From: Leptolyngbyaceae cyanobacterium | GTDB lineage: Bacteria > Cyanobacteriota > Cyanobacteriia > Phormidesmidales > Phormidesmidaceae | Reading direction: 5' to 3' | Assembly (NCBI GenBank): GCA_965263355.1 | Contig: CBDHHL010000035.1 | Coordinates: forward strand, 1 to 64,000 | Length of the DNA stretch: 64,000 nucleotides | Shown: positions 1-64,000 of the stretch, piece by piece | How positions within the stretch are numbered: position 1 is the stretch's first letter | Layout: the number at the start of each line of letters is the position of its first letter | Translations under genes and position numbers: made by a program | Notes under the pieces: model-generated | What the model saw: the letters and a program-made list of their open reading frames with translations, nothing else | Database searches by the model: none | What the model was told of the DNA's origin: nothing

Positions 1-897
1 ACTGCTGCAAGCCCAGCTATAGCTGAAACCCGGCAAGGGCTGCCAAGTGATGACGTGCTCTGCAGTGCACGGTCTTGTCCTAGGGCTGGATTCTGGCCTA
101 CAGACGACGATCAGGCGCCCGAACCCTGCGAAGAGTGTGCATTGGGGGGAGCAGGTCGATAGTCAATTCCTGCCACTACCCTTGGATACTGCCCTCAGGT
201 AATGCCACAGACGGGCACACTCCTGGCCACAGTCAAGCGGCTGGCTATGTATGCGTATGGTGGCGGGGTGGGTCATTTATTGCAATTCAAACCCAATCCA
301 TTTACGTCTTCGAAGCTTTCGCCGCTAAAAACAACAGGGATGTCGTTTATCTCTACAGCAAACCTTGGCTGTCGTTGACGATTAAGCCATATGTCACTAA
401 CGGCAGCCTGAGCAGCTTGGCCTTTGTCGTCAGCAATGGTTAGGATATCACCTCTTTTGATAGTCATTCTTACTCCAATGGATAGCTTTTGTTTTCTTCA
501 AATAGAAGCCCCTGCATAACAATCTCTGCATCGCTTAGCGGTTCTTTTTGCCCGTACGGGTCTACTGCTGGTGTTCCGCAATGGCTACAAATAGGACCAC
601 CTTTCACACGCCATGTAGTAAATTCCTCTATACGGCATTCAGGATTTTCACATTTTGTCCATCGGCTCATATTCAATTAACCCCAAACACAACAAAACTC
701 CGCTCAGCCTATTTGGCCAAACAGAGTGCAATCTTCTATTTCATTTGGTAGAATTGTAGTGACATTTCGCAAGTTTTGGTTGCGTTCTCGTCATTTAGTC
801 ATTCGTAAGTAGCGTTACGTCTGACTTCCAAAATTATAGCAAATTAAACAGCCGCTGGAGCTATGCCCTGGCGGTTTTGTTTTGGTCATTCTTTGAC

Positions 898-1155
898 TCA
901 GCTTTTCGCTCTTTGCCTGCGCTTTCTTTGGGCTGCTGTCATCGGTTTGTCGCCTATGGTGGGCCTGCCCGTAGGATTGCCCGTAAATGAGCGGGGCTTG
1001 TCTGCAGGGTGCTCGGGATTGCGGCATCGCCAGCGCTGAGCACCCGACTTGGTTGATCCGTTTTTGTGCAGAGTAGCACCGCAATGGGGGCATAGGGCAT
1101 GGGGGGTGGGTTGCTGGGTGGTCATAAGCCTAGGGTTTTTTGCGGCAATCTGCAT
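898..1155 (-). CDS. Small zinc-ribbon protein (InsA-like N-terminus) with basic DNA-binding tail
   Basis: CPHCG..KNG..SGAQRWRC motif, then GRPTIGDKPMTAAQRKRRQR. True start probably the internal Met. Confidence 0.6.
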   Translation of the reverse strand: MQIAAKNPRLMTTQQPTPHALCPHCGATLHKNGSTKSGAQRWRCRNPEHPADKPRSFTGNPTGRPTIGDKPMTAAQRKRRQRAKS

Positions 1156-1414
1156 ATTGAAAACTATAAGAGCCTACGGCTAAATTAATGCCTAGTTTTT
1201 GAGCGTCAGAAGCGTTTATACTCCAGCCACCACGGTCTACCGTACAAGCTACTCCCCGTCTCTCGAAAAACTGTTCAACAAAATCATTGTTGTATCCGCC
1301 GACGATTAAACGATCAGAATAGACATCAACAACAAAAATCATTGCCGACTTTGGCCTACCATCACACTTGAATGCTTTGAACTCTTTTTGAAGGGACTTT
1401 AGGGTGCTAGTCAT
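1130..1414 (-). CDS. Hypothetical moron protein with its own promoter
   Basis: 94-aa ORF. Upstream minus-strand TTGACA-17-CATATT at 1472-1444. Confidence 0.6.
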   Translation of the reverse strand: MTSTLKSLQKEFKAFKCDGRPKSAMIFVVDVYSDRLIVGGYNNDFVEQFFERRGVACTVDRGGWSINASDAQKLGINLAVGSYSFQYADCRKKP

Positions 1415-1970
1415 CTGTTTCCTGGGGCGCTTGCTACTCTCTTAATATGCCACACCTTTTGTGACATGTCAATGATTTTTTAATTGGTTGGGTCGCCTGC
1501 AATCCCGCCGATTACGATCATGATGTTGCTCCAAGTGCTACAGGTCTATGGTAGCCAACTTATCTTTTCTTTCAACCACGCCCGCACACTGGCCTTATGC
1601 TGCGGATAGGCTCGACTGATGCACAATGCCCGCTGCTTAGGCTCACAGTATGGGTTAAGGCAAGGGCAGATGTGCTGCCCCCATTGTTCGTATTCAGCGT
1701 CAGATAGTTTGGTCATTCGGCCAACTCCTGCATGGAGGCTTCCTCAGTCAGTCGCTCGATCGCGCGATTCGCGGCTTCTTTGTTTGACGCACGGTTGCCA
1801 AGCTTCCTAAGCGTTTGCTGCAGCTTCGTTCCCTGAATGATGGGGAATTGCTCAGATAGGTGCTTTCTGCATTCAACATTGTCACCTTTGGCCAGCGCTT
1901 CAAGTCGGCAACTATACTGCCGCAGTTGCATCGCAAAGATGGTAAATGAGCTGTTTTAGGTCGTCTTCGT

Positions 1971-2282
1971 TCATTTTACTTCTAACTGAAGTCCCGACAG
2001 TCCTTCTCGATACTTTGCGTTAGGAATAGGTTGCGACGTCCACATAACAACGTCGGCATCCTTTGAATAAACCCAGCCAGCATGCGGACAGTCGATCTCT
2101 TGTTCATCATCCAGGAGCCGCGTACTGGTTAGCAAAATATTTGTATCTTCTTTGTGGTGACTGGCGTAAAGCCCTCTAAAAGACTGGTTCACACATCCTT
2201 TTTCGTACCAAGAACCCTCAGGGCCATTTTGCTTGATGGTGAAAATACAGGGGAATGATTGATCATCAGGTAATTTTTTCAT
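1971..2282 (-). CDS. Hypothetical protein
   Basis: ORF in a tightly packed leftward operon. Confidence 0.6.
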   Translation of the reverse strand: MKKLPDDQSFPCIFTIKQNGPEGSWYEKGCVNQSFRGLYASHHKEDTNILLTSTRLLDDEQEIDCPHAGWVYSKDADVVMWTSQPIPNAKYREGLSGLQLEVK

Positions 2283-2285
2283 TAT

Positions 2286-2633
2286 TCAACTGTCCTCATA
2301 TACAGCAAAACTATCTTTGCATACCTCTGAGATAATTCTATTCTCTCTCCTAGTCAAGAATCCCGTGTTCCTGGTTTCCTCCAGTGTCGTCAACTCACTA
2401 AGCACATCCCCAGGCAGCAGACATTCGCCAATCAAGACATTGGTTTCAGTGACCTGGGCCTCTACGTCAGTCCCAATCAGTTCGCTTAAACAAGACGCAA
2501 ACGCCCAGATGAGCCCCCTCTGGGTTGAGCTGGCGCTGATTGTTAGGCAGCTGTTGCCTTGACGCAACACGATCTCTAGCTCGGTTGAGAACTGAGTCGA
2601 TTCAATGCTTAATTCGTGCAGTATGTGGGGCAT
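2286..2633 (-). CDS. Hypothetical protein
   Basis: ORF in a tightly packed leftward operon. Confidence 0.6.
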   Translation of the reverse strand: MPHILHELSIESTQFSTELEIVLRQGNSCLTISASSTQRGLIWAFASCLSELIGTDVEAQVTETNVLIGECLLPGDVLSELTTLEETRNTGFLTRRENRIISEVCKDSFAVYEDS

Positions 2634-2636
2634 GGG

Positions 2637-3440
2637 TTATTCTCCCACTAACTTTTGACGCTCACCTTTAGCACCCTGAAAATTCTGATCCAGGACACTC
2701 AATATCTCTCTTGGTAATTTCTTGGTGACGTGAGCAGCGGGTTCATCAATCCACTGGTTCTCACCAATACCCAAAGACTTAATCCACTCTCGACACTGCT
2801 TATTAGCTTTGGTGCCTCTGCCGAATCCATAACGCTTAGACAACTCAGTGATGGTTATCCCGTCAAATTTCTCAGAACGGCCATAGGCATCCACGATTAC
2901 TGTGACCGGCTTCTCTACTTCAATAACCGCATCATGCTTACCAAAGGTGATAGCAGGCAACGCAGGGTTGATGTTGGCCAGCATTTGAGAAGCTGAGGCT
3001 AAACGCTCCCTAGCCTGAAGCAGAGCTAGCTCTATCTTCATTTTTTCTAGCTCAGCATTTTGAGCAGGAATGATAGTCTCTGCTTCTCTCGTCTTGGCTG
3101 CGAAATAGGCTTGAGCTGCAGCGATCTCAGGCTTGCGTGGATCACCATTCATCGCAGTCAGGTAGGCACCGTAACGAGTCAGCCTGAAGTCATCTATTTT
3201 TCTTACCGCTCCTTTGCCTGTAGCTATCATTTTCGAGGAGCCTCGAAAATGATCAAACGCTTCATTGCCAGAGTTTTCACAGGCCAACGTTGCTTTTTCA
3301 ATCACCTTGCCAAAACGGTCCCATTTTGGGTATCCCAAAGGAGCGGCTAGCTCTCTAGCACTCCAATACTCAACGCCGTGACTGTCTACTTGCCGCAGCT
3401 GATCGAATAAGGCGTTTGTTTTTGCTATATCACTCATCAA
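2637..3440 (-). CDS. Phage antirepressor-like protein, BRO/DinD-like N-terminal domain
   Basis: FDQLRQVD..GVEYWSARELAAPLGY.KWDRF..VIEKA and LTRYGAYL.AMNGDPRKPEIAAAQAYFA motifs. Confidence 0.8.
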   Translation of the reverse strand: MMSDIAKTNALFDQLRQVDSHGVEYWSARELAAPLGYPKWDRFGKVIEKATLACENSGNEAFDHFRGSSKMIATGKGAVRKIDDFRLTRYGAYLTAMNGDPRKPEIAAAQAYFAAKTREAETIIPAQNAELEKMKIELALLQARERLASASQMLANINPALPAITFGKHDAVIEVEKPVTVIVDAYGRSEKFDGITITELSKRYGFGRGTKANKQCREWIKSLGIGENQWIDEPAAHVTKKLPREILSVLDQNFQGAKGERQKLVGE

Positions 3441-3918
3441 ATTTCACCCCGAACGAAACATCTAACGCCTTCTCAATGGCCTGCAAGTTTTCAATCGACA
3501 ACGTCCCCTTAAGAGTCTCTTTCTCAAGGTCATACCAATAGGTCCTACTAACGCCTACTTCGCCGCACAAAGCTTGCCTATGCGCGGGCGGGTTGGCATG
3601 AAAGCCGGGGTGACACTGCTTATTCAGAGGTGGCAATAGCTTTTTGATTAGCGCTCGCTCTAAGTGCTTTCTATTTTTGCTCGTTAACTCTTGAGCGCAC
3701 ATCCACTTGATAGCTGATGCCTTCCATTTCTTGAAGTGCAAATTATGAGAATGACTCAGAAAACGGAAAAACAGACTCTGGGTTTCACCAACGTACAAAA
3801 TCCCTTCGCAACTATCGAGCACAAAATAAATCGCTGAAACTCTGGGTAATTGACGCTTTTGCTCAAAGGAGATCGAGTTAATCATCAACGACCTCCCGCA
3901 CGATACTTTCGAACCCAA
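3430..3918 (-). CDS. GIY-YIG nuclease domain fused to a C-terminal XRE-type HTH
   Basis: AIYFV...LYVGET..L..R...H and LERALI...PPLN, then LCGEVGVSRTYWYDLE...LSIENLQAIEKAL. Confidence 0.7.
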   Translation of the reverse strand: MGSKVSCGRSLMINSISFEQKRQLPRVSAIYFVLDSCEGILYVGETQSLFFRFLSHSHNLHFKKWKASAIKWMCAQELTSKNRKHLERALIKKLLPPLNKQCHPGFHANPPAHRQALCGEVGVSRTYWYDLEKETLKGTLSIENLQAIEKALDVSFGVKFDE

Positions 3919-3923
3919 GGCTT

Positions 3924-4205
3924 TTAATCATCTTCTTCTATCCTCAGCAGGTCTAGTATCGTTACCTCTTGTCCAGACCAGATAGAGGCCAGTCGGGCCA
4001 ATTTCACTTGGTTCGAGAAATGCCCCCTGTCCAGTCGTCCATCTAACGCCAATCTCAAAGTATTACGGCCCACTTCGTTAGGACCACCCAAAAGACTTGT
4101 GTACACGGAATTAACCGATACGGGCTCACCTGCTTCATCTTTGGGCCAGTATTTCGAAATATCTAAGTAAACTTTCACGGCGTCAGGCATAGACAGAACA
4201 TCCAT
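3924..4205 (-). CDS. Putative HTH regulator (repressor/Cro-like), divergent from the 4346 operon
   Basis: VGRNTLRLALDG...VKLARL...VTILDLL resembles HTH_26-like regulators. Divergent intergenic region carries repeats. Confidence 0.5.
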   Translation of the reverse strand: MDVLSMPDAVKVYLDISKYWPKDEAGEPVSVNSVYTSLLGGPNEVGRNTLRLALDGRLDRGHFSNQVKLARLASIWSGQEVTILDLLRIEEDD

Positions 4206-4223
4206 AGATTGTCCTCCAAATAC

Positions 4224-4307
4224 TTGACTTTTTGGAATATTAACGCATTGATTTACTGAAAGTCAACACTTCAACCTATTGACATGTTGAAAGTCAACGT
4301 GCATAAT
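4224..4307. promoter_or_regulatory. Divergent promoter/operator region
   Basis: TGAAAGTCAAC at 4257-4267 and 4288-4298, an inverted half-site TTGACTTT at 4224, and TTGACA...CATAAT on the + strand. Confidence 0.55.
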
Positions 4308-4345
4308 AGTAACCAAGCAAGCAAACAACACCGGAGCCCACGACA

Positions 4346-4627
4346 ATGACTTTCCTCCAACTTCAAGCCACCGCCCAGGACGCAAGCCGTAAGTACCGCA
4401 ACTATCGCGGCAAGAATGCCAAAACTCTGGCCAAGCGTAAGGCCGCATACGAAGCTGCTCAAGCTGCTCTGGATGCATATCAGTATGAAATGGGCGAACG
4501 TTGCCTGCAGCGTCTGGAGCGTAAGTTGAGCACCGTCAAGGAGTTGAAGGCAGAGGCTAAGCGTCGTGGGTTCCGTGGTTATAGCCGCTTACGCAAGGCT
4601 CAGCTGATTAAATTGTTAGCTGCTTAG
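4346..4627 (+). CDS. Small protein with C-terminal Rho_N/HeH-like nucleic-acid-binding motif
   Basis: TVKELKAEAKRRGFRGYSRLRKAQLIKLL. Confidence 0.7.
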   Translation: MTFLQLQATAQDASRKYRNYRGKNAKTLAKRKAAYEAAQAALDAYQYEMGERCLQRLERKLSTVKELKAEAKRRGFRGYSRLRKAQLIKLLAA

Positions 4628-4690
4628 TCTCAAGGCTCTGAGCAAGCTTCCAATACTGCTCGCGTAATTAAACAACACCGGAGCTACCCA

Positions 4691-4900
4691 ATGACCAACC
4701 TAAGTCAACTACAGAAGTCTCTAGACAACACAATTTTCGATTACCAGCAAGGCAAGCCAGTCACCACCAAGCGCCTGCACCTACTATCCAGCGCTCGCTT
4801 GCAGGTAACGCTGGATAGCGGCGTACCTGAGCAATATCAACAGCTGCTAACCGACCGGATGCAGCAGATTCAGTCCTACGCATTCAATCAGCAACACTAA
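4691..4900 (+). CDS. Hypothetical protein
   Basis: Preceded by the same 15-nt leader (AAACAACACCGGAGC) as ORF 4346. Confidence 0.6.
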   Translation: MTNLSQLQKSLDNTIFDYQQGKPVTTKRLHLLSSARLQVTLDSGVPEQYQQLLTDRMQQIQSYAFNQQH

Positions 4901-4975
4901 ATTCCAATAACAAAGCCCTGGGGAGCTACCAACTACACCAGGGCTTGCAGCTCAAACCAATAGCAATTCGAACTA

Positions 4976-5458
4976 ATGAAAACTCTAGCAAAAACTGAAC
5001 TTCAATTCCGTCAAACATCAGATTCCCAGTACGTCATTTATCGTGGCACTGAGAATGTCGGCACTATCGCCTTCAACATTACGGCCATGCGTTGGGAGTA
5101 TAACCCTTATGGTCAAGCAGTCGTAGCGGTTGGCAGCTTGGACCACTGCAAGGCAGAAGCTAATCGCGATTTGTCTCCTAAGCCAGAAGTCGCTACCGCC
5201 ACCGTCACCCACATTGCAGACGACGCTAAGCCTGCCTACGTCCACCGGCGCACATCATGGCGTGTGTCTGGCAGCCACAACGAGGTCACTGTCACTGTGC
5301 AGGTAGATGACGAAGTGTATGAGGTGCTAGCCCCTGTCAGCTTTGCCCGCAACCTGGTTAAAGGCTCTGTAGTGGAGCTATTCCCAGATAAATACACAGG
5401 CCGTCCATGTATCCGCTGGACTCGTAAGCCTGTCCGTCGTCAAGTCGCTGCAGCATAG
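4976..5458 (+). CDS. Hypothetical protein
   Basis: 160-aa ORF in the early operon. Confidence 0.65.
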   Translation: MKTLAKTELQFRQTSDSQYVIYRGTENVGTIAFNITAMRWEYNPYGQAVVAVGSLDHCKAEANRDLSPKPEVATATVTHIADDAKPAYVHRRTSWRVSGSHNEVTVTVQVDDEVYEVLAPVSFARNLVKGSVVELFPDKYTGRPCIRWTRKPVRRQVAAA

Positions 5459-6186
5459 GGAGGGCTTAGCAATGATCACATTCACTCAAAACCAAAGCTT
5501 TGGCCAACTCTACGCCGACTGCCAAACCACCGGCCAAAGCTACCGCATCCCGAAAGCCAGCGTAGAACCTTTCCTGGCTGATTTGAGGACCACGCTGGAT
5601 GAGTTACTAGCTACTCCGCAGCAGCGTACCCCTGAGATGCACGCAGCACTAGCCTTCTACAACGGCTAATCACATCCATAGCCGATCACCCCACTTCGGT
5701 GGTCGGCCTGTAAACCCTAAGGAATTCAAATCAATGGCATTAAGTAAAGAACAGGCTGCTGAGGTGGCCGCACGGACTGGCCTGTCTGAATGGCAGATCC
5801 GACGAATAGCAGAGTTTGCGCAAGTACCCACACAGAAGGAGAAGCAAAAGAATGGTTAATTTAACTCAGTTTTCAGTACGCCTCACTACCTTATGTATCC
5901 TGTGGTGTGTCGTTAAGTTTGCCCAGTACTTACTTAAGTGCTGTGACCGCACCCAAGACGCCGACTCTACTGGCTGGGCCGAAATCCGGCTGCAGTGCGA
6001 TATCCGGCAAATGGTCGAAGATGCTGCCAGGAAAGCTTGGGACCAGGAACGCGGTTGGGCTTGATAGGGTAAACAAATAAGCTTCGGTGACGGGGGCTCT
6101 GCGGGGTCCTCGTTTTTTATTGGAGATCACCTTGAATTTCCTCTGAAACACATCCATAATAACTCATAGCTAATGACTAACTCACT

Positions 6187-6510
6187 ATGACTTTATCAGT
6201 CTACACTCTTGCCAAACAGCGTAGGATAAGGCATTCAAGTATTGACGCCTTTATGAGCCAAGCTGTGACCCCCAAAGAATATTGCGATGAATGGGTACCG
6301 AAGTTTCATGATATCCAACCTGGCGAGTCAGGATATAGGGACTTGTGCGTCAAAGAATTAGCCAGGATAACCGGATATAGCAAGGGCTCTATACAGAATT
6401 GGGGCAAGGATTTTGGGAGAGCGCCCAACCTGGTACAAAGGGTTTGCGCCATGGCATCAATACTGAACCGAGCATCAACCGATTGGTCAGACTTGATTGA
6501 CAGCCAATAA
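6187..6510 (+). CDS. Putative HTH DNA-binding protein
   Basis: ELARITGYSKGSIQNWG helix-turn-helix. Terminator-like hairpin at 6543-6572. Confidence 0.6.
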   Translation: MTLSVYTLAKQRRIRHSSIDAFMSQAVTPKEYCDEWVPKFHDIQPGESGYRDLCVKELARITGYSKGSIQNWGKDFGRAPNLVQRVCAMASILNRASTDWSDLIDSQ

Positions 6511-6681
6511 TCAAAATACATCAATTAGTCATAGTTAATGACAAAACCCCTTGACCTTAAGTTGAGGGGTTTTCTATTGTAAGGACAAGGCGGACATGCC
6601 TAGGTCTGTCCTAGGTCGCCAACCGGACACAGGTAGGTCACCGAATCGCTGAAAGTCTCTAAGGGGAAGGGTTTACGTCAA

Positions 6682-6936
6682 ATGAATGTCCAGGTCTTAA
6701 ATGATGGGTTTACAGCTGCAGAACTCCGGCTTTGTATTAAGTCAGAAACTGGTCGTTCTGTTGCAGCTAGAACAATCCGACGTTGGAGGCAAGCATTAGA
6801 CATCCGCCCATGCGATTCGGGAACTTACAGTCATAAGCAGCTTGACGCGCTCGTCAGCTTGGCGAGCTGGTTGAGTTCTGGACGAAAGATCAATCATTTT
6901 ATTACTGTTCATTTTGATTTACTTAGGGAGCTATAG
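6682..6936 (+). CDS. MerR/Xis-like HTH protein
   Basis: VAARTIRRWRQALDI...GTYSHKQLDAL. Confidence 0.55.
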   Translation: MNVQVLNDGFTAAELRLCIKSETGRSVAARTIRRWRQALDIRPCDSGTYSHKQLDALVSLASWLSSGRKINHFITVHFDLLREL

Positions 6937-6938
6937 CC

Positions 6939-7355
6939 ATGAAGACAACACAAGACCTAAAAGCAGCTAAGAACACATCAGGCAAGGGCTTCGCCGAAAC
7001 GCCTCAAGCCCCTGCAGTAAATAACCAGGGGCCTATTGAAAATGGTGGCTTGATGGCAGCTAACGGACTGCGCAATGTCGCAGCGCAGCAATGCTCAGAG
7101 CTAGGTTTAGTCGCTCAACAGTTAGATGGCCAGTTAGACCAATTGGCTGAACCTGTTGCTAATTATTTTGCAGATGTAATCAGCGGTAAAGCGCTGATTA
7201 CTAAAGTGCTTCAGCGAATGAACGAAAAAGCACAGCCCCAAAGCCTCAACATGGAACTTCTCGCGATAGAAGCCCCCGAGATGCCAACTGTGCATTCTAT
7301 TAATGCTGCTGACTTTTTTAGTACGCCAAAGCCCATCGCTCTACCTGGCAAATGA
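6939..7355 (+). CDS. Hypothetical protein
   Basis: Starts 2 nt after the upstream stop. Confidence 0.6.
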   Translation: MKTTQDLKAAKNTSGKGFAETPQAPAVNNQGPIENGGLMAANGLRNVAAQQCSELGLVAQQLDGQLDQLAEPVANYFADVISGKALITKVLQRMNEKAQPQSLNMELLAIEAPEMPTVHSINAADFFSTPKPIALPGK

Positions 7356-7537
7356 TGTGACAGTTATCTGTGTGTGAGGTTTACACACCCCTCAAAAACA
7401 TGATGTGAGGCCTCACCCACGCGCGTCACACACGCACACACGAACGCTAAAAACACCTGAAACCATTGAATTATAAAGCGTGGGCCTTTGTGAGCCGTTT
7501 ATTGTGCCAGTTCACGTTCTCACGTTATTCTCACGCC

Positions 7538-7966
7538 ATGAAACCACCCGCTTTATTGCTAGCCCTTTTTCTAGTTGGCAGCCCTGGTTACGGGCTGTAT
7601 CACAATTCAGTGAAACGCCAATCTGATCAACGACATGCTGAGACTCTGGACTCTGGCGAGTTATTTGTAGATAGTGCCACTGCGATGATGCGGGCAAGGT
7701 TTTGCCAGTTTGTTTATGAGTCGGGCCAGTCTGAGCCTATGCCCAGCTTGATAGGTGTTGAAGGCATGGTGTTGTCAGAGGGAGATTCTGGGCCTCAATT
7801 TGTGTGTGCTCCAGATGGGACGACTGTAAAACAACGTGGTGGCGAGTTTGCGGAATATGCAGCAGTAGCAGAGAAAGATTTAGCTAAATTTCATCGGCTT
7901 TTAATCGTTAGGGGCATGGCCACCGAAAAATACTTGAAAGGATTTCAAATTTATGACAGCCAATAA
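7538..7966 (+). CDS. Membrane-anchored or secreted hypothetical protein
   Basis: ATG at 7538 (MKPPALLLALFLVGSPGYGLY) gives an N-terminal hydrophobic helix. Confidence 0.6.
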   Translation: MKPPALLLALFLVGSPGYGLYHNSVKRQSDQRHAETLDSGELFVDSATAMMRARFCQFVYESGQSEPMPSLIGVEGMVLSEGDSGPQFVCAPDGTTVKQRGGEFAEYAAVAEKDLAKFHRLLIVRGMATEKYLKGFQIYDSQ

Positions 7967-8666
7967 TTATTATCGCCAATACGACGACGAAGAAAGTCCA
8001 AAGCCTAAAAAGAAAAAGTCTAAACGTGTCTCGCCAAATCTTCTGCCGGCTTATTTTTTTTGGGCTGTCCTGCTTCTGACAAGCTTAGGACTCAATATCT
8101 ACAACGTATATAGCCGCTTTGCCCCCGAGTCTCGCGAGCGGTTCGCAGCATCAGGTATCTTTGAGTATTTATTCTCACTGCCACTTTTTGGCTTAGTCGC
8201 TTTTGTATTCTGGTGTGCTTCAGCCTACGCAACGTATGTAGTTGTTAGCGAGATGCTGAAGGGCAAGCACTGGACTAACCCGGTTTATTGGCTGCTAACA
8301 GGCATCGGCGCATTATGCGTTTTGACAGGGCTAGAGGGCCTTTTAATTAATTTCCCTGTAGTACTAGCAGCGTCTGCAGTTGGCATGATGCAATACTTGG
8401 AAATCCTATTCTGGAACGCTAATAAGCGGTCCAAGGTTTTCTGGACTGTCATTTGCATTACTTACGTGGTAGAGATCGGCTTGCAATACGAAATGCTTCC
8501 TTTCCACCACGATTACCCGTCTACAGTGGCCTTTGTCCAAGGTCTGATGAGCATGGATTTTGATTGGACAGGATTTAGAATCTTTCAATTGTTTTTGGCA
8601 GTGATCGGAGTCTTCGGAGTGGAAGCAGGCGATCGCATGATCAAGTTAGTAAAGAGTCACGGATAA
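7953..8666 (+). CDS. Polytopic membrane protein
   Basis: About 5-6 hydrophobic segments. Confidence 0.7.
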   Translation: MTANNYYRQYDDEESPKPKKKKSKRVSPNLLPAYFFWAVLLLTSLGLNIYNVYSRFAPESRERFAASGIFEYLFSLPLFGLVAFVFWCASAYATYVVVSEMLKGKHWTNPVYWLLTGIGALCVLTGLEGLLINFPVVLAASAVGMMQYLEILFWNANKRSKVFWTVICITYVVEIGLQYEMLPFHHDYPSTVAFVQGLMSMDFDWTGFRIFQLFLAVIGVFGVEAGDRMIKLVKSHG

Positions 8667-10303
8667 TGTCTTCTCTACAGGAAACAACAACATCAGCTCT
8701 CGCTAGATTGGATGACTTCAGCGTTGACGATCTTGATTTTATTGGTCAGCGTTGGCCCCATGTCAGTTCTGGCCATAAAGTCATCCTTTACGGAGTTCTT
8801 GCAGCCGCTAGCATCCCTGCACAGGGGGCATGGGCAAGTATTTCGTTAATTATTGTTCCTGTAGCTGCTTCAGTGGCATCGGCTGCTATGGGTCTAGCAA
8901 TGCTGCTTAAGCCTGATGAAAGCAACGTGCCAATTAATGTTGATGCTACTGAAGTTGTCAGCACAAAAACCATTGAAGCCACTGCGGACCCGGTTTATGA
9001 ACCAAACCCATTCAGCGGTCCGCTACCAGCCCATGAGACAGTAGCGTCATCGAATACTGATGGAATTGACTTAGAACGGGTTCAAGCTGTGTTAGAACAA
9101 CGCGCAGCTGAGGAAGCGGGCATTCCTGTGAATGAGTATCGAGCGACCAGAATGATTGATGACATTGATCAGGTGATTGACGCTGCCCCTATCGAAATCG
9201 TTAAAGCTGGCAAGCAGCCCATGGATATCGCCAAATATATGGCTATGAATCCTAAGCCAACATTAATTAGTGCTGTGCCGAGAACAGGAAAAGGTGTTGT
9301 GATCGCTCAGGCTTGGCGAGAATTTAAGTTGCAAAATCCGAATAGCATTGTTTGGGTGATTCAACCTAAACCCCATCCTAAAGAAACTGGTTATTGGGAT
9401 GGGGTTGATTTTTTCTGGGGGGAAATGATCGAAGATGCTTTGGGCGATGCAAATGAGATTGACCGCATTTCAAAAAAGTTGACACAGATTATCAAGGATT
9501 GGCGCAAAGCACCTCAACAAAAAAAGCTTCTTATTATTGACGAGGGGGTTAAACTTCAATCTGTCTTAAAGAAATGGTTCTATGACTTTCTGGTGCCAAC
9601 AGTTCAAGTGGAGGCATCTAGTGGCGAAACTGACAATAGATTTCTATGGCTAGTCAGTCAGTCCCCTTTAGTTAAAGACATTGGCATCAGTACCGGCAAT
9701 CGTTCATCCCTTCAGTTTCTGCACTTACAAAAGCCTGGTGAAGATGAAAACCTATCTATGGTAATGGGCAGCTATAAATCTATCCCTGGGCCTGAAGATG
9801 GTCTATATGAACTGTCAGGCTCGCCTAAGCAAGCCATTTTTTATCATACGGGCATCGGTGAATGGTATCCAATGCCCGCCTACCCGGTATATCAATCTAC
9901 GCGAGAGTTGGTAACAGCTGGTGACATTCCGCAACATAAACCTGAGCCTACTTATCCCCTGAAGTCAGTCTGGGATTTTAAGCAGCCAGCTTGGGAGTTT
10001 GAAGATGAAGCTGTTAACAGCACGCCAGAACTAGACGCTCAAATTGAAAGCTTTCGTAAGTTTGCCAATGAACCACGGTACCAGTGTGTTGTTGACTTCC
10101 TGGAGTCCTTAAAAGATTACGAAAACGGTCAGCAGTTAAGCCCTAGTGATTTTGGGAAGTCTAGCTGGGCTAGCCGGTGGGTAGAGAAAGAGGGCGGGCT
10201 GAAGGATCGGAAGGGGGGGACCGTCGGGGTCTTTTTGAAGAATGCGGTCAAGCTTGGCTTTCTCAAATGTGTTGATGATAAATATGAGGTGACCTTAAAA
10301 TGA
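8666..10303 (+). CDS. Membrane-anchored P-loop ATPase (FtsK/HerA/coupling-protein-like)
   Basis: N-terminal TM pair, Walker A variant LISAVPRTGKG, Walker B LLIIDE, and LVSQS motif. Confidence 0.65.
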   Translation: MSSLQETTTSALARLDDFSVDDLDFIGQRWPHVSSGHKVILYGVLAAASIPAQGAWASISLIIVPVAASVASAAMGLAMLLKPDESNVPINVDATEVVSTKTIEATADPVYEPNPFSGPLPAHETVASSNTDGIDLERVQAVLEQRAAEEAGIPVNEYRATRMIDDIDQVIDAAPIEIVKAGKQPMDIAKYMAMNPKPTLISAVPRTGKGVVIAQAWREFKLQNPNSIVWVIQPKPHPKETGYWDGVDFFWGEMIEDALGDANEIDRISKKLTQIIKDWRKAPQQKKLLIIDEGVKLQSVLKKWFYDFLVPTVQVEASSGETDNRFLWLVSQSPLVKDIGISTGNRSSLQFLHLQKPGEDENLSMVMGSYKSIPGPEDGLYELSGSPKQAIFYHTGIGEWYPMPAYPVYQSTRELVTAGDIPQHKPEPTYPLKSVWDFKQPAWEFEDEAVNSTPELDAQIESFRKFANEPRYQCVVDFLESLKDYENGQQLSPSDFGKSSWASRWVEKEGGLKDRKGGTVGVFLKNAVKLGFLKCVDDKYEVTLK

Positions 10304-10723
10304 CTTGGAAGAAAGGAACAATCAAATTAGCTGCTGCTCAGGCGATTTTTCATCAATTTGACATTCAACCAATAATGTCTGAGATAGACCCTAGCAAACC
10401 CATTGGCTACTCTGCACTCATCCCAGGCCACGAAAATCGAATCAAGAGCACCGGCCTGACTGATTTGTGCACGGTAGTTGTTGAGAAGTTGACATTAAGA
10501 GAGGATTAAAATGGATATTCTGTTATTTGGCTTAATAGCCATGGCTATCATGGCGATAGAAAACATCTTCACTTCTGACGCTAGCAGAAAGCAAAATAAA
10601 AAAATTGCTTTCTTGCAAGAAGAAATTGACGAACTAAATAAACAAGTGAACATCCTCAAAAATCAAGCCAAACGATTGGAAACTTTAGAGGAGATTGTAA
10701 TTGATCGTGAAACGCTATAGAAA

Positions 10724-10993
10724 ATGATCGAAATCGCAGACGTAACAGATGATGAGGTCTATTACCCCTGTGGTTATTTTGAGTCTTTAGAAGAAGCAAA
10801 TGCTGCCATAGACTCTTATTTTCAAGAACGCGGCATACCACCGAATTTTGAGGCCACAGACGGATTCGTGATTAAGCTTGAACTAAGGGAGTTGCCCATT
10901 GGTTTGACGACTTCAAGGACCGTAGTCTCTCGACGTACTTGGACGGAAGAGTACGATTCAGAAAAAGATATCTATTACTGGGCTGAGCAATGA
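10724..10993 (+). CDS. Hypothetical acidic protein
   Basis: ORF in operon. Confidence 0.55.
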   Translation: MIEIADVTDDEVYYPCGYFESLEEANAAIDSYFQERGIPPNFEATDGFVIKLELRELPIGLTTSRTVVSRRTWTEEYDSEKDIYYWAEQ

Positions 10994-11373
10994 TTCTATT
11001 CTGGCCATCGGTGCCACTAAGCCAACGTGACAGGCTCCCCAGCAAACCTGGGCTCTACGCCGTGCGTTGGCTTTTTATTACTTGGTACGTTGGCAAGTCA
11101 GTGAACCTGAGAAACCGCTGGGAGGACCACCACCGATATCCCCAGGCGAAGCGGCTACCCTGGTGCAGGATTGCGTACTGCACTATGCACAAAGACGCAA
11201 TCCATGAGGCAGAAAGGAGACTGATTCGTCTCAACAAACGGCCCTGGACTTGGAATGATACGCGAGTGCCTAGCAAGCTGGAACTATGGCGAGGTGATGC
11301 GATTCGGGCAATACTGTCTTGGGTTTGTCTTATGGGATTGGGTTTGTTGGCTGTTGAGTTACTGGGAGGCTAG
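10990..11373 (+). CDS. GIY-YIG domain protein with C-terminal TM helix
   Basis: PGLYAV...WYVGKSVNLRNRW..HH and EAERRLI...P..N; hydrophobic tail. Confidence 0.7.
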   Translation: MILFWPSVPLSQRDRLPSKPGLYAVRWLFITWYVGKSVNLRNRWEDHHRYPQAKRLPWCRIAYCTMHKDAIHEAERRLIRLNKRPWTWNDTRVPSKLELWRGDAIRAILSWVCLMGLGLLAVELLGG

Positions 11374-11467
11374 AATAGTCTCGTCACTAATTTTGGAGCA
11401 CCCCACAGAGTCTTTGACCGACTGGGCGACTTCTTCCTCTGGTGGCAGAGAGATATAGTACTAACTT

Positions 11468-11492
11468 AGCCAGCCCCAATGCTGGCTTTTTT
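11468..11492 (+). terminator. Intrinsic terminator
   Basis: AGCCAGC-cccaat-GCTGGCT followed by a T-tract. Confidence 0.6.
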
Positions 11493-12361
11493 GTTAGAAT
11501 GACCTTGTTATCTCCGAAACAAATACTCCTGTGTTCTCCCCGTCTCGACCGACGGGGTTCTTTTTTGCGCGTATGGCCTTATTGACACTATCGCCTGAGC
11601 AAATTGTTATCCTTGAGGTGAACCTTCATCTTTCACAGACATGGATAACGCCTCTTTTTTCACAGACCACCTAGCTACCTGGTTGGGGAACGATATTGTC
11701 CTGCTTGCGCTAGGGCTGTTTACAGCTACCCCAAACCACACGACCAGGCCGCGTGGTTTCTGACCTCGTTGAAGAGATCAAGGAAAACTCCGCTTCACCT
11801 GAAGCGGACATGCTGAAGAAGCTGATCAAAGACTCATGAACAACCTTATCAAGCAGATCGGATTCGGCCTACTAACTGAGGTCGTCAAACAGCCCACAGT
11901 GCAGGACGTCGATATTGACACTGCTAAAGGGCTCAACCAATGGGCTAAGGATACGCTTAGGGTGGGTGAAGATAATCTACCATTCCCGTTCATCCATAGC
12001 GGGAACAAAGCGCTAGGGGGCAACTGGGACATCCCCGCTGACAGTTGGGGTATTGTTTTTCCGCTGCAGCGTCAGTTCTGTTTGCACCACGGGGGCAGCT
12101 CCTACAGGGTCATCAATGGCCGGACTCAGCCCATGGGTTTTTGAATTAGACTGGAGCAGTAATTTACACGAATTTAGTTTGTGTGAATGGGAACTTCTTT
12201 CAACCCTCGGCTACGGCTGGGGGTTTTATTTTGGATTTTTAGCAATGGCCGATCTTTAGGGAAGGCATTTAAAAGTTTTGGCCTGATTGATAAAACAAAA
12301 CCGCCCAAACCAGTTAAAGTAGGGCGGTTTTTTGCGAAGATGCGTTTAGTGTTAGCCTTCG

Positions 12362-12754
12362 TCAGGCAGTCTCAGAAAAGTTAGTAACTTTCGCTGAAGA
12401 CTCAAGTGCGGCCTCCTCTGATTCAAAGACCTGCCCGCCATAAAATTCTTCCCCTTCCTCGTCCGTGTACGCCCCTAGCCTGCCGCCTAACTGGACATAG
12501 GCACGAGCCATTACATAGCTATCATCGCTTAGCCGCACGATTTGGGCGGCAACATTGCTGGATCGATGGAAAACACCGTATTTCATATTCTTTCTCCTTT
12601 TAATTAATTCATCAATAGCAGCGGACTTGTTGTCCTGTTTATCCAGCCACTCTGCCGCCTCAGGGGACAGCATAAAGGGGCCTACCCGTTTTGTGCGACC
12701 AGAGGGCTTGCGGCCTGCCCCCTGTCGCTTGCCTCCGTGCCCCTTCTTAGGCAT
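12362..12754 (-). CDS. AT-hook/RHH-like regulator fused to a small unknown domain
   Basis: HGGKRQGAGRKP, then a beta-strand and LSPEAAEWLDKQDNKSAAIDELI. Confidence 0.6.
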   Translation of the reverse strand: MPKKGHGGKRQGAGRKPSGRTKRVGPFMLSPEAAEWLDKQDNKSAAIDELIKRRKNMKYGVFHRSSNVAAQIVRLSDDSYVMARAYVQLGGRLGAYTDEEGEEFYGGQVFESEEAALESSAKVTNFSETA

Positions 12755-12944
12755 TGGCGATTATTTCACCAGGCTCTACGTATTCCGCCAAGTGCCCCTC
12801 TAATGTGTAGCCGTTGTAGGGCTTCCCGCTCTCCCCGGTGAATGCTTCCTTATCATCAATAGAGCAGAAACGAATCAGGGCGTTCAGCAAACGACCTTGT
12901 TGGTCTTCGATGTAGATGCGGTCTTGGTCAAACGAAACTCTCAT
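12747..12944 (-). CDS. Hypothetical moron protein
   Basis: Minus-strand promoter TTGACG-17-TATGAT (12998-12970), overlapped by inverted repeat CTTGATTG/CAATCAAG. Confidence 0.6.
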   Translation of the reverse strand: MRVSFDQDRIYIEDQQGRLLNALIRFCSIDDKEAFTGESGKPYNGYTLEGHLAEYVEPGEIIANA

Positions 12945-13090
12945 AAATCTTCCTCAGTAACTTGATTGCATCATAAACAATCAAGATGATGTCGTCAAGC
13001 GATTGCGGATTAATTTGACTTGGAAGAGGGCTCTTCCAACCGCAAGTTAAACTGTGCTAGGGTGGGGTCTAACCTTTAGAAGATAAAGTC

Positions 13091-13294
13091 ATGCCAAGAA
13101 AGAAAATAGGCGTCGCCCAGTGGGGGTGTTCGCTACCAATCAAGGCTAGAAAAGAACTCAAGGAAGTACTCAGAAACCTTGACTGCCTCTACAATGGGCA
13201 GCCAAGCTTAGGGGTTTTCCTTACAAGAATCTGGAAGGGTGAGTTAGTCGTCTCAAAAAAAATTGAGATGACTATTGACAAGGATAACCTCTAG
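13091..13294 (+). CDS. Small basic putative regulator upstream of the cassette island
   Basis: 67 aa, MPRKK start; overlaps the first cassette promoter. Confidence 0.45.
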   Translation: MPRKKIGVAQWGCSLPIKARKELKEVLRNLDCLYNGQPSLGVFLTRIWKGELVVSKKIEMTIDKDNL

Positions 13295-13339
13295 AAGTTA
13301 TAACTGAATCAGTTAAGGCAAGGAGCCGAAAGAAAGATG
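13275..13339 (+). promoter_or_regulatory. Promoter-operator-RBS cassette, copy 1
   Basis: TTGACA-18-TATAAC, palindromes ATAAC(C)TCTAGA(A)GTTAT and TAACTGA-A-TCAGTTA, RBS AGGAG. 47 bp identical to 14342-14388. Confidence 0.85.
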
Positions 13340-13660
13340 ACAGCATTAGCCATTCTGAACACCACCATCGCTACCACTGATGGTGTATTCGAGGTCAAAA
13401 CTATTGACCTTGACACTGCCAAGGCCCTAGTCACGTCTAACTCACTAGACAGCGCAGTAGGGCATCAGTCCACTGCTGACGTGATGTCTACTCTCTTAGG
13501 GGTAGACATCCCCATGAATCGTCAAATGTTCGCTCAGAAGCCAGGTCAACAGGCCTTAGTTTTCAAGCTCAACGGACGTCCTCAGGAGGGGCAAATTATG
13601 AGCGCCGAGGAGATTGAAGAGATGGGTTACAGCTTTAAGCTGATGACCAGAACCGCATAA
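13337..13660 (+). CDS. acrIII-1: DUF1874 / STIV B116 / YddF family, AcrIII-1-type cA4 ring nuclease (anti-type III CRISPR)
   Basis: 107 aa with family motifs ILN, SAVGHQSTA (catalytic His), MNR, G..ALVFKLNGR..EG....EE. Confidence 0.85.
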   Translation: MTALAILNTTIATTDGVFEVKTIDLDTAKALVTSNSLDSAVGHQSTADVMSTLLGVDIPMNRQMFAQKPGQQALVFKLNGRPQEGQIMSAEEIEEMGYSFKLMTRTA

Positions 13661-13723
13661 CCGAAACCTAGGGGGCCTTCCCCCGATGGTCTGCCCAGTG
13701 TTGTGGCTGGGCACTGATGAGGT
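13660..13723 (+). ncRNA. Hammerhead ribozyme (type II topology)
   Basis: ACC-GAAA(13663-66); stem III ACC/GGU with GGGGG/CCCCC hairpin; GUC(13689-91); stem I UGCCCAG/CUGGGCA; CUGAUGA(13714-20); GGU. Confidence 0.85.
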
Positions 13724-13728
13724 AGCTG

Positions 13729-13911
13729 ATGACAATAACTAAAGCTCAAGTAGTCAGCAGCATAGCCTTCTGTGCTGTAAGTATGGCTAGTGCTAAAGCA
13801 GTGCTAGCCGAAACAGACAAGCCTCTCGCTGCAGCGCAAGGGGTAACCCAAGCTCTGGTCGGGGGTTTGGCAATGACATATTTGTACAGTAAAAAAGGGT
13901 TAATAAAATGA
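13729..13911 (+). CDS. Small hydrophobic protein
   Basis: Two hydrophobic segments; stop overlaps the next ATG. Confidence 0.5.
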   Translation: MTITKAQVVSSIAFCAVSMASAKAVLAETDKPLAAAQGVTQALVGGLAMTYLYSKKGLIK

Positions 13912-14063
13912 GAATAAGATACGTAGGCCGGTACAACAACGGCTCAGGTTATATGCAGTGGGCGGACACTCCTGTAGCAACAATTGCCGAGGCAAAGAAG
14001 CATGTCCAGGACATCGACTGGACCGATGTGGATGTTTGCAAGGTGAAAGAAACTGACAAGTGA
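13908..14063 (+). CDS. Small hypothetical protein (51 aa, below the ORF-track cutoff)
   Basis: ATGA overlap; MRIRYVGRYNNGSGYMQWADTP...KETDK*. Confidence 0.5.
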   Translation: MRIRYVGRYNNGSGYMQWADTPVATIAEAKKHVQDIDWTDVDVCKVKETDK

Positions 14064-14131
14064 GACAAGAGACGACTTTCCCTTCAACAGGGATGCCGTC
14101 GCGGTTGGAATGTTAGGGAAAGGTTGGTCAG

Positions 14132-14326
14132 ATGAATAAAATTTTTGTTGTTCATGGGCGAGATCCGTACGCTCATGAATTGGACTTTCCTGTTGATGGC
14201 TTTAACGGGAAAGTGTTTAAGGCATTTGAGTCTCCAGCTGCTGCAGAGCAATACAAGGAGACTTTGGAAAAACAACCAGGATGCTGGTCGTATTGGGTAA
14301 CCCAAGTTGTTTTACAGAAAAGTTGA
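14132..14326 (+). CDS. Small hypothetical protein
   Basis: 64-aa ORF ending just before cassette copy 2. Confidence 0.55.
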   Translation: MNKIFVVHGRDPYAHELDFPVDGFNGKVFKAFESPAAAEQYKETLEKQPGCWSYWVTQVVLQKS

Positions 14327-14334
14327 GATTCCCC

Positions 14335-14398
14335 TTGACGGGGATAACCTCTAGAAGTTATAACTGAATCAGTTAAGGCAAGGAGCCGGAGAAAGATG
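14335..14398 (+). promoter_or_regulatory. Promoter-operator-RBS cassette, copy 2
   Basis: TTGACG plus the same 47-bp core as copy 1, ending at ATG 14396. Confidence 0.85.
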
Positions 14399-14716
14399 CC
14401 AGCTTTTAAGATAGGAGCAGGGAATCTATCGAGCAGAGATTTTCCTTCTCGCGACAAAACTAGCAAGATCAAATTCGATGTATTCCAAAAGGAATACATC
14501 GAAGACAGCAGAAGATTTCTCTTCTGCTGGAAGTACCACGGCACCTATCTCATTAGGTGCTGGGTAGAGGTCGACGGGGTTACTGTTAATGTCCCAAGTG
14601 ACAAGCAGTGGACATGCGACCCCGGACGAGCTAAGGCAAGTGACCCATCGGTCACAATGTTACAGATTGAGGTCGAACTGGCCTCATTCATAGAATATGC
14701 GGAATGGGGAGGTTAA
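14396..14716 (+). CDS. Hypothetical protein under the cassette promoter
   Basis: Start defined by the cassette RBS. Confidence 0.7.
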   Translation: MPAFKIGAGNLSSRDFPSRDKTSKIKFDVFQKEYIEDSRRFLFCWKYHGTYLIRCWVEVDGVTVNVPSDKQWTCDPGRAKASDPSVTMLQIEVELASFIEYAEWGG

Positions 14717-14762
14717 ATACTCAGTCTCATGTTCCCGAGATCGTCCCAAACGCCAGAGTAAC
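14713..14762 (-). repeat. 50-bp duplicate of the 3' end of ORF 15215..16117
   Basis: 45/50 identical to 15215-15264; both encode YSGVWDDLGNMRLSI*. Confidence 0.9.
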
Positions 14763-14793
14763 ACTGAATCAGTTAAGGCAAAGGAGCCGAAAA

Positions 14794-15192
14794 ATGAACT
14801 ACCCAAACACCATAGACCTAACCCCGATAACTCAAGCTTTGTGTGCAGATGACAACAGCCGTGCCGCCAACACAATTCGTATGTTTCAAGATGAATACAA
14901 TACTCGGAAAGGGTATCTTAGGGGATACTCGAATGGAAACTACACAGATACGCTATCAAACATCCTAAGAGGAGTATATTTTGAAAACATCCAAGATCCG
15001 GATGTTGCCTTTGCATATCAGCAGGGGAAAGCAGCCCTGGACTGCCTATGCCAGCTTGCGCGCATGGGAACACATAGCGGAGTGGCGAGTGTCACCCTAG
15101 CAACGGATAAAACCATACTTGCAGAACTAACTAGATTTTCTGCGGAGTGGGGTCAAGACCTAGCGGCTAAGTGGCCGGAGTATCTAGAATGA
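14794..15192 (+). CDS. Hypothetical protein under truncated cassette copy 3
   Basis: ACTGAATCAGTTAAGGCAA-AGGAGCCG at 14763-14789 places the start at 14794 (MNYPNT). Confidence 0.7.
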   Translation: MNYPNTIDLTPITQALCADDNSRAANTIRMFQDEYNTRKGYLRGYSNGNYTDTLSNILRGVYFENIQDPDVAFAYQQGKAALDCLCQLARMGTHSGVASVTLATDKTILAELTRFSAEWGQDLAAKWPEYLE

Positions 15193-15214
15193 AAAGCATC
15201 CAGCGATACGATTT

Positions 15215-16117
15215 TTAGATGCTTAATCTCATGTTCCCGAGATCATCCCAAACGCCAGAGTAACTGTGATTTCCCTGGTGGTCGCGGGAACTCTGCTCAC
15301 AAATATTCCACAACCATAAATCAGCGCCATGATGTTCGCATTTGGCGCTGATTTCTCTATATATCTGTATTTGCGCTTTTCTGATAATAGACAGGTCCAC
15401 TGTAGACAATGCCGACGTCTCAAGCGCGACCTTAAGCCCAGCTCTTTGCAGTTCTCGCCAGAATGGGGGGAGATAATTTAGCCGCATTAGCGAAACTGAC
15501 CCCATGGCTGATATCTTCATCCACTGCACAGGGCCAACCTGCTTAGGAATTTCAGACTTTGTTCGATACAGGCTAATATAATCAGCCCCGATAAAACCTG
15601 AGGCAATGCCCTGTAAGTCTTCCAGTCGAGTTAGGATACTATCGCGATCGCTTTGCTGACGCATTCTATGCGATGAAATCCAAAGTTCTAATTCAGGATA
15701 TTCCGCATGGATGGATTTATAAAATTGAACTATTTCTGTCCAAAGATCGGTGTCACCACATAGGGTTAGCTCGCCTGCCAAGGTTATTTTTTTTATTCCT
15801 CGGCTGACACAGTGATTAACGATTGGTCTGGCTAGGTTGTTGACATGACCTTTTAAGGCTAAAGAATCTCGGCCTTTTAGCTCAGGATAACGGCAGACAA
15901 TTGGGTGAATGTGGATGTCGAGCCCGTCGGCCTGATCAAGTTGTTTGTCAAGCTCGGTTAAATCTGGGTTAGTGCCAAAATTGCCAAAATTGTCTCTTGA
16001 CACAGTAAGGCCATAGATCTTTCTGAAATCAGCCGCGATCACAGGCTTGATGCCATTGGCCCTAATTACATTTTGAGTGGCCAGTTTGTCAGGCGGGAAT
16101 TGAGAATAAAGTTGCAT
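15215..16117 (-). CDS. Hypothetical protein, possibly a glycoside-hydrolase-like TIM barrel
   Basis: Alternating beta/alpha pattern and C-terminal GVWD weakly reminiscent of GH10. Last gene of the tail operon. Confidence 0.35.
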   Translation of the reverse strand: MQLYSQFPPDKLATQNVIRANGIKPVIAADFRKIYGLTVSRDNFGNFGTNPDLTELDKQLDQADGLDIHIHPIVCRYPELKGRDSLALKGHVNNLARPIVNHCVSRGIKKITLAGELTLCGDTDLWTEIVQFYKSIHAEYPELELWISSHRMRQQSDRDSILTRLEDLQGIASGFIGADYISLYRTKSEIPKQVGPVQWMKISAMGSVSLMRLNYLPPFWRELQRAGLKVALETSALSTVDLSIIRKAQIQIYREISAKCEHHGADLWLWNICEQSSRDHQGNHSYSGVWDDLGNMRLSI

Positions 16118-16120
16118 AAT

Positions 16121-17113
16121 TTAGGGCGGCAGAGGTGAACAGAGATTTCCGTTGAAGCCTTCGTCGTCATCGCATTGACTATTAAAGAATTCATCCGGAC
16201 AATTCGGGCAACAAGACACTAACAACCAATCTGATTGTGTTTCCGACCAAATATAGTCACAGGGAGACGTAACCCCACCCACGACTTCGTAAGTAGTAAC
16301 GCGATCTCCCCTGATAAACGAATTAGGATCGGACGACGGAACCCCTTGGAAGAAATTCTTTGAACCGGAAGCCCTCCAAGTAGTGTTGGCCAAGTCATAC
16401 GTCCACAAGCGATCAACCACAGTATCATGGTGGCCCTCACCATCAACAGTGCCTGGTGGAGCTGGCGTAGTCGGCGGGCCTGCAACGTAATTAATGGGTG
16501 CGCCGCCACCACCACCAACAGGCCGCCACACATCAGCAGCTTGGTCGTAGATAGATAAAGAATTGTCGGTTGTGTTGTAGTGCAGCTGGCCGTTTACTGT
16601 CCCTGACGTGATCGGGCCATTGGGCTCAAACGCGACAACTACGCCGCCAGATGCTAACTTTACAAACTGGCCTAACTTTTGTATCCAAACATAAGCATTA
16701 GCTTCGTTATAGTTGCCTTGAATGCCAGTTTGCTCTAACCAAAGATCTCCGTTGGCCCCAAAATCACTGCCCTGAGTAGGCGACCTGAGAGGATATCTGA
16801 CTTGCGGTTGTGTTTGACTAACAGGCTGGTTAATCGTTTCTGTGCTGCTTCCTAATAGCTCTAACTGCCCCCCGGTCGATAACTGCCGAGACTGCCCGAT
16901 CGCTGGTTGCCGTGAAAGTTTCTGAACAGTGGACCTAGGGACTGTGAGAGAACCGCCCGACTCTGTTCTAAGTGTGATGCCCTCGGCACTACTGCCCGAC
17001 ACCGTGCCAGTAATAGTTGCAGCGCCGATTCCCGCCTCAACCATTTGTGCTTGAAGGCGTTGAGTCGTGCGTTGCTTATTTTTGCTGGCTAATCTTTGGG
17101 TTAGGGCAGTCAC
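16121..17113 (-). CDS. Tail fibre/tip-associated protein
   Basis: Repeated G.L.Y.T....L..YD....W modules and a Cys-rich end. Likely GTG start overlapping the upstream stop. Confidence 0.55.
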   Translation of the reverse strand: MTALTQRLASKNKQRTTQRLQAQMVEAGIGAATITGTVSGSSAEGITLRTESGGSLTVPRSTVQKLSRQPAIGQSRQLSTGGQLELLGSSTETINQPVSQTQPQVRYPLRSPTQGSDFGANGDLWLEQTGIQGNYNEANAYVWIQKLGQFVKLASGGVVVAFEPNGPITSGTVNGQLHYNTTDNSLSIYDQAADVWRPVGGGGGAPINYVAGPPTTPAPPGTVDGEGHHDTVVDRLWTYDLANTTWRASGSKNFFQGVPSSDPNSFIRGDRVTTYEVVGGVTSPCDYIWSETQSDWLLVSCCPNCPDEFFNSQCDDDEGFNGNLCSPLPP

Positions 17114-17478
17114 AGCTGAGTGAGGGTTGAAGCTAAAGTAAAGCTTTGACCAGTCGTTACAGATACACTTGATGGCAGAGCTAGCGGCCCCCAAATAACC
17201 GTGCCTGTTCGGTCAACTCCACGGGCATGAGTAGCAGTCCCGTTCGCCAATCCTGTCCCGGTCACTGGGCTATTAGTCAAACCCGTGGCCCCAGCTGTAA
17301 TGCTGCCGACAGCATAGGGATTTGTTAAGTCCAGGTCAAACTGAATTAGTGTTGTTGCAAAGCCAACCCCGTCGCCATATTCCCATCTAGGGGCCTGACT
17401 GGAACCATTGGCTAAATCGTTTGACGCGGCTATAACTTGCGCTTCTTTTGCTGAATCAGAAAGTGGAATTGAAACCAT
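17110..17478 (-). CDS. Small tail-fibre-related structural protein
   Basis: GTATHARG...G.VI..VSVTTGQSFTLAS resembles phage tail-fibre N-terminal modules. Confidence 0.5.
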   Translation of the reverse strand: MVSIPLSDSAKEAQVIAASNDLANGSSQAPRWEYGDGVGFATTLIQFDLDLTNPYAVGSITAGATGLTNSPVTGTGLANGTATHARGVDRTGTVIWGPLALPSSVSVTTGQSFTLASTLTQL

Positions 17479-17488
17479 TTTTGCCTCC

Positions 17489-20476
17489 TTACAACACAGT
17501 TTTTAGTGTATTCCAAGCATTAGTTAACGTGGCCACGTTAACTGTACTATCGCCAAAAGCAACGATCTCATATGTCCTTTGATTTGCCTGGAAACTTAAC
17601 GAACCACCATTATTGAAGCCCCCTAGCCATAGCTCAACGGTTGGAACGCCAGTAGATGTATTTGATTGAGCCCCAACAACAGAACCATCTTTATACAAGG
17701 TTGTTGTTGTTGCGGCGGTCCTTTGTACGGCATGAACTCCAATGGTCGTAGTACCAGATATATTTTGCAGTGGAATATTATTGTCATTGTTAATTGTAAA
17801 GGTGCCCGCTGCGCTGTCGTCTGCCTTGACGAATACCGCATCTTGCAGACTTCCGCTACGTCCGCCAATATCAACCGTTACGCCAGAGTCATTGAGCCCA
17901 GAAGCAGTCCCCCAGAAAATTGTGGCTGAATTTTGAGCCCAATTGTTGGCAGGACTAGACGGAATAAAACCAGTTTCCAGGTAAGCATCTCCTACCGACC
18001 CATCCCCTAGTGTGTAGCCAGTTCCCGCAGTAAATGTTCCTGTGCCAACGACATTGGCGACAGTGGTTGCAGTTTTCAGATCAATCAATGCATCTGCAGC
18101 ATCTTGACCAGCTAGGATTAACAATCTATCTAGTCCTGAATAAGTATTGTCTGACTTCAGCGTGACAAAGAATTGATTTATAGCCGATTCCTGCGCTGTC
18201 GTATATGTCCCGTTTAATGCAGCCAAATAATTATCTGCATCAGGATCATTCTCTATAAACGTCAAATCAGCATCTAACGCAGGAAGTTCAACATCAAGCG
18301 TTAATGCTGTCGGCGTTGATGCGGTTAAATCAACATCTAAAGCAGGCAATTCAACGTCTAGGGTTAATACTGTCGGCGTTGATATTGTTAAGCCAGCATC
18401 TAAAACAGGGAGTTCAATGTCTAGGGTCAATGGTGTTGCAACAACCGCCGCTGTCACATCAACATCTAGCGCAGGGAGTTCAACATTAAGGGTCAATAGC
18501 GTCGTTGTCGTGATTGGACTAGTTACCACATCCGGCGTTGCCCCAACTTCGCCAATCAAACCAACGTTACATCCAAATAGAGTCTCAGTTAAATTTGACG
18601 AGATGCTAAACCCGTTCAAAAAGTAAGCTTCAATATTTCCATCGACAGTCACATCGACCCGCGATACCGGGTCAAAAGCAGTGAATAATTCTGTCGGGAT
18701 TGCTCCAATAAATGAACGACCCAGACTTAACCCGTGCTGCCATTTTGCCGCCCATTCTGCTAGATCATTGCACTGGCGATCGCTCACAATCACGTCAGCA
18801 TTAACCCGAATTGTCCCTTCCTTCCATTTATGGGCATTCCCAGAGATTGGCTGGACCGTAACTGACCCCGTAAATTCTTGATGCTCCTCTGTATAAATAC
18901 TTTCCTGGTACTCAATATCTGGTGGCCTCGTTGAACCGTCACTGGCCTGCAAGGTGAAGGTCAGGTCAGGATCTGGATTGTTCACCAGGGTCTCAGGATT
19001 GGCCCCCGTATAATTTTTGAAAATCACCCCCCTAGGCTGCTGAGTAACTTGCTCAACACGCCACGCCTCAATCGCAGGATCTCCACTAACGTCCAGTACT
19101 CTAGTCCAGGTAGTCGTTTGAATTGAATAATCACGTTCTAAAAAGCGATTTAATTCATAGTTGGTAGGTGTTTTTTCGCCCCATTCCCAGAGGCACCATG
19201 GCCGACGTTCTGTGATAGTTCTTGAACTGACTACGCCTAAAATATTGTCGTAAGTGTAGGTCGTGGTCGTTTGACTGTTGTCAAGTAGTGTCAGGGCTAA
19301 ATTATTTTCTTCCTCTCTGAATGCATCGCCACCGCTAAGCCCCCGTGCTTTACGAATCAGCTCAACCGTTTCAGTTAATCGTTTAGTGATTCCGTTATAT
19401 CGATGGGTAATCGAACTATCTTCAGAATCTTGCAGGCCATTATTCGTATTATCGGCATCTGTCAGCAACGTCGGCACAACGCCAGAATTGTCCGTAGTGA
19501 GAACTCTAGGCTGTATCTGTAATTCAGCTTGGCGTTCTACATACGTGATAACTGTTTCCGGCGCGCCTCCCGAAGGGGTTATTGTTTTAGTCTCAGTGCT
19601 GGTCAAGGATGTGTAGCCAGGGCCAGGAACAGTGCGATCGATTACGCTAGGATTTTCAATCTCTTGAGCGAGGTCTGAACCGCCCGTTACTGTTAATTCT
19701 CCCGGCGGTCGTTCTTCAAGGTTGACTGGCCTCCACTCACTTTCGTCGCCCCCGTCACTAATGGTTAGACTAAAATCAGGAGTTGTTTTGAGTGTAAAGT
19801 CGGCTGGGGTGAGTCTTAATTCTTCATTGGAATCAAGCCAAGCAACATATTTTTGAGCCGATGCTATTTCCCCTATCTCACGCACTGTTGACCGGGTAGA
19901 TTTTTTCTGGACAGCTGTGTTAACTGAATAACCACCCGAGATCGCATCTGACGATGTTGGTATCCCTATTTGGGTTGCTATATTACGAATTAACGTTGTG
20001 GGGGGTGTGGCTATTCCCTGAGTGATTCCTGAGTAATTATTTTCTGGATAAATTTCCCCCTCTTGGTTTTGAAGGCTGCTTAAATCCCCTAAGTTCAACG
20101 TCAAAAAACGTGTATCTAAATCTAACGGCGTCACTTCCCTCAATATATAAAAAGGTGGCCAGAATCGCTCATAAGTTGAGCCTGTCCATATTTCTAAAAT
20201 GACCCGATTACCAATAGCTAATAATGATGCCCCTGTGGGGGTGGATTGTGTATCTCTGTTGTCAAGCAACAACGAGATTTCCCCGCGATTCAGTGTCAAG
20301 TCAGCCGTCCATGTCAGCCATCCGTTAAGACTGTCCCCAGATCTCAGTTCTTCAAGATCGATGTCGATGCTACTCAGGACTGTGGAAACGTCGTGAGGCC
20401 CATCGATGACATTTCTGTCAGCGTCAAGGATTTCAATATTGCAACGCCAATCACTAGCAGAAACATCTACAGTCAC
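17489..20476 (-). CDS. Large tail/baseplate-hub protein with internal repeats and a C-terminal LamG-like domain
   Basis: 995 aa, Thr-rich, four LTL(D/N)(V/I)ELP(A/V)LD repeats, TLYKDG beta-sandwich motif; downstream of the tape measure. Confidence 0.65.
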   Translation of the reverse strand: MTVDVSASDWRCNIEILDADRNVIDGPHDVSTVLSSIDIDLEELRSGDSLNGWLTWTADLTLNRGEISLLLDNRDTQSTPTGASLLAIGNRVILEIWTGSTYERFWPPFYILREVTPLDLDTRFLTLNLGDLSSLQNQEGEIYPENNYSGITQGIATPPTTLIRNIATQIGIPTSSDAISGGYSVNTAVQKKSTRSTVREIGEIASAQKYVAWLDSNEELRLTPADFTLKTTPDFSLTISDGGDESEWRPVNLEERPPGELTVTGGSDLAQEIENPSVIDRTVPGPGYTSLTSTETKTITPSGGAPETVITYVERQAELQIQPRVLTTDNSGVVPTLLTDADNTNNGLQDSEDSSITHRYNGITKRLTETVELIRKARGLSGGDAFREEENNLALTLLDNSQTTTTYTYDNILGVVSSRTITERRPWCLWEWGEKTPTNYELNRFLERDYSIQTTTWTRVLDVSGDPAIEAWRVEQVTQQPRGVIFKNYTGANPETLVNNPDPDLTFTLQASDGSTRPPDIEYQESIYTEEHQEFTGSVTVQPISGNAHKWKEGTIRVNADVIVSDRQCNDLAEWAAKWQHGLSLGRSFIGAIPTELFTAFDPVSRVDVTVDGNIEAYFLNGFSISSNLTETLFGCNVGLIGEVGATPDVVTSPITTTTLLTLNVELPALDVDVTAAVVATPLTLDIELPVLDAGLTISTPTVLTLDVELPALDVDLTASTPTALTLDVELPALDADLTFIENDPDADNYLAALNGTYTTAQESAINQFFVTLKSDNTYSGLDRLLILAGQDAADALIDLKTATTVANVVGTGTFTAGTGYTLGDGSVGDAYLETGFIPSSPANNWAQNSATIFWGTASGLNDSGVTVDIGGRSGSLQDAVFVKADDSAAGTFTINNDNNIPLQNISGTTTIGVHAVQRTAATTTTLYKDGSVVGAQSNTSTGVPTVELWLGGFNNGGSLSFQANQRTYEIVAFGDSTVNVATLTNAWNTLKTVL

Positions 20477-21504
20477 TACGCACTGGCCCCCAGTTCTCGA
20501 AACGCAATATCCACAAGCACTTTAGTGTTATCCCCACTTTTTGGCGATACACTCAGTTTTTCATGCTGACCAACGTTGAAAGACCCGAAATAACGGGTTT
20601 GTCCATTACTGATATCTTCAACCCCTGTTGCAATTGCCCTGGTCCGTGGAGTTGGCTCAGAGATTTCACTCGTCAGGTCTGTGAGCGTAATATTGCCCCC
20701 CTGGTCTCGCCATCGGCTCAGTAGCGAACGTAACTCTTTTAGCTCAGTTAGGGTTAGTTCTGCTCCCTGAATCGACCATTCTTGTTTATAAGTCCCTAGC
20801 CGAACCCCAGTTATGTTGGGATTCTCCCTTAGAGAATAGTCAATATTGACTGACTTGCTGGGGCCTCGAATATACGGGTTCGAGAGGATCGTAAAATCAA
20901 CCTGGAATTCAGTGCTGTAAGCGATACGAATAGTCCCCGACAGCTGGGCTGTAATCCCGTCGCTATCGATTGGGTTAATGCGCTCCAGGATGGCAAAATC
21001 AGCGCCCTCACCACTAGTCTCTTCGGTAGCGGTTGTACTGGCCCCCAGCCGAGAACGCCATGGTCCATCCATGAGGAGATAACAAGGCGCTTCATAATAA
21101 GTAAGCGAGCGAGTAGCAACGGTAATGGGAGTGCCAGTAGCTGTACGGAAATTAATATTTGTGATTTCCGCTGTGTCAAACCGCCACCATTCATCTCGAA
21201 ACCGGAGTTCGCCCTTCTGGATTCCAATGCTTGCGCTACTATCGCCACGCTTTTGGAGCGTTCTTAAATAATTTAATAAGGCAGTCTTTTCAATACTGTC
21301 GGCCATCTGAAACGTATAGAGCCTAGCTTCTGCTGCATTTTCTTGTAGCGTCAGAATGCCGGTTTCGGTCAACTCTTCGTAACGCAGCTGACCAAGATCT
21401 TCATACGTGACTAACTCCTGAGCTGATCGACTGATGACCAGATCGGGAGTGCCTGCTAACTTTGCGGCAGGAGACCAGATTGTGAATTTACGTGTGACTG
21501 ACAT
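20476..21504 (-). CDS. Distal tail-like protein
   Basis: Directly after the tape measure; appears internally duplicated. Confidence 0.5.
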   Translation of the reverse strand: MSVTRKFTIWSPAAKLAGTPDLVISRSAQELVTYEDLGQLRYEELTETGILTLQENAAEARLYTFQMADSIEKTALLNYLRTLQKRGDSSASIGIQKGELRFRDEWWRFDTAEITNINFRTATGTPITVATRSLTYYEAPCYLLMDGPWRSRLGASTTATEETSGEGADFAILERINPIDSDGITAQLSGTIRIAYSTEFQVDFTILSNPYIRGPSKSVNIDYSLRENPNITGVRLGTYKQEWSIQGAELTLTELKELRSLLSRWRDQGGNITLTDLTSEISEPTPRTRAIATGVEDISNGQTRYFGSFNVGQHEKLSVSPKSGDNTKVLVDIAFRELGASA

Positions 21505-21569
21505 CAGGAAACGGCTTAGCCTGTCAGCATTCTAGCCTAAAGTTGCATAAGCAACCGTTGTATATACAA

Positions 21570-24500
21570 CTACGACTTATATCTTGAGTGCCTTGCCAGT
21601 CGTGTTGTTGTCTTCTGCCCTAGCTTCCCGTCCTTGGTCAGTTGTACTAATTCGCCAAGTAGTCCAGTTTGTTGCATTAGTTCGCCCATGTCCAGTGCTT
21701 GGAGCTGAGCGCCCCCAGCGACAACAGACGGGATAGTAGCAGGCTGAATCAATGGTCTCCCCTGAGGGCCGTTAACTAATCCCTGGACATCATTGCGGTT
21801 CAAGACATAGCCCCCAGATCCTTGATATAGCCCGTCTGAAGTTACAGCATGGATTGGCTGGCCAGTGGCTATCGCGTTCACTGCTGCGCTGCGGGTAGGC
21901 GCGCCAGGGACCAATATTTCCCCACTATGAATTAACGCGGGGCGGTAAGCGGGCAGAACGCCACCAGTATCTAGGCTAGGAATCTCAGAAGTCTGAGCCT
22001 GAGTTGAATTACCAAGAGCGTCAGACAGCGACTGATAAGCGGCCAGTCGTCGTTCTGCTTCGTTAGCGAGTTGAGTTTCAAGCGCCAACTGCTCCCGTGC
22101 GGAGCCAATCAGCTCTATATTTGTTTGTGCCAATGCCTGAGCAGAACTGAGTTCTTTGGCGGCAGACTGAACGCGAGCATCCCTGAGGCCAATTAATGTT
22201 TGCTCTGCTTCTATCCTGGCTGCATCAGAGATATCATCCTGTTGGTTGGCAAACGTTTGGGCTCTTTGCCTCACTCCTTCATTGATATCGCCCAATTCTG
22301 TAGCCAGTTGTTGGGCTTCGGCAGCAACGCCACGGGCAAACTCAAAGGATTCTCGGGCTTGTTGGGCAGCTAACGCCTGACTGGCATCGTTGTTCAATTG
22401 CTGCACAACGGCTTCACGATTGCGCGCTTGTCCTATCGCTTGACGCTGTTCTGAAATTGCCTCATCTGTTCGACTGACGCCCTCGCGAGCAATTTCGGCC
22501 CCACGGGCATTCCCTGCAGCTTCGGCCTTGTCAGCCTCTAGCTCTAGAAGTGTCCGCTGGAATTGCAGCTCTCTTAGCCTGCTTTGTTCTCGCTGCGTTT
22601 CTCGTTGGGCTTCTAAGGTTCTAAGCTGATTCTGGAATTGTAGTTGGGCACGGGCAGCTGCCTGTTCAGCGGCTAGTGCTTGCGCACGGAGTTCAATTTC
22701 TTCTTTCTTTCGCTGAAGAATCTCATTGGCAATATCTGACTCTTGGGCATTGCGTCTAAAGCCCAAATTCTCTAACTCTTGCTCTAGCTGCTTCCTGCGT
22801 TCTGCGCTTAAGTTTTCATTATTGTTCAGCTCTTGACGTATCTCTAGCGCCCGTTCAGCGTCAGCTGTATCAGCGCCAGCCAATGACTGAGCTAGGCTAT
22901 TGCGCTCACGGATAAGCACCAGTTGGGACTCAAATAAATCTTTTTGTTGGTTGAGCGAGGCGATAACCCGACTCTCAGCTTCCTCCCTTAGCCTCAGTCG
23001 TTCTTGTTGCAAACCCTGAAGTCGCTGCTCGTCTTCTATCTGGGTATCGATAGCGGCTACTGCTGAAGCACGGGCGGCTTCTTCTGCTGCTGCATTGGCC
23101 TCAGAAAGCTGAATTCGTAATTCAGATAATGCAATTTCGGCCTGCCGACGGCGACGGGTGCCTTCTTCGTATACATCAACCCGTTGCTCTTGTAATTGAA
23201 TTTCTTGTGCTATCCTTTCCCGTTCAGCATCAGACCTGAGCTGACCGATACGGGCTTGGATCTGTTGTTCTGTGATTTCAGCGTTTTTAGCACGTTCTGC
23301 CAGTAGTAGCTGCTCTTCCTGAAAAATTGTGCGACGGGCATTGAGGGCAATATCTCGAATGTCGTCTTGGGCTCGATCTATCTCAGCGATGCGAGCTTGC
23401 TCAATCTCGCGTTGCCCTTGGACCGCTAATGTTTTTAATTCAGCCTGAAGCGTCTGAGCTTGAGCTTTAGCCTGAGTGATAGCGGCATCGGATGCATTGC
23501 TACTGGTTAACTCCTCAACCAACGATCTCTGTGCTGTGATCTGCTCCTGTAGAGACTGCTGTCTAAGCTGATTCAATCGTGTAATTTGTTCAGCTGTGGC
23601 CTGCTCCTCTTGGTCAATCTGGGCTTGAACTAATGAAATTTCACTATCAATAGCTGCTTTGCGTTCTGCAACTTGAGCTTCACGGATCTGTCGGGACGAG
23701 TCACGATTCAACGCTTCTCGTTCAGCCGTTAATTGCTTTTCTTGATTAAGGAGATCATTTAGAGTCCTTTGAGAGCCTGCATCCTGAGCAAGCAGTTCTT
23801 TTTCTGTAGCGATCGCCTCTCTAGTTTGGGAGATCCGCTGTTCTAGCGCCTGTTGCCTTAATGCCGATGTGCGCCCAATAGCATCAGCGGTTCCTTTCTC
23901 TTCCTCTGAAAGACCAGCTTCAACCGCCGATAATTCCGTTTCGATGCTGGCTAACTTTTCATCGCTAACCTGCTTTTGAATTTTTCGTACTTCATTCGCT
24001 AAGGCTAGTTTTTGCCCCAGCTCTAAACCAGGCGCTTCAATCGCTTTGTTCAGCCTGGAAATTGCATCTTCCCCAGACAATTCCCCAGCATCGAATAACT
24101 GATTGATGCCCTCTTGGAGTGTTTTGATGTTCTGAGAAACTTTTTCAAGGGTGCCGTTTGAACCATCGGCTAGATTCTTCAGTGCGCTGTCAGTGCGAGT
24201 AGCGACTTCTTCAAACGTGTCGGCAACGTCAGGGAGTTCTCTAGCCAATACTTTAAGATCATTCCCTACGTCTTGGAGACTGTCTGTGGATTCGTCTAAC
24301 TTATCGTTCCATCCTTCAAGGGCTTCAATCTGAGAACGTATCGCCTTACGCTGCTTTTCAGTGACAGGGCTCAGTTCCCTAAGTGACTCGATTTGAGCTT
24401 CGTTTGCTGCGATCTGGTCCTCAGCTAATGTTCTTAGCTGTCTTCGAGCGGACTCAGATTTATCTCCAGCATTTTCAATCGAATCAATCAGCTTTTGTGA

Positions 24501-25832
24501 GCCTGCCGCCGCTACCTCTGTAGCATTGCCATAAGCTGCCAATGCATCATCAACGTTCTGCAGCCCCCCAAAAACGAAATTAAACGCTGTCCCAAGCGCT
24601 TGGACTGTATCGACAAGTAATTCAACCTTATCAACCGCCCCAGCCAGTACTGATTGAATCTGAGGGCCAAATATCTCAAGCAGTCGCCCTATCGCTTGGA
24701 ACCCATCCAAAAGAAGGGCCAACACATATTCTGCTTCGTCACCCAAATCAGCCAATGGGGACAATATCTTTCCAATTTCCTCGGCAATGTCGCTAATTGC
24801 CTCTAATGCGACCTGTATTTCAGCGACAATAGCCCCTTCGTTCTCGCTGACCAGGTTAAATATTTCAAGCAAGCCATTGGCAATTGGGTCCAACAGGTCT
24901 GCTGTGGACTCCCTAGCGATACGCTCTGTTAGAGATATAAAGTTACTGGATACATTGCTGATAGAGTTAGCGGCTAAATTGGCCGCATCTTCAAACCCGC
25001 TCAACCGGTTGATGAGTTGATCAACCAGAACGCCTTGCTGCTGCCATCGCTGGATCGTTTCACGGTCAATCGCCAACGCTCGGGCTAACTGGGAATCAGC
25101 CGTAATGTCGCCCGTGATTAAATCGCCAATCTCTTGATAAATTTGCGTTGTATCGCTCAGATTGTTGGCCGACAGTGCAGCCGTTAGGCTCGCCGCTAAC
25201 TCAGTAGACGCTTCAATTGTGTTGCTAAATTGCTGGGTTTGGCCATTGAGCATCCCCACCTTACCGATCACGGCGTCAAATGCTGTCACGGTTTGTTGAT
25301 CGGTAACGCCTGCGATGTTTTCGGTGCGTTTTTCTAGTTCTACAAGAGCCGCCCTTAGTTCTGGCTGCAGTGCCTTGATCGCTTCAACGCCTTCAACCAG
25401 ATTGCCGCCAATTTCTACTCGGCTAGTCGCTGCAATATTGGCAGCATTCTTAAGCAGCTGTTGGTTAAGCTGTTCACTCAAACCAATGGTCTTTGAGTAG
25501 AAGGTTTGGGCTAACGAAAAAGCACCTTGTAGCGCAGACTGGACAGCCAAGAATGAGGTAGCGATAGCAGTGATGGCCTGAGCTGTTGGCTTGCCTCCCT
25601 TAGCTGTTTCGTTATTAAACTTTTTCGCTTGCCCCGATAAACTGGCCAGCTCTGACTCAAGTTTTTGGATCTTCCCAAGCAACTGATCTATTTGCTTGGT
25701 ATCCCCACCAATTTGCCCGCTGTCTTTGGCCGCCTTGTTTAGCGATTCGAGCTGTGAGATTAATTCAGCAATTTTCTTTTGCTGCTTTGTGACAATCTCA
25801 ATGATTAACTGCAGCTTGCGTTGAGCGACCAT
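21570..25832 (-). CDS. Tail tape measure protein
   Basis: 1420 aa, Ala/Gln/Glu-rich coiled coil; C-terminal LDTGG...ALIHSGEILVP motif. Confidence 0.85.
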   Translation of the reverse strand: MVAQRKLQLIIEIVTKQQKKIAELISQLESLNKAAKDSGQIGGDTKQIDQLLGKIQKLESELASLSGQAKKFNNETAKGGKPTAQAITAIATSFLAVQSALQGAFSLAQTFYSKTIGLSEQLNQQLLKNAANIAATSRVEIGGNLVEGVEAIKALQPELRAALVELEKRTENIAGVTDQQTVTAFDAVIGKVGMLNGQTQQFSNTIEASTELAASLTAALSANNLSDTTQIYQEIGDLITGDITADSQLARALAIDRETIQRWQQQGVLVDQLINRLSGFEDAANLAANSISNVSSNFISLTERIARESTADLLDPIANGLLEIFNLVSENEGAIVAEIQVALEAISDIAEEIGKILSPLADLGDEAEYVLALLLDGFQAIGRLLEIFGPQIQSVLAGAVDKVELLVDTVQALGTAFNFVFGGLQNVDDALAAYGNATEVAAAGSQKLIDSIENAGDKSESARRQLRTLAEDQIAANEAQIESLRELSPVTEKQRKAIRSQIEALEGWNDKLDESTDSLQDVGNDLKVLARELPDVADTFEEVATRTDSALKNLADGSNGTLEKVSQNIKTLQEGINQLFDAGELSGEDAISRLNKAIEAPGLELGQKLALANEVRKIQKQVSDEKLASIETELSAVEAGLSEEEKGTADAIGRTSALRQQALEQRISQTREAIATEKELLAQDAGSQRTLNDLLNQEKQLTAEREALNRDSSRQIREAQVAERKAAIDSEISLVQAQIDQEEQATAEQITRLNQLRQQSLQEQITAQRSLVEELTSSNASDAAITQAKAQAQTLQAELKTLAVQGQREIEQARIAEIDRAQDDIRDIALNARRTIFQEEQLLLAERAKNAEITEQQIQARIGQLRSDAERERIAQEIQLQEQRVDVYEEGTRRRRQAEIALSELRIQLSEANAAAEEAARASAVAAIDTQIEDEQRLQGLQQERLRLREEAESRVIASLNQQKDLFESQLVLIRERNSLAQSLAGADTADAERALEIRQELNNNENLSAERRKQLEQELENLGFRRNAQESDIANEILQRKKEEIELRAQALAAEQAAARAQLQFQNQLRTLEAQRETQREQSRLRELQFQRTLLELEADKAEAAGNARGAEIAREGVSRTDEAISEQRQAIGQARNREAVVQQLNNDASQALAAQQARESFEFARGVAAEAQQLATELGDINEGVRQRAQTFANQQDDISDAARIEAEQTLIGLRDARVQSAAKELSSAQALAQTNIELIGSAREQLALETQLANEAERRLAAYQSLSDALGNSTQAQTSEIPSLDTGGVLPAYRPALIHSGEILVPGAPTRSAAVNAIATGQPIHAVTSDGLYQGSGGYVLNRNDVQGLVNGPQGRPLIQPATIPSVVAGGAQLQALDMGELMQQTGLLGELVQLTKDGKLGQKTTTRLARHSRYKS

Positions 25833-25989
25833 AGGAGCGATAAGTCAGGATGGCTCTATGGTAGCCTCTACCTATCTAACATCAAGCCCAAACATCATCG
25901 CTCCTTCAAAAGCCTCAGGGTCATAAGCGATCAGTTCGATGCCATCTTGCGGACTGAGTTCTACCCTGTAAAGAGACAAGTCTGCGTTA

Positions 25990-26244
25990 TCAATCCTTAT
26001 CTCTAAACTGATCCATCGCTAATAACCTCGCGGTTGTTTCCTCGACGAGCTGCAAACCGTATTCATTTAAGACGGCTTCAGCCCGCCATAGTTCAGTCGG
26101 CTCAGCCAGAAACCATAAGCCTCCAACATCAATGCCGCATTCAATTCCTCTTTGCTTCAGCTGGTCTAAAGCAGCGACGTCGTTTTTGTAATCGCCTGTT
26201 GCGTCGGCTTTATATTCAGTCATCAAGTTCAAATACGAATCCAT
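25990..26244 (-). CDS. Hypothetical protein
   Basis: ORF with GGAG RBS. Confidence 0.5.
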   Translation of the reverse strand: MDSYLNLMTEYKADATGDYKNDVAALDQLKQRGIECGIDVGGLWFLAEPTELWRAEAVLNEYGLQLVEETTARLLAMDQFRDKD

Positions 26245-26308
26245 TCATTCCATTCTCCGCTATCAACATCGCAGGCAGTTTAACGCCATGCCTAGGGCGA
26301 CTTGAAAA

Positions 26309-26494
26309 CTATTGAGGCACCGTTAATGCTGCCCAATGGGTTATTCCCATGTCATCCAGACTTCGTTCTGTATTGGCATCTTCCCAGCGCCCGTCGGTGT
26401 AGCTGGCAAGAAAATAGCCATGGTCAGGCGAATACGCCAGCACTGGTGCCCATTCATTGGGCTTGTGGTCATCGTCAACACTAATCCAATTCAT
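26309..26494 (-). CDS. DUF551-like phage protein
   Basis: MNWISVDD..P.....VL ... ITHW signature. Confidence 0.75.
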   Translation of the reverse strand: MNWISVDDDHKPNEWAPVLAYSPDHGYFLASYTDGRWEDANTERSLDDMGITHWAALTVPQ

Positions 26495-26573
26495 AATCTC
26501 TACCGTATCTTTTCTCCTGGCTGACAATCCCAAAGTAGCGACCTATATTTTAGTTGTCAAGTAATTTCTTGAC

Positions 26574-26613
26574 AAAAAAGAACCCCGCTAACCATACCCC
26601 GGTTAGCGGGGTT
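26574..26613 (-). terminator. Intrinsic terminator, duplicated at 27084-27123
   Basis: 13-bp stem AACCCCGCTAACC/GGTTAGCGGGGTT plus minus-strand T-tract. Confidence 0.8.
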
Positions 26614-26630
26614 ACTAATGAGTAAGGCCA

Positions 26631-26990
26631 TCAAAACCCTTTGATGACATGAAAGCTACCAACCAAGAATTTCTCGCCTGTGCGAATGCATCGAGCGTAG
26701 CCTTCCTTAAGGTAGACTGCTGGAGTTTTCCCCAGAGTTACAATAAAATCCTCAGTGCATGGGCTCTGAGAAAAGCATTCGACACCTTCCATCCCCTCTA
26801 AAGCGGACTGGATAGTTTCAGTCTGTCGAATAACGCGAGGCATCCCGTCGTCGTCAGGACGTTCTGCGTCACTAACTTGAAATTCGATTTTATCGAATCT
26901 AGTTAGTACAACAGCCAAGCAATAGCGGGAAAAATCGCCAAATGTAGCCTGAGCAAGAATTTCAGCAGAACGACGAGTAACAACAGCCAT
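26631..26990 (-). CDS. Hypothetical cassette protein
   Basis: Own promoter, GGAGG RBS and terminator. Confidence 0.7.
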   Translation of the reverse strand: MAVVTRRSAEILAQATFGDFSRYCLAVVLTRFDKIEFQVSDAERPDDDGMPRVIRQTETIQSALEGMEGVECFSQSPCTEDFIVTLGKTPAVYLKEGYARCIRTGEKFLVGSFHVIKGF

Positions 26991-27122
26991 AAGTCAAAAA
27001 CCTCCGGAAGGGAAAACAAATCGGTTGCCCGACATGTCTTAATACTAAGAGATCCCTTTTCAAATGTCAAGTGTTTTCTTGACAAAAAAGAACCCCGCTA
27101 ACCGGGGTGTGGTTAGCGAGGT

Positions 27123-27449
27123 TTAGATGGTGTTGGCTGCCTTAGATTGCCAATAGCGGTACTTTTTAATAGCAGAATCAAAGCACTCTTTAAGAGTTCC
27201 GTTGACTTGATTTCGTAGGGGTTGCCATGATCTGTCTTTGGTGTAGTTTGTAACCACTTCAAAGAAAACCTCATATCCTGGCTGACCAATCCAGTTAACT
27301 CCGTATCTTGTGCCGACAATCTCAATGCAGTTAGTGCCAACGGCCTTGAGTTGAAAGTTTTGATTTTCTGCAAGAGCCTTTAGTTCGGGCATTTGCTGCA
27401 AAAAAAGCAACTGGTTGGACTGACGAAAATCAGAAGGACGCATAATCAT
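27123..27449 (-). CDS. Hypothetical cassette protein
   Basis: Own promoter, AAGGAG RBS and terminator. Confidence 0.7.
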   Translation of the reverse strand: MIMRPSDFRQSNQLLFLQQMPELKALAENQNFQLKAVGTNCIEIVGTRYGVNWIGQPGYEVFFEVVTNYTKDRSWQPLRNQVNGTLKECFDSAIKKYRYWQSKAANTI

Positions 27450-27584
27450 TTCTCCTTTTTGTTATGCTGCTCAGGCTTTTTCGGCTATGTCCTTTTGGGT
27501 GAGCCGGTGCGTGCCCTGCTTGCTTTGTTACTAACAAGTATGCCTTTTTTATTTTCAGATGTCAAGTGTTTTCTTGACAAAAAA

Positions 27585-28079
27585 TCAGACTAATAAATCC
27601 ATCCTGTAATTTTCGGCTTCCCTCACAAAGTACGATAGTCCATGGCGCAAACAGAAAGAATAAGCAACGTCAGCAGCCATATCATTTAGCATGATGTCTC
27701 TTCCGCCCCAACGGATTGAATATCCTTTCTTATTTTTCTTCAGCTGGTAGCCACTTACAAGATCTCTATTTTTCTTAAGCCCAGTCACAAGGACTAGGTA
27801 CTCACATACAAATTCGTGCCATGTTTTTTCTTGTGCCGAATTGACAGACAGTAGGCTTTCTATGGCTTGCTGCCTTTTTGATTTCGGCTTGATGGTTGTT
27901 TCCTCCACTGAAACTATCGCTCCATACTTAGCCGCGATCGCCATGGCTTCTTTTTGGTCTTTAGCCTGGATAAACTCAATCGCATAGAAAAGATTTTCGG
28001 ATTCTTCCCACGATCTATCGCCCACTAGCCCAAGCTGTCTAGGTGGGATTTGTGTTTTGACTTTAAATACTTTTGCCAT
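27585..28079 (-). CDS. Hypothetical cassette protein
   Basis: Own promoter and GAGG RBS. Confidence 0.7.
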   Translation of the reverse strand: MAKVFKVKTQIPPRQLGLVGDRSWEESENLFYAIEFIQAKDQKEAMAIAAKYGAIVSVEETTIKPKSKRQQAIESLLSVNSAQEKTWHEFVCEYLVLVTGLKKNRDLVSGYQLKKNKKGYSIRWGGRDIMLNDMAADVAYSFCLRHGLSYFVREAENYRMDLLV

Positions 28080-28201
28080 TGCTCGGCCTCAATTACACTT
28101 CAAATGCTAAACGATAGCTTTTCAGGTGTCAAGTAATTTCTTGACTATTTGCAAAATGAATTTTGCTTTGCTATAGTCCAGATGTGAATATTAAGATTGA
28201 C

Positions 28202-28471
28202 ATGAAATTAAGCGAATTCATTGAGGCACTGCCAGACCTTTTGATTGAATGGAGGAAGTCAGAAGTCCCTGTCAAGGCGCAAGCCGCTAGAGCGTTGGGG
28301 TTAAATAGCAGGCAAGGGATTGATGAAAGGGAAAAGAAGCTCCCTAACGCTCAGCTTGGCTCTATATTGGAGTATGTAAAAATGCTCGAAAAAGAGTCCA
28401 ATAATAGTCCAGCGGTAATCATACTGCCAATAAAAAGCTTGACAGAAAAGACTTCTGGCGATGTTGATTAG
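28202..28471 (+). CDS. XRE-like HTH regulator, divergent from the cassette array
   Basis: KAQAARALGLNSRQGIDEREKK..NAQLGSILEYVKML. Confidence 0.65.
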   Translation: MKLSEFIEALPDLLIEWRKSEVPVKAQAARALGLNSRQGIDEREKKLPNAQLGSILEYVKMLEKESNNSPAVIILPIKSLTEKTSGDVD

Positions 28472-28523
28472 TTGCCCTGGACGCAGCTAGTCAAGAAAAG
28501 AAAGAAGAACATTAAGGAGAGAA

Positions 28524-28781
28524 ATGGAAATAAATTATTCTTTCAAGTTCCCATCTAGTGAGGCGGTTGAGAACGTGAAGGCTCTGGCTGCAGAATTTCA
28601 GATTGAAATGCCTGAGGCTCTTGCTTATCAGTTCACTGGATTGCTCACAGCATTGGGGGACGAGCAAAGGCATGAGTCAATCGATCAAGAGGCATGGCTA
28701 AATGTTGCTATGCAAGCTGTTGCCAGAGATGGCCTGCTGGCGTTCCCAATGGTTGAAGAAGTCTACCTCAATGGTTTTTAG
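28524..28781 (+). CDS. Hypothetical protein
   Basis: AAGGAG RBS. Confidence 0.65.
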   Translation: MEINYSFKFPSSEAVENVKALAAEFQIEMPEALAYQFTGLLTALGDEQRHESIDQEAWLNVAMQAVARDGLLAFPMVEEVYLNGF

Positions 28782-28904
28782 CCATGGGATTAACGCAGTG
28801 TAAAAACTTGGCGGTTTGTCTTTTTATCCATACATATATACACACACAATTAATTAGGTGTGTGCTAAATTAAAAGGGTAGTTGAGAAACGGAATTACTT
28901 AAAA

Positions 28905-29207
28905 ATGACTAACGACTTTTGGGAAGCAAAAATTGCAGAAAGACAATGGTTAGAGAAAGCTGCTGACGAGCAAAGATTGCTCAATTCAACTGACTGGGGT
29001 AGTGAGGGCTGCGAAAGTTTTTCACAGATTGTCAAAAATTGCATTGAGCGGGGGTCTGGAGCTACTCGCTTTAAGTCCTCTGTTTTTAAGGACTGTTCTT
29101 TCAGCGATGCAATCGATGAAGCGCTTGTCGAGCTAGGTTTGAGCGCTGACGAAATTCAACTACCGAGTTTTAAGGACGCGAATGACGAATTCGTCATTCA
29201 GTTTTAA
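28905..29207 (+). CDS. Hypothetical acidic protein
   Basis: ORF followed by an RHH gene. Confidence 0.6.
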   Translation: MTNDFWEAKIAERQWLEKAADEQRLLNSTDWGSEGCESFSQIVKNCIERGSGATRFKSSVFKDCSFSDAIDEALVELGLSADEIQLPSFKDANDEFVIQF

Positions 29208-29208
29208 T

Positions 29209-29397
29209 ATGACCACAAAACCCCGCAATCCCCGCAACGCCGGGGCAAAGCCATTGGGAGGCGAGCCCAGGCAACGGACTAACATCATGCTGGACGTAGG
29301 GCTAAAGGCTGAAGCGGCAGACAAGGCAGCCGAGCTGGGATTAAGCCTTAGTCAGCTCATTAATGAGCTAATCAGCGAGTTTCTGAAAGCCACATAG
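29209..29397 (+). CDS. AT-hook-like/RHH (CopG-like) regulator
   Basis: RNAGAKP..RQRTNIMLD....AAELGLSLSQLINELI. Confidence 0.7.
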   Translation: MTTKPRNPRNAGAKPLGGEPRQRTNIMLDVGLKAEAADKAAELGLSLSQLINELISEFLKAT

Positions 29398-29430
29398 TAC
29401 GTTTGCTAAATTTGTAAATACCAAGGGAGA

Positions 29431-29817
29431 TTGATTATGCCTGTAAACTCTGGGATTGGGTACGTAGCTGCTCACGACGAAGAAACTAAAGTCGAAAACG
29501 ACGACTGCGTGATTTCTTGGGAAGGAGGTTTTGAAAGCAAAATACCTGAAAAGTATATCGCTCTACTCTACTCAGACGAGCAAAGTATTTTCACTGAAAA
29601 CCAGCATCCAAATCTTGAAGTTTTCGATAACGACAGTCTGTCAGACGCCGTTTTCTATCAAGAATTTATCGATTGGCTAGCGACCGATCTGAGCAACATT
29701 GATGTGCAGGTAAAAATGATTAAAGGCAATCATTTTGAGTACTATTACTGCGAGAGAGATTACTTTAATTCGTTTAATTGGCTTAAATACGCGGAAATGC
29801 ATAAATCATTAAGTTGA
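29431..29817 (+). CDS. Hypothetical acidic protein
   Basis: ORF with GGAG RBS. Confidence 0.55.
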   Translation: MIMPVNSGIGYVAAHDEETKVENDDCVISWEGGFESKIPEKYIALLYSDEQSIFTENQHPNLEVFDNDSLSDAVFYQEFIDWLATDLSNIDVQVKMIKGNHFEYYYCERDYFNSFNWLKYAEMHKSLS

Positions 29818-30115
29818 CCCGCTGCCCAAAACCGTCGGGCCTAAAAGCTTGGCGGTTTTTGTTTCTCACAAATGTCTTCCCTAACCCACCAGCACCCACC
29901 CTCAGGCTTCTCTACGAACAGATAACCAGGCATCGACCATGGGGGAGGCTTCACCGTGCCATATCTCGGCCTAGGTTTACTGTTGCGTTGTGGGCCTGGG
30001 GAGTCGGGGAGACGTACGCGGTTCATCGGCAATGCAAGAACTTTATGAATAATTAGTTGACGTTTCTAGATAGGGGCACTATAGTAGAGACACAGAACAA
30101 ACGGAGTAAAAAACA

Positions 30116-30391
30116 ATGGCTAACGACAACACTATCCAAATCAAAACAACTGGCAAATATACACTTCGCCTAACTGACGTAGATGCTGGTCGTTTCTTTG
30201 GATGGGATGACGCTTTTGACCATCCGTTCGCTACTGTCTACGTTGACACACTGCCTGACACGAGTCAGGGTGATTTGCTTGTGGATACCGCAGAAAGTGG
30301 CGGAGCTGTCTATAAGGGGCTAATACTAGCCACAATTCCCGGATGTGAAAGCCCCAACACTTACCAACTACAAGTTGAATATCAACTCTAA
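30116..30391 (+). CDS. Hypothetical moron protein
   Basis: Promoter TTGACG-17-TATAGT at 30057-30085 and GGAG RBS. Confidence 0.65.
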   Translation: MANDNTIQIKTTGKYTLRLTDVDAGRFFGWDDAFDHPFATVYVDTLPDTSQGDLLVDTAESGGAVYKGLILATIPGCESPNTYQLQVEYQL

Positions 30392-30421
30392 CCACATGGG
30401 CGCATAGCGCCCTTTATTGTT

Positions 30422-30664
30422 ATGGAAATCAAAAAACTAGGTTACTCGTCAAACCCTTGGCGGCTCGTCGCTAACGACGGCAGAGAGATATACATCCCAG
30501 AACTAATCACTATCCCCAAGCCGGGGAGGTTCGGGCGAACAGACAGATCACAGACCATTGTCAATATGCCTGTTTGTGGCAAAACAAAAAAAGAATGCAC
30601 AGAAAAAGCGTTAAGCCTGCTTTCTAAATTGGTTGATCTACATCTGAACAAACCCAATGACTAA
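30422..30664 (+). CDS. Hypothetical protein
   Basis: ORF coupled to the downstream regulator. Confidence 0.55.
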   Translation: MEIKKLGYSSNPWRLVANDGREIYIPELITIPKPGRFGRTDRSQTIVNMPVCGKTKKECTEKALSLLSKLVDLHLNKPND

Positions 30665-30890
30665 ACCCGCCAGAGGCAAACACCCCAACAGTAAAGCCAA
30701 CCTAATTCATGAAGGAGTTGCCCCCCAACGACACAACGAGCCCAAATCCAAATTAGTGCGCTTTAAGCTAACCCCCACTGACTATGCCGCCGTTATGGCC
30801 TTACTCAACGACGCAAACATCGACAGCCCACGGGCGTTGTTTGAGGCGTTGAGTGATGGGGTAATCAGTCTTTCGCCCATCAGTAAATAG
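30657..30890 (+). CDS. Small RHH-like regulator
   Basis: RGKHPNSKANL...KSKLVRFKLTPT... Confidence 0.5.
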   Translation: MTKPARGKHPNSKANLIHEGVAPQRHNEPKSKLVRFKLTPTDYAAVMALLNDANIDSPRALFEALSDGVISLSPISK

Positions 30891-30962
30891 GCTAAAATAA
30901 AAGCACCGCCTGACTTTGGGAGCTGGGCGGTGCTTTTGATGTAACAATGGAAATTACTACCT

Positions 30963-31538
30963 ATGAATATAACACAACTTGGATATCCGGTAGGTGAGGG
31001 CGGGACGGCCATAAGTAATGAGCTGATCCGACAGAAGAATCTTTCACTTAAAGCTCGGGGGATGATGGCCTACATTCTCTCTAAGCCGGACCTGCTGACA
31101 AAAACAAAGGGCGATGTCATTGACCACTTCGTCCAGTGCTCGCCTGCTGGAAAAGAGTCGTGCAAGAATGGGCTAAACGAACTAATCGCTGCAGGGCTCA
31201 TCCCTGAATGGAGCAAACTTCCAAGCCCAACACTTGCCCAAAGGGGGAAGCCAGGGTTTGTTTATGTGCTAGAGGAAAGCAGAACAGGTCTTTATAAAAT
31301 TGGCTCAAGCAAAAACCCAAAAAAGAGGGCGCAAGCGATAAACAATCAAAGGCGGGACAAGGTAACCTTGTTGGTCGCAATTCAGTGCGGCGATATGGGC
31401 GAACTAGAAAACTTGGCTCATGAGCAATTTAGCCAATATCGACAAGATGGTGAGTGGTTCCTGCTTCCCAAAAGTGAGGTTGTAGGGATAGAAAAAACGA
31501 TACTTAATTTAGGAGCAGCCAAAGCGAACCTAAAATAA
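30963..31538 (+). CDS. HTH plus T5orf172/MUG113 (GIY-YIG) protein
   Basis: LSLKARGMMAYILS; GFVYV...YKIG.S..P.KR; E...H..F...R..GEWF. Confidence 0.75.
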   Translation: MNITQLGYPVGEGGTAISNELIRQKNLSLKARGMMAYILSKPDLLTKTKGDVIDHFVQCSPAGKESCKNGLNELIAAGLIPEWSKLPSPTLAQRGKPGFVYVLEESRTGLYKIGSSKNPKKRAQAINNQRRDKVTLLVAIQCGDMGELENLAHEQFSQYRQDGEWFLLPKSEVVGIEKTILNLGAAKANLK

Positions 31539-31603
31539 AAAGCACCGTCAGGGGGGAAGCCAAACGGTGCTTTGTCAAGCAAATATCTTAAAGGAATAAT
31601 AGC

Positions 31604-32559
31604 ATGGCTAAGGCTTATCGGCATTTTGATAGGACTAGTTTGATATGGGATTCAACACTCCCTACTAGCGAAAAGTTTGTACTGCTAGCCATAAACAGCT
31701 TCGCTTCAGCTGATGGCAACGGCATATTTCCAAAGCAACAGTCATTAGCCGAGATGACAAGTATGTCAAGACGGACCGTCAACAGGGTCATTGGGAACCT
31801 TGAAGGCAAATATCGAATTCTTACCCAAATCCATAACTACAAGGATGCTGCTCATGGGGCGGTCGTCGCAATAGTACCTACATAGTCCATTGGGAGGTGC
31901 TTGAAACCCTTGCCCAGAGCAAAGGTGAAAATTTGGCGTATGGTATAGGACAAAATGACGTGTCCCATGCGCCAGAGGATCACAACATAACTGTCCAATC
32001 TAAAGAATCTAATCTAACTGTCCATAAATACAGAACAGCGTTTTTTTCAAAAACCGCAGAGTGTGGGGAAGCTTTGCTTAATTCTGACCAGGGGGAGCCA
32101 GAGGATAACTGCCCCACCCCACCCCCGAATGGCCGAAGCCCGAAAAAGCCGAACAAGCCAAAGAAGCTGTTTGATGGAAGCTCAAGATTGAGTATTGACC
32201 ACAATGGCTGGGTAGTGTTGCCTAGCGCTATTGATGTAGCGCCAAGATATCGAGAGCTGATAGGGCCAGTGGTGGCTCAGACGATGGTCTGGGTAAAAGT
32301 ATGGTTCGTCGGCCATTACTCAGGCGAGCTTGAATTGACGCTGCATTACCAGGATGATGGGATAATTTACGCCATCAGTGGCAAGGACTTCGATGTGATG
32401 GCCTACAGCGAGTTTCTAAGCAAAGATGGCCCAGTGCCTGTAAGGATGATGCGAGACGTGATGATGGACCGCACAGGCGGCTTCCAGGAGGAATTTAATG
32501 ACGTGCTGAGCTATTACTTTGGGGAGGCTTGGGGAAGGGCTTTGCAGAGGATTGCTTGA
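31604..32559 (+). CDS. Replication-initiator-like HTH_36 protein split by an apparent -1 frameshift near 31856-31862
   Basis: IFPKQQSLAEMTSMSRRTVNRVIGNLE. The -1 frame continues GGRRNSTYIVHWEVLETL into ORF 31897..32559. Confidence 0.6.
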
Positions 32560-32565
32560 TGAGTA

Positions 32566-33201
32566 TTAAGCCCAACTCCCCCTCAAATATGCCTGTGCTG
32601 CCGTCGCCTTTACTGCCAAAGGCATCTGGCTAAATGCCTGTACAAATGCCGCCAAAGTTACAGGCATAGACTTAACCCCCACCTCCCAATCGTAGCCGCC
32701 TCGCATCTCTTCTCGTAATTGCTGGGCGATCGCAGCATCTACTTTCAGCTGGCCATTGTTGATCGCAGCGCTCAGGTTCAGCAAAGCGCTCTCTAATACG
32801 TCGCCAGAAAGCTCAGTAACATGACTCCAATGGCGAATCTGGTAATACTGCCACTCGCCAGCCATTGGCTTAGGGTGCCCTTGATAGCCTTTCAGCTTTG
32901 CTTGGCTGAACTGGCGACGGATGCCATCTTTGTAATGCAGAGTATTGCAATACAGTCGTTCTACTGGGTATAGCCCACCTTTTCGCATCTCTGGGTTAGT
33001 GAAGTTACTCCACCAGAGATCGAATACGGCTTTAGATAGCTCGTTGGGCAGCAAGATATCTGAGCTGTTAATCCCAATAACTTGATACTGGTAAGCCTGA
33101 GCGGGGAACTTTCGGGACTGCATGAATAGTGCTGTAGCCCACCCTGCATAAGAAGCGTAAAGGCTGCAGTGCCAGGAAATTTCATAGCTTAATCGTGGCA
33201 T
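32566..33201 (-). CDS. Hypothetical protein downstream of terminase
   Basis: Translationally coupled to terL. Confidence 0.6.
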   Translation of the reverse strand: MPRLSYEISWHCSLYASYAGWATALFMQSRKFPAQAYQYQVIGINSSDILLPNELSKAVFDLWWSNFTNPEMRKGGLYPVERLYCNTLHYKDGIRRQFSQAKLKGYQGHPKPMAGEWQYYQIRHWSHVTELSGDVLESALLNLSAAINNGQLKVDAAIAQQLREEMRGGYDWEVGVKSMPVTLAAFVQAFSQMPLAVKATAAQAYLRGSWA

Positions 33202-34757
33202 CAGGACACTCCGAGTTCTTCAAAACGATCAGCTATTGACGACTGTTGGATACCAATAAGGCCAGCTGTTGTGAAGCCCATTAATTCGGTAATAGCCCAT
33301 ACCAACGCATCTAATCGGTTAGGCGATTTATCCCCAGGACTCCATTTGCAAAGCTCTTTTTCTAGGTCTGGGAAATGCCCGACATGATGGACACGGCCTG
33401 ACTCATACAGCTGTTGAACAGGTTCAGCCCTAACTTGCTTTCCCCGTGTAGCCTGAACGTCCTTGTACCCTACTTGAGGGTTTATGTTTTTGACGGTATT
33501 TTCTACCATATCCCCCCCATAGTTACGCTCACCTGCGATAATGTCTGCCTGCAAAGATTGGTATCGTCCGATTGCTGCGCCTGCCCACTGATTGGGCTTG
33601 CCAAGTAGTGAGTCATCAGCCAAGACATAATAATGGCCATTGGCGGTTTTACCCACAGCTACAATGCCAGCTTCAGTATTGATGCTGCCAGGGGGATCAA
33701 CGCCTACAACAATGCGAACAAAATGAGACGGAGGAACAGCCTTTCGGTATGGCTCAATATCGTTTTCCATGCTCCATAAACCTCCGTCAGGTTTATCTTC
33801 GTGTTGGGATTCTTGCAAGAATGCACTTAGACCCCAATCATTAATCTGCTTCTCGGCAACTTCAATGCTTTGCCCCTGAGGCCAAGTAGCCTCTCCCTTG
33901 ATGATGCGATACTGGTTTTTCTGTAATTTTTCGTCAAAGTGATGCTCTACTTCTAATCCATTCACTGCTGGTTCTTCAACGACCGAAGCGCCTAGCAGAA
34001 ATCCTGCTCTACCATCTGCGACTTGAGCGATCGCGCTATCTTTGTGGATTTTATTTTGCACAAATAACCCAGTAGCATAGGTCGCCCCAGCTGCAAGAAT
34101 AGCTTTCGAGATAGTGTCTAGTTTTTTCTGAGTCCCTTTGGCAGTATCGTGCTCGCCATCGACATCGTCCAAGATGATTAAGTCTGGCCTAAACTGTTCC
34201 ATTCGAGCACCACGAATCCGGCTGTTTAGACCAACACCAAGCACTCCAAACCCATTGGCTGTCTGTAGTCGGTCAGCAGTCCATGAAATGCTAGCTTGAT
34301 ACTTATTCAGCGCACGAGGAACGCCCATCTGCTCTAGTAGTGCAGCAACTGCCTGTACGTGTAAATTAGCCTGATCCTGGGTGCCACAGACATACAAAAC
34401 AAAGCGACGCTTTAGACTGCAAGCAAGATACGCGCAACCCTGCTCTGCAATTGTTGACTTAGCTCCGCCACGAGCCCAGATTTCAATCCTTGATTCAATA
34501 GGGGTATCTGGCTGCATTCGATCTAGCCAATCCCATACCGCTAAATGTCGTGTACCAGTAGGGACAAGTACCCCTGGCAAACGACGTTGCAGAAAACTGT
34601 TAGGCGATTCACCTGGCCGGGGCTGGAGATCAAGAGATAGCTGATTGTAATTGCGAGAGTCTTCCCTTTCGACGCCCAGCGTTCGCGCTAAACCCTCCCA
34701 CCATTCATCTATTTCACTTTGGCTAGGTCTTCTACGGGTTCGAGTCCTTGAGCCCAT
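33201..34757 (-). CDS. terL: Terminase large subunit
   Basis: WARGGAKST Walker A, RPDLIILDDVD Walker B, nuclease IVVGVDP...SPNRLDALVWA. Confidence 0.92.
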   Translation of the reverse strand: MGSRTRTRRRPSQSEIDEWWEGLARTLGVEREDSRNYNQLSLDLQPRPGESPNSFLQRRLPGVLVPTGTRHLAVWDWLDRMQPDTPIESRIEIWARGGAKSTIAEQGCAYLACSLKRRFVLYVCGTQDQANLHVQAVAALLEQMGVPRALNKYQASISWTADRLQTANGFGVLGVGLNSRIRGARMEQFRPDLIILDDVDGEHDTAKGTQKKLDTISKAILAAGATYATGLFVQNKIHKDSAIAQVADGRAGFLLGASVVEEPAVNGLEVEHHFDEKLQKNQYRIIKGEATWPQGQSIEVAEKQINDWGLSAFLQESQHEDKPDGGLWSMENDIEPYRKAVPPSHFVRIVVGVDPPGSINTEAGIVAVGKTANGHYYVLADDSLLGKPNQWAGAAIGRYQSLQADIIAGERNYGGDMVENTVKNINPQVGYKDVQATRGKQVRAEPVQQLYESGRVHHVGHFPDLEKELCKWSPGDKSPNRLDALVWAITELMGFTTAGLIGIQQSSIADRFEELGVS

Positions 34758-35242
34758 CTCCGTTTCAGTGCCTCCATGAATGTATCCGGGGTAATGCGCG
34801 CCTGTACTGTCAATTCAACAATGTCGTCCGGACTCGGCTGAATATCGAACTTAATAACCATGCTCACCCATTCAGCAAAAGTTGGTGGGTAAAGTTCTCG
34901 CTGAGTCTTCATTAAATTAGCCATGGCATTGGCGCAGCCTTCTTTAGACTTGCCCTCTAGCGCCGCTGCTTCATGATAAAGATCAGCGATCGCCCCTTCC
35001 AATGCGTCCGACAAGTTAACTTTGCGCCCCGATGCTTGGCTGATCTTCCGAGACGTGGTTGCCTTTGTTAGCTCTACGCGGTCACGCTCTTCTTGCCATT
35101 TTTCTGCTGCCGCTTTTTGGGTGACCGAAGACTTAGACACCCCAAATTCTTTTGCAAGATCCCCATACGCTGGTTTTGGTTCTCTCTGCAAAAACGCAGA
35201 TTTAATAGCGCTCCATACAGTGCTATCGATACGTTTTGGCAT
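34709..35242 (-). CDS. terS: Terminase small subunit-like HTH protein
   Basis: W..IK..F...YGDLAKEFGVS...AAAEKW; directly upstream of terL. Confidence 0.7.
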   Translation of the reverse strand: MPKRIDSTVWSAIKSAFLQREPKPAYGDLAKEFGVSKSSVTQKAAAEKWQEERDRVELTKATTSRKISQASGRKVNLSDALEGAIADLYHEAAALEGKSKEGCANAMANLMKTQRELYPPTFAEWVSMVIKFDIQPSPDDIVELTVQARITPDTFMEALKRRWAQGLEPVEDLAKVK

Positions 35243-35352
35243 TTGTAGGGGGCTTCAAATAAATAGCAGTATTTATATCATAGCCTCATTCCCTATTGCA
35301 CATACCACAAAACCGCTTAGAATAGGCATAAATCCTGAGCGTCATCGTCCAA

Positions 35353-38300
35353 ATGGACACCTATTTCCCAGAGCCCATATATAGAGAAGATAGCCTTGTC
35401 AATCAAGCGACTGGGGTAGGTTTGTCGAAGTATGACCCTAGCCAGTCGTGGGATATATCTTGGCAAAATATACGAACTCTGAACCGATATCAACAATCGG
35501 CCCTCGCTTCAATCGGGCTGATGCATCGCATTGTTTATACCCTACCTAATGCCTGCTGCCGAAAGTGGGGAACGGTGACATTAGATGGGGGTTCTCAGGA
35601 TGACATAGAGAGCATAAATAAAGCACTGATCAATATCCCTGTCATTGACTCAAGGCGACGACGCGGTGGGGGAGGGTTTCGATCTGCCATTCGTATGGCG
35701 TTGGGGCTAGCCTTTAAGACCGGCAATGGAGCTCTCATCCTGGATGCTGATGACGGGAGACCTTTGTATGAACCGTTGGATTTAAATAATCTCAAAAAGA
35801 TTAAGTCCCTTCGTGTAGCCAGCAAATGGCAAGTGGTGCCGTACTTTTTCCATAATGATGGGCCTTCGTATAGCCATTATCAGGTGTTCGCCCAGGGGTT
35901 CTATACCCAGGGCGACGTTTTCAATATGTCGGGCACTATTATTCATCGGTCTCGTGTTTTCTGGTTCACGGGCATCGAAGAGGACGACGAGTTTATAGGC
36001 AATCGGTATAGCCTCCCCGGCACCGACCGCAGTATTTTAGACCTCGTTGTTGAAGCGTTCCTGGAGTATTACGGCGGCATCAAGGGGGCTGGGAGAATGA
36101 TCCAGGACTTCGATGTGATTGTCCACAAGATCAAAGGCTTGGCTGAAATGCTCCAAGCTGATTGCGATGGGGCCACTAGTAACGCTAAGTCGATGGTGGC
36201 TAACAGCGCTGCGATGAATGCCAAAACACGGTCTGCTTTCCGGTCTTACGTGGCTGATATGGACCAAGAGGCAATTGAGCACGTCACTCGACAGGTAGGC
36301 GGCTATGATGGACTGCTGCAGACAATTAAAACGTATCTGTTGATCAATACCCCATATCCCCCGGCTGTATTGTTTGGAGAGTTCAGTGCTGGGTTAGGGG
36401 CATCTGGCGAATCTCAAGAAGAGCACGCCCTATGGAACGATACAATTTCCCAGGAACACGAGGCTAAAATCAGCCCCAATATGGTTAGCCTAGACCCTGA
36501 GTTTACTGGCATCCTGGGCGTTGTCATGGCTCAACAAGAGGGGCCAACTAAAGGCGAGATTTTAGACAATGTTGGATGGAAGCCGAATAAGTTATTTGAA
36601 CCAACAGCCCAGCAGCAGGCAGCTTTAGAAAAAGATAGGGCAGTAATTATCCAAACGCTAGGTGCTATTGATAAACGTTTTGTTTCCAACGCAATTTTGA
36701 GTCATTACGGCGGGCAAGAGTACCAGGATACAATCACGCTAACCGAAGAGTACAAGGCAGCATTGGAAGCTGAGGCAAGATTGGAACAAGACCCGCCTGG
36801 AGACGAGCCAGAAAAGCCTGGACCAGGTGGCGATGATGCTGAATTGAGCCCTGCTGACGGGGGAACAGAAGACGATGTTGACTTGACTCAGTTTGCTGAA
36901 TTTATTGACTTTGATAAAACTGACAGCTGGGGGACTGATGAGTTATTCCCCCATTTGGATGCTAAGAAAAAATCCAAGTTACAGGTTGGCGATACCAAAA
37001 CTAAAAACGGCAAAACTTACGTTTTCAATGAAAATCGAAGATGGGCATTAGAGCGAAAGGGCGGGAGTAAGCCTAAGGCTAAATCGAAGGCATCGAGCAA
37101 AGCCAAAAAGAAAGGGCCACAGCCTGGAGACACCAAGCAAAGTAAGTCTGGTAAGACGATGGTGTTTAACGGCGAGACTCGTCGTTGGCGGTTGCAAAAG
37201 CCTGAAGATGTCAGGCGGACTAAGGCTGAGTTAAAGAAAGCCGTTGAGGATAAAGGGACTAAGTTGACTCCCGATGAGGCGAGGGAGGTGATTGAAGAGA
37301 GTTCAACTGGGCGGACTGCTGCCCGAGAAAAAGCACCCGAAATTTCAGTTGAGGAATACAAGAAGCTTGATGCTGTTGATCAGCAATTAGCCGCCCCAGG
37401 GCAAGAAAAGCCGCCCAAAGATGCGCCGCTGTCTGCCAAGGAGTTCAACCCCTACGCTAATCCTGACTTAACTCCGCAGGATTTTGTAAAAGTTTGGGCC
37501 GCCCGAGTGCGCATTGAAGCCCAGGACAATCCGGCAAAAGCAGAGGGGGCATCAGAACTTGATTTGATCGCCACAGATTTTTTCGGGAGTTCTGTCAAGA
37601 AGAAAGAAGACCCTAACGCATGGCGAAAATCGTTCGCAGAGTCCGGCCTTAAAAAGGCAGCTTATCGACGAGCGGTAGCATCCGCCATAGACGAGGGGTT
37701 TGTCCCTCCTGACGAGAACTGGATTAAAGTTAATTTAAGTAAAAAGCAGGCTTCTGCTTACGAGAGGAATAAAGCCCAACTAGAAAAAGACAGGGAAATA
37801 GTCAAAGCAGCTGACAAAGCGATTAAATACCCTTTAATGACACGCGATGAAGCCGAAGGATATAAGCCAACGTTGTCTAGGGCGGAAGCAGAGGCATATG
37901 CAAAGAACTCATTTTTGGGTGATCTCACAATGTATCACGGGAATTCTCAATCTGTAGTTGATTCTATCCGCAATGAGGGCTCTCAACCTGAGCTAAACAG
38001 AAAGGGTATTTATGGGCAAGGAACATACTTTGCGACATTAAAGCATACGGCAGAGACTTATGCAGGCAGCCTGGAAGAAAATTCTACTGCAGCGAATGGC
38101 TTGATTGCCGTTAAAACTAAAGTCAAAAACCCTTATATTACGACCATAAATGAGCTGGATAAAGTTTCAGCCTGGTTCTCTGGAGGGCCTTTCGGTGCAG
38201 AGCAATCAAATGGGATCAATAGTGCCGCACTAACAGAATATATGCGAGCCAAAGGTCATGACTCAATTTTTCTGAGAGACCATGGTTATTTGGTTTCTTT

Positions 38301-38535
38301 CGACGGAAGGCAGACAGTCGTTTATGAGCATGAAGATGTAGGAAAAACAACAAAAAAGGGGAAGGAGCTAGAGGCAAGACATGGAGCGGTTGAACTTCGA
38401 AACGGAGGCATGGAAACAGAGAGCAATGCTGTCTCGAAATTCTACAAAGACACCGCATATTCACAGTTAAAGACAACAGACACAAGAGACTACGGTAATC
38501 CCGAGGATGCGGACGATGAGGGGCTATTTTTCTAG
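35353..38535 (+). CDS. Portal protein (DUF1073-like) with a long C-terminal extension ending in an ADP-ribosyltransferase-like domain
   Basis: IIHRSRV and P..VLFG..S.GLGASGES portal motifs in aa 1-480; MYHG...GIYGQGTYFA....A..YA near aa 860-905. Confidence 0.75.
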   Translation: MDTYFPEPIYREDSLVNQATGVGLSKYDPSQSWDISWQNIRTLNRYQQSALASIGLMHRIVYTLPNACCRKWGTVTLDGGSQDDIESINKALINIPVIDSRRRRGGGGFRSAIRMALGLAFKTGNGALILDADDGRPLYEPLDLNNLKKIKSLRVASKWQVVPYFFHNDGPSYSHYQVFAQGFYTQGDVFNMSGTIIHRSRVFWFTGIEEDDEFIGNRYSLPGTDRSILDLVVEAFLEYYGGIKGAGRMIQDFDVIVHKIKGLAEMLQADCDGATSNAKSMVANSAAMNAKTRSAFRSYVADMDQEAIEHVTRQVGGYDGLLQTIKTYLLINTPYPPAVLFGEFSAGLGASGESQEEHALWNDTISQEHEAKISPNMVSLDPEFTGILGVVMAQQEGPTKGEILDNVGWKPNKLFEPTAQQQAALEKDRAVIIQTLGAIDKRFVSNAILSHYGGQEYQDTITLTEEYKAALEAEARLEQDPPGDEPEKPGPGGDDAELSPADGGTEDDVDLTQFAEFIDFDKTDSWGTDELFPHLDAKKKSKLQVGDTKTKNGKTYVFNENRRWALERKGGSKPKAKSKASSKAKKKGPQPGDTKQSKSGKTMVFNGETRRWRLQKPEDVRRTKAELKKAVEDKGTKLTPDEAREVIEESSTGRTAAREKAPEISVEEYKKLDAVDQQLAAPGQEKPPKDAPLSAKEFNPYANPDLTPQDFVKVWAARVRIEAQDNPAKAEGASELDLIATDFFGSSVKKKEDPNAWRKSFAESGLKKAAYRRAVASAIDEGFVPPDENWIKVNLSKKQASAYERNKAQLEKDREIVKAADKAIKYPLMTRDEAEGYKPTLSRAEAEAYAKNSFLGDLTMYHGNSQSVVDSIRNEGSQPELNRKGIYGQGTYFATLKHTAETYAGSLEENSTAANGLIAVKTKVKNPYITTINELDKVSAWFSGGPFGAEQSNGINSAALTEYMRAKGHDSIFLRDHGYLVSFDGRQTVVYEHEDVGKTTKKGKELEARHGAVELRNGGMETESNAVSKFYKDTAYSQLKTTDTRDYGNPEDADDEGLFF

Positions 38536-38727
38536 ATGAGTGAAATAAATTGGCTAGGTTGTAATTCTTGCAAGCACAAAAACAAGGGGGAATCCAAGTG
38601 TTCTGCCTTCCCTGAAGGCATTCCTTTCCCAATTGCTAACGGGAGCTTGGCCCATACATCAAAAATGTTTGGCCAAAAAAGCGGCATTGTGTTCGAGCGG
38701 CTAAACGTCAAACCCTCGTCCAATTAA
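38536..38727 (+). CDS. Small Cys/His protein, candidate immunity partner of the ART domain
   Basis: CxxCxH...C.AFPEGIP..I..G...H......Q..GIVFE; begins immediately after the portal-ART stop. Confidence 0.6.
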   Translation: MSEINWLGCNSCKHKNKGESKCSAFPEGIPFPIANGSLAHTSKMFGQKSGIVFERLNVKPSSN

Positions 38728-38753
38728 AACAAGTAATAACTCAATGGCCTGAT

Positions 38754-41699
38754 ATGACAACCACAGCGCTCGCCCCAAAACGAAGAACTGACAACCGCCC
38801 TTGCGAAGGCAGCTGGAGTGGAACATTGGGTAGCTGCGTGAGATCGAAGGCTCGCAAAAAAGGCCCCAATCTACGGGACGAAGCAACCCGAAAAAAGGCA
38901 ATCGTCGACTTTATTGATAGTCATTGGGACGAGACGACCGCCCGTGAATGGATTCAGGATACTAACGAAGGCAGGGGAAAGCCTAAAACCATCCTAAAAT
39001 GGCTAGACGAAGACTTTCAGGCAACAAAAGAACTAGAGGATTTAGTCAAGAAAGATCCAAGCATGGCTGAAAGTGCTATGGGCGCTGATATAGCAGAAAT
39101 CCAGCAAGAGATTAAAGACAGAAAAGAAAACATCGAATTATATAGAAAATACATCAAGTTAGCGCCTCACCTAACTGATGATGACATCGACGAATTCGCT
39201 TACAAAGCTGAGGATGAAGACGAAAAATACAGAAAAAAGCCTCGCACTGATGATGCTACTCCTGTCAAGCGCATTTTGAAATGGCAAGGCTTTGAGATTG
39301 GGATACAGTACCTGCCCTTTGAGAAACGTCATGGCCGTGTTTTACCTGCTGCTTATGGTCACTTCCGTCGTACCCGTGGAGCTGATGGGATGGCTGTTGA
39401 TGTGTACGTGGGGACCAACCTGGCTAGCCCTCTGGTGTTCGTAGTGGATCAGGTGATCGATGGGGCATTTGATGAGGAAAAGATGATTATCGGCGTTAAT
39501 GATGCAGCTGAAGCACGCATGATTTATGGACAGGCCATGCCTAAAGAGTTTTTTGGTGGGATGCGTGAAATCCCATTGGCTGAGCTAGAAGAATATCGAG
39601 TGCCCATGCTGACTAAATCTGACGCTAAACCCCGACGACGCAAGAAAGGCTGTAACGATGACTGTGAGTGCGAACCATGCCAAAAGGCTAGGAAGGATGC
39701 GTTGGATGCGATGTTAAAGGATCACATAGATGTGTTGACAATGAAACTAGACGCCAAAACCGGCACGCCCTGCAATAACCAACGGGGGTGGGTAGGGACT
39801 AAGCCAGGGTGTAAGCGCGCTAAGCCTGGGACAGCCACCAGGGTGCGCAGAATTGAGCGTAAACGGATGGGCAAGAACCCCGAGCCTCCGAAAGCTCGTA
39901 CCATCACTGCTGCCGAGAAAGCAGAGCGCAGGGGACAGCTAAGCCTATTCCCAGCCGACAAGCCTCAGCCAGTACGCAGCCAGAAGAAAAAGGCACCGAG
40001 AGGGAAAGACCTGGCATTTGAATCGGCCTACAAAAAAATACCCAAGTCAGAGGAAGGCGGGGAATCATTGGACCCGAACGCGCCTCAATCATTTGGGGAC
40101 TGGGTGGCAGAGGGTAAAAATGCTCAGCATGAACGGATAAGAAATAACCCTGATGACCGCAGTAAGTGGTATCGAAACGCTGACGATTTCTTTATCTCAG
40201 AACTAAAAGGTTACGACACCAATAAAAACGGGAAAGTCACCAAGGTAGAGATTTTTGGTTTAAAGCCGATGCCTCTGAAGTCGGCATACCGGTTGGCCAC
40301 AGAAAAGTACAACCAAAAGTACGGCAGCTCCCAGAAGAACGCAGCTAAGCGGATGAGCCAGGGTGGAGCCACGCTGAAGATAAAAGAACCTCCTGCAGAA
40401 ATAATCGAAGCTGCCAAAAAGAAAGCTGCTGCGGGGGAACGCAAAAACCTAACCAACGAATTCAACCAAAAGATTAAGGCGGTTCGCGCTATCGAAGACC
40501 CCGACGAGCGAGCCCGTCAAGCTCGTGAGTTAGCCATGGAGGCAGAAAAACTAGAGTCTCGCTGGGGTCGCGACCAGGGGTTAAGCAGCATCCGCAAAAA
40601 GGCCGCTAACTTATCCCGTGAGATGTTCCGGCGCACCGAAGCCCCACAGCCTAAGCGGGCCAATACGCCTGTTCGGCTAAGCAAAAAACAGGGCGAATCA
40701 ACTCTATTCCGTGGGCCTAATGGCAGCTACTTTAGTATCGACTCTCGTGAATGGGACGCAGCGGTCGACGCACTAGCTAAGGTTGATGCGAAGAAAGCCG
40801 GGACACCTTGTAATGCCCAGAGGGGCTGGGTGGGGATGAAAAAGCCCGAGGGGAAAGGCTGTAAACGAGCAAAAAAAGGCACTGCAAAACGGGTAAAAGA
40901 AGTTAGGGGGAAGCGTACAAGCAAGAAAAATGCTCAGCCAAAGAAGATCGCTCAGCCGACCGACGTATTGACTCCAGAAATTAAAAAGCGACTTCTTGCG
41001 CACAAAAACAGGCCAATGGTGTCGCTAGAAGATATTTCAGCGAAAAGGAAAGAAGGTGAATCTATCGCCGCTGAAGTCAGAAGTGCGCTAAAAGGGAAAG
41101 CCGACCCTGGGCTTTGGCTAAAGAATGGGTTATTTGAAATTGCAGACATAAAAGACTTTGGAGTTAAAGACGAAGATATTAGCTCAACTGAGTCCGTCGA
41201 TAAGTTCTACAAAAATCTTGCTCGACAGATCCATCCAGACAGGGGTGGGAGTGATGAGCAAATGGCTAACTTGAATGACCTAAGGCGTCAGCTGAAGTCT
41301 ATTTCCAGACTCAGCTCCGAGACTAAGAAGCCACAGCCAAAACGGAAAGCTAAGGCCAAGAAAAAACGCAGTGATGCACAAGGCACCCTTATCTCAACCC
41401 TCCCTCGCCGCAATGGCAAGGTGAAATATCGTGGCCAGTGGTGGACGATTGATAAGGACGTTCCTGCTACTCAGAAGGGCAAAAAGCGTCAGGTTCTTGC
41501 CAAGAAAGGGGATCGGGTGATGCTCGTAGCCTTTGGGGATGACAGTTATCGACATAATTACAGCCCTGAAGCCAAAGCAAATTACCTGACCCGATCTGCA
41601 GGCATCCGAGATAAGGATGGAAACCTGACCAAGAATGACCCATGGAGTCCTAATTATTGGTCTCGTAAAGTGTTATGGCCTAAGGGGGACGCTGCATGA
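38754..41699 (+). CDS. Polyvalent virion-region protein: pyrophosphatase-like, J-domain-like and C-terminal conserved domains
   Basis: YGHFRRT.GADG.AVDVYVG...FDEEK..IG; YKNLARQIHPDRGGS.EQMA.LN; V.FGD...Y..RSAGI.......NDP.SPNYWSR..LW. Confidence 0.7.
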   Translation: MTTTALAPKRRTDNRPCEGSWSGTLGSCVRSKARKKGPNLRDEATRKKAIVDFIDSHWDETTAREWIQDTNEGRGKPKTILKWLDEDFQATKELEDLVKKDPSMAESAMGADIAEIQQEIKDRKENIELYRKYIKLAPHLTDDDIDEFAYKAEDEDEKYRKKPRTDDATPVKRILKWQGFEIGIQYLPFEKRHGRVLPAAYGHFRRTRGADGMAVDVYVGTNLASPLVFVVDQVIDGAFDEEKMIIGVNDAAEARMIYGQAMPKEFFGGMREIPLAELEEYRVPMLTKSDAKPRRRKKGCNDDCECEPCQKARKDALDAMLKDHIDVLTMKLDAKTGTPCNNQRGWVGTKPGCKRAKPGTATRVRRIERKRMGKNPEPPKARTITAAEKAERRGQLSLFPADKPQPVRSQKKKAPRGKDLAFESAYKKIPKSEEGGESLDPNAPQSFGDWVAEGKNAQHERIRNNPDDRSKWYRNADDFFISELKGYDTNKNGKVTKVEIFGLKPMPLKSAYRLATEKYNQKYGSSQKNAAKRMSQGGATLKIKEPPAEIIEAAKKKAAAGERKNLTNEFNQKIKAVRAIEDPDERARQARELAMEAEKLESRWGRDQGLSSIRKKAANLSREMFRRTEAPQPKRANTPVRLSKKQGESTLFRGPNGSYFSIDSREWDAAVDALAKVDAKKAGTPCNAQRGWVGMKKPEGKGCKRAKKGTAKRVKEVRGKRTSKKNAQPKKIAQPTDVLTPEIKKRLLAHKNRPMVSLEDISAKRKEGESIAAEVRSALKGKADPGLWLKNGLFEIADIKDFGVKDEDISSTESVDKFYKNLARQIHPDRGGSDEQMANLNDLRRQLKSISRLSSETKKPQPKRKAKAKKKRSDAQGTLISTLPRRNGKVKYRGQWWTIDKDVPATQKGKKRQVLAKKGDRVMLVAFGDDSYRHNYSPEAKANYLTRSAGIRDKDGNLTKNDPWSPNYWSRKVLWPKGDAA

Positions 41700-42118
41700 A
41701 CTTCCAGCATCTAACCGGCCCCTACTTCGACAGCATTTGCCAATCTGCTGGGCTGCGCAATACTCGACTGAGAACAGTCCAGGGACAAGAGGTTAGGCCA
41801 TCGCCACTGCTCAGTCACTTAGGGCAAGTAGGGAGCACTGATATTGGGTTCCAGCTAGAAGATACGGAATTGCTGGATACATGGGAGTCGTCAATCCCTC
41901 AGCAAACTCTAAGAAAATGCCTGGGTTCCAACTGGCAAACGAAGATCGGCCCTGATCAGCTATGGCAAATCAATGACGGGAATGGTTGGAGGTTATATCG
42001 AACCTTTGGGCAGCCCCAATACAGTAACGCAGACGCTGGAGACCGAGTAAAATTAGTTTTTAAGGCTGATGTGAACAAGGACAACACCCTAGGCTTTGAA
42101 GCCCCATACGTACCATAA
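41696..42118 (+). CDS. Putative head-closure/neck protein
   Basis: Size and position only. Confidence 0.35.
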   Translation: MNFQHLTGPYFDSICQSAGLRNTRLRTVQGQEVRPSPLLSHLGQVGSTDIGFQLEDTELLDTWESSIPQQTLRKCLGSNWQTKIGPDQLWQINDGNGWRLYRTFGQPQYSNADAGDRVKLVFKADVNKDNTLGFEAPYVP

Positions 42119-42124
42119 CTAATC

Positions 42125-43060
42125 ATGCTTTTAACTGAAACCGACCAGCCATATATCGACTACCTAGCCGAGGTTTATATAGAGCATCAGGATGCTACTC
42201 CTTGCAATGCTGATCGAGGGTGGGTAGGGACCACCAAGAAAAGCGGTGGTCGTGGATGCAAACGCAAAAAGGGGACGGCTGCTAGAGTCGCTAGAGTCAA
42301 AGCAAAGCGAGCAGCTAAGTCCAAAAACAAAGCGGTTAGCCCCGACGACCGAGTGGCAAGGGCAAAGCTCAAAAAGAACGTCAAATTGTCTCCACGCGAA
42401 CAAGTTGACAAAGCTGTCATAAATTCTTTTGAAGCAACAAAAGGGAAATCCAAAAAAGATTTAACTGTAAAATTCTTGGCAGACCAAGTTGAATCAGGTG
42501 GCTTCGCTAAAGAAGCCGGGAGTCGGTCCAATCAATTTAGTGCAGCGATGGGGTTGGCACGCGTTGCCGGGAATCAACAGGAGTTACTGGATGAGCTAGA
42601 CAAGAGGGGGAAAGCCCGAGTCAAGAAAAAACCACAGAAGCTATCTCAGCGTGAAATCATAAAGCGAGCAAATTCAGGAGAGTATTTATCTAATGGGCAG
42701 CCTGAAGGGAGCAACACATTAAAAGACAGGGTTGGGAATGCTTCCAAATACAGTAAAGGTAAGCCAATCAAGACACAGGAGCAATTTAGCTCAGTAGCAA
42801 AGAGCGCTATATCCGATTTAGCAAAACACAGTGGGAGTGACCTTGTAGAAATTGCGGCGCTTAGAGAATCGATAGGAAATCGCGTAAGCGAAAGTGATTT
42901 CACAAAGTTCATGAGAGGCATCCATTCTAGCGGCAGTCATCGACTAGTTGGGGGAGCTGCAGAGCCTTCTAGCCGATACTCCAGAAACCAATTGATATCT
43001 AAAGGAGTTGAATCTACGCTAGGCGGACAGCGGTTTTATATAAAAGAAGAAACTCTCTAG
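42125..43060 (+). CDS. Basic protein sharing the DA-TPCN-RGWVG-GCKR motif with ORF 38754
   Basis: HQDATPCNADRGWVGTTKKSGGRGCKRKKG. Confidence 0.65.
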   Translation: MLLTETDQPYIDYLAEVYIEHQDATPCNADRGWVGTTKKSGGRGCKRKKGTAARVARVKAKRAAKSKNKAVSPDDRVARAKLKKNVKLSPREQVDKAVINSFEATKGKSKKDLTVKFLADQVESGGFAKEAGSRSNQFSAAMGLARVAGNQQELLDELDKRGKARVKKKPQKLSQREIIKRANSGEYLSNGQPEGSNTLKDRVGNASKYSKGKPIKTQEQFSSVAKSAISDLAKHSGSDLVEIAALRESIGNRVSESDFTKFMRGIHSSGSHRLVGGAAEPSSRYSRNQLISKGVESTLGGQRFYIKEETL

Positions 43061-43069
43061 CCCCGTACC

Positions 43070-43507
43070 ATGATCACCAACCTCAATTCCACCATCTCAG
43101 ACCTCCGCACCATCGCCACCGATGCCTGGATCACTCAGGCTTTGCAGGATGCCTTGCCCGACATCAGCGACGCCTCAGCTGTGCGTTACGATGCCATCAG
43201 TCGCACCACAGAGTACAGCGCCAACTATAGCGGCAGACTGAAGCCCTCAGGGCAGAGTAGAGCAGGCGTAGGAAGTGACCCTGGCTATGCTCTGGATACA
43301 GGCAGGATGGTAGCCGATTTAGTTGAGCCAGCGATAGACGGCAAAAGTCTAACCATTGGTAGCGACCAGGCGTATGCAAGCTACCAAGAGACGTTATTGG
43401 CTAGAAAGTTTGAGTCTGGAGAATCACAATATCCTAGCTTTTTTGACGATGAGGGTTATGCCGACGTCGTTGAACTTGCTATATTTTCGTTGTTTGAGGA
43501 GTTTTAG
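43070..43507 (+). CDS. Neck/tail-completion (virion morphogenesis) protein
   Basis: LDTGRM...L.IGSD..YA.YQ motif. Confidence 0.55.
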   Translation: MITNLNSTISDLRTIATDAWITQALQDALPDISDASAVRYDAISRTTEYSANYSGRLKPSGQSRAGVGSDPGYALDTGRMVADLVEPAIDGKSLTIGSDQAYASYQETLLARKFESGESQYPSFFDDEGYADVVELAIFSLFEEF

Positions 43508-43840
43508 CTATCTATCGACCAGGGAACTCAGGGAGATCGCAACACAGCACGCATTCTTCCCCCGATCTTGTCTCGGCCACTATCTTGAAACAGCGCTCAA
43601 GATAGGCCGACTCTTTGATGACAGCGCCAGACATTCGTCTCAGTATTTTCAGCTGATCATCAGAAAGGTTGGCTGCTGGGACGAACAATTCCAACCCGCC
43701 AGTGGCTACTATCAAAAGATTGCCACTCAGGTAATACCACTCATGTACAACATGAGGATAGCCCGACTCTTGTATCATCCTTGCCATGTTTTCTTGACCT
43801 ATGAAATTGCTATATTTTCGTTGCTTAAGAAGATCTGGTT

Positions 43841-44284
43841 CTAAACCCCACCCTCAACCTCACTAGTGTTGGTGCCTGGTGGCAGCCTAAACTCTACCTC
43901 AACTCTGCGCTGCCCTCGCTCGCGCCTAACCGTGCCAACGCTCCATGTACGGCCATCTTGATGCACTACGTAGGGGTTGACTACTGCCCCTTCCTCTGCT
44001 GCCCTGGTGAACGTAACTCGCCCAACTGCTTTGCCATCCTGGGCGATGCGGACGACCTGGAATGATGCGATAGGCTGGGTTGATGGGGGCTCTGCTTCCC
44101 TGGCTGGGGGCTTACTGCCACTTGCTGCGATAGTTGGCTGTGGTTCGCTGATGCTGCATATGCTTTCCAGGTTAATTAGTTCCCCCTGGTCTGTGATCAT
44201 GTAGCAGAAAGGGTTAGCGATCGCAGGGGTGCCAACGCCAAGGGCTAAAGCAACAGGCAAAAAATATTTAATCATATGAGGCAC
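43841..44284 (-). CDS. Secreted cyanobacterial-type protein (moron)
   Basis: Signal peptide plus CYM....G..INL..IC motif. Confidence 0.6.
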   Translation of the reverse strand: MPHMIKYFLPVALALGVGTPAIANPFCYMITDQGELINLESICSISEPQPTIAASGSKPPAREAEPPSTQPIASFQVVRIAQDGKAVGRVTFTRAAEEGAVVNPYVVHQDGRTWSVGTVRRERGQRRVEVEFRLPPGTNTSEVEGGV

Positions 44285-44524
44285 CTCATAAGAACACTAT
44301 AGCTATACTTCAGTGCCCTCAGCCTACACTCAGGACTACCGTCCGCTACCTCGATGACGCAGTTTCATAGATTCACCTTGATTCAGCCCTACTCTATACA
44401 GGGCTTAAAGCAAGACTCAGCAGGCTTTATAGAAGCTTCGCGTGCGCATGAAGAGAGTATGAGTAGTCAGCTATAGCTTTTTGTGGCAATGAGTATCATT
44501 AGGTAGCAATCACAGAGACCCACC

Positions 44525-44959
44525 ATGGCCACTATTTCTGAAATCTTGACGGGTGACGACGGCTTGATCACGTATTTGGACAATGCCCCTGAGATTGTGG
44601 GGATTTACCGTCGACTGCAAGTAAGGCCATGGAATTTCGATAGTAACAGCACTACTCAGTCAACTGGTTTCAGGCTGCGTGACTTTAAGTCTGACAACAC
44701 TAGTAATCAAGCCATGATGACGCGAACTGTGGCGTTAGGCAGAGTGTTCGAGATGACTAGCAATATCAATGCCACATTGGAAGCAGGAGCCTACCTAGAA
44801 GAGCTGTGCAAGCTCCTACATAAGGCTGCTGAATGCGTTGTTCATGTAAGCGAGATAGACCAAGTTTCGGGCAGCACTTTTGCCAAGCAAAACACCTCTA
44901 ACCACAAATGGTATATGGTGATTTTTGTTCAGTTTGACTTAACATACTGGTATTCTTGA
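44525..44959 (+). CDS. Putative tail terminator
   Basis: Size and position before the tail tube. Confidence 0.4.
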   Translation: MATISEILTGDDGLITYLDNAPEIVGIYRRLQVRPWNFDSNSTTQSTGFRLRDFKSDNTSNQAMMTRTVALGRVFEMTSNINATLEAGAYLEELCKLLHKAAECVVHVSEIDQVSGSTFAKQNTSNHKWYMVIFVQFDLTYWYS

Positions 44960-44972
44960 CGATTCAGGACTC

Positions 44973-45290
44973 ATGAAACTAACTACTACCGCATCAACAT
45001 CGACTGAAGTTACGATTGACATTCAAGAAAAGTACTCCATTCAAAATGGGATGCCTTGCATTGACTTTGTTGTCAGCGGGCACCTGGTCGCTCGGCAAGA
45101 AATTCATCAACAACCTGTTGGGCAGGCATTCAGAATTATTAACAAGCTTTACACCTTGCCAGAACCCATTCCTTACACTGATGCCACTGCCATGGACGTG
45201 TCTGGCATTAACCCTGATGTGTCTGCATTCCAAGGTTTTGTTGGAGCTGTCGTACCCACGGCCCCAAAGAAAAACAACAAACCTGCGTAA
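44973..45290 (+). CDS. Hypothetical protein
   Basis: ORF in structural operon. Confidence 0.55.
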   Translation: MKLTTTASTSTEVTIDIQEKYSIQNGMPCIDFVVSGHLVARQEIHQQPVGQAFRIINKLYTLPEPIPYTDATAMDVSGINPDVSAFQGFVGAVVPTAPKKNNKPA

Positions 45291-45369
45291 TGTCGGAATC
45301 CCCGACATTTATTGATATTTACAGCATGGCTAGCCTAGCGTAGAGGCGTCCTGACCCGTCTTTACGCAC

Positions 45370-46164
45370 ATGGCTCTTGTAAAATCTTTAACCGATAAGG
45401 CCCGTAAGTCGGTAGCCACGGTTGCAATTAAACAGAATTCAACCGGCAACATTCTGATGACCCCAATCGCAGCAACAGGGACATTGGATACCGGCATCAA
45501 TATTGCAGAATTGTCAGAATCCAACTGCCGAGGTGAGCAAGTTCGAGCAGCCATCTTTAAGTCAGAAGAGAAGCCAAAACTACAGCTAGAGTACGGCATT
45601 ATCACCCCCTTAATGAATTCGTTGAAGCTTGACCGAACAATGGGTGTTGTTACCGGGGGAAACACAGAGTATTACAAAGTGAAATTTCGGCTCCCTGCTG
45701 TTGGGAACTCATTACCTGCAAACTCTGCTGGAGTGTTTGGTAATGGACTAGCTGGGGGGGATGTTAGCACAACAGTTGGCGTTTCTGCATTTGGCAAGAA
45801 TGAATACGGACTAAGTGAGGCTGTCACCATCGCAGCTACAGCAGCCCCCACTGACACAACCACTATTGCCATTGGTGCAGATGGGGCGCTAACGTTCTCC
45901 GATGACCTTCAGAACGCCGACATCAACTTACTGATCCCTTACACAGGTGTTGATTTCGCTGAAACTGGTGCTGTTGGCTACGGTGAATTGTCCGCACGAG
46001 TTAAGGTGATCAACCTTGATTTAACCGTAACTGAATGGGTGTTCCCAAAAGTGCAAGTTGATCCATCGGGGTCTATTCCGTTTGGTGGAGACAGCCAAAC
46101 ATTTGAATTCTTTGTTAATGGCGACTATACCTATCGCTCATATGCGCTAACTAACGATTGTTAA
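45370..46164 (+). CDS. Putative major tail tube protein
   Basis: Beta-rich 264 aa; EWVFPKVQV.PSGSIPF C-terminus. Confidence 0.55.
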   Translation: MALVKSLTDKARKSVATVAIKQNSTGNILMTPIAATGTLDTGINIAELSESNCRGEQVRAAIFKSEEKPKLQLEYGIITPLMNSLKLDRTMGVVTGGNTEYYKVKFRLPAVGNSLPANSAGVFGNGLAGGDVSTTVGVSAFGKNEYGLSEAVTIAATAAPTDTTTIAIGADGALTFSDDLQNADINLLIPYTGVDFAETGAVGYGELSARVKVINLDLTVTEWVFPKVQVDPSGSIPFGGDSQTFEFFVNGDYTYRSYALTNDC

Positions 46165-46823
46165 TCACTATTGCTGATCAATATTGCTGGCTGGGTAAAG
46201 CCTCAGCCTGTCAAATAGAAATCCTTGACGTTCTACTGAGAGAGCTTGAGGTTAAATGGCTGACCCATGGGCACGATACCAGGGCAATGCTTGAGCAGCC
46301 TTACTCTCAATTGGTGGGTAAGGTTTTGGCGATCATCCCCTCGGAGGCAGGGCTAGAGATCTCTATTGACCTACTCAGGAAAGATCTAATCGCATTTGAA
46401 GAGTTATTTTTTCGCTCAAGATCTGGACAAAGCCTGATAGCTGAGCATCACAAATTCGAACCCAAGCTAAAACGACTTGAAGCAAAACCAGGTGAACCCG
46501 TCACCGCGCAGCATCTTCCTTTCCCAACGTCTGGCAATGCAGCTGACGACCAGCTGGCTGGTCTCTTAACCTCATTTGGGCCAGATACAAGCTTATGGGC
46601 TTGGCATAATTTAAGCCTGGATAGGATTGACAGAGTTCTTTACTCACTTAAAGAACTGAACATTCCTGAGAATGATCGAATCGCAGCCTACGTAGCGCAA
46701 CTTGCCATAGAGAAAGACCCCAGTATTCTTAGTATAGAAGATGCTGAGCGAGCATTTGCTGACATGGAATCGTTTATCAGTACTGGCGAACTAAAGAATG
46801 GCTGGAAAAGTTCTCGGGGTTAA
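46158..46823 (+). CDS. Putative tail assembly chaperone
   Basis: Helical protein directly after the tail tube. Confidence 0.4.
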   Translation: MLITIADQYCWLGKASACQIEILDVLLRELEVKWLTHGHDTRAMLEQPYSQLVGKVLAIIPSEAGLEISIDLLRKDLIAFEELFFRSRSGQSLIAEHHKFEPKLKRLEAKPGEPVTAQHLPFPTSGNAADDQLAGLLTSFGPDTSLWAWHNLSLDRIDRVLYSLKELNIPENDRIAAYVAQLAIEKDPSILSIEDAERAFADMESFISTGELKNGWKSSRG

Positions 46824-47071
46824 ACAAAAAAATCATTGATCGAACAACGCAAAACCTTGGACCAAAGCACAAGTTCTCTTGCATACAGCCCACGATTCCC
46901 AGATTCCACTGCACTCACCTGAGGCCGACTCAGATGAACCGCCCTACCTAATTCCCCCTGGGTGAGCCTTACTCTTTTCCTCAATTGCTCAATTTTTTTA
47001 CCCATTCTCTGATCGATTGAATTATCAGATGTCGGAATACCCGACATTAATTGATGTATAGGGGCTTCCAT
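46820..47071 (-). CDS. XRE-family HTH regulator
   Basis: IEQLRKRVRLTQGELGRAVHLSRPQVSAVESGNR. Confidence 0.85.
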   Translation of the reverse strand: MEAPIHQLMSGIPTSDNSIDQRMGKKIEQLRKRVRLTQGELGRAVHLSRPQVSAVESGNRGLYARELVLWSKVLRCSINDFFV

Positions 47072-47107
47072 GGCTAGGCTAACGGCAGTAACAATCTCTC
47101 AGGAACT

Positions 47108-48652
47108 GTGGCTGTACGGCTAATCGAAGCAATTGCAAATATTGAACAATTTGAGCGGCTAGATAGTGGCACTCTCAAGGTAACCGCGATCGCCCGTACA
47201 CCCGGCATTCTAACCTACTTTGATAGCAACGGTCCTCGACGTGAGTTAGTGACAGCCAACTTCCTTCGCTCTCCTGACCAGTCGGGATTCCCCATCGCAG
47301 GCCAGCTAGCGGACCTTCCCGTCACTCTTGAGCACCCTCCTTCTCTACTCCGTAAGGACGACAGTAAAACCAAGCAATACAGCGTAGGCAAGACTAGCCC
47401 CAAAGTGAAGGTGTATAAGGACGGGCGAATCCAGGTGGAGATGGAGGTTGAGCGAGAAGACGCTATCACGGCCATTGAGTCTGGAGAGAAGCAAGGGGTC
47501 AGCCTTGGATATCTTTGCAATATTTCCCAAAATGCGGGCACCTACAAGGGTGAGCGCTACGATGCTGAACAGTGCGCACCGTTTGAGGCGGATCATCTGG
47601 CTATTGTGGCCAAGCCTCGTGCGAAAGGTGCACTAATACAAAGTTTTGAACGCACCGACGACACAACAGATATAGCGGTTGCGTATTTTGAAGAATTCGA
47701 GCCTAGCTCGGATGTTGTTGACTCTCCCAGGAGCGATTCTATGGGCACCAATACCGCCGCGACTGTGGCGATCAGCGACATTGCAAAACCAGCAATGCCT
47801 GAAACATTCCAAATTGACATCAACGGGAAACCATTTCATGTTGATTCGGCCATGTATGAAGCCTTGAATGCTGAGCGTTCAGACATGGCTGAATACAAGA
47901 AAGACATGGGCAAGAAAAAGCATAAAGGCAAAAAACCTTCTTCTATGAATGACGATTTCATGGGGGATGACGACGAAGATGACAACGAGTATGAAGACGG
48001 TGATTATGCTAAGAAAATGCGCAAGGACGCAGCTGAGCAGATTTCAGCCGTACTGGCCCGTTGCGATGCAGATACATTAACGGACGCTCTCTATAACCTC
48101 AATGTTCTTGTTGGCAGGTTTGACAGCGCAGATACTGTAGCTGATGTCGTCGAGGCTATCGACACTTTGCAAGGCAGAGTGGACGCACTGGACCATGAAG
48201 ACAGCAGCAACGACGACAGTCGTTTTGATGATGGCGATGTCAAGGCACTGCTCGAAAAGCTAGACGCTGCAGACCCAGCATCAGCTTTGCTTGCACTAGA
48301 AGGGAAAGAGTTTATTGTCAGCTACGGTCACTTGCTCCCCCCAGGATACAAATTGGATGGACAGACGCTGCATGAGCTGCAGTTAGAGGCCATCAAGCAT
48401 ACAGAGCCAGGGCTGGAGTTAAAAACAGACTCAGCTAAATCTATCTCTGGTGCATTCAGTGTTGTTGCCCATCGACATAAACGAGTTGATTCATCAACCC
48501 AGCTAGACAAGGCGCTCCATCTGGACATGGGCATGGTCCACAGCAACGCTGGCCCAAATGGGAACCGCCGAACCAACACCAGCATGATCAAAAAGCCGTC
48601 TGAATCTCTTTTCGCTCTATCTAAAGCTGTTCGCCGTTCTGGGAGCAAGTAA
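47108..48652 (+). CDS. DUF2213-family prohead protease/scaffold
   Basis: IARTPGILTY, PVTLEHP, VSLGY.C, DHLAIV.KPRA; acidic scaffold tail. Confidence 0.8.
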   Translation: MAVRLIEAIANIEQFERLDSGTLKVTAIARTPGILTYFDSNGPRRELVTANFLRSPDQSGFPIAGQLADLPVTLEHPPSLLRKDDSKTKQYSVGKTSPKVKVYKDGRIQVEMEVEREDAITAIESGEKQGVSLGYLCNISQNAGTYKGERYDAEQCAPFEADHLAIVAKPRAKGALIQSFERTDDTTDIAVAYFEEFEPSSDVVDSPRSDSMGTNTAATVAISDIAKPAMPETFQIDINGKPFHVDSAMYEALNAERSDMAEYKKDMGKKKHKGKKPSSMNDDFMGDDDEDDNEYEDGDYAKKMRKDAAEQISAVLARCDADTLTDALYNLNVLVGRFDSADTVADVVEAIDTLQGRVDALDHEDSSNDDSRFDDGDVKALLEKLDAADPASALLALEGKEFIVSYGHLLPPGYKLDGQTLHELQLEAIKHTEPGLELKTDSAKSISGAFSVVAHRHKRVDSSTQLDKALHLDMGMVHSNAGPNGNRRTNTSMIKKPSESLFALSKAVRRSGSK

Positions 48653-48655
48653 ACT

Positions 48656-49540
48656 ATGGTTTATTCCGAATACAACGCACTTAATACTCAAAGGTCCGTC
48701 GTTGCCCCTGATCAATACGCACCTGGACAAGCGCTTAATGATCAGCTATCTGTAGCATTCCTCAACGCTGGGACATCTACTCAACAGACGGTATTGATCG
48801 ACAATGGCACGGCCACCGCTAGCACTGACTATGTGTTTAATATCGGCGGCAAGACTATTACGGTCAATTACGTCGTAGCTGATGGCGATCCATTTAATGA
48901 GGTCAACCCTGGCACTGCTATTAGCGATGCAATCTTACAGAACCTAATTGTTAGTAAGCTCCAGCAAAATCAAACAGATTTCACGGTAGCTGCTACCGGA
49001 AGTGACCAAGTTACGCTGACAGCCGTTCCATACAGCGTCAATAAAACAGTCACTGTCTCAGGCGGCGGGGCAGGGTTCGCTGTAACGACCAATACAGCAG
49101 CGAACTCATCTAGCCATATCCCCTTTGGAGTTGTTGTTGTCGACTCTGGGGCTGATGACGATGGAAAACTGGGCGCTCTTCCTTCGGCAACAGGCCAGCG
49201 GGTTCTAGGCGTTAGCCGACGAGGCAATGGTCGTAGCCGATATAGCTATGAAGAAGCACAAGCATTAGGCGTATCCCAAGACGGAGTATTCCCTGGCACT
49301 GATGGTTCTGCTATGAAGCAAGGCTCTATCGTTGCTCGCGCTGAAGCTGCATTTGCAGGGACGGAAGCGACCGTTTATTTCCGTCATACCGCGAATGGTG
49401 CTTTAACTGACCTTGGCTATGTTGCGCCTGCGACTGGTACTGGGTTAGACGCATTATCAACCGCTGTTGCTGTAGATGGACCATCCGTCACACTGCAGGA
49501 TGGCAGCTTAGTTGTTCCACTCACTGTCAATCTGCCTTAA
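48656..49540 (+). CDS. Capsid decoration/cement protein with an inserted Ig-like region
   Basis: IPFGVVVV...LP.....VLGVS...G.I.A; between protease and MCP. Confidence 0.65.
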   Translation: MVYSEYNALNTQRSVVAPDQYAPGQALNDQLSVAFLNAGTSTQQTVLIDNGTATASTDYVFNIGGKTITVNYVVADGDPFNEVNPGTAISDAILQNLIVSKLQQNQTDFTVAATGSDQVTLTAVPYSVNKTVTVSGGGAGFAVTTNTAANSSSHIPFGVVVVDSGADDDGKLGALPSATGQRVLGVSRRGNGRSRYSYEEAQALGVSQDGVFPGTDGSAMKQGSIVARAEAAFAGTEATVYFRHTANGALTDLGYVAPATGTGLDALSTAVAVDGPSVTLQDGSLVVPLTVNLP

Positions 49541-49559
49541 TTCGGAGGTTCTGAAAATC

Positions 49560-50594
49560 GTGATTAATTATCAAGACACAGCACAATATGCAATTGCTGT
49601 TGCAGCCGAATTACAACGGTTGGACAGCGAAAATGCAATGCCTGTCGTATCTGGTGCTCGACTAGATGCAGTCTCAGCAGGCCACTTGCAAGAATATCTC
49701 ACCCATTATTCTCCTGAATTAATTCGAGAAGAGTATCCAGAGTACAAATATGCAGCTGGGCTTGTCCCGCTTGACTCTCGGGAGTATGTTGGTGTTCAAC
49801 AAATCAAAAAGACCCGTATCACGCGGATTGGTAAGTGGAGCCGATCTAGTGATGGTAACGTCTCCAAGGCTGCAATCGATATCGGGATGGATGAGGTTGA
49901 TTACGGCTCTGCTTCATTCGACGCTCACATCACGTTTACTGTTGACGAGCTAGACGCCATTGACTTTGCTCGTCGTCATCGCAGTATGGGCGTCATTGTA
50001 GATACCGTCTCTGAGAAGGTGAGAGCAGCCCAGGAAAGCTATCAAGAGCTAATCAACCGGATCATGGCGTTTGGCAGCACACGTCAAGGCGTTTACGGGC
50101 TGCATACTCACCCTGGAGTTACCAAGGTTAAAGCCCCATACAAGATGGGCATTAATCAAACGGCAGACAACAACATCGCTATTTTTGCGGCGATGCTTCG
50201 CATTGCTTCTCGCATCTCAGGGCAGCGTTCCAAGCCAGATGTCGGCCTAATTCCTGATCAATTAGCTATTGATTTGAGCCAACAGGAGAAGAACACGAGT
50301 GCTGGCATCAGCACCCTTAAGTACTTCCTAGAGAGCGCTCAAGGGGTACGGATGAATTTGGATTCTACTCCTGAAATGGACACTGCTGGCCCTGGAAGCA
50401 CTACCGCAATTCACTTCTATCGCCTTGATCCTGCGCGGCTGCAAGGCTGTGTTCCTAAAAGGATGAGGCAGGTGACTGATCCTGTTTATACCAATGGCGC
50501 TTGGCGCACTGACTTCCATTGCGCAATCAGCGGGGCTCATTTGGTGCGGCCCTACGACCATGTAATGTTTTACGACGTTTACGATCTTAACTAA
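49560..50594 (+). CDS. Major capsid protein (DUF2184-like, HK97 fold)
   Basis: E.YPE...A..VP, T.DEL, FGS...GVYGL.THP, G....RP; GGAGG RBS before the GTG. Confidence 0.8.
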   Translation: MINYQDTAQYAIAVAAELQRLDSENAMPVVSGARLDAVSAGHLQEYLTHYSPELIREEYPEYKYAAGLVPLDSREYVGVQQIKKTRITRIGKWSRSSDGNVSKAAIDIGMDEVDYGSASFDAHITFTVDELDAIDFARRHRSMGVIVDTVSEKVRAAQESYQELINRIMAFGSTRQGVYGLHTHPGVTKVKAPYKMGINQTADNNIAIFAAMLRIASRISGQRSKPDVGLIPDQLAIDLSQQEKNTSAGISTLKYFLESAQGVRMNLDSTPEMDTAGPGSTTAIHFYRLDPARLQGCVPKRMRQVTDPVYTNGAWRTDFHCAISGAHLVRPYDHVMFYDVYDLN

Positions 50595-51226
50595 TGTCTG
50601 AGACTAAAACGGCTACGGCTAAAACAAAGGCTGCGACAAGGCAGGCTGCCGACTATCAAGGCAAGCGTGTTGTTGTCTGGAACCCTGAGGCTGATTATCG
50701 CCTTGGCGACCAAGCTCCTCTAAAGGGCTATGAAATGGTACGGCAATATGTGTTCTGCTATGTTGATGCCGTCGCGACAGCAAAAGCGAAAGAGACAGCC
50801 AAAAGGACATTAGCCCACGACAAACTAGTCGCTCTGGGTGACGATGTCCCTCATCAGCCTGTGTTCAAAGAGTTAATTCTAACGCCAGGGCTTAACTGGG
50901 TTGAAGCTCAGGCTTGGGACAAGGCAACCCATGTATCGGCAGAACGATATCAAGCAGAGATTGAAGACAATAATCCCAAGGCGGTTGATGAGATTAGCCG
51001 CCTACTTCAATCACGAGCGATCCTGGTTTTTGAACCCAATGAGCGAGTTCAAGAGACTCGGCAATTCACTGGGAATTTCGAAGATTATGACGCTCAAGAA
51101 TTGAAGCGTTTAATGGCTCAGGTTGATGATATCGGTGCATTGCAGCAATACGCCAAAGACACCAACGATTACGCATTAACCCAGGTTATTCAAGAACGAA
51201 TCAACGCGTTGAATACAGGTTACTGA
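50594..51226 (+). CDS. Hypothetical structural-region protein
   Basis: Coupled to MCP; LTPGLNWV...W motif. Confidence 0.55.
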   Translation: MSETKTATAKTKAATRQAADYQGKRVVVWNPEADYRLGDQAPLKGYEMVRQYVFCYVDAVATAKAKETAKRTLAHDKLVALGDDVPHQPVFKELILTPGLNWVEAQAWDKATHVSAERYQAEIEDNNPKAVDEISRLLQSRAILVFEPNERVQETRQFTGNFEDYDAQELKRLMAQVDDIGALQQYAKDTNDYALTQVIQERINALNTGY

Positions 51227-51639
51227 TGGACTTTGCGACATTTGCAGCTGACCCAATAATTATCGCCGCGCAGTTAGATTGCAATCAAGACGCGGTGGAA
51301 CAAATTATTGACGAGGTATCTTGCCTGCTTCCCAAAAGTCGGTTCGCTACCCTTTGTACAGACTGCAATCGTCGAGATCTTGCCATCAAATACCTAACAG
51401 CGCATCGGCTAACTCTACTCAAGCAATCAGGCATCTTGGACGGAGAAGCGAAAGGCATAATCCCTGGTCAGATAACCAGTATTAGCGCTAGCCAGGGTAG
51501 CCAGTCTCTGAGCTTTTCTCAAGTTTCTCAAGAGGCTACAGGAGGGTGGATCTCCGAGGGACAGACCCCCACCTATTGGTGGGGTTTATTTATGAGTATG
51601 GCGCAGTCCAGGAAAGTAGCTATCGGGTTTACTGCGTAG
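51226..51639 (+). CDS. Head-tail adaptor (DUF4054-like)
   Basis: AIKYLTAHRL...ITSIS..S.SLSF...T.WG..F. Confidence 0.7.
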   Translation: MDFATFAADPIIIAAQLDCNQDAVEQIIDEVSCLLPKSRFATLCTDCNRRDLAIKYLTAHRLTLLKQSGILDGEAKGIIPGQITSISASQGSQSLSFSQVSQEATGGWISEGQTPTYWWGLFMSMAQSRKVAIGFTA

Positions 51640-51641
51640 CC

Positions 51642-52031
51642 ATGAGTGCAAATAGATCATCCTCAAGTTCAAAAACAATAGAACAAACTATTGACACGAA
51701 CCTGACCGTAATTGGGGAGTGGGTAATCCAAAGCAATGGCCTTGCTGTTGAAGTTGTCAACAAAGGAGGGACCGCTTTCAATGCATTTGAGATTCGCTTA
51801 AAAGCGACCGAAGCGTCCACATTCCGGCTCGCCTACAACCAGGCAACAGACTGGACCAATCCAGCTACAGGAAGCCTGATTTCTATTGGAAACACAACCA
51901 GCCCAACTACTCTAGCAGCAGGCGAGGGGATTAATTTCGCTTTGTTTAGATTGCTGGATTATAAATTTTATTCCATTCAATTTCTCGCCTCTGTTGCGAG
52001 CGGCAGCACAGTAGCGGAGGTATCGGCATGA
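51642..52031 (+). CDS. Hypothetical structural protein
   Basis: ATG 2 nt after the upstream stop; beta-rich. Confidence 0.55.
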   Translation: MSANRSSSSSKTIEQTIDTNLTVIGEWVIQSNGLAVEVVNKGGTAFNAFEIRLKATEASTFRLAYNQATDWTNPATGSLISIGNTTSPTTLAAGEGINFALFRLLDYKFYSIQFLASVASGSTVAEVSA

Positions 52032-52669
52032 CTTTTGTTCACCAGCCTGCGCCATCGGCCCCAACCAGCAAGGTTCATCTGTATATGCCTGCTAACTCGC
52101 TTACTCCTCCTGCTAGCCCGTTTGAAATACGATTTAATCCAGCGTCTCTAGACCCAGCCGACGCGAAGCTGTCTTTCGTTAGAACGCCCTACGTGTTTGC
52201 TAGTGGGACCATTCAAAGACGCAGCAACGCTTTTATAAAAGGGAACAAAATTCAGTTATTAGATAACTCTGACCAAGTAATTGCGGAAGGGAGCAATACA
52301 GCTGGCCAGAACGTTAGGTTGGCTGCGGGGGCCATCTACGAGATGCGGTATGATTTGGCATTCCAAAATTTTGGCGATTCTGAGTATATCGATATTGGAA
52401 TCATGGACCGAGATAAATTTGATGCTCACGTCACGAATGATGACCCAGCTCCTCACTCAGATGCACTAGAAAACTATCAGAGTGACGGGACTGGCCAAAC
52501 AGACAACAACAACTCACTCCGTAGCACTACTGGCGCGGGGAGAATCGACCTATCCGAAAGCACAACAGATAAGGTTGTTTGCCTAGGTGCCTACAATGCC
52601 AATGCCACTGATGTTAAAGAAGTGGCCTGGTGGCACACGTATTGGTGGATTTGGGAGGTTGCGCTATGA
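52028..52669 (+). CDS. Hypothetical structural protein
   Basis: ATGA overlap. Confidence 0.55.
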   Translation: MTFVHQPAPSAPTSKVHLYMPANSLTPPASPFEIRFNPASLDPADAKLSFVRTPYVFASGTIQRRSNAFIKGNKIQLLDNSDQVIAEGSNTAGQNVRLAAGAIYEMRYDLAFQNFGDSEYIDIGIMDRDKFDAHVTNDDPAPHSDALENYQSDGTGQTDNNNSLRSTTGAGRIDLSESTTDKVVCLGAYNANATDVKEVAWWHTYWWIWEVAL

Positions 52670-52725
52670 AATGAAATGCCAAAAAGCTAGAATTTAGTTG
52701 ATGAAGTTATAGAGGGAAATCAATC

Positions 52726-53097
52726 ATGCCTTTTCTTAGTGATGATGTTTTAGATGGAGGTTTAGACGTGCTTGACACAGCCACGACCACACTCCATATC
52801 TGCTCTCAGGAGCCAACAACTTTAGCTGAAGCAAACTCCACCTATACTTTAGGAAATAAAACCTCGCTTAGTATAGGGGCACCAGCGGATCGTACTGGGG
52901 GCGGGCGAGAAGTGACTATTGCCTCATTTTCAGATGGCAGCGTCACTGCGGATGGAACAGCGACTCATTACGCAATAATTGACGCGACACGACTGCTGGC
53001 CACAAATAGTCTTAGCGCATCTCAAGCGGTCATCAATGGCAACACTTTTAGTCTAGCTGCTTTTACTATTGGGATTCCTGACGCAGTGAGTGCATAA
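52726..53097 (+). CDS. Small fibre-related structural protein
   Basis: GTATHYAIID...LLA..L..SQAV..GNTFSL; similar to ORF 17110..17478. Confidence 0.55.
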   Translation: MPFLSDDVLDGGLDVLDTATTTLHICSQEPTTLAEANSTYTLGNKTSLSIGAPADRTGGGREVTIASFSDGSVTADGTATHYAIIDATRLLATNSLSASQAVINGNTFSLAAFTIGIPDAVSA

Positions 53098-53102
53098 GCA
53101 TT

Positions 53103-54107
53103 ATGCTATCGCCTTTACGTTATTTCTTTTTCTTCCAAGCAACAACAGCGGCGAGCCTGATCGCCGTTGGCTTGGTGACGACAGCACCAGAACTGGGAGA
53201 TCCAGGAATAACTCAAAATCACTCGCTAACTGCTAACGGCTTGACTGCTGGAGCAGCAACGCTAGGCATCCCAGCAGCACTAGGGGAAGGGTCTGCCGTT
53301 GGCTTGCTGATCGGTGCCCCAACCTTAGCGACGGTAACACTGACCCAGATGCATGTGTTGTCCGCTACAGGATTAATCGCTGTCGCGCCTGAATTGAGTG
53401 TCGCAACAATCCCAGAGCCTGATAGCGCCAACGGCCTGATCTCTGGCGACCCATTGTTAAGCCTGCCCACTTTGGCTCAAAACCACAGTGTTATCTCTAC
53501 TGGGTTGGCTGCCTCTGCGCCCACCATAGGCAGCCCAGTATTATCCAGTTCTGTCAATACAGGCAATAAAATAGTTGTTGGGGCACCGATCCTTGGCTCT
53601 CCTGTTTTTGCCCAGCAGCAATCATTAACTGCTACAGGGTTAACTATTGGGGCTCCCGCTATAGGTAGCCCAGCGCAAAATGCGGGGATCTCTTTTGTTT
53701 GCGCCCCAGATATAGTCATAGAGAAAGAATTACAAGGATCTGTGATCAGCCCTAGCGCAGATCTGAGGCTAAAAATAACACTCACTCGCAATCCTGGCGA
53801 CATTGACCCAGGAACATCGCGAGCAACGGATTACACTAACTGTATCCCAGAATTCGCAGTGTATCGGCATGGAGGCACCACTGCGATTTCGACCCTGACC
53901 TTAGCCAACAATGGGATCAGTCGTGCAACAAATACAGCGAGTTGCCAGGTTTTTGTAGTGCTTTGGCCCCAAGCATCAGTGGTCACCTATAAAGGGAGGA
54001 TGGATATGTTGTATCGATTCACGGTAACCACGGCAGATGGGGCAATTGTCTCTGGTAATAATAGCGATCCAGCATATTCAGGTAGATTTAGTATAGCGAG
54101 GTATTAG
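53103..54107 (+). CDS. Fibre-like protein with GL..GAP.LG.P repeats and a C-terminal BppU-like domain
   Basis: About 8 degenerate repeats. Confidence 0.5.
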   Translation: MLSPLRYFFFFQATTAASLIAVGLVTTAPELGDPGITQNHSLTANGLTAGAATLGIPAALGEGSAVGLLIGAPTLATVTLTQMHVLSATGLIAVAPELSVATIPEPDSANGLISGDPLLSLPTLAQNHSVISTGLAASAPTIGSPVLSSSVNTGNKIVVGAPILGSPVFAQQQSLTATGLTIGAPAIGSPAQNAGISFVCAPDIVIEKELQGSVISPSADLRLKITLTRNPGDIDPGTSRATDYTNCIPEFAVYRHGGTTAISTLTLANNGISRATNTASCQVFVVLWPQASVVTYKGRMDMLYRFTVTTADGAIVSGNNSDPAYSGRFSIARY

Positions 54108-54108
54108 C

Positions 54109-54720
54109 ATGGCAATCGTTCCATACACCAGCACGAACCAAGCTGGAGCAACAATATTTTTCCAGAGGCATTCTCAGTCTGGCGAAGGAGATGACGCAGC
54201 CGACGCCGTTATTGGCGTTGTTGGGATCGTAGATAGCACAGGCAGTGAGATTGGCTCGAGCAACCCTTTGCCAATCTCACTGCCCTCTCAGCGGGTTTTC
54301 AAGGCTGCCTTAACCCTGGATACGTCTCCATATGCCAGTGGCGACACATTGGCTGATTTACTAGAGATCACAAATGCCGTGCGGACCGCTGGCGGAACTG
54401 GGACCATTACATCAGTAACAATCAATGACTTGGACGGCCAAGCGCAAGGACTAGATTTAATATTTTTCGATCAATCTGTGACCTTAAGCGCCAACAATAA
54501 CACCTGGAACACCGCTATGGTTAACGTCCTGCATTCAGTAGCAGTAGAGGCTGCTGACTACAAAACATATGGCTCTGACTCTTCGGCAACTATCGGAGGA
54601 TTAAGTCTAGCCATACAACCCAATAGTGGAACATCAATCTATATCGGCGCGATTAGCAGAGGTACCGGTACCTATACCGTAAATGGATTGGAAATAGTTA
54701 TCGGAATCCTGAGAGACTAA
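54109..54720 (+). CDS. Fibre-associated beta-sandwich protein
   Basis: SNPLP and YASGD motifs. Confidence 0.45.
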   Translation: MAIVPYTSTNQAGATIFFQRHSQSGEGDDAADAVIGVVGIVDSTGSEIGSSNPLPISLPSQRVFKAALTLDTSPYASGDTLADLLEITNAVRTAGGTGTITSVTINDLDGQAQGLDLIFFDQSVTLSANNNTWNTAMVNVLHSVAVEAADYKTYGSDSSATIGGLSLAIQPNSGTSIYIGAISRGTGTYTVNGLEIVIGILRD

Positions 54721-54724
54721 AAAA

Positions 54725-56425
54725 GTGAATAGAACCGCTCGGCTAGCAAAAAAGAAAAAGACAACAGCTCCGGCGATACCGGCCACTCGCTACATTGCAC
54801 CTGCTGCGTGGTTAGAGGCAGATCGCAATCCTGACACCTCAAGGTGGCGAGATCTTAGTGGAAATAATAACCACGGAGACACTGTAGGCAGCCCGTCCCT
54901 TGGTCTAATTAATGGCAGACCAGCTTACCAAGGCAATGGCTCTAATATTGGCTATACTTTGCCTCAACTCATTTCAGGTGCGCAGGACCACTTAGTGACA
55001 ATTGTTGTTAGATCTATCAGCAATCCTACGTCTTTAATAGCAATCGCTGGACAGTATAGAGTGGGTCAAAGCGGTCGTTACTTGCTGTTATTCACCACTG
55101 ATTCAGGTGGTGTTATCTTTTCAACAGGCTTTGAAGGCCAATTTACTAATCCAGGAGCCGCTGCTGACACAAGCCCTCATGTATTTTCAGTCCGTAAAGT
55201 AGGCAACCAGTACGAGCACTGGCGAGACGGGGTACTTGTCGCAAGCAATAGCACATCTGACAGTATTCTGTCAACATCATTTCTGCTGTTTCATGGCAGA
55301 GATTCAGGGGACAGTAACGCATTTTGGTACAATGGCTTGGTCGGCGCATTTTCCGCCTTTATCGGAACGGCTACCGATGGTCAACTACTAACTGAACACT
55401 ATCGGATGGCCATTAAATATGGCATTGAACTAGACGAAAGCTTCATTCTATTGTCGGCACCAAAGCAAGCTCTTTCTAATTCAGAGATTATATTTAGAAC
55501 ACTTGGTACGGGGGGGGCTGAAGCCGTAACAAGACTCCGAAGTTTAATTATTTCCAGCTTGTGGAGTGGATCTGGGCTGCCCTCTAATGGGATTAATGGA
55601 ACGTCTACAGGGGTTTCGGACCCTCTGGCAACACATAGTTTAAGCCCGTCAAATCTTTTGCGCGTAGACCAGGTTACTGTTGAGCTAAGAAATAACAACA
55701 ACATTCTTAGGGATACCTTAAACCCTTATGTCTGGTACCCGACCAGTGGGACCAGCAACAATAGATTTGTAATGGTGGCTGTAGGGCACAGCGATGACGA
55801 TTCTGTTTTAGGCCCTATTGGCTTAGGTTACGGCGAATTAATCAGAGATTTAGTAGAAGATGGCTATACAGTGGCCAATATCTACATGCCTTTCGGTGCA
55901 GATCCTGCCCAACACAATGCCCTGCCTGACCCAACAGCAGATGAAAATTACTTAAGATACTTTGTTGAAACACCTATTCGGTTAATCAACGAATTTACAA
56001 GTTTTTCTGCCTATTTCATGGCAGGGAAATCTGGGGGCGGGATGGTTACAACTTTAACTACGGCCATTGAAACTAGAATATCTCGGTCTGCCGATGTTGC
56101 TGGCTCATTCCCGTTGGCAACACACGTTCCTGGGCGAGACTTTGAGCAATATCTCCCAGGAATTCGTGATTTAGTTGATTTTGGTGACTTGTATTTAATG
56201 GCAGCATCAGGAAGGTCTCACCTCCATGCCTATAACACCCAAGATAGTTGCTGTTTTACCCAAGCACAGCGCGATACATTCCCCACATTTGATTGGGTCC
56301 CATTGGTCCAAAGCAGGGCTACTGAACTCAATGGAGTTTATACACTTGAAATTAACAGTTCTACACTGCACGAAATTAGTGCGATTACTCGCGCTAATAT
56401 AATTAGTTTATTTTCTGAGGTCTAG
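54725..56425 (+). CDS. LamG/ConA-like domain fused to an alpha/beta-hydrolase
   Basis: W.DLSGNNNHG and WRDGV in the N-terminal half; GH, MAGKSGGG (GxSxG), DSCCF and a terminal His. Confidence 0.65.
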   Translation: MNRTARLAKKKKTTAPAIPATRYIAPAAWLEADRNPDTSRWRDLSGNNNHGDTVGSPSLGLINGRPAYQGNGSNIGYTLPQLISGAQDHLVTIVVRSISNPTSLIAIAGQYRVGQSGRYLLLFTTDSGGVIFSTGFEGQFTNPGAAADTSPHVFSVRKVGNQYEHWRDGVLVASNSTSDSILSTSFLLFHGRDSGDSNAFWYNGLVGAFSAFIGTATDGQLLTEHYRMAIKYGIELDESFILLSAPKQALSNSEIIFRTLGTGGAEAVTRLRSLIISSLWSGSGLPSNGINGTSTGVSDPLATHSLSPSNLLRVDQVTVELRNNNNILRDTLNPYVWYPTSGTSNNRFVMVAVGHSDDDSVLGPIGLGYGELIRDLVEDGYTVANIYMPFGADPAQHNALPDPTADENYLRYFVETPIRLINEFTSFSAYFMAGKSGGGMVTTLTTAIETRISRSADVAGSFPLATHVPGRDFEQYLPGIRDLVDFGDLYLMAASGRSHLHAYNTQDSCCFTQAQRDTFPTFDWVPLVQSRATELNGVYTLEINSSTLHEISAITRANIISLFSEV

Positions 56426-56607
56426 TGTTCTTGTCAGGACTCAATGTGAATTGCACTACATTGAGTGATTCAAATGATTTCAAAACAATATGAACACAAA
56501 GTGCAGCCAAGAACAAATTGAACGGATACGACTGGGCCTTGCTCATGGACTATTAGCGCTCCCACGCGGGCCGATTGGTGGAAGCAGGATTAGGTATTTT
56601 TGATGAT

Positions 56608-57720
56608 ATGGAATTAAATCAAGTTATTCAAGGCGATTGCTTGGAAGTGATGAACGGCATCCCTGATAGCAGCATTGATCTAATAGCAACTGACCCGCCT
56701 TTTTTTAAGGTAAAAGGGGGCGGTTCTAAAGGCAAATTCGAATGGTGGGATCGCGCCTGGGATAATTCAGCAGAATTCTTGAGATGGATTGACCAGCTAG
56801 CCGCACAATGGCAACGCATCTTAAAGCCTAATGGCAGCCTGTATTGTTTCGCGAGCACAAAAATGTCAGCACGAGTTGAGGCGTTGTTGAGTGATCGTTT
56901 TAATGTGCTGAACAATATTCGATGGCGAAAGGAACAAGGAAGACATAAAGCATCATGCAAAGAAATTCTTAGAGGCTATTTCCCTGCATCGGAATCAATT
57001 ATCTTTTGTGAACATTACGGCGCAGATAACGCAGCTAAAGGCGAAGCAGGTTATCAGGCAAAGTGTGATGAGTTAAGAGGATTTGTTTTTGAACCGTTGC
57101 GAGCATATCTAGATGGAGAGAGGACCAAAGCCAAAATTGCACATAGACGAATAATACATATTCTTGGGATGCGGGGGCATGACTCGCATTTTTTTAGCCC
57201 TATTCAATGGAAGTTACCTCTAGAAGACCAATACAAAACCCTCCAAGACTCATTCCCCGGTTACTTTCAACGCCCATACGAAGAACTACGTCAGCAATAC
57301 GAAGAACTACGTCAGCAATACGAAGAACTGCGTAGACCGTTTATCGTATCGTCAGACGTACCCTACACCGATATATGGGACTTTCCGACAGTGCAAGGCT
57401 ACCCAGGTAAGCATCCATGCGAGAAGCCATTGGCCATGATGGCGCACATCATAAACGCTAGCTCTAAGCCTAATTCAGTAGTTCTAGATTGCTTTTGCGG
57501 TTCCGGCAATACTCTAGTAGCGGCCAAAAAGCATGGACGACATTTTATCGGGATTGATATTGATCCTCATTGGGCAGATGTAGCCCGTGGCAAAGTCGGC
57601 AAAGAACAAAGCTTTGTATCACAGCAGGCTAGATTAGACTGGCTAAAACAACAGACCGCAACGACTGAGGAAGCCCCCAAAAAGCAGCAGCTAAACTTAT
57701 TGGATTTACTTGCAAGCTAG
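56608..57720 (+). CDS. DNA N4-cytosine/N6-adenine methyltransferase (beta class)
   Basis: GDCLE, TDPPF, HPCEKP, VLDCFCGSG. Confidence 0.9.
   Translation: MELNQVIQGDCLEVMNGIPDSSIDLIATDPPFFKVKGGGSKGKFEWWDRAWDNSAEFLRWIDQLAAQWQRILKPNGSLYCFASTKMSARVEALLSDRFNVLNNIRWRKEQGRHKASCKEILRGYFPASESIIFCEHYGADNAAKGEAGYQAKCDELRGFVFEPLRAYLDGERTKAKIAHRRIIHILGMRGHDSHFFSPIQWKLPLEDQYKTLQDSFPGYFQRPYEELRQQYEELRQQYEELRRPFIVSSDVPYTDIWDFPTVQGYPGKHPCEKPLAMMAHIINASSKPNSVVLDCFCGSGNTLVAAKKHGRHFIGIDIDPHWADVARGKVGKEQSFVSQQARLDWLKQQTATTEEAPKKQQLNLLDLLAS
57277..57333 (+). repeat. 21-bp tandem repeat (YEELRQQ, about 2.7 copies) in the methyltransferase
   Basis: TACGAAGAACTACGTCAGCAA twice, then a partial copy. Confidence 0.9.
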
Positions 57721-57882
57721 GGCTCAACCATCAATCAGGGGATTAGTGTCTTGACCACATCGACAATATCTAAATAATCTATCAACCACGTCAAACCAAT
57801 AACGACGAGGGCAGAAAGCGTAACCAAGCTTAAAATTTAACTAGCAGCCAAAATGTGGAAGCAGGATTAGATATTTCTAATA

Positions 57883-58971
57883 ATGATGCATAGAATCCCA
57901 GAGCTACTTAAGCGGAACAGCCTGATAGGGGCTGCTATTGTTGGGCCAGACGGAAAGTTCTGGGATGTAAATGAGACTCTGTGTGAAATACTGGGTTATC
58001 AACGAGAAACGTTGCTGCGCCTAACGTTCCAGCAGATCAGCCATCCTGAAGATCTAACGCCTCAGGTCAACCCATTCCGCAGCGTAATCAATGGAGAACT
58101 TAAATCTTTCACGCTGAAAAAGCGCTACAAGCATGGACAAACAGCAGAATGGATCTCTTGCACGTTGCACTGCGAAGGATTCCATTCTGAGTCTGGAGAA
58201 TTCCTTTATTTCTTTTCCCAAGTCAGTAAGCTTGGCGACAAAGAGCTGACAGAGGTTGAAACACAAAGGCTTTCAGAAATAAAATACGCAATCAACAACA
58301 ACGGATTTGCCCTGCATTATCAGCCGATAGTTGACCTGAAAACCGATGAGACCGTTGGTTATGAGGCGTTGTCACGATGGGCAAAAGACAATGAATTAAT
58401 CTTCCCAGGGGATTTCTTGCCTTTACTGAGAAAGGCAAACAGTGAACACTTACTGTGCTACTGGGTAATTGAGCAAACCCAGGCAGATTCAATCAAGATT
58501 GGCCAGTGGATCAGCTTTAATATCAGCCCATTCACTCTAGCTAGAGCAGATTGGCACGATCAAAAGCTGCCTGTTAGAGGGCATATGGAGATATTGGAGA
58601 CTGAGGCTGTTTCTGAGGAGATTCAGAGCCGGATTCAGTCAGCTAGGCGGACAGGCGTAAAGATCGCCCTGGACGATTTTGGCACCGGATACTGCAGCTA
58701 CGATAGATTGCTGAAAGGCCAAGTTGACCTAGTAAAGCTCGATAGATCTATTATTAGTGGCCTGCCTGCTCGCGAATCCAGAGTAATGGTTGACGCAATT
58801 GTGGCGCTATCGCAAAAACTCAGCATCAAAGTTATCGCTGAAGGCGTGGAAACCCAGCAACAGGCCGACATGTTGAAAGCAATCGGCTGTGACATGGCGC
58901 AGGGCTATTTGTTCGGTCGGCCTGCGCCACTACCCGCGATCACTCGCTCTTCGTCGGGGGCCATTCACTAG
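57883..58971 (+). CDS. PAS-EAL protein (c-di-GMP phosphodiesterase)
   Basis: PAS (VN...C..LGY....L....HPED); EAL motifs YQPIV, EAL, NIS, EILE, DDFGTGY, KLD, AEGVE, QGYLFGRP. Confidence 0.9.
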   Translation: MMHRIPELLKRNSLIGAAIVGPDGKFWDVNETLCEILGYQRETLLRLTFQQISHPEDLTPQVNPFRSVINGELKSFTLKKRYKHGQTAEWISCTLHCEGFHSESGEFLYFFSQVSKLGDKELTEVETQRLSEIKYAINNNGFALHYQPIVDLKTDETVGYEALSRWAKDNELIFPGDFLPLLRKANSEHLLCYWVIEQTQADSIKIGQWISFNISPFTLARADWHDQKLPVRGHMEILETEAVSEEIQSRIQSARRTGVKIALDDFGTGYCSYDRLLKGQVDLVKLDRSIISGLPARESRVMVDAIVALSQKLSIKVIAEGVETQQQADMLKAIGCDMAQGYLFGRPAPLPAITRSSSGAIH

Positions 58972-59463
58972 GTTGGTGATATCTGCCCCATCTTTGTGAC
59001 TGTATGTTCTTTTGTCCAGCCGGTGCAATCGGTCAATCATCCAATTGATCGCCCTGCTTGTTGGCTCTAGCACTCTCAATAACAACTGAGCAATCTCAAC
59101 AAGCCCATCAACCCGTTCCATGGTCCTGTGCAGTGTTCTAGCATCTCCTCCAGTGGCCGCTACAGCCTGTTCTACTTTGATGCCCCATTCCCTGTATTCG
59201 TCGTAGCCAGCTATTAGTGCCGCCATCGTCGAGTCACTTTCCGAGACTTTCTTTATTAAAGTCTCCATCCTGGCTTCCAAGTCTCGGAGTCTAGCAGCAT
59301 TCCGCTCGTCAGCTTGTCCAGAGAGTCGAAACGCTTCTCCTATACTGCTTGTGACCGATTTGTCGATCATTGCCTGGAGATCAGCGCGAGTAAGTCTCCG
59401 TCCAGTGCCTGTCCCGCTTGTCGGTAACCCTGAACTGTCTGGGATAGTGGCCATAGATAGCAC
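58930..59463 (-). CDS. Hypothetical coiled-coil protein
   Basis: 177-aa helical ORF. Confidence 0.55.
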   Translation of the reverse strand: MLSMATIPDSSGLPTSGTGTGRRLTRADLQAMIDKSVTSSIGEAFRLSGQADERNAARLRDLEARMETLIKKVSESDSTMAALIAGYDEYREWGIKVEQAVAATGGDARTLHRTMERVDGLVEIAQLLLRVLEPTSRAINWMIDRLHRLDKRTYSHKDGADITNLVNGPRRRASDRG

Positions 59464-59498
59464 TGAGGAGAAAGATTCTTTTATAGGTTAGCCTATTA

Positions 59499-60518
59499 GT
59501 GAGTATTCTATTCCTGAAAATGAACTCGCCAAAACTTGAAATAACGGAACCCGGATACCAGCCAGCTTTGATTTCCGTAAAGGATCGCTGGGGAGAATAC
59601 AATATCCTGGGAATTGGCAGAAAAGATAATGATTATATGCCAATGGTCGTTTTCCGCGACCCACCACAGGCATTGTCTCGATCCCAAGTCACTGTAACAG
59701 GAGTGGAAGGCGCTGACGGACTAGTGCTGTGGGTTCGAGACGGAGGACCGAAATTTCAGGGAGAAATTAATACTCCGATAAAATGGGGCGTTATCAACGG
59801 CCAGCCAGAGATCGGCGCTGATAACGCGTGGAAGAAAAGCGCTTATGGGACCTGGATAAACCAGGAGGCACTGTCCCCCTACGGCTGGACTGTATTTAGA
59901 GTTAGCGATCTCTTAACGTTTGGCAGAGAACTAAAATATCCAATGCTGGCTGGTTATTCAATTCGCCACACCATTGAAGAAACGGGCGGCACTGGACACA
60001 ATGCCGGGACCGTTTCATACTCAGCCGCCGAAGTGTGGCGACAGGAATCAAGGCGGGCCAAAACCGAAGGCACTATGTTGCTAACAGTGCCTAGCAGCAA
60101 GAAAAGCTTGGCTGTGATCCAAGAGATTGACTCCACTGCAGAATTAATCCTAGGAGCGTCGCCAGGGGAATTACAAGACGCAGAAGGGTCGATTAGCCTG
60201 CAGGACCAATTTTTGTTTGAGCAAGAAATAAAATTAAATGAAATGGTCTCTGAAGCCATGGTTTATGACCGCTCGTTTGTGGGGAATTTCACCACGATCT
60301 CAGGTCAAGAAATTTCGCTAAACCTAAGGCGGCGCATCATCAATAATGAGCCGCCGGTTTTATTCGCATGGCTCGCATTAAACGTCAATGCCACCGAGGC
60401 AAGCGCGCCGCAAAGTGACTGGAAAGCTGAAGCTGTTAAGTTCGCCAACCAACACCCATGGATCGCGGCATTGGTTGGAATCGCTATAGCAATTATCTTT
60501 TCCCTTCTATCTAAATGA
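59499..60518 (+). CDS. Hypothetical protein with C-terminal TM helix
   Basis: WIAALVGIAIAIIFSLL tail. Confidence 0.6.
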   Translation: MSILFLKMNSPKLEITEPGYQPALISVKDRWGEYNILGIGRKDNDYMPMVVFRDPPQALSRSQVTVTGVEGADGLVLWVRDGGPKFQGEINTPIKWGVINGQPEIGADNAWKKSAYGTWINQEALSPYGWTVFRVSDLLTFGRELKYPMLAGYSIRHTIEETGGTGHNAGTVSYSAAEVWRQESRRAKTEGTMLLTVPSSKKSLAVIQEIDSTAELILGASPGELQDAEGSISLQDQFLFEQEIKLNEMVSEAMVYDRSFVGNFTTISGQEISLNLRRRIINNEPPVLFAWLALNVNATEASAPQSDWKAEAVKFANQHPWIAALVGIAIAIIFSLLSK

Positions 60519-60529
60519 TGGCAAAAACC

Positions 60530-60733
60530 TCAATCACCATTGTTTTTTAACGCGTCAAACAGGTTACTGACTGCTAATGCAGATAGCTCTATCCTGTTCG
60601 TCACCCGACCGTCCGTCGTCTCTATTAGCCTTCCCTGAGAAGTCTCAGGGTCTAGGTAAAGTGTGATTATCTGCTCGACTGATTGTGAGTCTACGGACTC
60701 ACGATAACTATGTCGAGATATAATTTCTATCAT
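60530..60733 (-). CDS. Small hypothetical protein
   Basis: 67-aa ORF. Confidence 0.45.
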   Translation of the reverse strand: MIEIISRHSYRESVDSQSVEQIITLYLDPETSQGRLIETTDGRVTNRIELSALAVSNLFDALKNNGD

Positions 60734-60811
60734 TTTGGAAGAATGGGCTCATTTACACAACTAGTATCCCAAGCTAGCTGAGAGTAATAACTAGAGTCCA
60801 TGTCTTCTTTG

Positions 60812-61140
60812 GTTTCAGCCCCTTGAAACGGATTGAAGCCTTGGCAGCGTATAGCACCATGCCCCGCAAATCAGGGAACGTTACAGTTTCAGTCCCTTGG
60901 TAGGGGTTGAAGCCTTGGCAGCTATCTGCATCATTACTTACTGCATTACTGCGATGATGTTTCAGTCCCTTGGTAGGGGTTGAAGCTTTGGCAGCTCAGG
61001 ACCGCATAGACCAGCTCAAGCCAATAACAGGTTTCAGTCCCTTGGTAGGGATTAAAGCTTTGGCAGCTTGGCTCATGGCTAATAGTTCGTTTCCACCAGG
61101 TGCGTTTCAGTCCCTTGGTAGGGATTAAAGCTTTGGCAGC
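60812..61140 (-). CRISPR. CRISPR mini-array: five 37-bp repeats, four spacers (37/36/35/36 bp)
   Basis: GTTTCAGTCCCTTGGTAGGG(G/A)TT(G/A)AAGC(C/T)TTGGCAGC at 60812 (degenerate), 60886, 60959, 61031 and 61104. The degenerate left repeat and minus-strand 3' GAAAC end imply leftward transcription. Confidence 0.97.
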
Positions 61141-61199
61141 GTAAACAGCTGCATCCCTTTAGCCGCAAGGCTTTTATGAGCGATTCTGGCAAAGCTCAG

Positions 61200-61465
61200 A
61201 AAATGGCAATTTTGCCAAAGCTTTAATCCCTGTTTTTCAAGGTTCTTCTTTTGGCCTCGCTTAGCTTTGCCAAAAAAAGTTGAGACTGTTCGCCATAGAT
61301 CCGGCGAATCTATAAGGGCCTTACGGACTCCTTTTGCTCCTATCTTGCCTTTCGGCTGGTGTTTATCGGTTTCCCGACAAAAGATACCCATAGCCCCCTA
61401 GAGAACCTTAGCGCTGAAGCCATCCAACAACGTTTCCGCTGCCTTGTCGCCCAAACTGCGATGTC
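61200..61465 (-). ncRNA. Putative tracrRNA in the array leader
   Basis: 19-nt perfect anti-repeat at 61213-61231; candidate minus-strand promoter TTGGCG-17-TAATAT (61497-61469). Boundaries approximate. Confidence 0.65.
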
Positions 61466-61513
61466 CTTATATTAGCGTGTTATATTTTGTACGCCAAGTA
61501 TTTTTTAATATAA

Positions 61514-61714
61514 ATGGGAAAAGAGAATAGAGAAGGCAGGATTTACGCGCGCATCAAGCAAAGCCGTAAACAAAAGCTAGAGCAGTATTGTAGACTTTGG
61601 GATATATCGATAGCAGACCTATTGGAACGCTTTATTGATATGCTGCCAGAGCTGCCGCAAAACGACGTACAAAATAATGAAGACGATCAAGGTAAAAGTC
61701 CAGCCGACTCCTGA
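61514..61714 (+). CDS. Ribbon-helix-helix regulator overlapping the effector start
   Basis: RIYARIKQSRKQKLEQYC....ISIADLLERFIDMLP. Confidence 0.75.
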   Translation: MGKENREGRIYARIKQSRKQKLEQYCRLWDISIADLLERFIDMLPELPQNDVQNNEDDQGKSPADS

Positions 61715-63398
61715 AACACTGATTAAATACGAGAAAATTTGCAGAGAGCTTGAATGGTTGTGGAACTATGTGAGGGCCGTAGCCTTACATAATCACTGCC
61801 TTGAATGGTATGCGTGGGCCGAGGGGAAAGGCGCTGACTTGTCAGGCTGCATTAGAACGCCGTTACGCTTTTCAAAGAGTGGCGGTTGGAATGGAGCGAC
61901 TTGTCAGATTGCTAAAGGGGGTCCGTATTTTAAGAAGTCAGATAAAGCTCCTTTAATCCACTATGACGATGGCAAAACGAAACAAGGCTATGAATTAGTA
62001 GCTGGGGATAAGCCATATGAGCCAATAAAGCCAGAGCGTCATAGATATCGCGAAGTCTCTTATTCAAGTAAAGGCAACTCAATGACCCGTTCCAGTAAAA
62101 GCACCTCAATAACCCGCGAGCTAAAAGGAAAAGGTTGGGGCCTAGACAATATGGCGTTACTAAATGCGTCACGAAGTTCTCAGGGTCTTGATGAATTAAC
62201 TTGCCATAGCGATTTTGTTGGAGGGCTACTAGCTGACTTTGAAGTTGCTTGGAAGGCTTATTTAGACGGGAAACTGCCCGCCAGAAAGCAGCCAAAGTAT
62301 AAGGACGGCAAGCAGTGTAAAATTAGCACGTTGAACAATAATCAAAAAGCCATCCCGTTCAAAAAAGGACAATTCGACGGTCAAGGCTTAGTTTTAGAAC
62401 CGTGCGATCGCAGCTATTCAAAAAGACTCGAAGGCTATGTAATAAAGACTTACAAACTGATATTAAAACCGAGTGGCTTCTATCTATGCCTAACTACTCA
62501 AAGTGAAGCGGAAGAAGAAAATAGATTAGAACTTAAACGACAAAAAAGAGTTTTAACCGCTATCAAGAAAAAAGTTATTGATGGCATTAAAGGGGAAAAG
62601 GAGCAAGCCAAGGCGTTAGCTAACAGTGAAGACTATCAAACGGCATTAGCCAAGAAAAAGTCAATAGAAAATGAGCTGCCATACTTGCTAATAGAAGACT
62701 CAAAATGCGCTAAACGAACCGGGCATATGGCGGGCATTGACCCTGGCGTTAAGGCAATTGTAGCGACTGACGAAGGTCATTTATTTAATCCTAACGAAAG
62801 CAGACAACGAATACACAATCATATTGAAAAGCTGCAATCCAAGCTTGATATTATGATTGAGAAAAATGATAAGCGGCTAGGACAAAAATGGAAGGGAGGG
62901 CAGCGGCGAGCCTCCAATAACGAGCAAAAACTTAGGGGCAAAATATCCAGACTTCATGAGCGAGCCGTTAATAGTTCAAATGCTTTCAATCATAAATTAT
63001 CAACCAGGTTAGCCAGAACTTATGATGTCATTGCTTGGGAGGCTACGGCGTTAACTAACATGGGGAGGCAGACAACGCCTAAATTAGCTGAAGATGGAAG
63101 TTATTACGAGCAAAACGGCAGAACAGCTAAGGCAGGATTGAACAGATCCTTGAAAATAGCCTGTATGGGCGACCTTAGAACTAAAACAAAATCTAAATTA
63201 GAGGAAGCCGGGAAATTATACATAGAGACGGAGGCTAGATACTCATCACAACGCTGTCATTGTTGCGGGGGAAAAGGCATCAGGCCAGCCCAAGATACGT
63301 TTATTTGCGTAAATGAGAGCTGTAGCCTATTTGAACAGAAGCAAAATGCAGATGTTAACGCCGCAAGGAACCACAAGAAAAGAGGAATTACAGAATAA
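61677..63398 (+). CDS. cas12: TnpB-derived type V CRISPR effector (~573 aa; Cas12f/V-U2 C2c8-like, subtype uncertain)
   Basis: MKTIKVKVQPT start; RuvC-I GIDPG, RuvC-II IAWEA, Zn finger SSQRCHCCG...CVNESC, RuvC-III NADVNAARN; adjacent array. Confidence 0.85.
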   Translation: MKTIKVKVQPTPETLIKYEKICRELEWLWNYVRAVALHNHCLEWYAWAEGKGADLSGCIRTPLRFSKSGGWNGATCQIAKGGPYFKKSDKAPLIHYDDGKTKQGYELVAGDKPYEPIKPERHRYREVSYSSKGNSMTRSSKSTSITRELKGKGWGLDNMALLNASRSSQGLDELTCHSDFVGGLLADFEVAWKAYLDGKLPARKQPKYKDGKQCKISTLNNNQKAIPFKKGQFDGQGLVLEPCDRSYSKRLEGYVIKTYKLILKPSGFYLCLTTQSEAEEENRLELKRQKRVLTAIKKKVIDGIKGEKEQAKALANSEDYQTALAKKKSIENELPYLLIEDSKCAKRTGHMAGIDPGVKAIVATDEGHLFNPNESRQRIHNHIEKLQSKLDIMIEKNDKRLGQKWKGGQRRASNNEQKLRGKISRLHERAVNSSNAFNHKLSTRLARTYDVIAWEATALTNMGRQTTPKLAEDGSYYEQNGRTAKAGLNRSLKIACMGDLRTKTKSKLEEAGKLYIETEARYSSQRCHCCGGKGIRPAQDTFICVNESCSLFEQKQNADVNAARNHKKRGITE

Positions 63399-63601
63399 TG
63401 CAAGCCTCAATCACCATCTCCATACGCTCAAAAACCCTGGCTAAAGCTCAACAGCTAAACATCCCGGTTGAAGTGATTTTGAGCGAGGAGCTATCAAGGG
63501 TGGCCGACAGGCTCCTGCTGCCTTTGATTCAGGAATACGGAATGAACTGCGATAGAACCGATTACGTCCCAAGCTGGATAGAGCAATCGGCCCAGCCATA
63601 A
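63398..63601 (+). CDS. Small RHH-like protein coupled to the effector stop
   Basis: TAATG overlap; ITISIRSKTLAKAQQLNIPVEVILSEEL. Confidence 0.5.
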   Translation: MQASITISIRSKTLAKAQQLNIPVEVILSEELSRVADRLLLPLIQEYGMNCDRTDYVPSWIEQSAQP

Positions 63602-63773
63602 GATGGATGCCGATTTTCAGTTGCCAGCAGCTGCATTCACTAACTCACGAATGGCGAGAAAGATCTAACCATTATGCCGTCTTAGTTGTGCATTATTTCC
63701 TAAGCCAGGGCTAAACCCTTGGCGTACAACAATGATGATATCATGCTTTGTGGTGTGTTAAGCAGGTTTAACG

Positions 63774-64000
63774 TTGACCGCAAACAGTAGTTTCGACCCA
63801 TCTCAGGCCATTGGGTATTATCGTGTTTCGACGCAACGGCAGGAGCAAGAGGGCCATAGTCCCGAGCGTTATTTAGAGCGTCTTGAAGCGGTCGGCATTG
63901 CTCCTACTGATATTTATTCTGATGCTGAATCCGGCGGCATATTCGAACGCAAGGATTTACAAAAAGCATTAGCCAGGTTGAAAAATCCTAATAAGAAATA
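63774..64000 (+). CDS. Serine recombinase/integrase, N-terminal catalytic domain (truncated by the window edge)
   Basis: Manual translation from TTG: ...AIGYYRVSTQRQEQEGHS...IYSDAESGGIFERKDLQKAL. Confidence 0.85.
   Translation, partial: MTANSSFDPSQAIGYYRVSTQRQEQEGHSPERYLERLEAVGIAPTDIYSDAESGGIFERKDLQKALARLKNPNKK

Follow-up and report, generated by a model that had tools for sequence, protein, structure and literature searches.

A predicted type II hammerhead ribozyme on the stop codon of an AcrIII-1-family gene in a probable cyanobacterial phage

Type II hammerhead ribozymes, which combine a short stem II with a pseudoknot, have been described in prophages, where they flank single genes or blocks of genes (PMC3088659). 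For these prophage hammerheads the formation of operon- or gene-length mRNAs was proposed, and clustered examples cleave in vivo (PMC3088659). They usually need the pseudoknot between loop I and the 3' tail for speed, and its disruption leads to large rate losses (Perreault et al. 2011, PMC3088659). In reviews, the function of phage self-cleaving ribozymes is called open (PMC6765202, PMC6155905). The term "stop codon" is absent from the main text of these three articles, and no title or abstract dealing with stop-codon-flush phage hammerheads was found; supplements may mention the layout. RNase E, J and Y prefer RNAs with 5'-monophosphate ends, which is relevant in cyanobacteria too (PMC10939160).

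The hammerhead analysed here resembles the described type II ribozymes (RF02276, PMC3088659) in its core, its topology, its stem I, which is a member of a common 22-nt architecture, and its site between small phage genes. It differs from them in its canonical pseudoknot of loop I and 3' tail, which has a U-U mismatch. Its SD-like site lies within the core and the next ATG 8 nt behind it, in contrast to the usual 15-40 nt, and it is a single copy and not part of a cluster. The gene in front of it belongs to the AcrIII-1/DUF1874 ring nucleases, like SIRV1 gp29, STIV B116 and AFV3-109, with which it shares the PF08960 domain, the histidine of the GH motif, N8, two arginines and the carriage by a virus. 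In SIRV1 gp29, H47 is the catalytic histidine and cA4 is bound by N8, R66 and R85 (bioRxiv 10.1101/778746).

Structure of the hammerhead and its pseudoknot

For identification of ribozymes in the window, which is the whole 64-kb stretch of DNA that was analysed, we applied the Rfam models, as suggested in the initial annotation of the locus. The type II hammerhead model RF02276 matches at 13659-13731 (+) over model positions 1-66 with 49.9 bits, against a gathering cut-off of 37 (E 2.9e-7), and is the sole Rfam match at gathering level within the 64 kb. No other ribozyme was found in the window at this level or at E≤5. The ribozyme itself covers 13660-13723 (+). GAAA (13663-13666), GUC (13689-13691) and CUGAUGA (13714-13720) are present at the positions named in the initial annotation as a complete core, and every position of the core consensus agrees (C3-U4-G5-A6-N7-G8-A9 at 13714-13720, G12-A13-A14-A15.1 at 13663-13666 and U16.1-H17 at 13690-13691). 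The stems described there were also recovered. Stem I consists of seven perfect Watson-Crick pairs (13692-13698 with 13707-13713) and could be extended by an eighth pair, U-G. Stem III is formed by A13666-U13690, C13667-G13689 and C13668-G13688 and continues over a 2x3 internal loop into a 5-bp G-C hairpin (13671-13675 with 13680-13684). The short stem II (A13660-U13723, C13661-G13722, C13662-G13721), computed at only about -3.3 kcal/mol, overlaps the stop codon of the AcrIII-1 gene by exactly one base, A13660. Loops close stems I and III, stem II is open and the G10.1-C11.1 pair is present (8/3/3 pairs), which is the topology of type II. The predicted cut after C13691 agrees with the intact core and the GUC triplet. 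The comparison with the models confirms 13660-13723 as a genuine hammerhead of a known class, correctly recognised from sequence, and its intact core makes self-cleavage likely.

A structural descriptor with comparable stem length (sum ≥13) gave one match in 40 simulated 64-kb sequences, and the hammerhead is thus more than a chance match. Global minimum free energy folding was uninformative (z -1.6; 13 of 200 shuffles were equally stable). The descriptor also matched at 27353-27426, where the stems are weak (4/3/4), and this match was taken as chance. Without a second credible ribozyme, the window lacks a unit flanked by ribozymes that could circularise.

From 5' to 3' on the + strand, the element starts with the 5' strand of stem II (13660-13662), with which the stop codon shares its last base, A13660. 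It is followed by the core bases G12-A13-A14, the stem III hairpin and the GUC triplet (13663-13691), up to the predicted cut. This part is the 3' hairpin that would remain on the acr mRNA, with a computed energy of -12.6 kcal/mol. The hairpin of stem I (7-8 bp) and loop I at 13692-13713 would form the 5' end of the downstream product. The core CUGAUGA and the 3' strand of stem II, GGU, take up 13714-13723, and the 3' tail reaches from 13724 to 13737. In the canonical register of the pseudoknot, 13725-13728 of this tail pairs with 13701-13704 of the loop.

Among 37 relatives with the same architecture, the four pseudoknot positions are occupied by U/C-G in 37/37, G-C in 37/37, a Watson-Crick pair in 36/37 and U-A or U-G in 35/37. 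The window has U-G, G-C, U-U and U-G at these positions, the mismatch being U13702-U13727, and its canonical duplex reaches -0.4 kcal/mol versus -4.1 kcal/mol for the subfamily. Because of the U-U mismatch, the rate of the window ribozyme is perhaps below that of its relatives, and its activity may be reduced. A shifted register is possible, in which 13732-13737 pairs with 13699-13704 (6 bp, -4.5 kcal/mol). It has an offset of 11 nt, where 2-6 are usual, and spans codons 2-3 of the next gene, at which two homologues of the downstream protein carry other residues. This perfect pseudoknot was our first reading and was downgraded after a chance control, since the G/U-rich loop pairs equally well with 589 of 1595 random 20-mers.

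The acrIII-1 gene, its neighbourhood and its relatives

The upstream gene (13337-13660, +) encodes a protein of 107 aa and ends with TAA at 13658-13660. PF08960 matches residues 4-99 with 97 bits against a cut-off of 26 and represents a whole-protein domain. Matches in the PDB are 2j6b, 2j85 and 2x4i (AFV3-109, STIV B116). In an alignment of 53 proteins N8, R62 and R81 are invariant, and H43, which lies in the GH motif, is found in at least 90%. Judging from this motif and a constant offset of four residues, H43, R62 and R81 would correspond to H47, R66 and R85 of gp29. These findings support the family membership behind the earlier label AcrIII-1, and cleavage of cA4 by the window protein is predicted from the family. 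Because a close SIRV2 homologue was reported not to be an anti-CRISPR in native infection (10.1101/2023.01.10.523387), AcrIII-1 is used here as a family name and not as proof of anti-CRISPR function.

The region is virus-encoded, as genes for terminase, portal, head protease and major capsid protein are located in the window, and by its gene content it is a tailed phage or prophage. A cyanobacterial host is probable, because among named relatives of the acr gene the closest belongs to a prophage of Leptolyngbya sp. PCC 7375 (81% protein identity). A promoter-like site precedes a series of small + strand ORFs, of which the acr gene is the first. This sigma-70-like promoter candidate (TTGACA, 18 nt, TATAAC) at 13275-13304 (+), with a second copy at 14335-14364, is a putative one. 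A consensus scan missed the copy at 13275-13304, and the last base of its -10 hexamer is C. Between the -35 and -10 hexamers, an identical near-palindromic, operator-like 18-mer is found at 13284-13301 and 14344-14361. It resembles a repressor operator, and the ORFs 13091-13294 (+) and 12362-12754 (-) are candidate regulators by position only. A repeated leader with an AAGGAG Shine-Dalgarno motif (13303-13336, +) occurs in three copies, starting at 13303, 14363 and 14763. Contigs from a single study, which may stem from the source sample, show numerous alleles and are joined across these repeated leaders, which is consistent with a shuffled cassette region around the acr gene. A 55-nt direct repeat (87%) at 14713-14767 and 15215-15269 flanks an ORF of 162 aa, and population contigs join across this repeat as well.

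From the acr stop to the next ATG at 13729 there are 68 nt, which consist entirely of the ribozyme. The ORF starting there (13729-13911, +), 8 nt after the core, encodes a hydrophobic protein of 60 aa with no assigned function and no match in Pfam or PHROG. Five database proteins of 60-61 aa are 78-100% identical to it, one of them fully, and all five start at the equivalent Met. As its sole SD-like site, this ORF has GAGGU at 13719-13723, which falls within the core and stem II and stands 5 nt upstream of the ATG. Its duplex with the anti-SD motif was computed at -7.0 kcal/mol. Starts are seldom this close. Of 165 type II hammerheads whose downstream DNA was long enough (IMG/VR matches listed), 125 have an SD-preceded start within 70 nt, and in only 4 of these 125 does it lie within 12 nt.

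The initial annotation had implied a special link between the ribozyme and the anti-CRISPR gene. In total, 146 acrIII-1 loci were scanned with the descriptor, corresponding to 118 non-redundant loci and 825 kb of non-redundant sequence. A hammerhead occurs at only 1 of these 118, and the same layout is seen with about 105 unrelated protein clusters among the matches listed, so that the implied link is not supported. In 118 other non-redundant loci the descriptor found no complete hammerhead downstream of acrIII-1. The single case (L068, 1263-1312) is a clear type II hammerhead with stems 8/4/7, which lies directly upstream of acrIII-1 and 6 nt past the stop of the previous gene. Rfam was run on 59 of 66 acrIII-1 loci and found no hammerhead at gathering level, missing L068. 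The loci L075-L081 and L497-L576 were covered by the descriptor only, and twister-type ribozymes were counted outside these. Within the 59 loci, twister-sister matches lie 49 and 500 nt upstream of acrIII-1 (L037 58-125 and L009 2432-2500).

The closest relative of the locus is the prophage of Leptolyngbya sp. PCC 7375 (L004/L006). It is alike in that its acr gene belongs to a run of small genes and in that 34 nt of the 5' half of the ribozyme (window 13661-13694) are found there with 100% identity. The acr gene itself is only 70% identical with a longest exact run of 17 nt. Unlike in the window, a spacer of 69 nt with another hairpin separates the acr stop from this half, the 3' strand of stem I and CUGAUGA are absent and the next gene is a different one. 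A fitting CUGANGA partner strand was not found in 100 kb of the prophage. A trans-acting partner was considered and rejected, as the single genome-wide 12-mer match looks like coding sequence. RF02276 gave nothing in the PCC 7375 genome among the 150 of 1190 candidates that were scored. The 34-nt half is probably a recombination scar.

Relatives of the whole ribozyme were searched more widely. In IMG/VR, two exact patterns gave no close relative: one recovered only the PCC 7375 half, and of the 37 matches of the other, 1 is a hammerhead, which is unrelated. GenBank phages contained none, and 172 genomes of its family again only the PCC 7375 half. RF02276 matched in 1 of 150 genomes of its order, in a cyanobacterial sequence (L459, 1350-1556) where a tandem pair of type II hammerheads lies in TGTG-rich repeats of low complexity and no ORFs flank it. 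Within the window population, acr alleles of about 84% identity run into the same 13661-13690 sequence (contigs of one study). In the contig comparison, 40 of 199 substitutions were listed and none of them falls in 13660-13740, a count that is not a measure of variation inside the ribozyme. The pairing of acr gene and ribozyme is therefore stable in this lineage and not a trait of the family.

Stop codons at phage hammerheads

To place the overlap with the stop codon, hammerheads were collected by three IMG/VR pattern scans and a structural descriptor. This yielded at least 184 distinct type II, at least 109 type I and at least 89 type III hammerheads. After dropping those with less than 250 nt of upstream DNA, 170 type II, 103 type I and 85 type III were kept among the matches listed. 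A hammerhead was called flush when an ORF of 50 or more codons has its stop within 3 nt of the first paired base of the ribozyme; ORFs were called mechanically and the search patterns were fixed. By this definition, among the matches listed, 118/170 type II (45 of them overlapping the stop), 37/103 type I and 0/85 type III hammerheads are flush, with p 2e-31 for type II versus type III. The 118 flush type II ORFs (matches listed) form 105 protein clusters, and with one hammerhead per ribozyme cluster about 92/139 are flush, so that the layout is not an effect of pseudo-replication. Type II cores outside the search pattern are flush in 34/52 cases (matches listed). A contrary count comes from the type II cores that were recovered in the type I and type III scans and a genome search, with only 1/7 flush among the matches listed. 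In these sequence comparisons, no layout is commoner among the sampled phage type II hammerheads than the stop-codon overlap, which is not specific for acr genes.

The distances are sharply distributed. Among the type II matches listed with at least 450 nt upstream, 32/125 have their stop 2 nt before G12, which is the peak and also the spacing of the window, against a background mean of 0.19 per offset further upstream. Of all type II matches listed, 75/170 have a stop at 1-3 nt from G12, and 32/170 combine the window's spacing with a stem II of at least three pairs. TAG is enriched at stops 1-2 nt from G12 (34/47 vs 103/482, matches listed), which is expected if a stop base is shared with stem II. 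A conserved A before stem II was tried as the cause of stop-like letters and rejected, since A occurs in about half of the flush and the non-flush ribozymes alike (matches listed). Of the non-flush type II hammerheads, 21/37 also show a stop triplet in one of the frames at 1-6 nt before G12 (matches listed). The frequency of A and of stop triplets helps to explain the origin of the overlap, but not that long ORFs end there. Type II hammerheads with short loops and without a clear pseudoknot are common in the sample (matches listed).

The stop-to-cut distance is never below 20 nt in 145 type II hammerheads (matches listed). Stem III starts 5-6 nt past the stop in 71/144 type II matches listed and ends 1 nt before the cut, which is partly built into the descriptor, and a count of type II hairpins is circular, since stem III belongs to the descriptor. 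For the mechanism, the type III hammerheads are the most telling comparison. Type III hammerheads have their stops mostly 20-40 nt away, and 38/85 have none within 60 nt (matches listed). Their own 5' part gives no hairpin. Where a type III hammerhead has its stop no more than 60 nt away, a hairpin of -8 kcal/mol or below was computed for the 35 nt behind the stop in 33/47 cases among the matches listed, versus 10/61 other ORF ends of the same loci (p 1e-8). By eye, these added hairpins begin about 5-13 nt past the stop (matches listed). In the type III loci L211-L333, an accessory G-C-rich hairpin abuts stem III in most of those with a nearby upstream stop, and several long hairpins are nearly identical.

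A dense group of type II hammerheads was observed at one locus (L123), where at least 10 copies lie within 3.7 kb. Their pseudoknots covary and an SD motif is located right behind each of them.

Cleavage and translation at the gene boundary

The ribozyme of the window is itself ordinary. What carries value is the family-level contrast among the matches listed, with 118/170 type II flush versus 0/85 type III, the latter usually with an added hairpin. It turns the question of the purpose of phage ribozymes into two predictions, protected mRNA ends versus ribosome gating.

We consider it reasonably probable that the type II hammerhead serves as RNA punctuation in a phage operon of small accessory genes and that its position results from tight packing. 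Most likely, cleavage would separate the acr message from the downstream cistrons, as proposed for prophage hammerheads (PMC3088659). Starting at the promoter candidate 13275-13304, the acr gene, the 60-aa ORF and further small ORFs would be transcribed as one RNA. Self-cleavage after C13691, expected from the intact core at a rate possibly below that of the relatives, would leave an acr mRNA that ends 31 nt past its stop with the G-C-rich stem III hairpin and a 2',3'-cyclic phosphate. This computed hairpin would act as a terminator-like, presumably protected 3' end without stopping transcription. The downstream mRNA would carry a 5'-OH and the stem I hairpin, together with its own SD and start, and would be a poor substrate for 5'-monophosphate-dependent nucleases. 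A stabilised 5'-OH product is plausible because of the end preference of RNase E, J and Y (PMC10939160). As cleavage gives separately ended messages, the two genes would get separate stabilities. The overlap with the stop would be the end point of tight packing, in which the ribozyme abuts or shares the stop. No spacer is needed because stem III already supplies the 3' hairpin, so that the ribozyme can sit flush on the stop. The acr gene would be one of many interchangeable passengers. Judged by the layouts, the simplest account is that with every hammerhead type the upstream message would have a 3' end protected by a hairpin, no less than about 20 nt past the stop, and the downstream message would begin with a structured 5'-OH end. 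Some findings speak against punctuation. With the U-U mismatch at a pseudoknot position that is Watson-Crick in 36/37 relatives, this copy may be slow. PCC 7375 keeps half a ribozyme after the same gene, and since this closest relative has only the half, cleavage would be dispensable there. In addition, the sharp peak at 2-3 nt (matches listed) would also follow from selection for ribosome contact.

Such a contact is central to the explanation that cleavage is gated by translation, which we regard as unlikely. A ribosome terminating on the acr stop would hold stem II and G12-A14, and one initiating at ATG 13729 would cover CUGAUGA, stem II and the tail, so that the ribozyme would fold only without ribosomes, cleavage would report on translation and the flush position would be selected for this. 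Termination at 13658-13660 would place the ribosome over stem II and GAAA, and initiation at 13729 would place it over CUGAUGA. Translation and folding would therefore compete physically. This steric incompatibility follows from the coordinates and the geometry of the ribosome, and transient unfolding of stem II and GAAA by the terminating ribosome can soundly be expected on steric grounds. The stops at 1-3 nt from G12 in 75/170 type II hammerheads (matches listed), the start 8 nt after the core, where only 4/125 lie within 12 nt (matches listed), and the common Met of all five downstream homologues are in line with gating. However, type III hammerheads are located between like phage genes with their stops mostly 20-40 nt away, and because they are never flush (0/85, matches listed), the general function does not depend on contact with the ribosome. 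The 69-nt spacer in PCC 7375 also argues against gating, and stem II, at about -3.3 kcal/mol, should refold fast between ribosomes. Ribosome-gated control appears as the lesser rival to punctuation and finds no support in the comparisons. Doubtful, too, is a design rule, not found in the literature searched, with the order stop, about 5-13 nt, strong hairpin and cut in every phage hammerhead. Type II would use its own stem III flush on the stop and type III an accessory hairpin, and flush type I and II cores would lie under the terminating ribosome, giving translation-gated cleavage. The window copy would then be gated from both sides, which would tie the processing of the anti-CRISPR message to ribosome traffic.

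It is rather improbable that the ribozyme is decaying or weak and has been retained chiefly for its 3' hairpin and as a short stretch of homology through which related phages exchange cassettes. The U-U mismatch with its weak pseudoknot duplex (-0.4 vs -4.1 kcal/mol) fits with decay, as do the 34 identical nt of the 5' half in PCC 7375 next to an acr gene of 70% identity and without a CUGAUGA partner in 100 kb. The diverged acr alleles that share 13661-13690 and the contigs joined across repeated leaders would agree with exchange. However, the core bases and the three stems are all intact, the shifted 6-bp pseudoknot (-4.5 kcal/mol) could substitute, and a missing clear pseudoknot is common among short-looped type II matches listed. 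Very unlikely is a device specific for acr genes, which would tune timing or half-life of the ring-nuclease mRNA or shield it from RNA targeting by type III CRISPR. The type II hammerhead directly upstream of acrIII-1 at L068 and the twister-sister matches at L037 and L009 are compatible with it. Against it stand the descriptor matches in only 1/118 non-redundant loci, none of them complete downstream of the gene, the Rfam result for 59 of 66 loci, though L068 was missed, and the occurrence of the layout after about 105 unrelated protein clusters (matches listed). For distinguishing punctuation from ribosome gating, the locus is a handy test case, as the activity predicted for its upstream gene, cA4 cleavage, can be assayed and the intergenic region has only 68 nt. 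Natural variants are available with the half ribozyme in PCC 7375 and the single pseudoknot mismatch in the window.

Several further elements were observed in the window. Between 26548 and 28165, a 46-nt element that contains the inverted motif TGTCAAG...CTTGACA occurs four times, each time beside a small minus-strand ORF, and represents a second repeated promoter/operator family. A gene with PAS and EAL domains (57883-58971), c-di-GMP phosphodiesterase-like, is the second predicted cyclic-nucleotide-degrading protein besides AcrIII-1. A CRISPR-like mini-array at 60812-61140 consists of five 37-nt repeats and four spacers of 35-37 nt, which have no match elsewhere in the window or in the other loci examined. 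A 19-nt inverted copy of its repeat, a possible anti-repeat, lies at 61213-61231 and is followed by an ORF of 587 aa (61635-63398) with Cas12f1-like TNB and OrfB_IS605 domains. Mini-array and 587-aa ORF are a candidate for a compact type V system at the end of the phage.

Follow-up and report, generated by a model that had tools for sequence, protein, structure and literature searches.

Which CRISPR system is carried at 60812..63601 of the 64-kb window analysed here, and how would such a small cassette work on a phage? The locus is real: an array, a tracrRNA, an RHH-like ORF and an effector gene are all present. The cassette is very probably a CRISPR-Cas12p (type V-P) system carried by a probably temperate, probably cyanobacterial phage, acting as an inter-phage nuclease that depends on its host. 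This system type has been published (Cas12p or 'Cas12 hacker'; bioRxiv 10.1101/2025.01.20.633832, hereafter the Cas12p preprint; Wang et al. 2026, Nat Microbiol, via PMC13728456; PDB 9JFS and 9JG3), and the window copy represents a branch of this type that is both shorter and rearranged. An earlier note on this DNA had described a phage-borne compact type V system with a five-repeat array and a divergent operon (RHH gene, RuvC protein of about 573 aa, small RHH-like ORF). This description was borne out by the Cas12p homology, by terminase, portal, head protease and major capsid matches in the window, by five 37-nt repeats at 60812-61140, and by three plus-strand ORFs opposite the minus-strand array. 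The features are as follows.

60097..60136, minus strand: protospacer (60133-60097, presumably 37 nt long) with GTG flank (60136-60134), matching a spacer of a sister array
60812..61140, minus strand: CRISPR mini-array of five 37-nt repeats ending in GAAAC (transcribed sense) and four spacers
61141..61273, minus strand: leader, shortened to 133 nt, whose motifs resemble those of type I-D in a comparison with the I-D leader
61213..61231, minus strand: stretch of 19 nt within the leader that carries positions 3-21 of the repeat in inverted orientation
61277..61462, minus strand: Cas12p-type tracrRNA of about 186 nt, from an RNA model built without the window
61282..61288, minus strand: tracrRNA anti-repeat, 7 bp with repeat positions 27-33 (duplex -10.9 kcal/mol)
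61469..61497, minus strand: probable tracrRNA promoter (-10 TAATAT at 61474-61469, weak -35), read by eye
61514..61714, plus strand: putative RHH-like regulator of 66 aa, sharing 38 nt with the start of the effector gene; Atlas feature score 0.93
61677..63398, plus strand: Cas12p (V-P) effector of the short branch, 573 aa, from sequence, structure, tree and alignment
63398..63601, plus strand: CcdA/CopG-like ORF of 67 aa, tentatively named after CcdA/CopG clusters in the Atlas (0.86-0.87)

The effector begins at the ATG where its homologues begin and shows the domain order WED-REC-TB-PI-RuvC-ZnF. Its only close solved relative was Cas12p: the best phmmer match was PDB 9JFS (E 1e-106; next match 9e-10), and the best Foldseek match was 9JG3 (E 4.6e-45, TM 0.77; next match 3.5e-12). 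BLASTP identity to Cas12p-1 was 37% over 637 columns. In its size (500-700 aa), sequence, fold, descent from TnpB and phage origin the protein agrees with Cas12p. It also has the RuvC D/E/D residues and the zinc finger: D355, E455 and D559 align with D378, E478 and D582 of Cas12p, and C527, C530, C544 and C549 are each at least 90% conserved. The PAM-reading residues D197, N261 and Q262 (Cas12p numbering) are kept; the fourth such column, K332, aligns ambiguously, so that three or four PAM residues are retained. Unlike Cas12p-1, the protein lacks the C-terminal tail and the REC insert of about 50 aa (8 residues at this place versus 60-63 in Cas12p-1-like rows). The Cas12p preprint also describes a divergent 'hacker-2', which may belong to the same branch.

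The phylogeny proposed in the earlier note placed the effector with Cas12p-1. In a RuvC tree of 65 rows, built by quick search without bootstrap, it fell into a 29-row clade with P0020, the representative of the Cas12p-1 cluster (SH-aLRT 95), separate from TnpB and from the remaining C2c8-like proteins; the short-branch subclade received a support of 85 only. The Cas12p clade itself nests among C2c8-like proteins, and matches over the full length occurred only inside it. Descent from TnpB/C2c8-like ancestors was rightly suggested, but the protein is not a poorly characterised V-U member; it is a homologue of a solved and published effector.

Locus scans with the single sequence gave nothing, those with the alignment succeeded, and the Rfam search returned chance-level matches only. 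The RNA model gave one strong match in the 64 kb (42 bits, E 1.2e-7). The same model missed four family loci (L092, L098, L019 and L032), and taken by itself the tracrRNA has no folding advantage over its shuffles (z -1.5). Two-sided changes were seen in 13 of 17 consensus pairs. The loop G7-U10 (61456-61453) is able to pair with the last four bases of the repeat, which corresponds, at the sequence level, to the AAAC:GUUU pseudoknot formed by the Cas12p tracrRNA with its 37-nt repeat; in L068 the loop and the repeat end co-vary (GUUC/GAAC). Anti-repeats of 15 loci fit the cognate repeat better than the repeats of other loci (7.2 vs 5.9 of 9 pairs; 0 of 20,000 permutations), with L094, whose misplaced anchor depresses the cognate mean, kept in the set. 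A U7 tract (61278-61272) lies at the 3' end of the RNA. The promoter elements have the same spacing as TTGACA/TAATAT of the relatives; the promoter scan gave no call at 61469-61497. In contrast to Cas12p-1, stem 3 contains an insertion of about 59 nt (L004, which belongs to this branch too, has a smaller insertion), and the tracrRNA and array lie upstream and divergent, with the RHH gene between. Candidate guides taken from the RNAs of array-less phages gave no clear match to a phage target.

Repeats in the array are spaced by 72-74 nt and spacers measure 35-37 nt. The most degenerate repeat is the one at 60812, and the array is therefore read on the minus strand. Within the family, arrays of at least three repeats were located within 600 bp at 27 of 43 loci (a redundant set); any such repeat was found at 5 of 115 RuvC-only loci. 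The leader contains TTGGCAAA at -133, AGAACC at -106 and GCCAGA at -51, the last of which reads GCCAAA in the true I-D leader; roles have been assigned to these I-D motifs (PMC6607411). Its score against the I-D leader was 76.5, a value reached by 2 of 1000 shuffles and exceeded by the best shuffle (80) of a separate run of 500. Several relatives have the motifs at -189/-151/-139/-51, as compared to -193/-154/-141/-51 in the I-D leader, and leaders of L004, L005 and L093 were not significantly I-D-like (112, 65 and 423 of 1000 shuffles). The anti-repeat RNA of the earlier note corresponds to the 19-nt inverted copy (rough chance about 1e-6). The copy is real but sits in the leader, where it may serve as a leader element at the DNA level, as a processing helix in a joint precursor, or as both; the RNA predicted to be bound by the effector is the tracrRNA at 61462-61277. 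As the note had stated, Cas1, Cas2 and Cas4 gave no Pfam match in the 137 ORFs scanned (136 of at least 70 aa and one of 67 aa), nor did TnpA, the window covering all but about 18 kb of the 82,254-bp contig. Type I-D adaptation selects GTN-flanked prespacers (PMC5896167), and the proposal that the system is aimed at competing elements and receives its spacers via host Cas1-Cas2 is probably right.

Activation of Cas12p-1 requires host thioredoxin, and loss of the basic residues of its TB.b segment nearly abolished cleavage (Cas12p preprint). Contrary to what had been suggested, the window nuclease is thus probably not self-contained, and its candidacy as a new compact editor is weakened because the characterised member requires host thioredoxin. 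In the TB region, C76 is the counterpart of the thioredoxin-contacting C127 of Cas12p, and a cysteine stands at this position in 31 of 32 aligned homologues. Eight of 14 pocket residues are identical, including L107, I111, L115, C127 (C76 in the window protein) and I129 in Cas12p numbering; the other six are changed or absent (no counterparts of L51 and W102; F105A, I110C, V113T and I172P). The net charge of TB.b is +1, versus +6 in Cas12p-1. A complex model of the effector with E. coli TrxA scored 0.86 (best of three controls 0.04), its runs sharing at least 95% of contacts, with a partner pLDDT of at least 91 and C76 adjoining C33/C36, all of which may reflect the model's memory of 9JFS. The mark set for such models was attained by 116 of 157 solved pairs and 2 of 215 mismatched pairs. 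The effector has a second TB cysteine, C58; a second cysteine in TB was found in 16 of 32 aligned homologues and is absent from Cas12p-1. In cyanobacteria, electrons from photosynthesis reduce thioredoxin. We regard as rather unlikely the idea that the short branch is a redox-gated phage weapon, in which C58 and C76 would form a disulfide that is a thioredoxin substrate, the nuclease would be gated by light and dark, and additional tracrRNA helices would stand in for the missing protein surface. If true, host metabolism would switch a CRISPR effector on and off, and the protein would be a switchable editor of 573 aa.

Sister strains carry different spacers in the array. One of these matches the window phage itself, within the 339-aa gene at 59499-60518, and its GTG flank fits the GTN PAM of Cas12p. 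A read joint 60132>61103 was present in 3 of 3 runs of one study, its 29-letter side at 85% likeness, and contig breaks were seen at 60104/60126; the array that bears this spacer could be the host's. Among 265 unique family spacers, five match non-array DNA in family loci, with the flanks GTG (three times), TTG and ATA. The kept PAM-reading residues, the GTG beside the one natural protospacer for the window repeat and three of five family flanks are compatible with a GTN PAM. For the window's own four spacers, no convincing target was detected in the window, in family loci, among phages or in 5 phage records, and 401 cyanobacterial genomes gave repeat matches only. Exact viral scans with spacer 1 and scans with the protospacer core each gave 0 matches. 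Spacer 3 bore some likeness to a motif that recurs behind parA/copG in two plasmids of Scytonema (E 4, seed mismatched), which is a weak lead only.

The cassette would probably work as follows. From a single divergent promoter region, RHH-cas12p would be transcribed rightward, and a joint precursor of tracrRNA, leader and array leftward. Host type I-D Cas1-Cas2-Cas4 would read the I-D-like leader and insert GTN-selected spacers. The last ~11 nt of the processed repeat are predicted, from sequence and covariation, to pair with the tracrRNA by the GUUU/AAAC pseudoknot and the 7-bp duplex. Host thioredoxin, by analogy with Cas12p-1 and according to the model, would dock on the TB domain near C76 and activate RuvC. 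The complex would then cut double-stranded DNA that enters the host cell, at a 5'-GTN PAM, mostly that of related phages and perhaps that of plasmids. By analogy with the Arc/RHH repressors beside cas12k, the RHH protein probably represses the promoters. The most likely use of the cassette is as a weapon against rival phages.

Other readings of the effector were compared with Cas12p. One is a C2c8 (V-U2) protein of the type found in cyanophage vB_AphaS-CL131 (PMC6293099), with a different RNA and an uncharacterised activity; the CL131 locus resembles that of the window in being a minimal type V locus on a cyanophage, with adaptation genes lacking. V_cas_c2c8 and Cas12u2 are the best library profiles, and C2c8 and Cas12p belong to the same wider RuvC radiation. 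However, the effector scored 173 bits, below the family cut-off of 350 (NCBIfam NF038192), in the RuvC half only, much like the Cas12p-1 proxy (189 bits), while CL131 scores 451; the Cas12p tracrRNA model gave no match at the CL131 locus, nor at L029-L031, L034 or L038. This assignment, largely refuted already by the phmmer, Foldseek and tracrRNA-model results, has a very slim chance of being correct. The case that the earlier note would have taken as a refutation, an IS605/IS607-type TnpB carrying a 3' omega-RNA of its own, does not apply; the chance that the protein is such a TnpB, beside an orphan array by accident, is practically negligible. Pfam OrfB_IS605 and guided_TnpB models do exceed their cut-offs, the RuvC-ZnF core is shared with solved TnpBs (E about 1e-6), and small RHH genes often flank cyanobacterial tnpB. 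Yet the IS200/IS605 and IS607 TnpB family scores are 53 vs 425 and 43 vs 350 bits (cut-offs), no TnpA match occurs in the window ORFs, most family members have adjacent arrays, the REC/TB region is larger, and the only RNA-model match lies upstream of the effector and pairs with the repeat, the RNA being split into tracrRNA and crRNA. The tnpB treated in bioRxiv 10.64898/2026.02.14.705889 is unrelated.

Within the Cas12p assignment, the short branch could be thioredoxin-independent, or bind DNA with little cutting, its tracrRNA helices replacing the REC helices and basic loop. The missing L51/W102 counterparts, F105A, I172P and the weak TB.b charge point in this direction, as do the short REC insert and the RNA insertions in the window and L004. 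Nevertheless, the near-invariant C76, the residues W44, Y45 and W47, which are kept in the effector and nearly invariant across aligned homologues, and the TrxA model, with the same reservation regarding 9JFS, argue for thioredoxin binding; the catalytic triad, intact in 13 of 13 close relatives, argues against loss of cutting. We consider this variant unlikely. That the cassette is decaying and no longer acquires spacers or acts is highly improbable: the leader is about 55 nt shorter than those of relatives, its motif I is changed to GCCAGA, and the four spacers with drifting repeats gave no targets, but sister strains differ in spacers, one of which hits the window phage beside GTG, and at least 14 effector sequences exist in two clusters, the triad being intact in the 14 aligned.

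Several traits are shared with Cas12k/V-K (PMC9938897; bioRxiv 10.1101/2021.02.06.429022), namely 37-nt repeats, a proposed use of I-D adaptation and Arc/RHH regulators near some effectors, to which a GTN PAM and a tracrRNA-leader-array precursor would probably be added. Unlike Cas12k, which is matched at a Foldseek E of 1e-5 or worse, the window effector has an intact RuvC; tnsB, tnsC and tniQ of Tn7-like elements gave no Pfam match in the window ORFs, and the regulator is co-oriented with the effector but reversed in Cas12k loci.

The Cas12p preprint gives the hosts as undetermined. Cas12p homologues occur in cyanobacterial genomes and two cultured cyanophages, which suggests cyanobacteria as hosts. 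No cyanophage appeared among the best 8 terminase matches listed, and when 401 cyanobacterial genomes were searched by profile, only the centre genome yielded the family. The locus informs on the hosts and, through leaders that resemble those of type I-D, whose adaptation machinery selects the same GTN PAM, on spacer supply, a point outside the account given in the accessible part of the preprint; its natural GTG-flanked protospacer points to conflict between sister phages. These points were not found in print, and the Nat Microbiol version may cover them. In addition, a shorter branch with 37% identity may show what the thioredoxin-binding design cannot do without.

The 67-aa ORF, which the earlier note had included in the system, is present but is probably a resident phage gene adjoining the cassette; in contigs with loose ends at 63383/63405 it is connected to a different gene. 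A serine recombinase begins at 63774; its fragment gave no plasmid match. The 66-aa ORF had no Pfam match, and one of its top three Atlas clusters bears the name CopG regulator, 10% of the cluster members having RHH_1. An upstream RHH-like ORF was seen by eye in one of 25 relatives inspected (L021), and the same 66-aa protein is present on 4 contigs.

The effector of the window is a member of Cas12p (type V-P, 'Cas12 hacker') by sequence, fold, tree, and RNA, and the locus is a new short variant of this known system; thioredoxin dependence and cleavage are predicted for this copy. The array, three ORFs, and catalytic residues described in the earlier note were recovered, and terminase, portal, protease, and capsid matches identify the DNA as that of a phage. 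The features are as follows:

60812-61140 (-): array of five 37-nt repeats with four spacers
61141-61273 (-): leader
61462-61277 (-): tracrRNA match
61514-61714 (+): 66-aa RHH-like ORF
61677-63398 (+): 573-aa effector ORF
63398-63601 (+): 67-aa ORF

In the profile libraries, the nearest profile was C2c8 (173 bits, below the cut-off of 350); the nearest PADLOC model was Cas12u2. Among the 50 matches listed in a protein search, 39 were strong relatives (E 5e-85 or better), most spanning nearly the entire effector, and further relatives were found among 50%-identity representatives. In the PDB sequence search only Cas12p was close (9JFS/9JG3, E 1e-106, against 9e-10 for the next entry), and the effector shares 37% with the Cas12p construct (BLASTP). 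The AlphaFold model (pLDDT 85.8, pTM 0.73) matched 9JG3 with an E of 4.6e-45 and a TM of 0.77. In a quick-search tree of the RuvC region with 65 chosen rows, the effector and P0020, which represents the characterised Cas12p-1, fell together in a clade of 29 rows (SH-aLRT 95), which itself branches from within C2c8-like proteins; the effector's own subclade comprised 11 rows (support 85). P0023, a short-branch homologue on a 246-kb contig, has all three catalytic positions altered and lacks the zinc finger; judged from its sequence, it is possibly an inactivated, repurposed Cas12p.

The available text on Cas12p (bioRxiv 10.1101/2025.01.20.633832) describes a phage-borne family of 500-700 aa with a GTN PAM, a 185-nt tracrRNA, a 37-nt repeat, and a pseudoknot of crRNA -1 to -4 with tracrRNA 7G-10U; TrxA activates the nuclease via a TB domain with C127. 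Like Cas12p-1, the window effector retains D378/E478/D582, D197/N261/Q262, W44/Y45/W47, and L107/I111/L115/C127/I129 (Cas12p numbering; C127 is C76 here). Unlike Cas12p-1, it is without L51 and W102, carries the changes F105A, I110C, V113T, and I172P, has a TB.b net charge of +1 instead of +6, and is missing both the C-terminal tail and the REC insert of ~50 aa. When residues 1-275 were modelled in complex with E. coli TrxA, the score was 0.86 (best control 0.04), which indicates likeness, not binding, because a similar complex has already been solved. Among solved pairs, 116 of 157 attained the mark for such models, against 2 of 215 among mismatched ones. In the model, C76 adjoins C33/C36; contacts agree between runs to at least 95%, and the partner's pLDDT is 91 or higher. 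The boldest reading, of low probability, is that the effector is a redox- and light-gated nuclease operating via C58-C76.

The comparison covered 49 loci (several being one contig in two collections): 43 formed the full-length family and 6, C2c8-like or RuvC-only, were set aside. Arrays of at least three repeats lay within 600 bp in 27 of the 43; a contig end cuts 10, the array is partial in 2, and 4 are array-less. By comparison, 5 of 115 RuvC-only loci gave any repeat of at least three copies. The interval separating gene and array in family loci holds a conserved RNA. Two-sided changes occur in 13 of the 17 consensus pairs of its alignment, and its covariation score was higher than that of every slid control and of each of 500 shuffles, in a kind of test that relatedness inflates. 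When a covariance model was made from 18 relatives, window left out, its one strong match in the 64 kb was the minus-strand segment 61462-61277 (E 1.2e-7, 42 bits), which carries a ~59-nt insertion relative to the model. Across 42 other loci it matched only in L001, L002, and L009; it missed four family loci and gave no match next to the CL131 effector, the other C2c8-like proteins, or the TnpBs.

Bases G7-U10 of the window tracrRNA, numbered from 61462, could pair with the last four bases of the repeat, the same numbering as in the available text of the Cas12p preprint; in locus L068, tracrRNA loop and repeat end co-vary. The 9 nt 3' of the last hairpin fit a locus's own repeat better than others' (7.2 versus 5.9; 15 loci; 0/20000 permutations). 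In the window, this tracrRNA segment (61288-61282) can form 7 bp with the repeat, and a U7 tract comes next; the stability of this tracrRNA alone is not unusual (z -1.5).

The earlier note had also proposed an anti-repeat RNA. The 19-nt match concerned exists (61213-61231), ~40 nt beyond the U tract and directly after the leader motif AGAACC, but the effector-bound anti-repeat is a different one. In relatives, a less perfect inverted copy occupies the same place and slightly tracks their own repeat (11.4 versus 10.2 of 19 for other repeats, window excluded; 23/20000 permutations). The 19-nt copy pairs with repeat positions 3-21, those unused by the tracrRNA, and this pairing appears in the predicted fold of the leader-repeat precursor. 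Since Cas12k tracrRNA and array form a single precursor, according to the available text of PMC9938897, the copy may serve in processing or, alternatively, act at the DNA level in integration.

Tracr-like genes occur two per phage in the cyanophages CrV-01T and Cr-LKS4 (L001:2798-2960 and 3371-3520; L002:3009-3170 and 3371-3520) and in a metagenome contig (L027:3376-3520). One of them ends in a small hairpin and GGAAC, resembling a fused repeat end, and is a possible natural single guide. No clear phage target was found for the candidate guides of these array-less phage RNAs. Some loci have another copy of the tracrRNA several kilobases away from the effector: L005 (998), L009 (1405-1529, minus strand), L010 (5443), L011 (5003), and L072 (9084); in L005 and L009 it has its own array, and a single effector may serve two guide cassettes. 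Two back-to-back arrays with differing 37-nt repeats stand behind cas12p in L006, L007, and L018 (from 7930, 7930, and 6930).

No convincing target of the window's four spacers was found in any sequence set searched. Spacer 3 (60923-60958) is similar to a motif repeated in tandem immediately after parA-copG on two small plasmids of Scytonema, a possible plasmid target (E 4, with a mismatched seed). Sister alleles with different spacers were present in contigs from three runs (two samples, one study). The joint 60132 to 61103, seen in all three runs with a short side of 29 letters, and contig breaks at 60104 and 60126 imply that a ~37-nt spacer beside a window-type repeat matches the window gene 59499-60518; the 5' flank of this protospacer, in crRNA sense, is GTG. 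The array concerned may belong to a sister phage or to the host. The gene, putatively targeted by the sister spacer and seemingly replaced in some strains, encodes 339 aa with a hydrophobic C-terminus and had no matches in Pfam, PHROG, NCBIfam, or PADLOC. Related arrays yielded 265 unique spacers, five of which match non-array DNA in the loci compared (flanks GTG, GTG, GTG, TTG, and ATA); four match phage loci, at least two of these inside a cas12p gene, and two additionally have a match in their own locus, in a sample biased because the loci compared are centred on cas12p. L005 spacer 2 and L023 spacer 4 match cas12p genes of related phages, the former also its own gene with one mismatch, beside TTG.

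The earlier note saw no cas1, cas2, or cas4 in the window, and a Pfam scan of 137 window ORFs (64 kb of a contig of 82,254 bp) likewise gave no match for Cas1, Cas2, or Cas4, nor for TnpA. Among plasmid arrays, the nearest one whose repeat is similar is part of a type I-D system that includes cas4, cas1d, and cas2; its leader has motifs at -193, -154, -141, and -51. The same motifs stand at about -189, -151, -139, and -51 in L008, L012, L023, L091, and L094 (0/1000 shuffles each). The window leader is a shortened version (2/1000 shuffles), and L089 is also similar (1/1000); likeness was non-significant for L004, L005, and L093. The partial texts available report that such motifs boost I-D spacer uptake (PMC6607411), that I-D Cas4 selects GTN (PMC5896167), and that borrowing of I-D adaptation was proposed for Cas12k (bioRxiv 10.1101/2021.02.06.429022). 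On these grounds we infer that the window system uses host I-D adaptation.

The available text of bioRxiv 10.1101/2025.01.20.633832 leaves Cas12p hosts undetermined. Assemblies of Nostoc paludosum, Sphaerospermopsis kisseleviana, Cuspidothrix, and other cyanobacteria contain homologues of the window effector, as do Scytonema, judged by protein name, and two cultured cyanophages, CrV-01T and Cr-LKS4 (34% over full length). Together with the I-D-like leader, these homologues make a cyanobacterial host likely; no cyanophage is among the best terminase matches listed. In these two Cylindrospermopsis phages (MH636380 and OQ625504), the homologue is annotated 'transposase' and no array lies within 4 kb of it; the phage-host pairs would permit native tests. 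The CL131 V-U2 system (available text of PMC6293099) is an earlier cyanophage precedent from another branch.

The 66-aa ORF resembles a CopG/RHH protein and overlaps the effector start; a divergent promoter region is predicted in the preceding 51 bp. It had no tblastn matches in the loci compared; of 25 relatives inspected visually, 1 showed a similar ORF. Since Arc/RHH genes adjoin cas12k in the available text of PMC9938897, the protein would act as a repressor. The 67-aa ORF gave a weak CcdA/CopG lead. Loose contig ends link another gene's end to 60530 or to 63383-63405, which suggests that cassette-free strains exist; the 16-nt near-repeat at 60525 and 63402 is by itself no better than chance.

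A serine recombinase ends the window, so the phage is probably temperate. It also carries a PAS-EAL protein (57883-58971), a probable c-di-GMP phosphodiesterase, adjoined by an N6/N4 DNA methylase gene (56575-57720), both genes starting with a 43-nt near-repeat. Other products are a head-associated protein of 981 aa that contains an InPase domain (38754-41699) and an STIV B116-like protein (13337-13660).

Follow-up and report, generated by a model that had tools for sequence, protein, structure and literature searches.

By sequence comparison, the CRISPR locus near the end of the window (the whole 64,000-nt stretch of DNA analyzed here) comprises the RNA module and the effector of a phage CRISPR-Cas12p (type V-P) system, a shorter member of the Cas12p family with an inverted layout, and its leader contains a segment complementary to the first repeat, of a kind that recurs in other Cas12p cassettes. 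On the strength of structure predictions we propose, with a probability of roughly one half, that this leader anti-repeat pairs with the first repeat, likely opens its hairpin, frees its 3' arm for the tracrRNA and loads the newest spacer into Cas12p. The features of the locus are listed in Table 1.

Table 1. Features of the Cas12p locus in window coordinates.
Feature	Position	Strand	Evidence or remark
CRISPR array	60812-61140	-	five 37-nt repeats, four spacers of 35-37 nt
First (leader-side) repeat	61104-61140	-	repeat 5 of the array, most leader-proximal
Shortened cyanobacterial-type CRISPR leader, 134 nt	61141-61274	-	two deletions against relatives in the alignment; motif set as before host arrays
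Motif I-like GCCAGA at 61190-61185 (44 nt from the repeat); also proximal arm of 10-bp pair	61185-61196	-	
Weak terminator-like site: 5-bp hairpin, then short U run	61204-61217	-	overlaps last 5 nt of the anti-repeat
Leader-embedded anti-repeat, 19 nt	61213-61231	-	complementary to repeat nt 3-21; imperfect extension to 61242
Conserved leader motif GAACCTTGA	61237-61245	-	common to host leaders
Motif III TTGGC (61273-61269) and distal arm of 10-bp inverted pair	61263-61273	-	
Predicted Cas12p tracrRNA core, ~181 nt	61282-61462	-	family alignment, covariation, strand-specific G.U changes
Predicted tracrRNA 3' anti-repeat CAGTCTC, 7 nt	61282-61288	-	pairs repeat GGGACTG (nt 27-33); covariation
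Last tracrRNA hairpin	61289-61308	-	conserved, compensatory changes
Predicted pseudoknot anti-repeat GTTT	61453-61456	-	pairs repeat-terminal AAAC; 12/12 rows paired, one double change
Putative -10 box TAATAT	61469-61474	-	6 nt before inferred start; relatives have AT-rich hexamers there
66-aa ORF, possible ribbon-helix-helix regulator	61514-61714	+	ESM Atlas features 0.92-0.93 to CopG/RHH-named clusters, a lead only
cas12p-family effector, 573 aa	61677-63398	+	RuvC D355/E455/D559 and zinc finger intact

The effector matches the Cas12p structure PDB 9jfs over residues 1-570 (E 9.9e-107), and a profile of 35 sequences gave a Cas12p match at E 1e-272, with the next hit at 5e-12. The Cas12p residues D378/E478/D582 align to D355/E455/D559 (the 9jfs chain is offset by 128 residues), and these three positions, together with C527, C530, C544 and C549 of the zinc finger, are invariant in the 35 sequences. 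The Cas12p PAM readers D197/N261/Q262 align to D157/N222/Q223 of the window protein, and in the putative thioredoxin-binding pocket W44, Y45, W47, C76 (equivalent to C127), L55, L63 and I78 are kept, while W102 and F105 align to G50 and A53. The catalytic and PAM-reading residues and the thioredoxin-reactive C127 are those named in the main text of the Cas12p preprint (bioRxiv 10.1101/2025.01.20.633832). The protein falls within the 500-700 aa size range of Cas12p and, like its nearest relatives (P0001-P0013), is missing some 50 residues of REC along with the C-terminal tail. Membership in C2c8 (V-U2) was considered and rejected, the best NCBIfam match (NF038192) scoring 173.2 bits against a cut-off of 350.

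Phage genes in the window include those for terminase, portal, head protease and major head protein. No match to the Cas1, Cas2 or Cas6 families was found among 70 window ORFs scanned against Pfam, which were picked by hand with overlapping alternative frames mostly left out, and the phage may extend beyond the window. The named relatives are cyanobacterial contigs and Cylindrospermopsis phages, which suggests a cyanobacterial host. In the relatives the array lies mostly 295-517 nt downstream of the cas12p gene; an upstream, divergent array is found in the window and in one other lineage (L177, L178, L180 and L181).

Two small ORFs flank cas12p, at 61514-61714 and 63398-63601, the first of which has no match in Pfam, NCBIfam or PHROGs, and the segment 63402-63417 nearly repeats 60525-60540, on either side of the CRISPR module. 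The N-terminus of a serine recombinase (PF00239) is encoded at 63774-64000 on the plus strand, where it is cut by the window end; a TnpB next to a serine recombinase presumably recalls IS607. A STIV B116-like protein (PF08960, E 7.8e-28) is encoded at 13337-13660 (+); its family is that of the AcrIII-1 ring nuclease anti-CRISPR, so the phage may also counter type III systems. The phage further encodes a PAS-EAL protein at 57883-58971 (+; EAL E 9e-57), likely a cyclic di-GMP phosphodiesterase.

A start motif common to the tracrRNAs of all relatives occurs on the minus strand of the window at 61461. With the numbering of the Cas12p preprint, in which the pseudoknot G is nt 7, the predicted tracrRNA start falls at 61462, within one base of the minus-strand start near 61463 given in the original prediction. 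A sigma-70 scan did not pick up the putative -10 box. A 19-pair structure, composed of the first stem, the pseudoknot with the last 4 nt of the repeat, the last hairpin and six pairs between the tracr end and the repeat, was assessed on a 12-row alignment, in which 94.5% of 218 cells are paired and 12 of the 19 pairs show double changes, scores that are favored by the structure having been drawn from the window and by the kinship of the rows. None of 500 shuffles reached these values, and slid partners gave 28-51%. In L177, the pseudoknot is changed on both sides. The tracr-end anti-repeat pairs its cognate repeat at 66 of 72 positions, against 53.5 with permuted partners (p 5e-5; 12 non-redundant of 16 cassettes, L084, with no recognisable last hairpin, and L178, a duplicate of L177, having been dropped from 18). 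The 35 nt from this anti-repeat onward pair far more strongly in L002, L003, L083 and the second cassette of L009, at -29 to -43 kcal/mol, than in the window, at -17. The tracr core alone folds no better than shuffles (z -1.4), and Rfam returned nothing above its gathering score, with two weak CRISPR-DR10 matches.

Contigs from runs X1-X3, which sample a related population and amount to at most two samples of one study, differ from the window at 13 listed places in 61211-61405. Six X1-X3 changes fall on predicted pairs: five keep the minus-strand pair, which in three cases becomes a G.U pair with no valid counterpart in a plus-strand RNA, and the sixth breaks a predicted pair with a spacer. 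In the centroid hairpin at tracr nt 85-98, the changes at 61377 and 61366 are compensatory. Together, these patterns support a structured leftward RNA from the locus. The single leftward transcript originally proposed for tracrRNA and array is supported as regards the leftward tracrRNA, and a joint tracr-leader-array precursor is likely, there being no terminator between the tracr end and the leader and a precedent in Cas12k.

The repeats combine a type I-D-like hairpin (TCCCT/AGGGA) with a following CTGAAAC, and the orientation of the array was read from the family repeat 3' end, GAAAC, and from the tracr position. The segment 61213-61231 is, as had been reported for it, the exact reverse complement (19/19) of repeats 4 and 5 (61047-61065 and 61120-61138) and mismatches the others, agreeing with repeat 3 at 17/19 and with repeats 1 and 2 at 16/19; about 4e-8 such matches are expected by chance for a 37-nt repeat and a 322-nt upstream region. 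Beyond a 4-nt bulge the match resumes to 61242 (CAAGG, repeat nt 24-28), where it is best for repeat 1. The reading of this 19-mer as the tracrRNA anti-repeat bound by the effector did not hold up: the anti-repeats bound by the effector would be those at 61453-61456 and 61282-61288, and a canonical tracrRNA anti-repeat was rejected for a segment that lies 51 nt past the tracr core, in a host-type leader, and pairs repeat nt 3-21 and not the 3' end of the repeat that stays in the crRNA.

Leaders of relatives measure about 200 nt (202-220) between the tracr end and the first repeat and hold the motifs TTGGC, GAACC..GA, GGCTGAAATG and GCCAAA, a set that also precedes 14 other arrays in six cyanobacterial genomes. 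The same four motifs precede L244, an array that we take from its repeat to be of Cas12k type. In type I-D leaders, motif III (TTGGC) and motif I (GCCAAA, about 50 bp upstream of the repeat) are reported to raise spacer acquisition (PMC6607411). Both are present in the window leader, motif I with one mismatch, with the proximal spacing kept and the distal spacing shortened, and a deletion of about 33 nt seems to have removed the stretch separating two AAGGGAT elements, the distance from motif to repeat being 96, against 129. It is within this leader that the 19-mer is found, with GAACCTTGA ending 5 nt upstream of it and the repeat beginning 72 nt downstream. The 10-bp inverted pair described as flanking it (61187-61196 and 61263-61272) is exact in sequence; as an RNA stem it was rejected on a predicted pairing probability of 5e-8. 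Its arms hold motif III (61273-61269) and the motif I-like site (61190-61185), which makes it a pair of known leader DNA motifs. Leader-like patterns searched in genomes led to an array at none of the 20 loci examined, and hence to no host leader resembling that of the window among those searched.

Complementarity of leader and repeat was assessed across the family in a slot, the 45 nt after GAACC..GA, which was compared with nt 1-24 of the cognate repeat against dinucleotide shuffles (p<0.05). Pairing with the cognate repeat was significant for 8 of the 13 Cas12p cassettes and for 1 of the 14 host leaders (median z -3.1 and -0.5, p 0.002), where the cassette rows are kin and the eight positives represent some four or five independent lineages; three of 16 cassettes without the motif were left out, and two of 16 host matches, a duplicate of L002 and a non-CRISPR repeat, were dropped. 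A whole-leader version of the test gave 9/16 cassettes against 0/6 host leaders. Slot pairing is stronger with cognate than with non-cognate repeats (p 1e-4 over nine non-redundant cassettes, p 0.002 over the eight rows without the window), and all seven cassettes with AATCCC hairpin-arm repeats are slot-positive, against one of six others. Because the core AGGGATT is common to the repeats, the variable 5' part was tested alone in five AATCCC-type cassettes, where the cognate set ranks 3 of 120.

In folds of whole precursors, repeat nt 1-24 are predicted to pair chiefly with the slot in the window (0.68), L081 (0.69) and L174 (0.64); the slot is displaced by a long contiguous tracr anti-repeat in L002 (0.00) and L003 (0.06) and shares the pairing in L083. 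L172 has a short contiguous tracr anti-repeat, yet its slot is predicted unpaired (0.00). The longest exact match in relatives is 11 nt, the 19/19 of the window being the most perfect. In five of the 13 cassettes the slot match is not significant, and L006 combines the leader of L008 with a different repeat, so that the element is evidently not needed family-wide. As far as these comparisons go, a leader anti-repeat that tracks its repeat is a recurrent element of Cas12p cassettes.

Viral contigs yielded no match to the repeat pattern of the window, and a single-protein scan of them confirmed none of nine candidate stretches. A search with the tracr-start pattern gave 53 stretches, mostly chance occurrences without an array, and among those listed the ones with an array were largely loci already in the comparison set. 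In several phages a cas12p gene is accompanied by two or three arrays or tracr-array cassettes, some of them with different repeats (L006, L009, L011 and L177-L181). Other loci (the Cylindrospermopsis phages L175, L184 and L185, as well as L160, L161 and L179) hold cas12p-family genes and tracr-start motifs with no regular array, followed in some cases by a single or degenerate repeat-like unit, possibly a fixed guide.

The window spacers had no target in the window itself (best 22 of 35-37), in the compared loci or in annotated phages, and spacer 4, the only one of the four in a scan of viral contigs, had none among 25 seed matches (best 24 of 36). A search with 242 family spacers produced four distinct matches, two of them with a GTN PAM. 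Some Cas12p arrays appear to target the cas12p or related effector genes of other phages (an L174 spacer against L013:4445-4477 and an L172 spacer against L173), these matches showing 0 mismatches with a GTG PAM and 4 mismatches with GTA. A spacer of L009 matches the cas12p gene of its own locus (L009/L013:4025-4060), beside a non-GTN TTG.

Co-folding of leader and repeat, which the original prediction had put forward as a check, yields the expected 19-bp duplex: the 19-mer is predicted to pair with the first repeat at 0.86, and the hairpin of the repeat itself to form at 5e-5. When the 19-mer was scrambled 40 times, in folds that leave out pseudoknot and protein, predicted pairing of the tracr anti-repeat fell from 0.71 to 0.29 and the repeat hairpin rose from 0.00 to 0.29. 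A phage with no cas1, cas2 or cas6 among the ORFs scanned in the window would borrow a host-type leader and repeat in order to be fed by host Cas1-Cas2. We infer such a supply of spacers, which fits the GTN PAM common to type I-D and Cas12p, the presence of GTN beside two of the four family spacer matches, and the different spacers found between the same repeats in X1-X3, a pattern that amounts to spacer turnover only. A host-type repeat would also be a substrate for host Cas6, which needs the hairpin. Cas6d leaves an 8-nt handle, and the type I-D PAM is GTN, as described in PMC10212523; a Cas6 cut would thus leave 8 nt of repeat, and Cas12p pairs with 10-11. Under the proposed mechanism, the 19-mer would open the Cas6-type hairpin of the first repeat, masking it from host Cas6 and protecting the first crRNA, the freed 3' arm would pair with the short tracr anti-repeat, and the long leader-repeat duplex would be the site at which a host RNase trims the leader away. 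A leader element acting in cis leaves the use of repeats 1-4 unexplained. More tentatively, and as a possibility that we would not call probable, phage Cas12p arrays that took over a type I-D leader and repeat of the host may have acquired a split anti-repeat. Part of it would have shifted from the tracrRNA to the leader, there shielding the first repeat from host Cas6 and passing the newest spacer on to Cas12p, and template switching from the leader would go on rewriting the repeat. If true, this would be a leader-repeat duplex that activates, and does not silence, in a type V system, together with a visible mechanism of repeat turnover.

The match might also be a neutral by-product at the DNA level, in which motifs for Cas1-Cas2 or host factors happen to be complementary to a repeat arm, template switching between arms 72 nt apart copies leader sequence into the first repeat, and acquisition spreads it, the RNA duplex being immaterial. 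The direction of change agrees with this account. Repeat 4 differs from repeat 2 by three changes, each of them toward the leader sequence and two arising at once, and repeat 1 carries TTTCAAGG as the leader does. In one X1-X3 lineage, three adjacent changes of the first repeat (61117-61119) match the next three leader bases (61232-61234), giving a 23-nt perfect match, assembled from contig tables (a loose end at 61120 in X1/X2, and X3 record 19, whose nine differences are these three plus six listed ones) and not from one long read. Moreover, the leaders of L002, L003, L081, L172 and L174 have, at the homologous place, the sequence of about 14 of the 19 nt; the 19-mer is thus largely conserved leader sequence, and the match can arise by DNA-level copying. 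Against a purely neutral origin, the slot dominates the predicted pairing in three of four cassettes that combine an AATCCC-type repeat with a short tracr anti-repeat, the match occurs in 1 of 14 host leaders, whose repeats are similar, and the slot of relatives, imperfect and bulged, lies 105-125 nt from the repeat. Taken as a whole, we consider the neutral account somewhat unlikely. The two accounts are also compatible: the mutations may come from conversion and the outcome be maintained by selection. The 19-mer is unchanged in X1-X3, an invariance that is not significant at 16 substitutions in 348 nt overall, and 61212 has changed to the base that pairs repeat nt 2. The commoner repeat type in X1 and X2 carries a G-to-A change at 61062 that breaks the DNA identity and leaves a G.U pair in the RNA, and some X1-X3 contigs join the trailer straight to a repeat-4-like copy, clouding the age order of the repeat types. 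The coupling of leader and repeat is real, but its direction seems to be that of repeats approaching the leader sequence and not of the leader approaching the repeats. The earlier idea that the anti-repeat co-evolves with the newest repeats is accordingly retained insofar as leader and first repeat change together, and disfavored insofar as it would have the anti-repeat follow the repeats.

The remaining alternatives give the 19-mer another role in the RNA. Transcription could partly stop at 61204-61217 and release an extended tracrRNA, some 260 nt long, with an anti-repeat split into 7 and 19 nt that would pair any repeat in trans, and repeats 4 and 5 best. Such an RNA would account for the use of inner repeats, the leader segment pairs all five repeats at -30 to -39 kcal/mol, and the terminator-like site directly after the 19-mer keeps its stem in X1-X3 while its loop changes. 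We nevertheless judge it unlikely, as the stem has 5 bp and a 4-U run and overlaps the anti-repeat, the region holds three terminator-like sites against 1.3 expected by chance, the relatives are without such a hairpin at that place in the leader alignment, and the functional Cas12p tracrRNA described in the preprint is 185 nt long (bioRxiv 10.1101/2025.01.20.633832). A silencing role, in which the duplex would keep the first repeat from being processed, as leader-repeat hairpins are reported to do in type VI and II-A systems (PMC13187072), and here delay use of the newest spacer, seems very improbable: the same source reports that no hairpin was found in VI-A, which has the repeat-then-guide layout, the first repeat is needed in the likewise repeat-then-guide Cas12p, and with the predicted duplex in place the 3' arm stays free and tracr pairing goes up. 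The natural fused guide of the original prediction, an uncut tracr-leader-repeat-spacer RNA serving itself as the guide with the 19-mer as the anti-repeat of the effector, is barely credible. The whole fold is stable (z -4.0) and brings the tracr end and the repeat together, but 141 nt of leader lie between them, which makes an uncut guide unlikely; in addition, the Cas12p structure, as described, models only 10 nt of the repeat, at its 3' end, the covarying anti-repeats are those at 61453-61456 and 61282-61288, and cassettes without a leader match exist.

The proposed pairing of the leader anti-repeat with the first repeat would show how a minimal phage nuclease could use host spacer acquisition without losing guides to host processing. 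The locus is, moreover, a small and testable example of joint change in leader and repeat, and its Cas12p, short by nature and served by a tracr anti-repeat of 7 nt, is a lead for compact guides. The Cas12p preprint leaves the host unknown, and its main text, in which neither 'leader' nor 'cyanobacter' occurs, does not discuss leaders (bioRxiv 10.1101/2025.01.20.633832); the locus described here points to cyanobacteria as the hosts of the family.

Compared with Cas12p ('Cas12 hacker', V-P; PDB 9jfs and 9jg3) as described in that preprint's main text, the locus shares full-length homology, effector size, phage context, catalytic and PAM-reading residues, a 37-nt repeat, a tracrRNA of about 180 nt and the GUUU:AAAC pseudoknot at nt 7-10. 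It differs from that description in an effector of 573 aa from which the C-terminal tail and some 50 aa of REC are absent, in a tracr-array module that lies upstream and divergent with a small ORF between, and in a tracr anti-repeat down to 7 nt beside a perfect 19-nt anti-repeat in the leader. C2c8 (V-U2) of cyanophage CL131 (PMC6293099) resembles it in having a TnpB-like cyanophage effector beside an array and in supplying the best NCBIfam match, but the CL131 protein matches only the C-terminal 37% of the effector, at 32% identity. Like type I-D leaders (PMC6607411), the window leader combines motif III (TTGGC) with a GCCAAA-like motif some 50 bp from the repeat; unlike host leaders of this type, it measures about 134 nt against 202-220, and it holds an anti-repeat that only 1 of 14 host leaders has.

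Cas12k (type V-K) of cyanobacteria is reported to make tracrRNA and array as a joint precursor (PMC9938897, PMC12416283), and it shares with the window the single direction of tracrRNA, leader and array, two short anti-repeats to the repeat 3' end and the leader motifs (L244). Cas12k differs in serving a transposon, and in the single Cas12k-type leader examined no match to the 5' half of the repeat emerged (p 0.68). A joint tracr-array precursor is thus already known, and a leader anti-repeat is apparently new for type V, none having been found for type V or Cas12p in the literature searched, to which subscription journals and the supplementary alignments of the preprint did not belong. Leader-repeat hairpins of types II-A and VI, in turn, are described as silencing the first repeat, a source of extraneous crRNA (PMC13187072; Liao 2022 via PMC13187072). 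The window leader resembles them in that it is predicted to pair with the first repeat in competition with the repeat's own hairpin. Those systems have the guide before the repeat and silence an extraneous crRNA. In the window, the tracrRNA forms its pseudoknot with the 3' end of the repeat, so that the guide follows the repeat, and the leader pairing is predicted to help and not to block.
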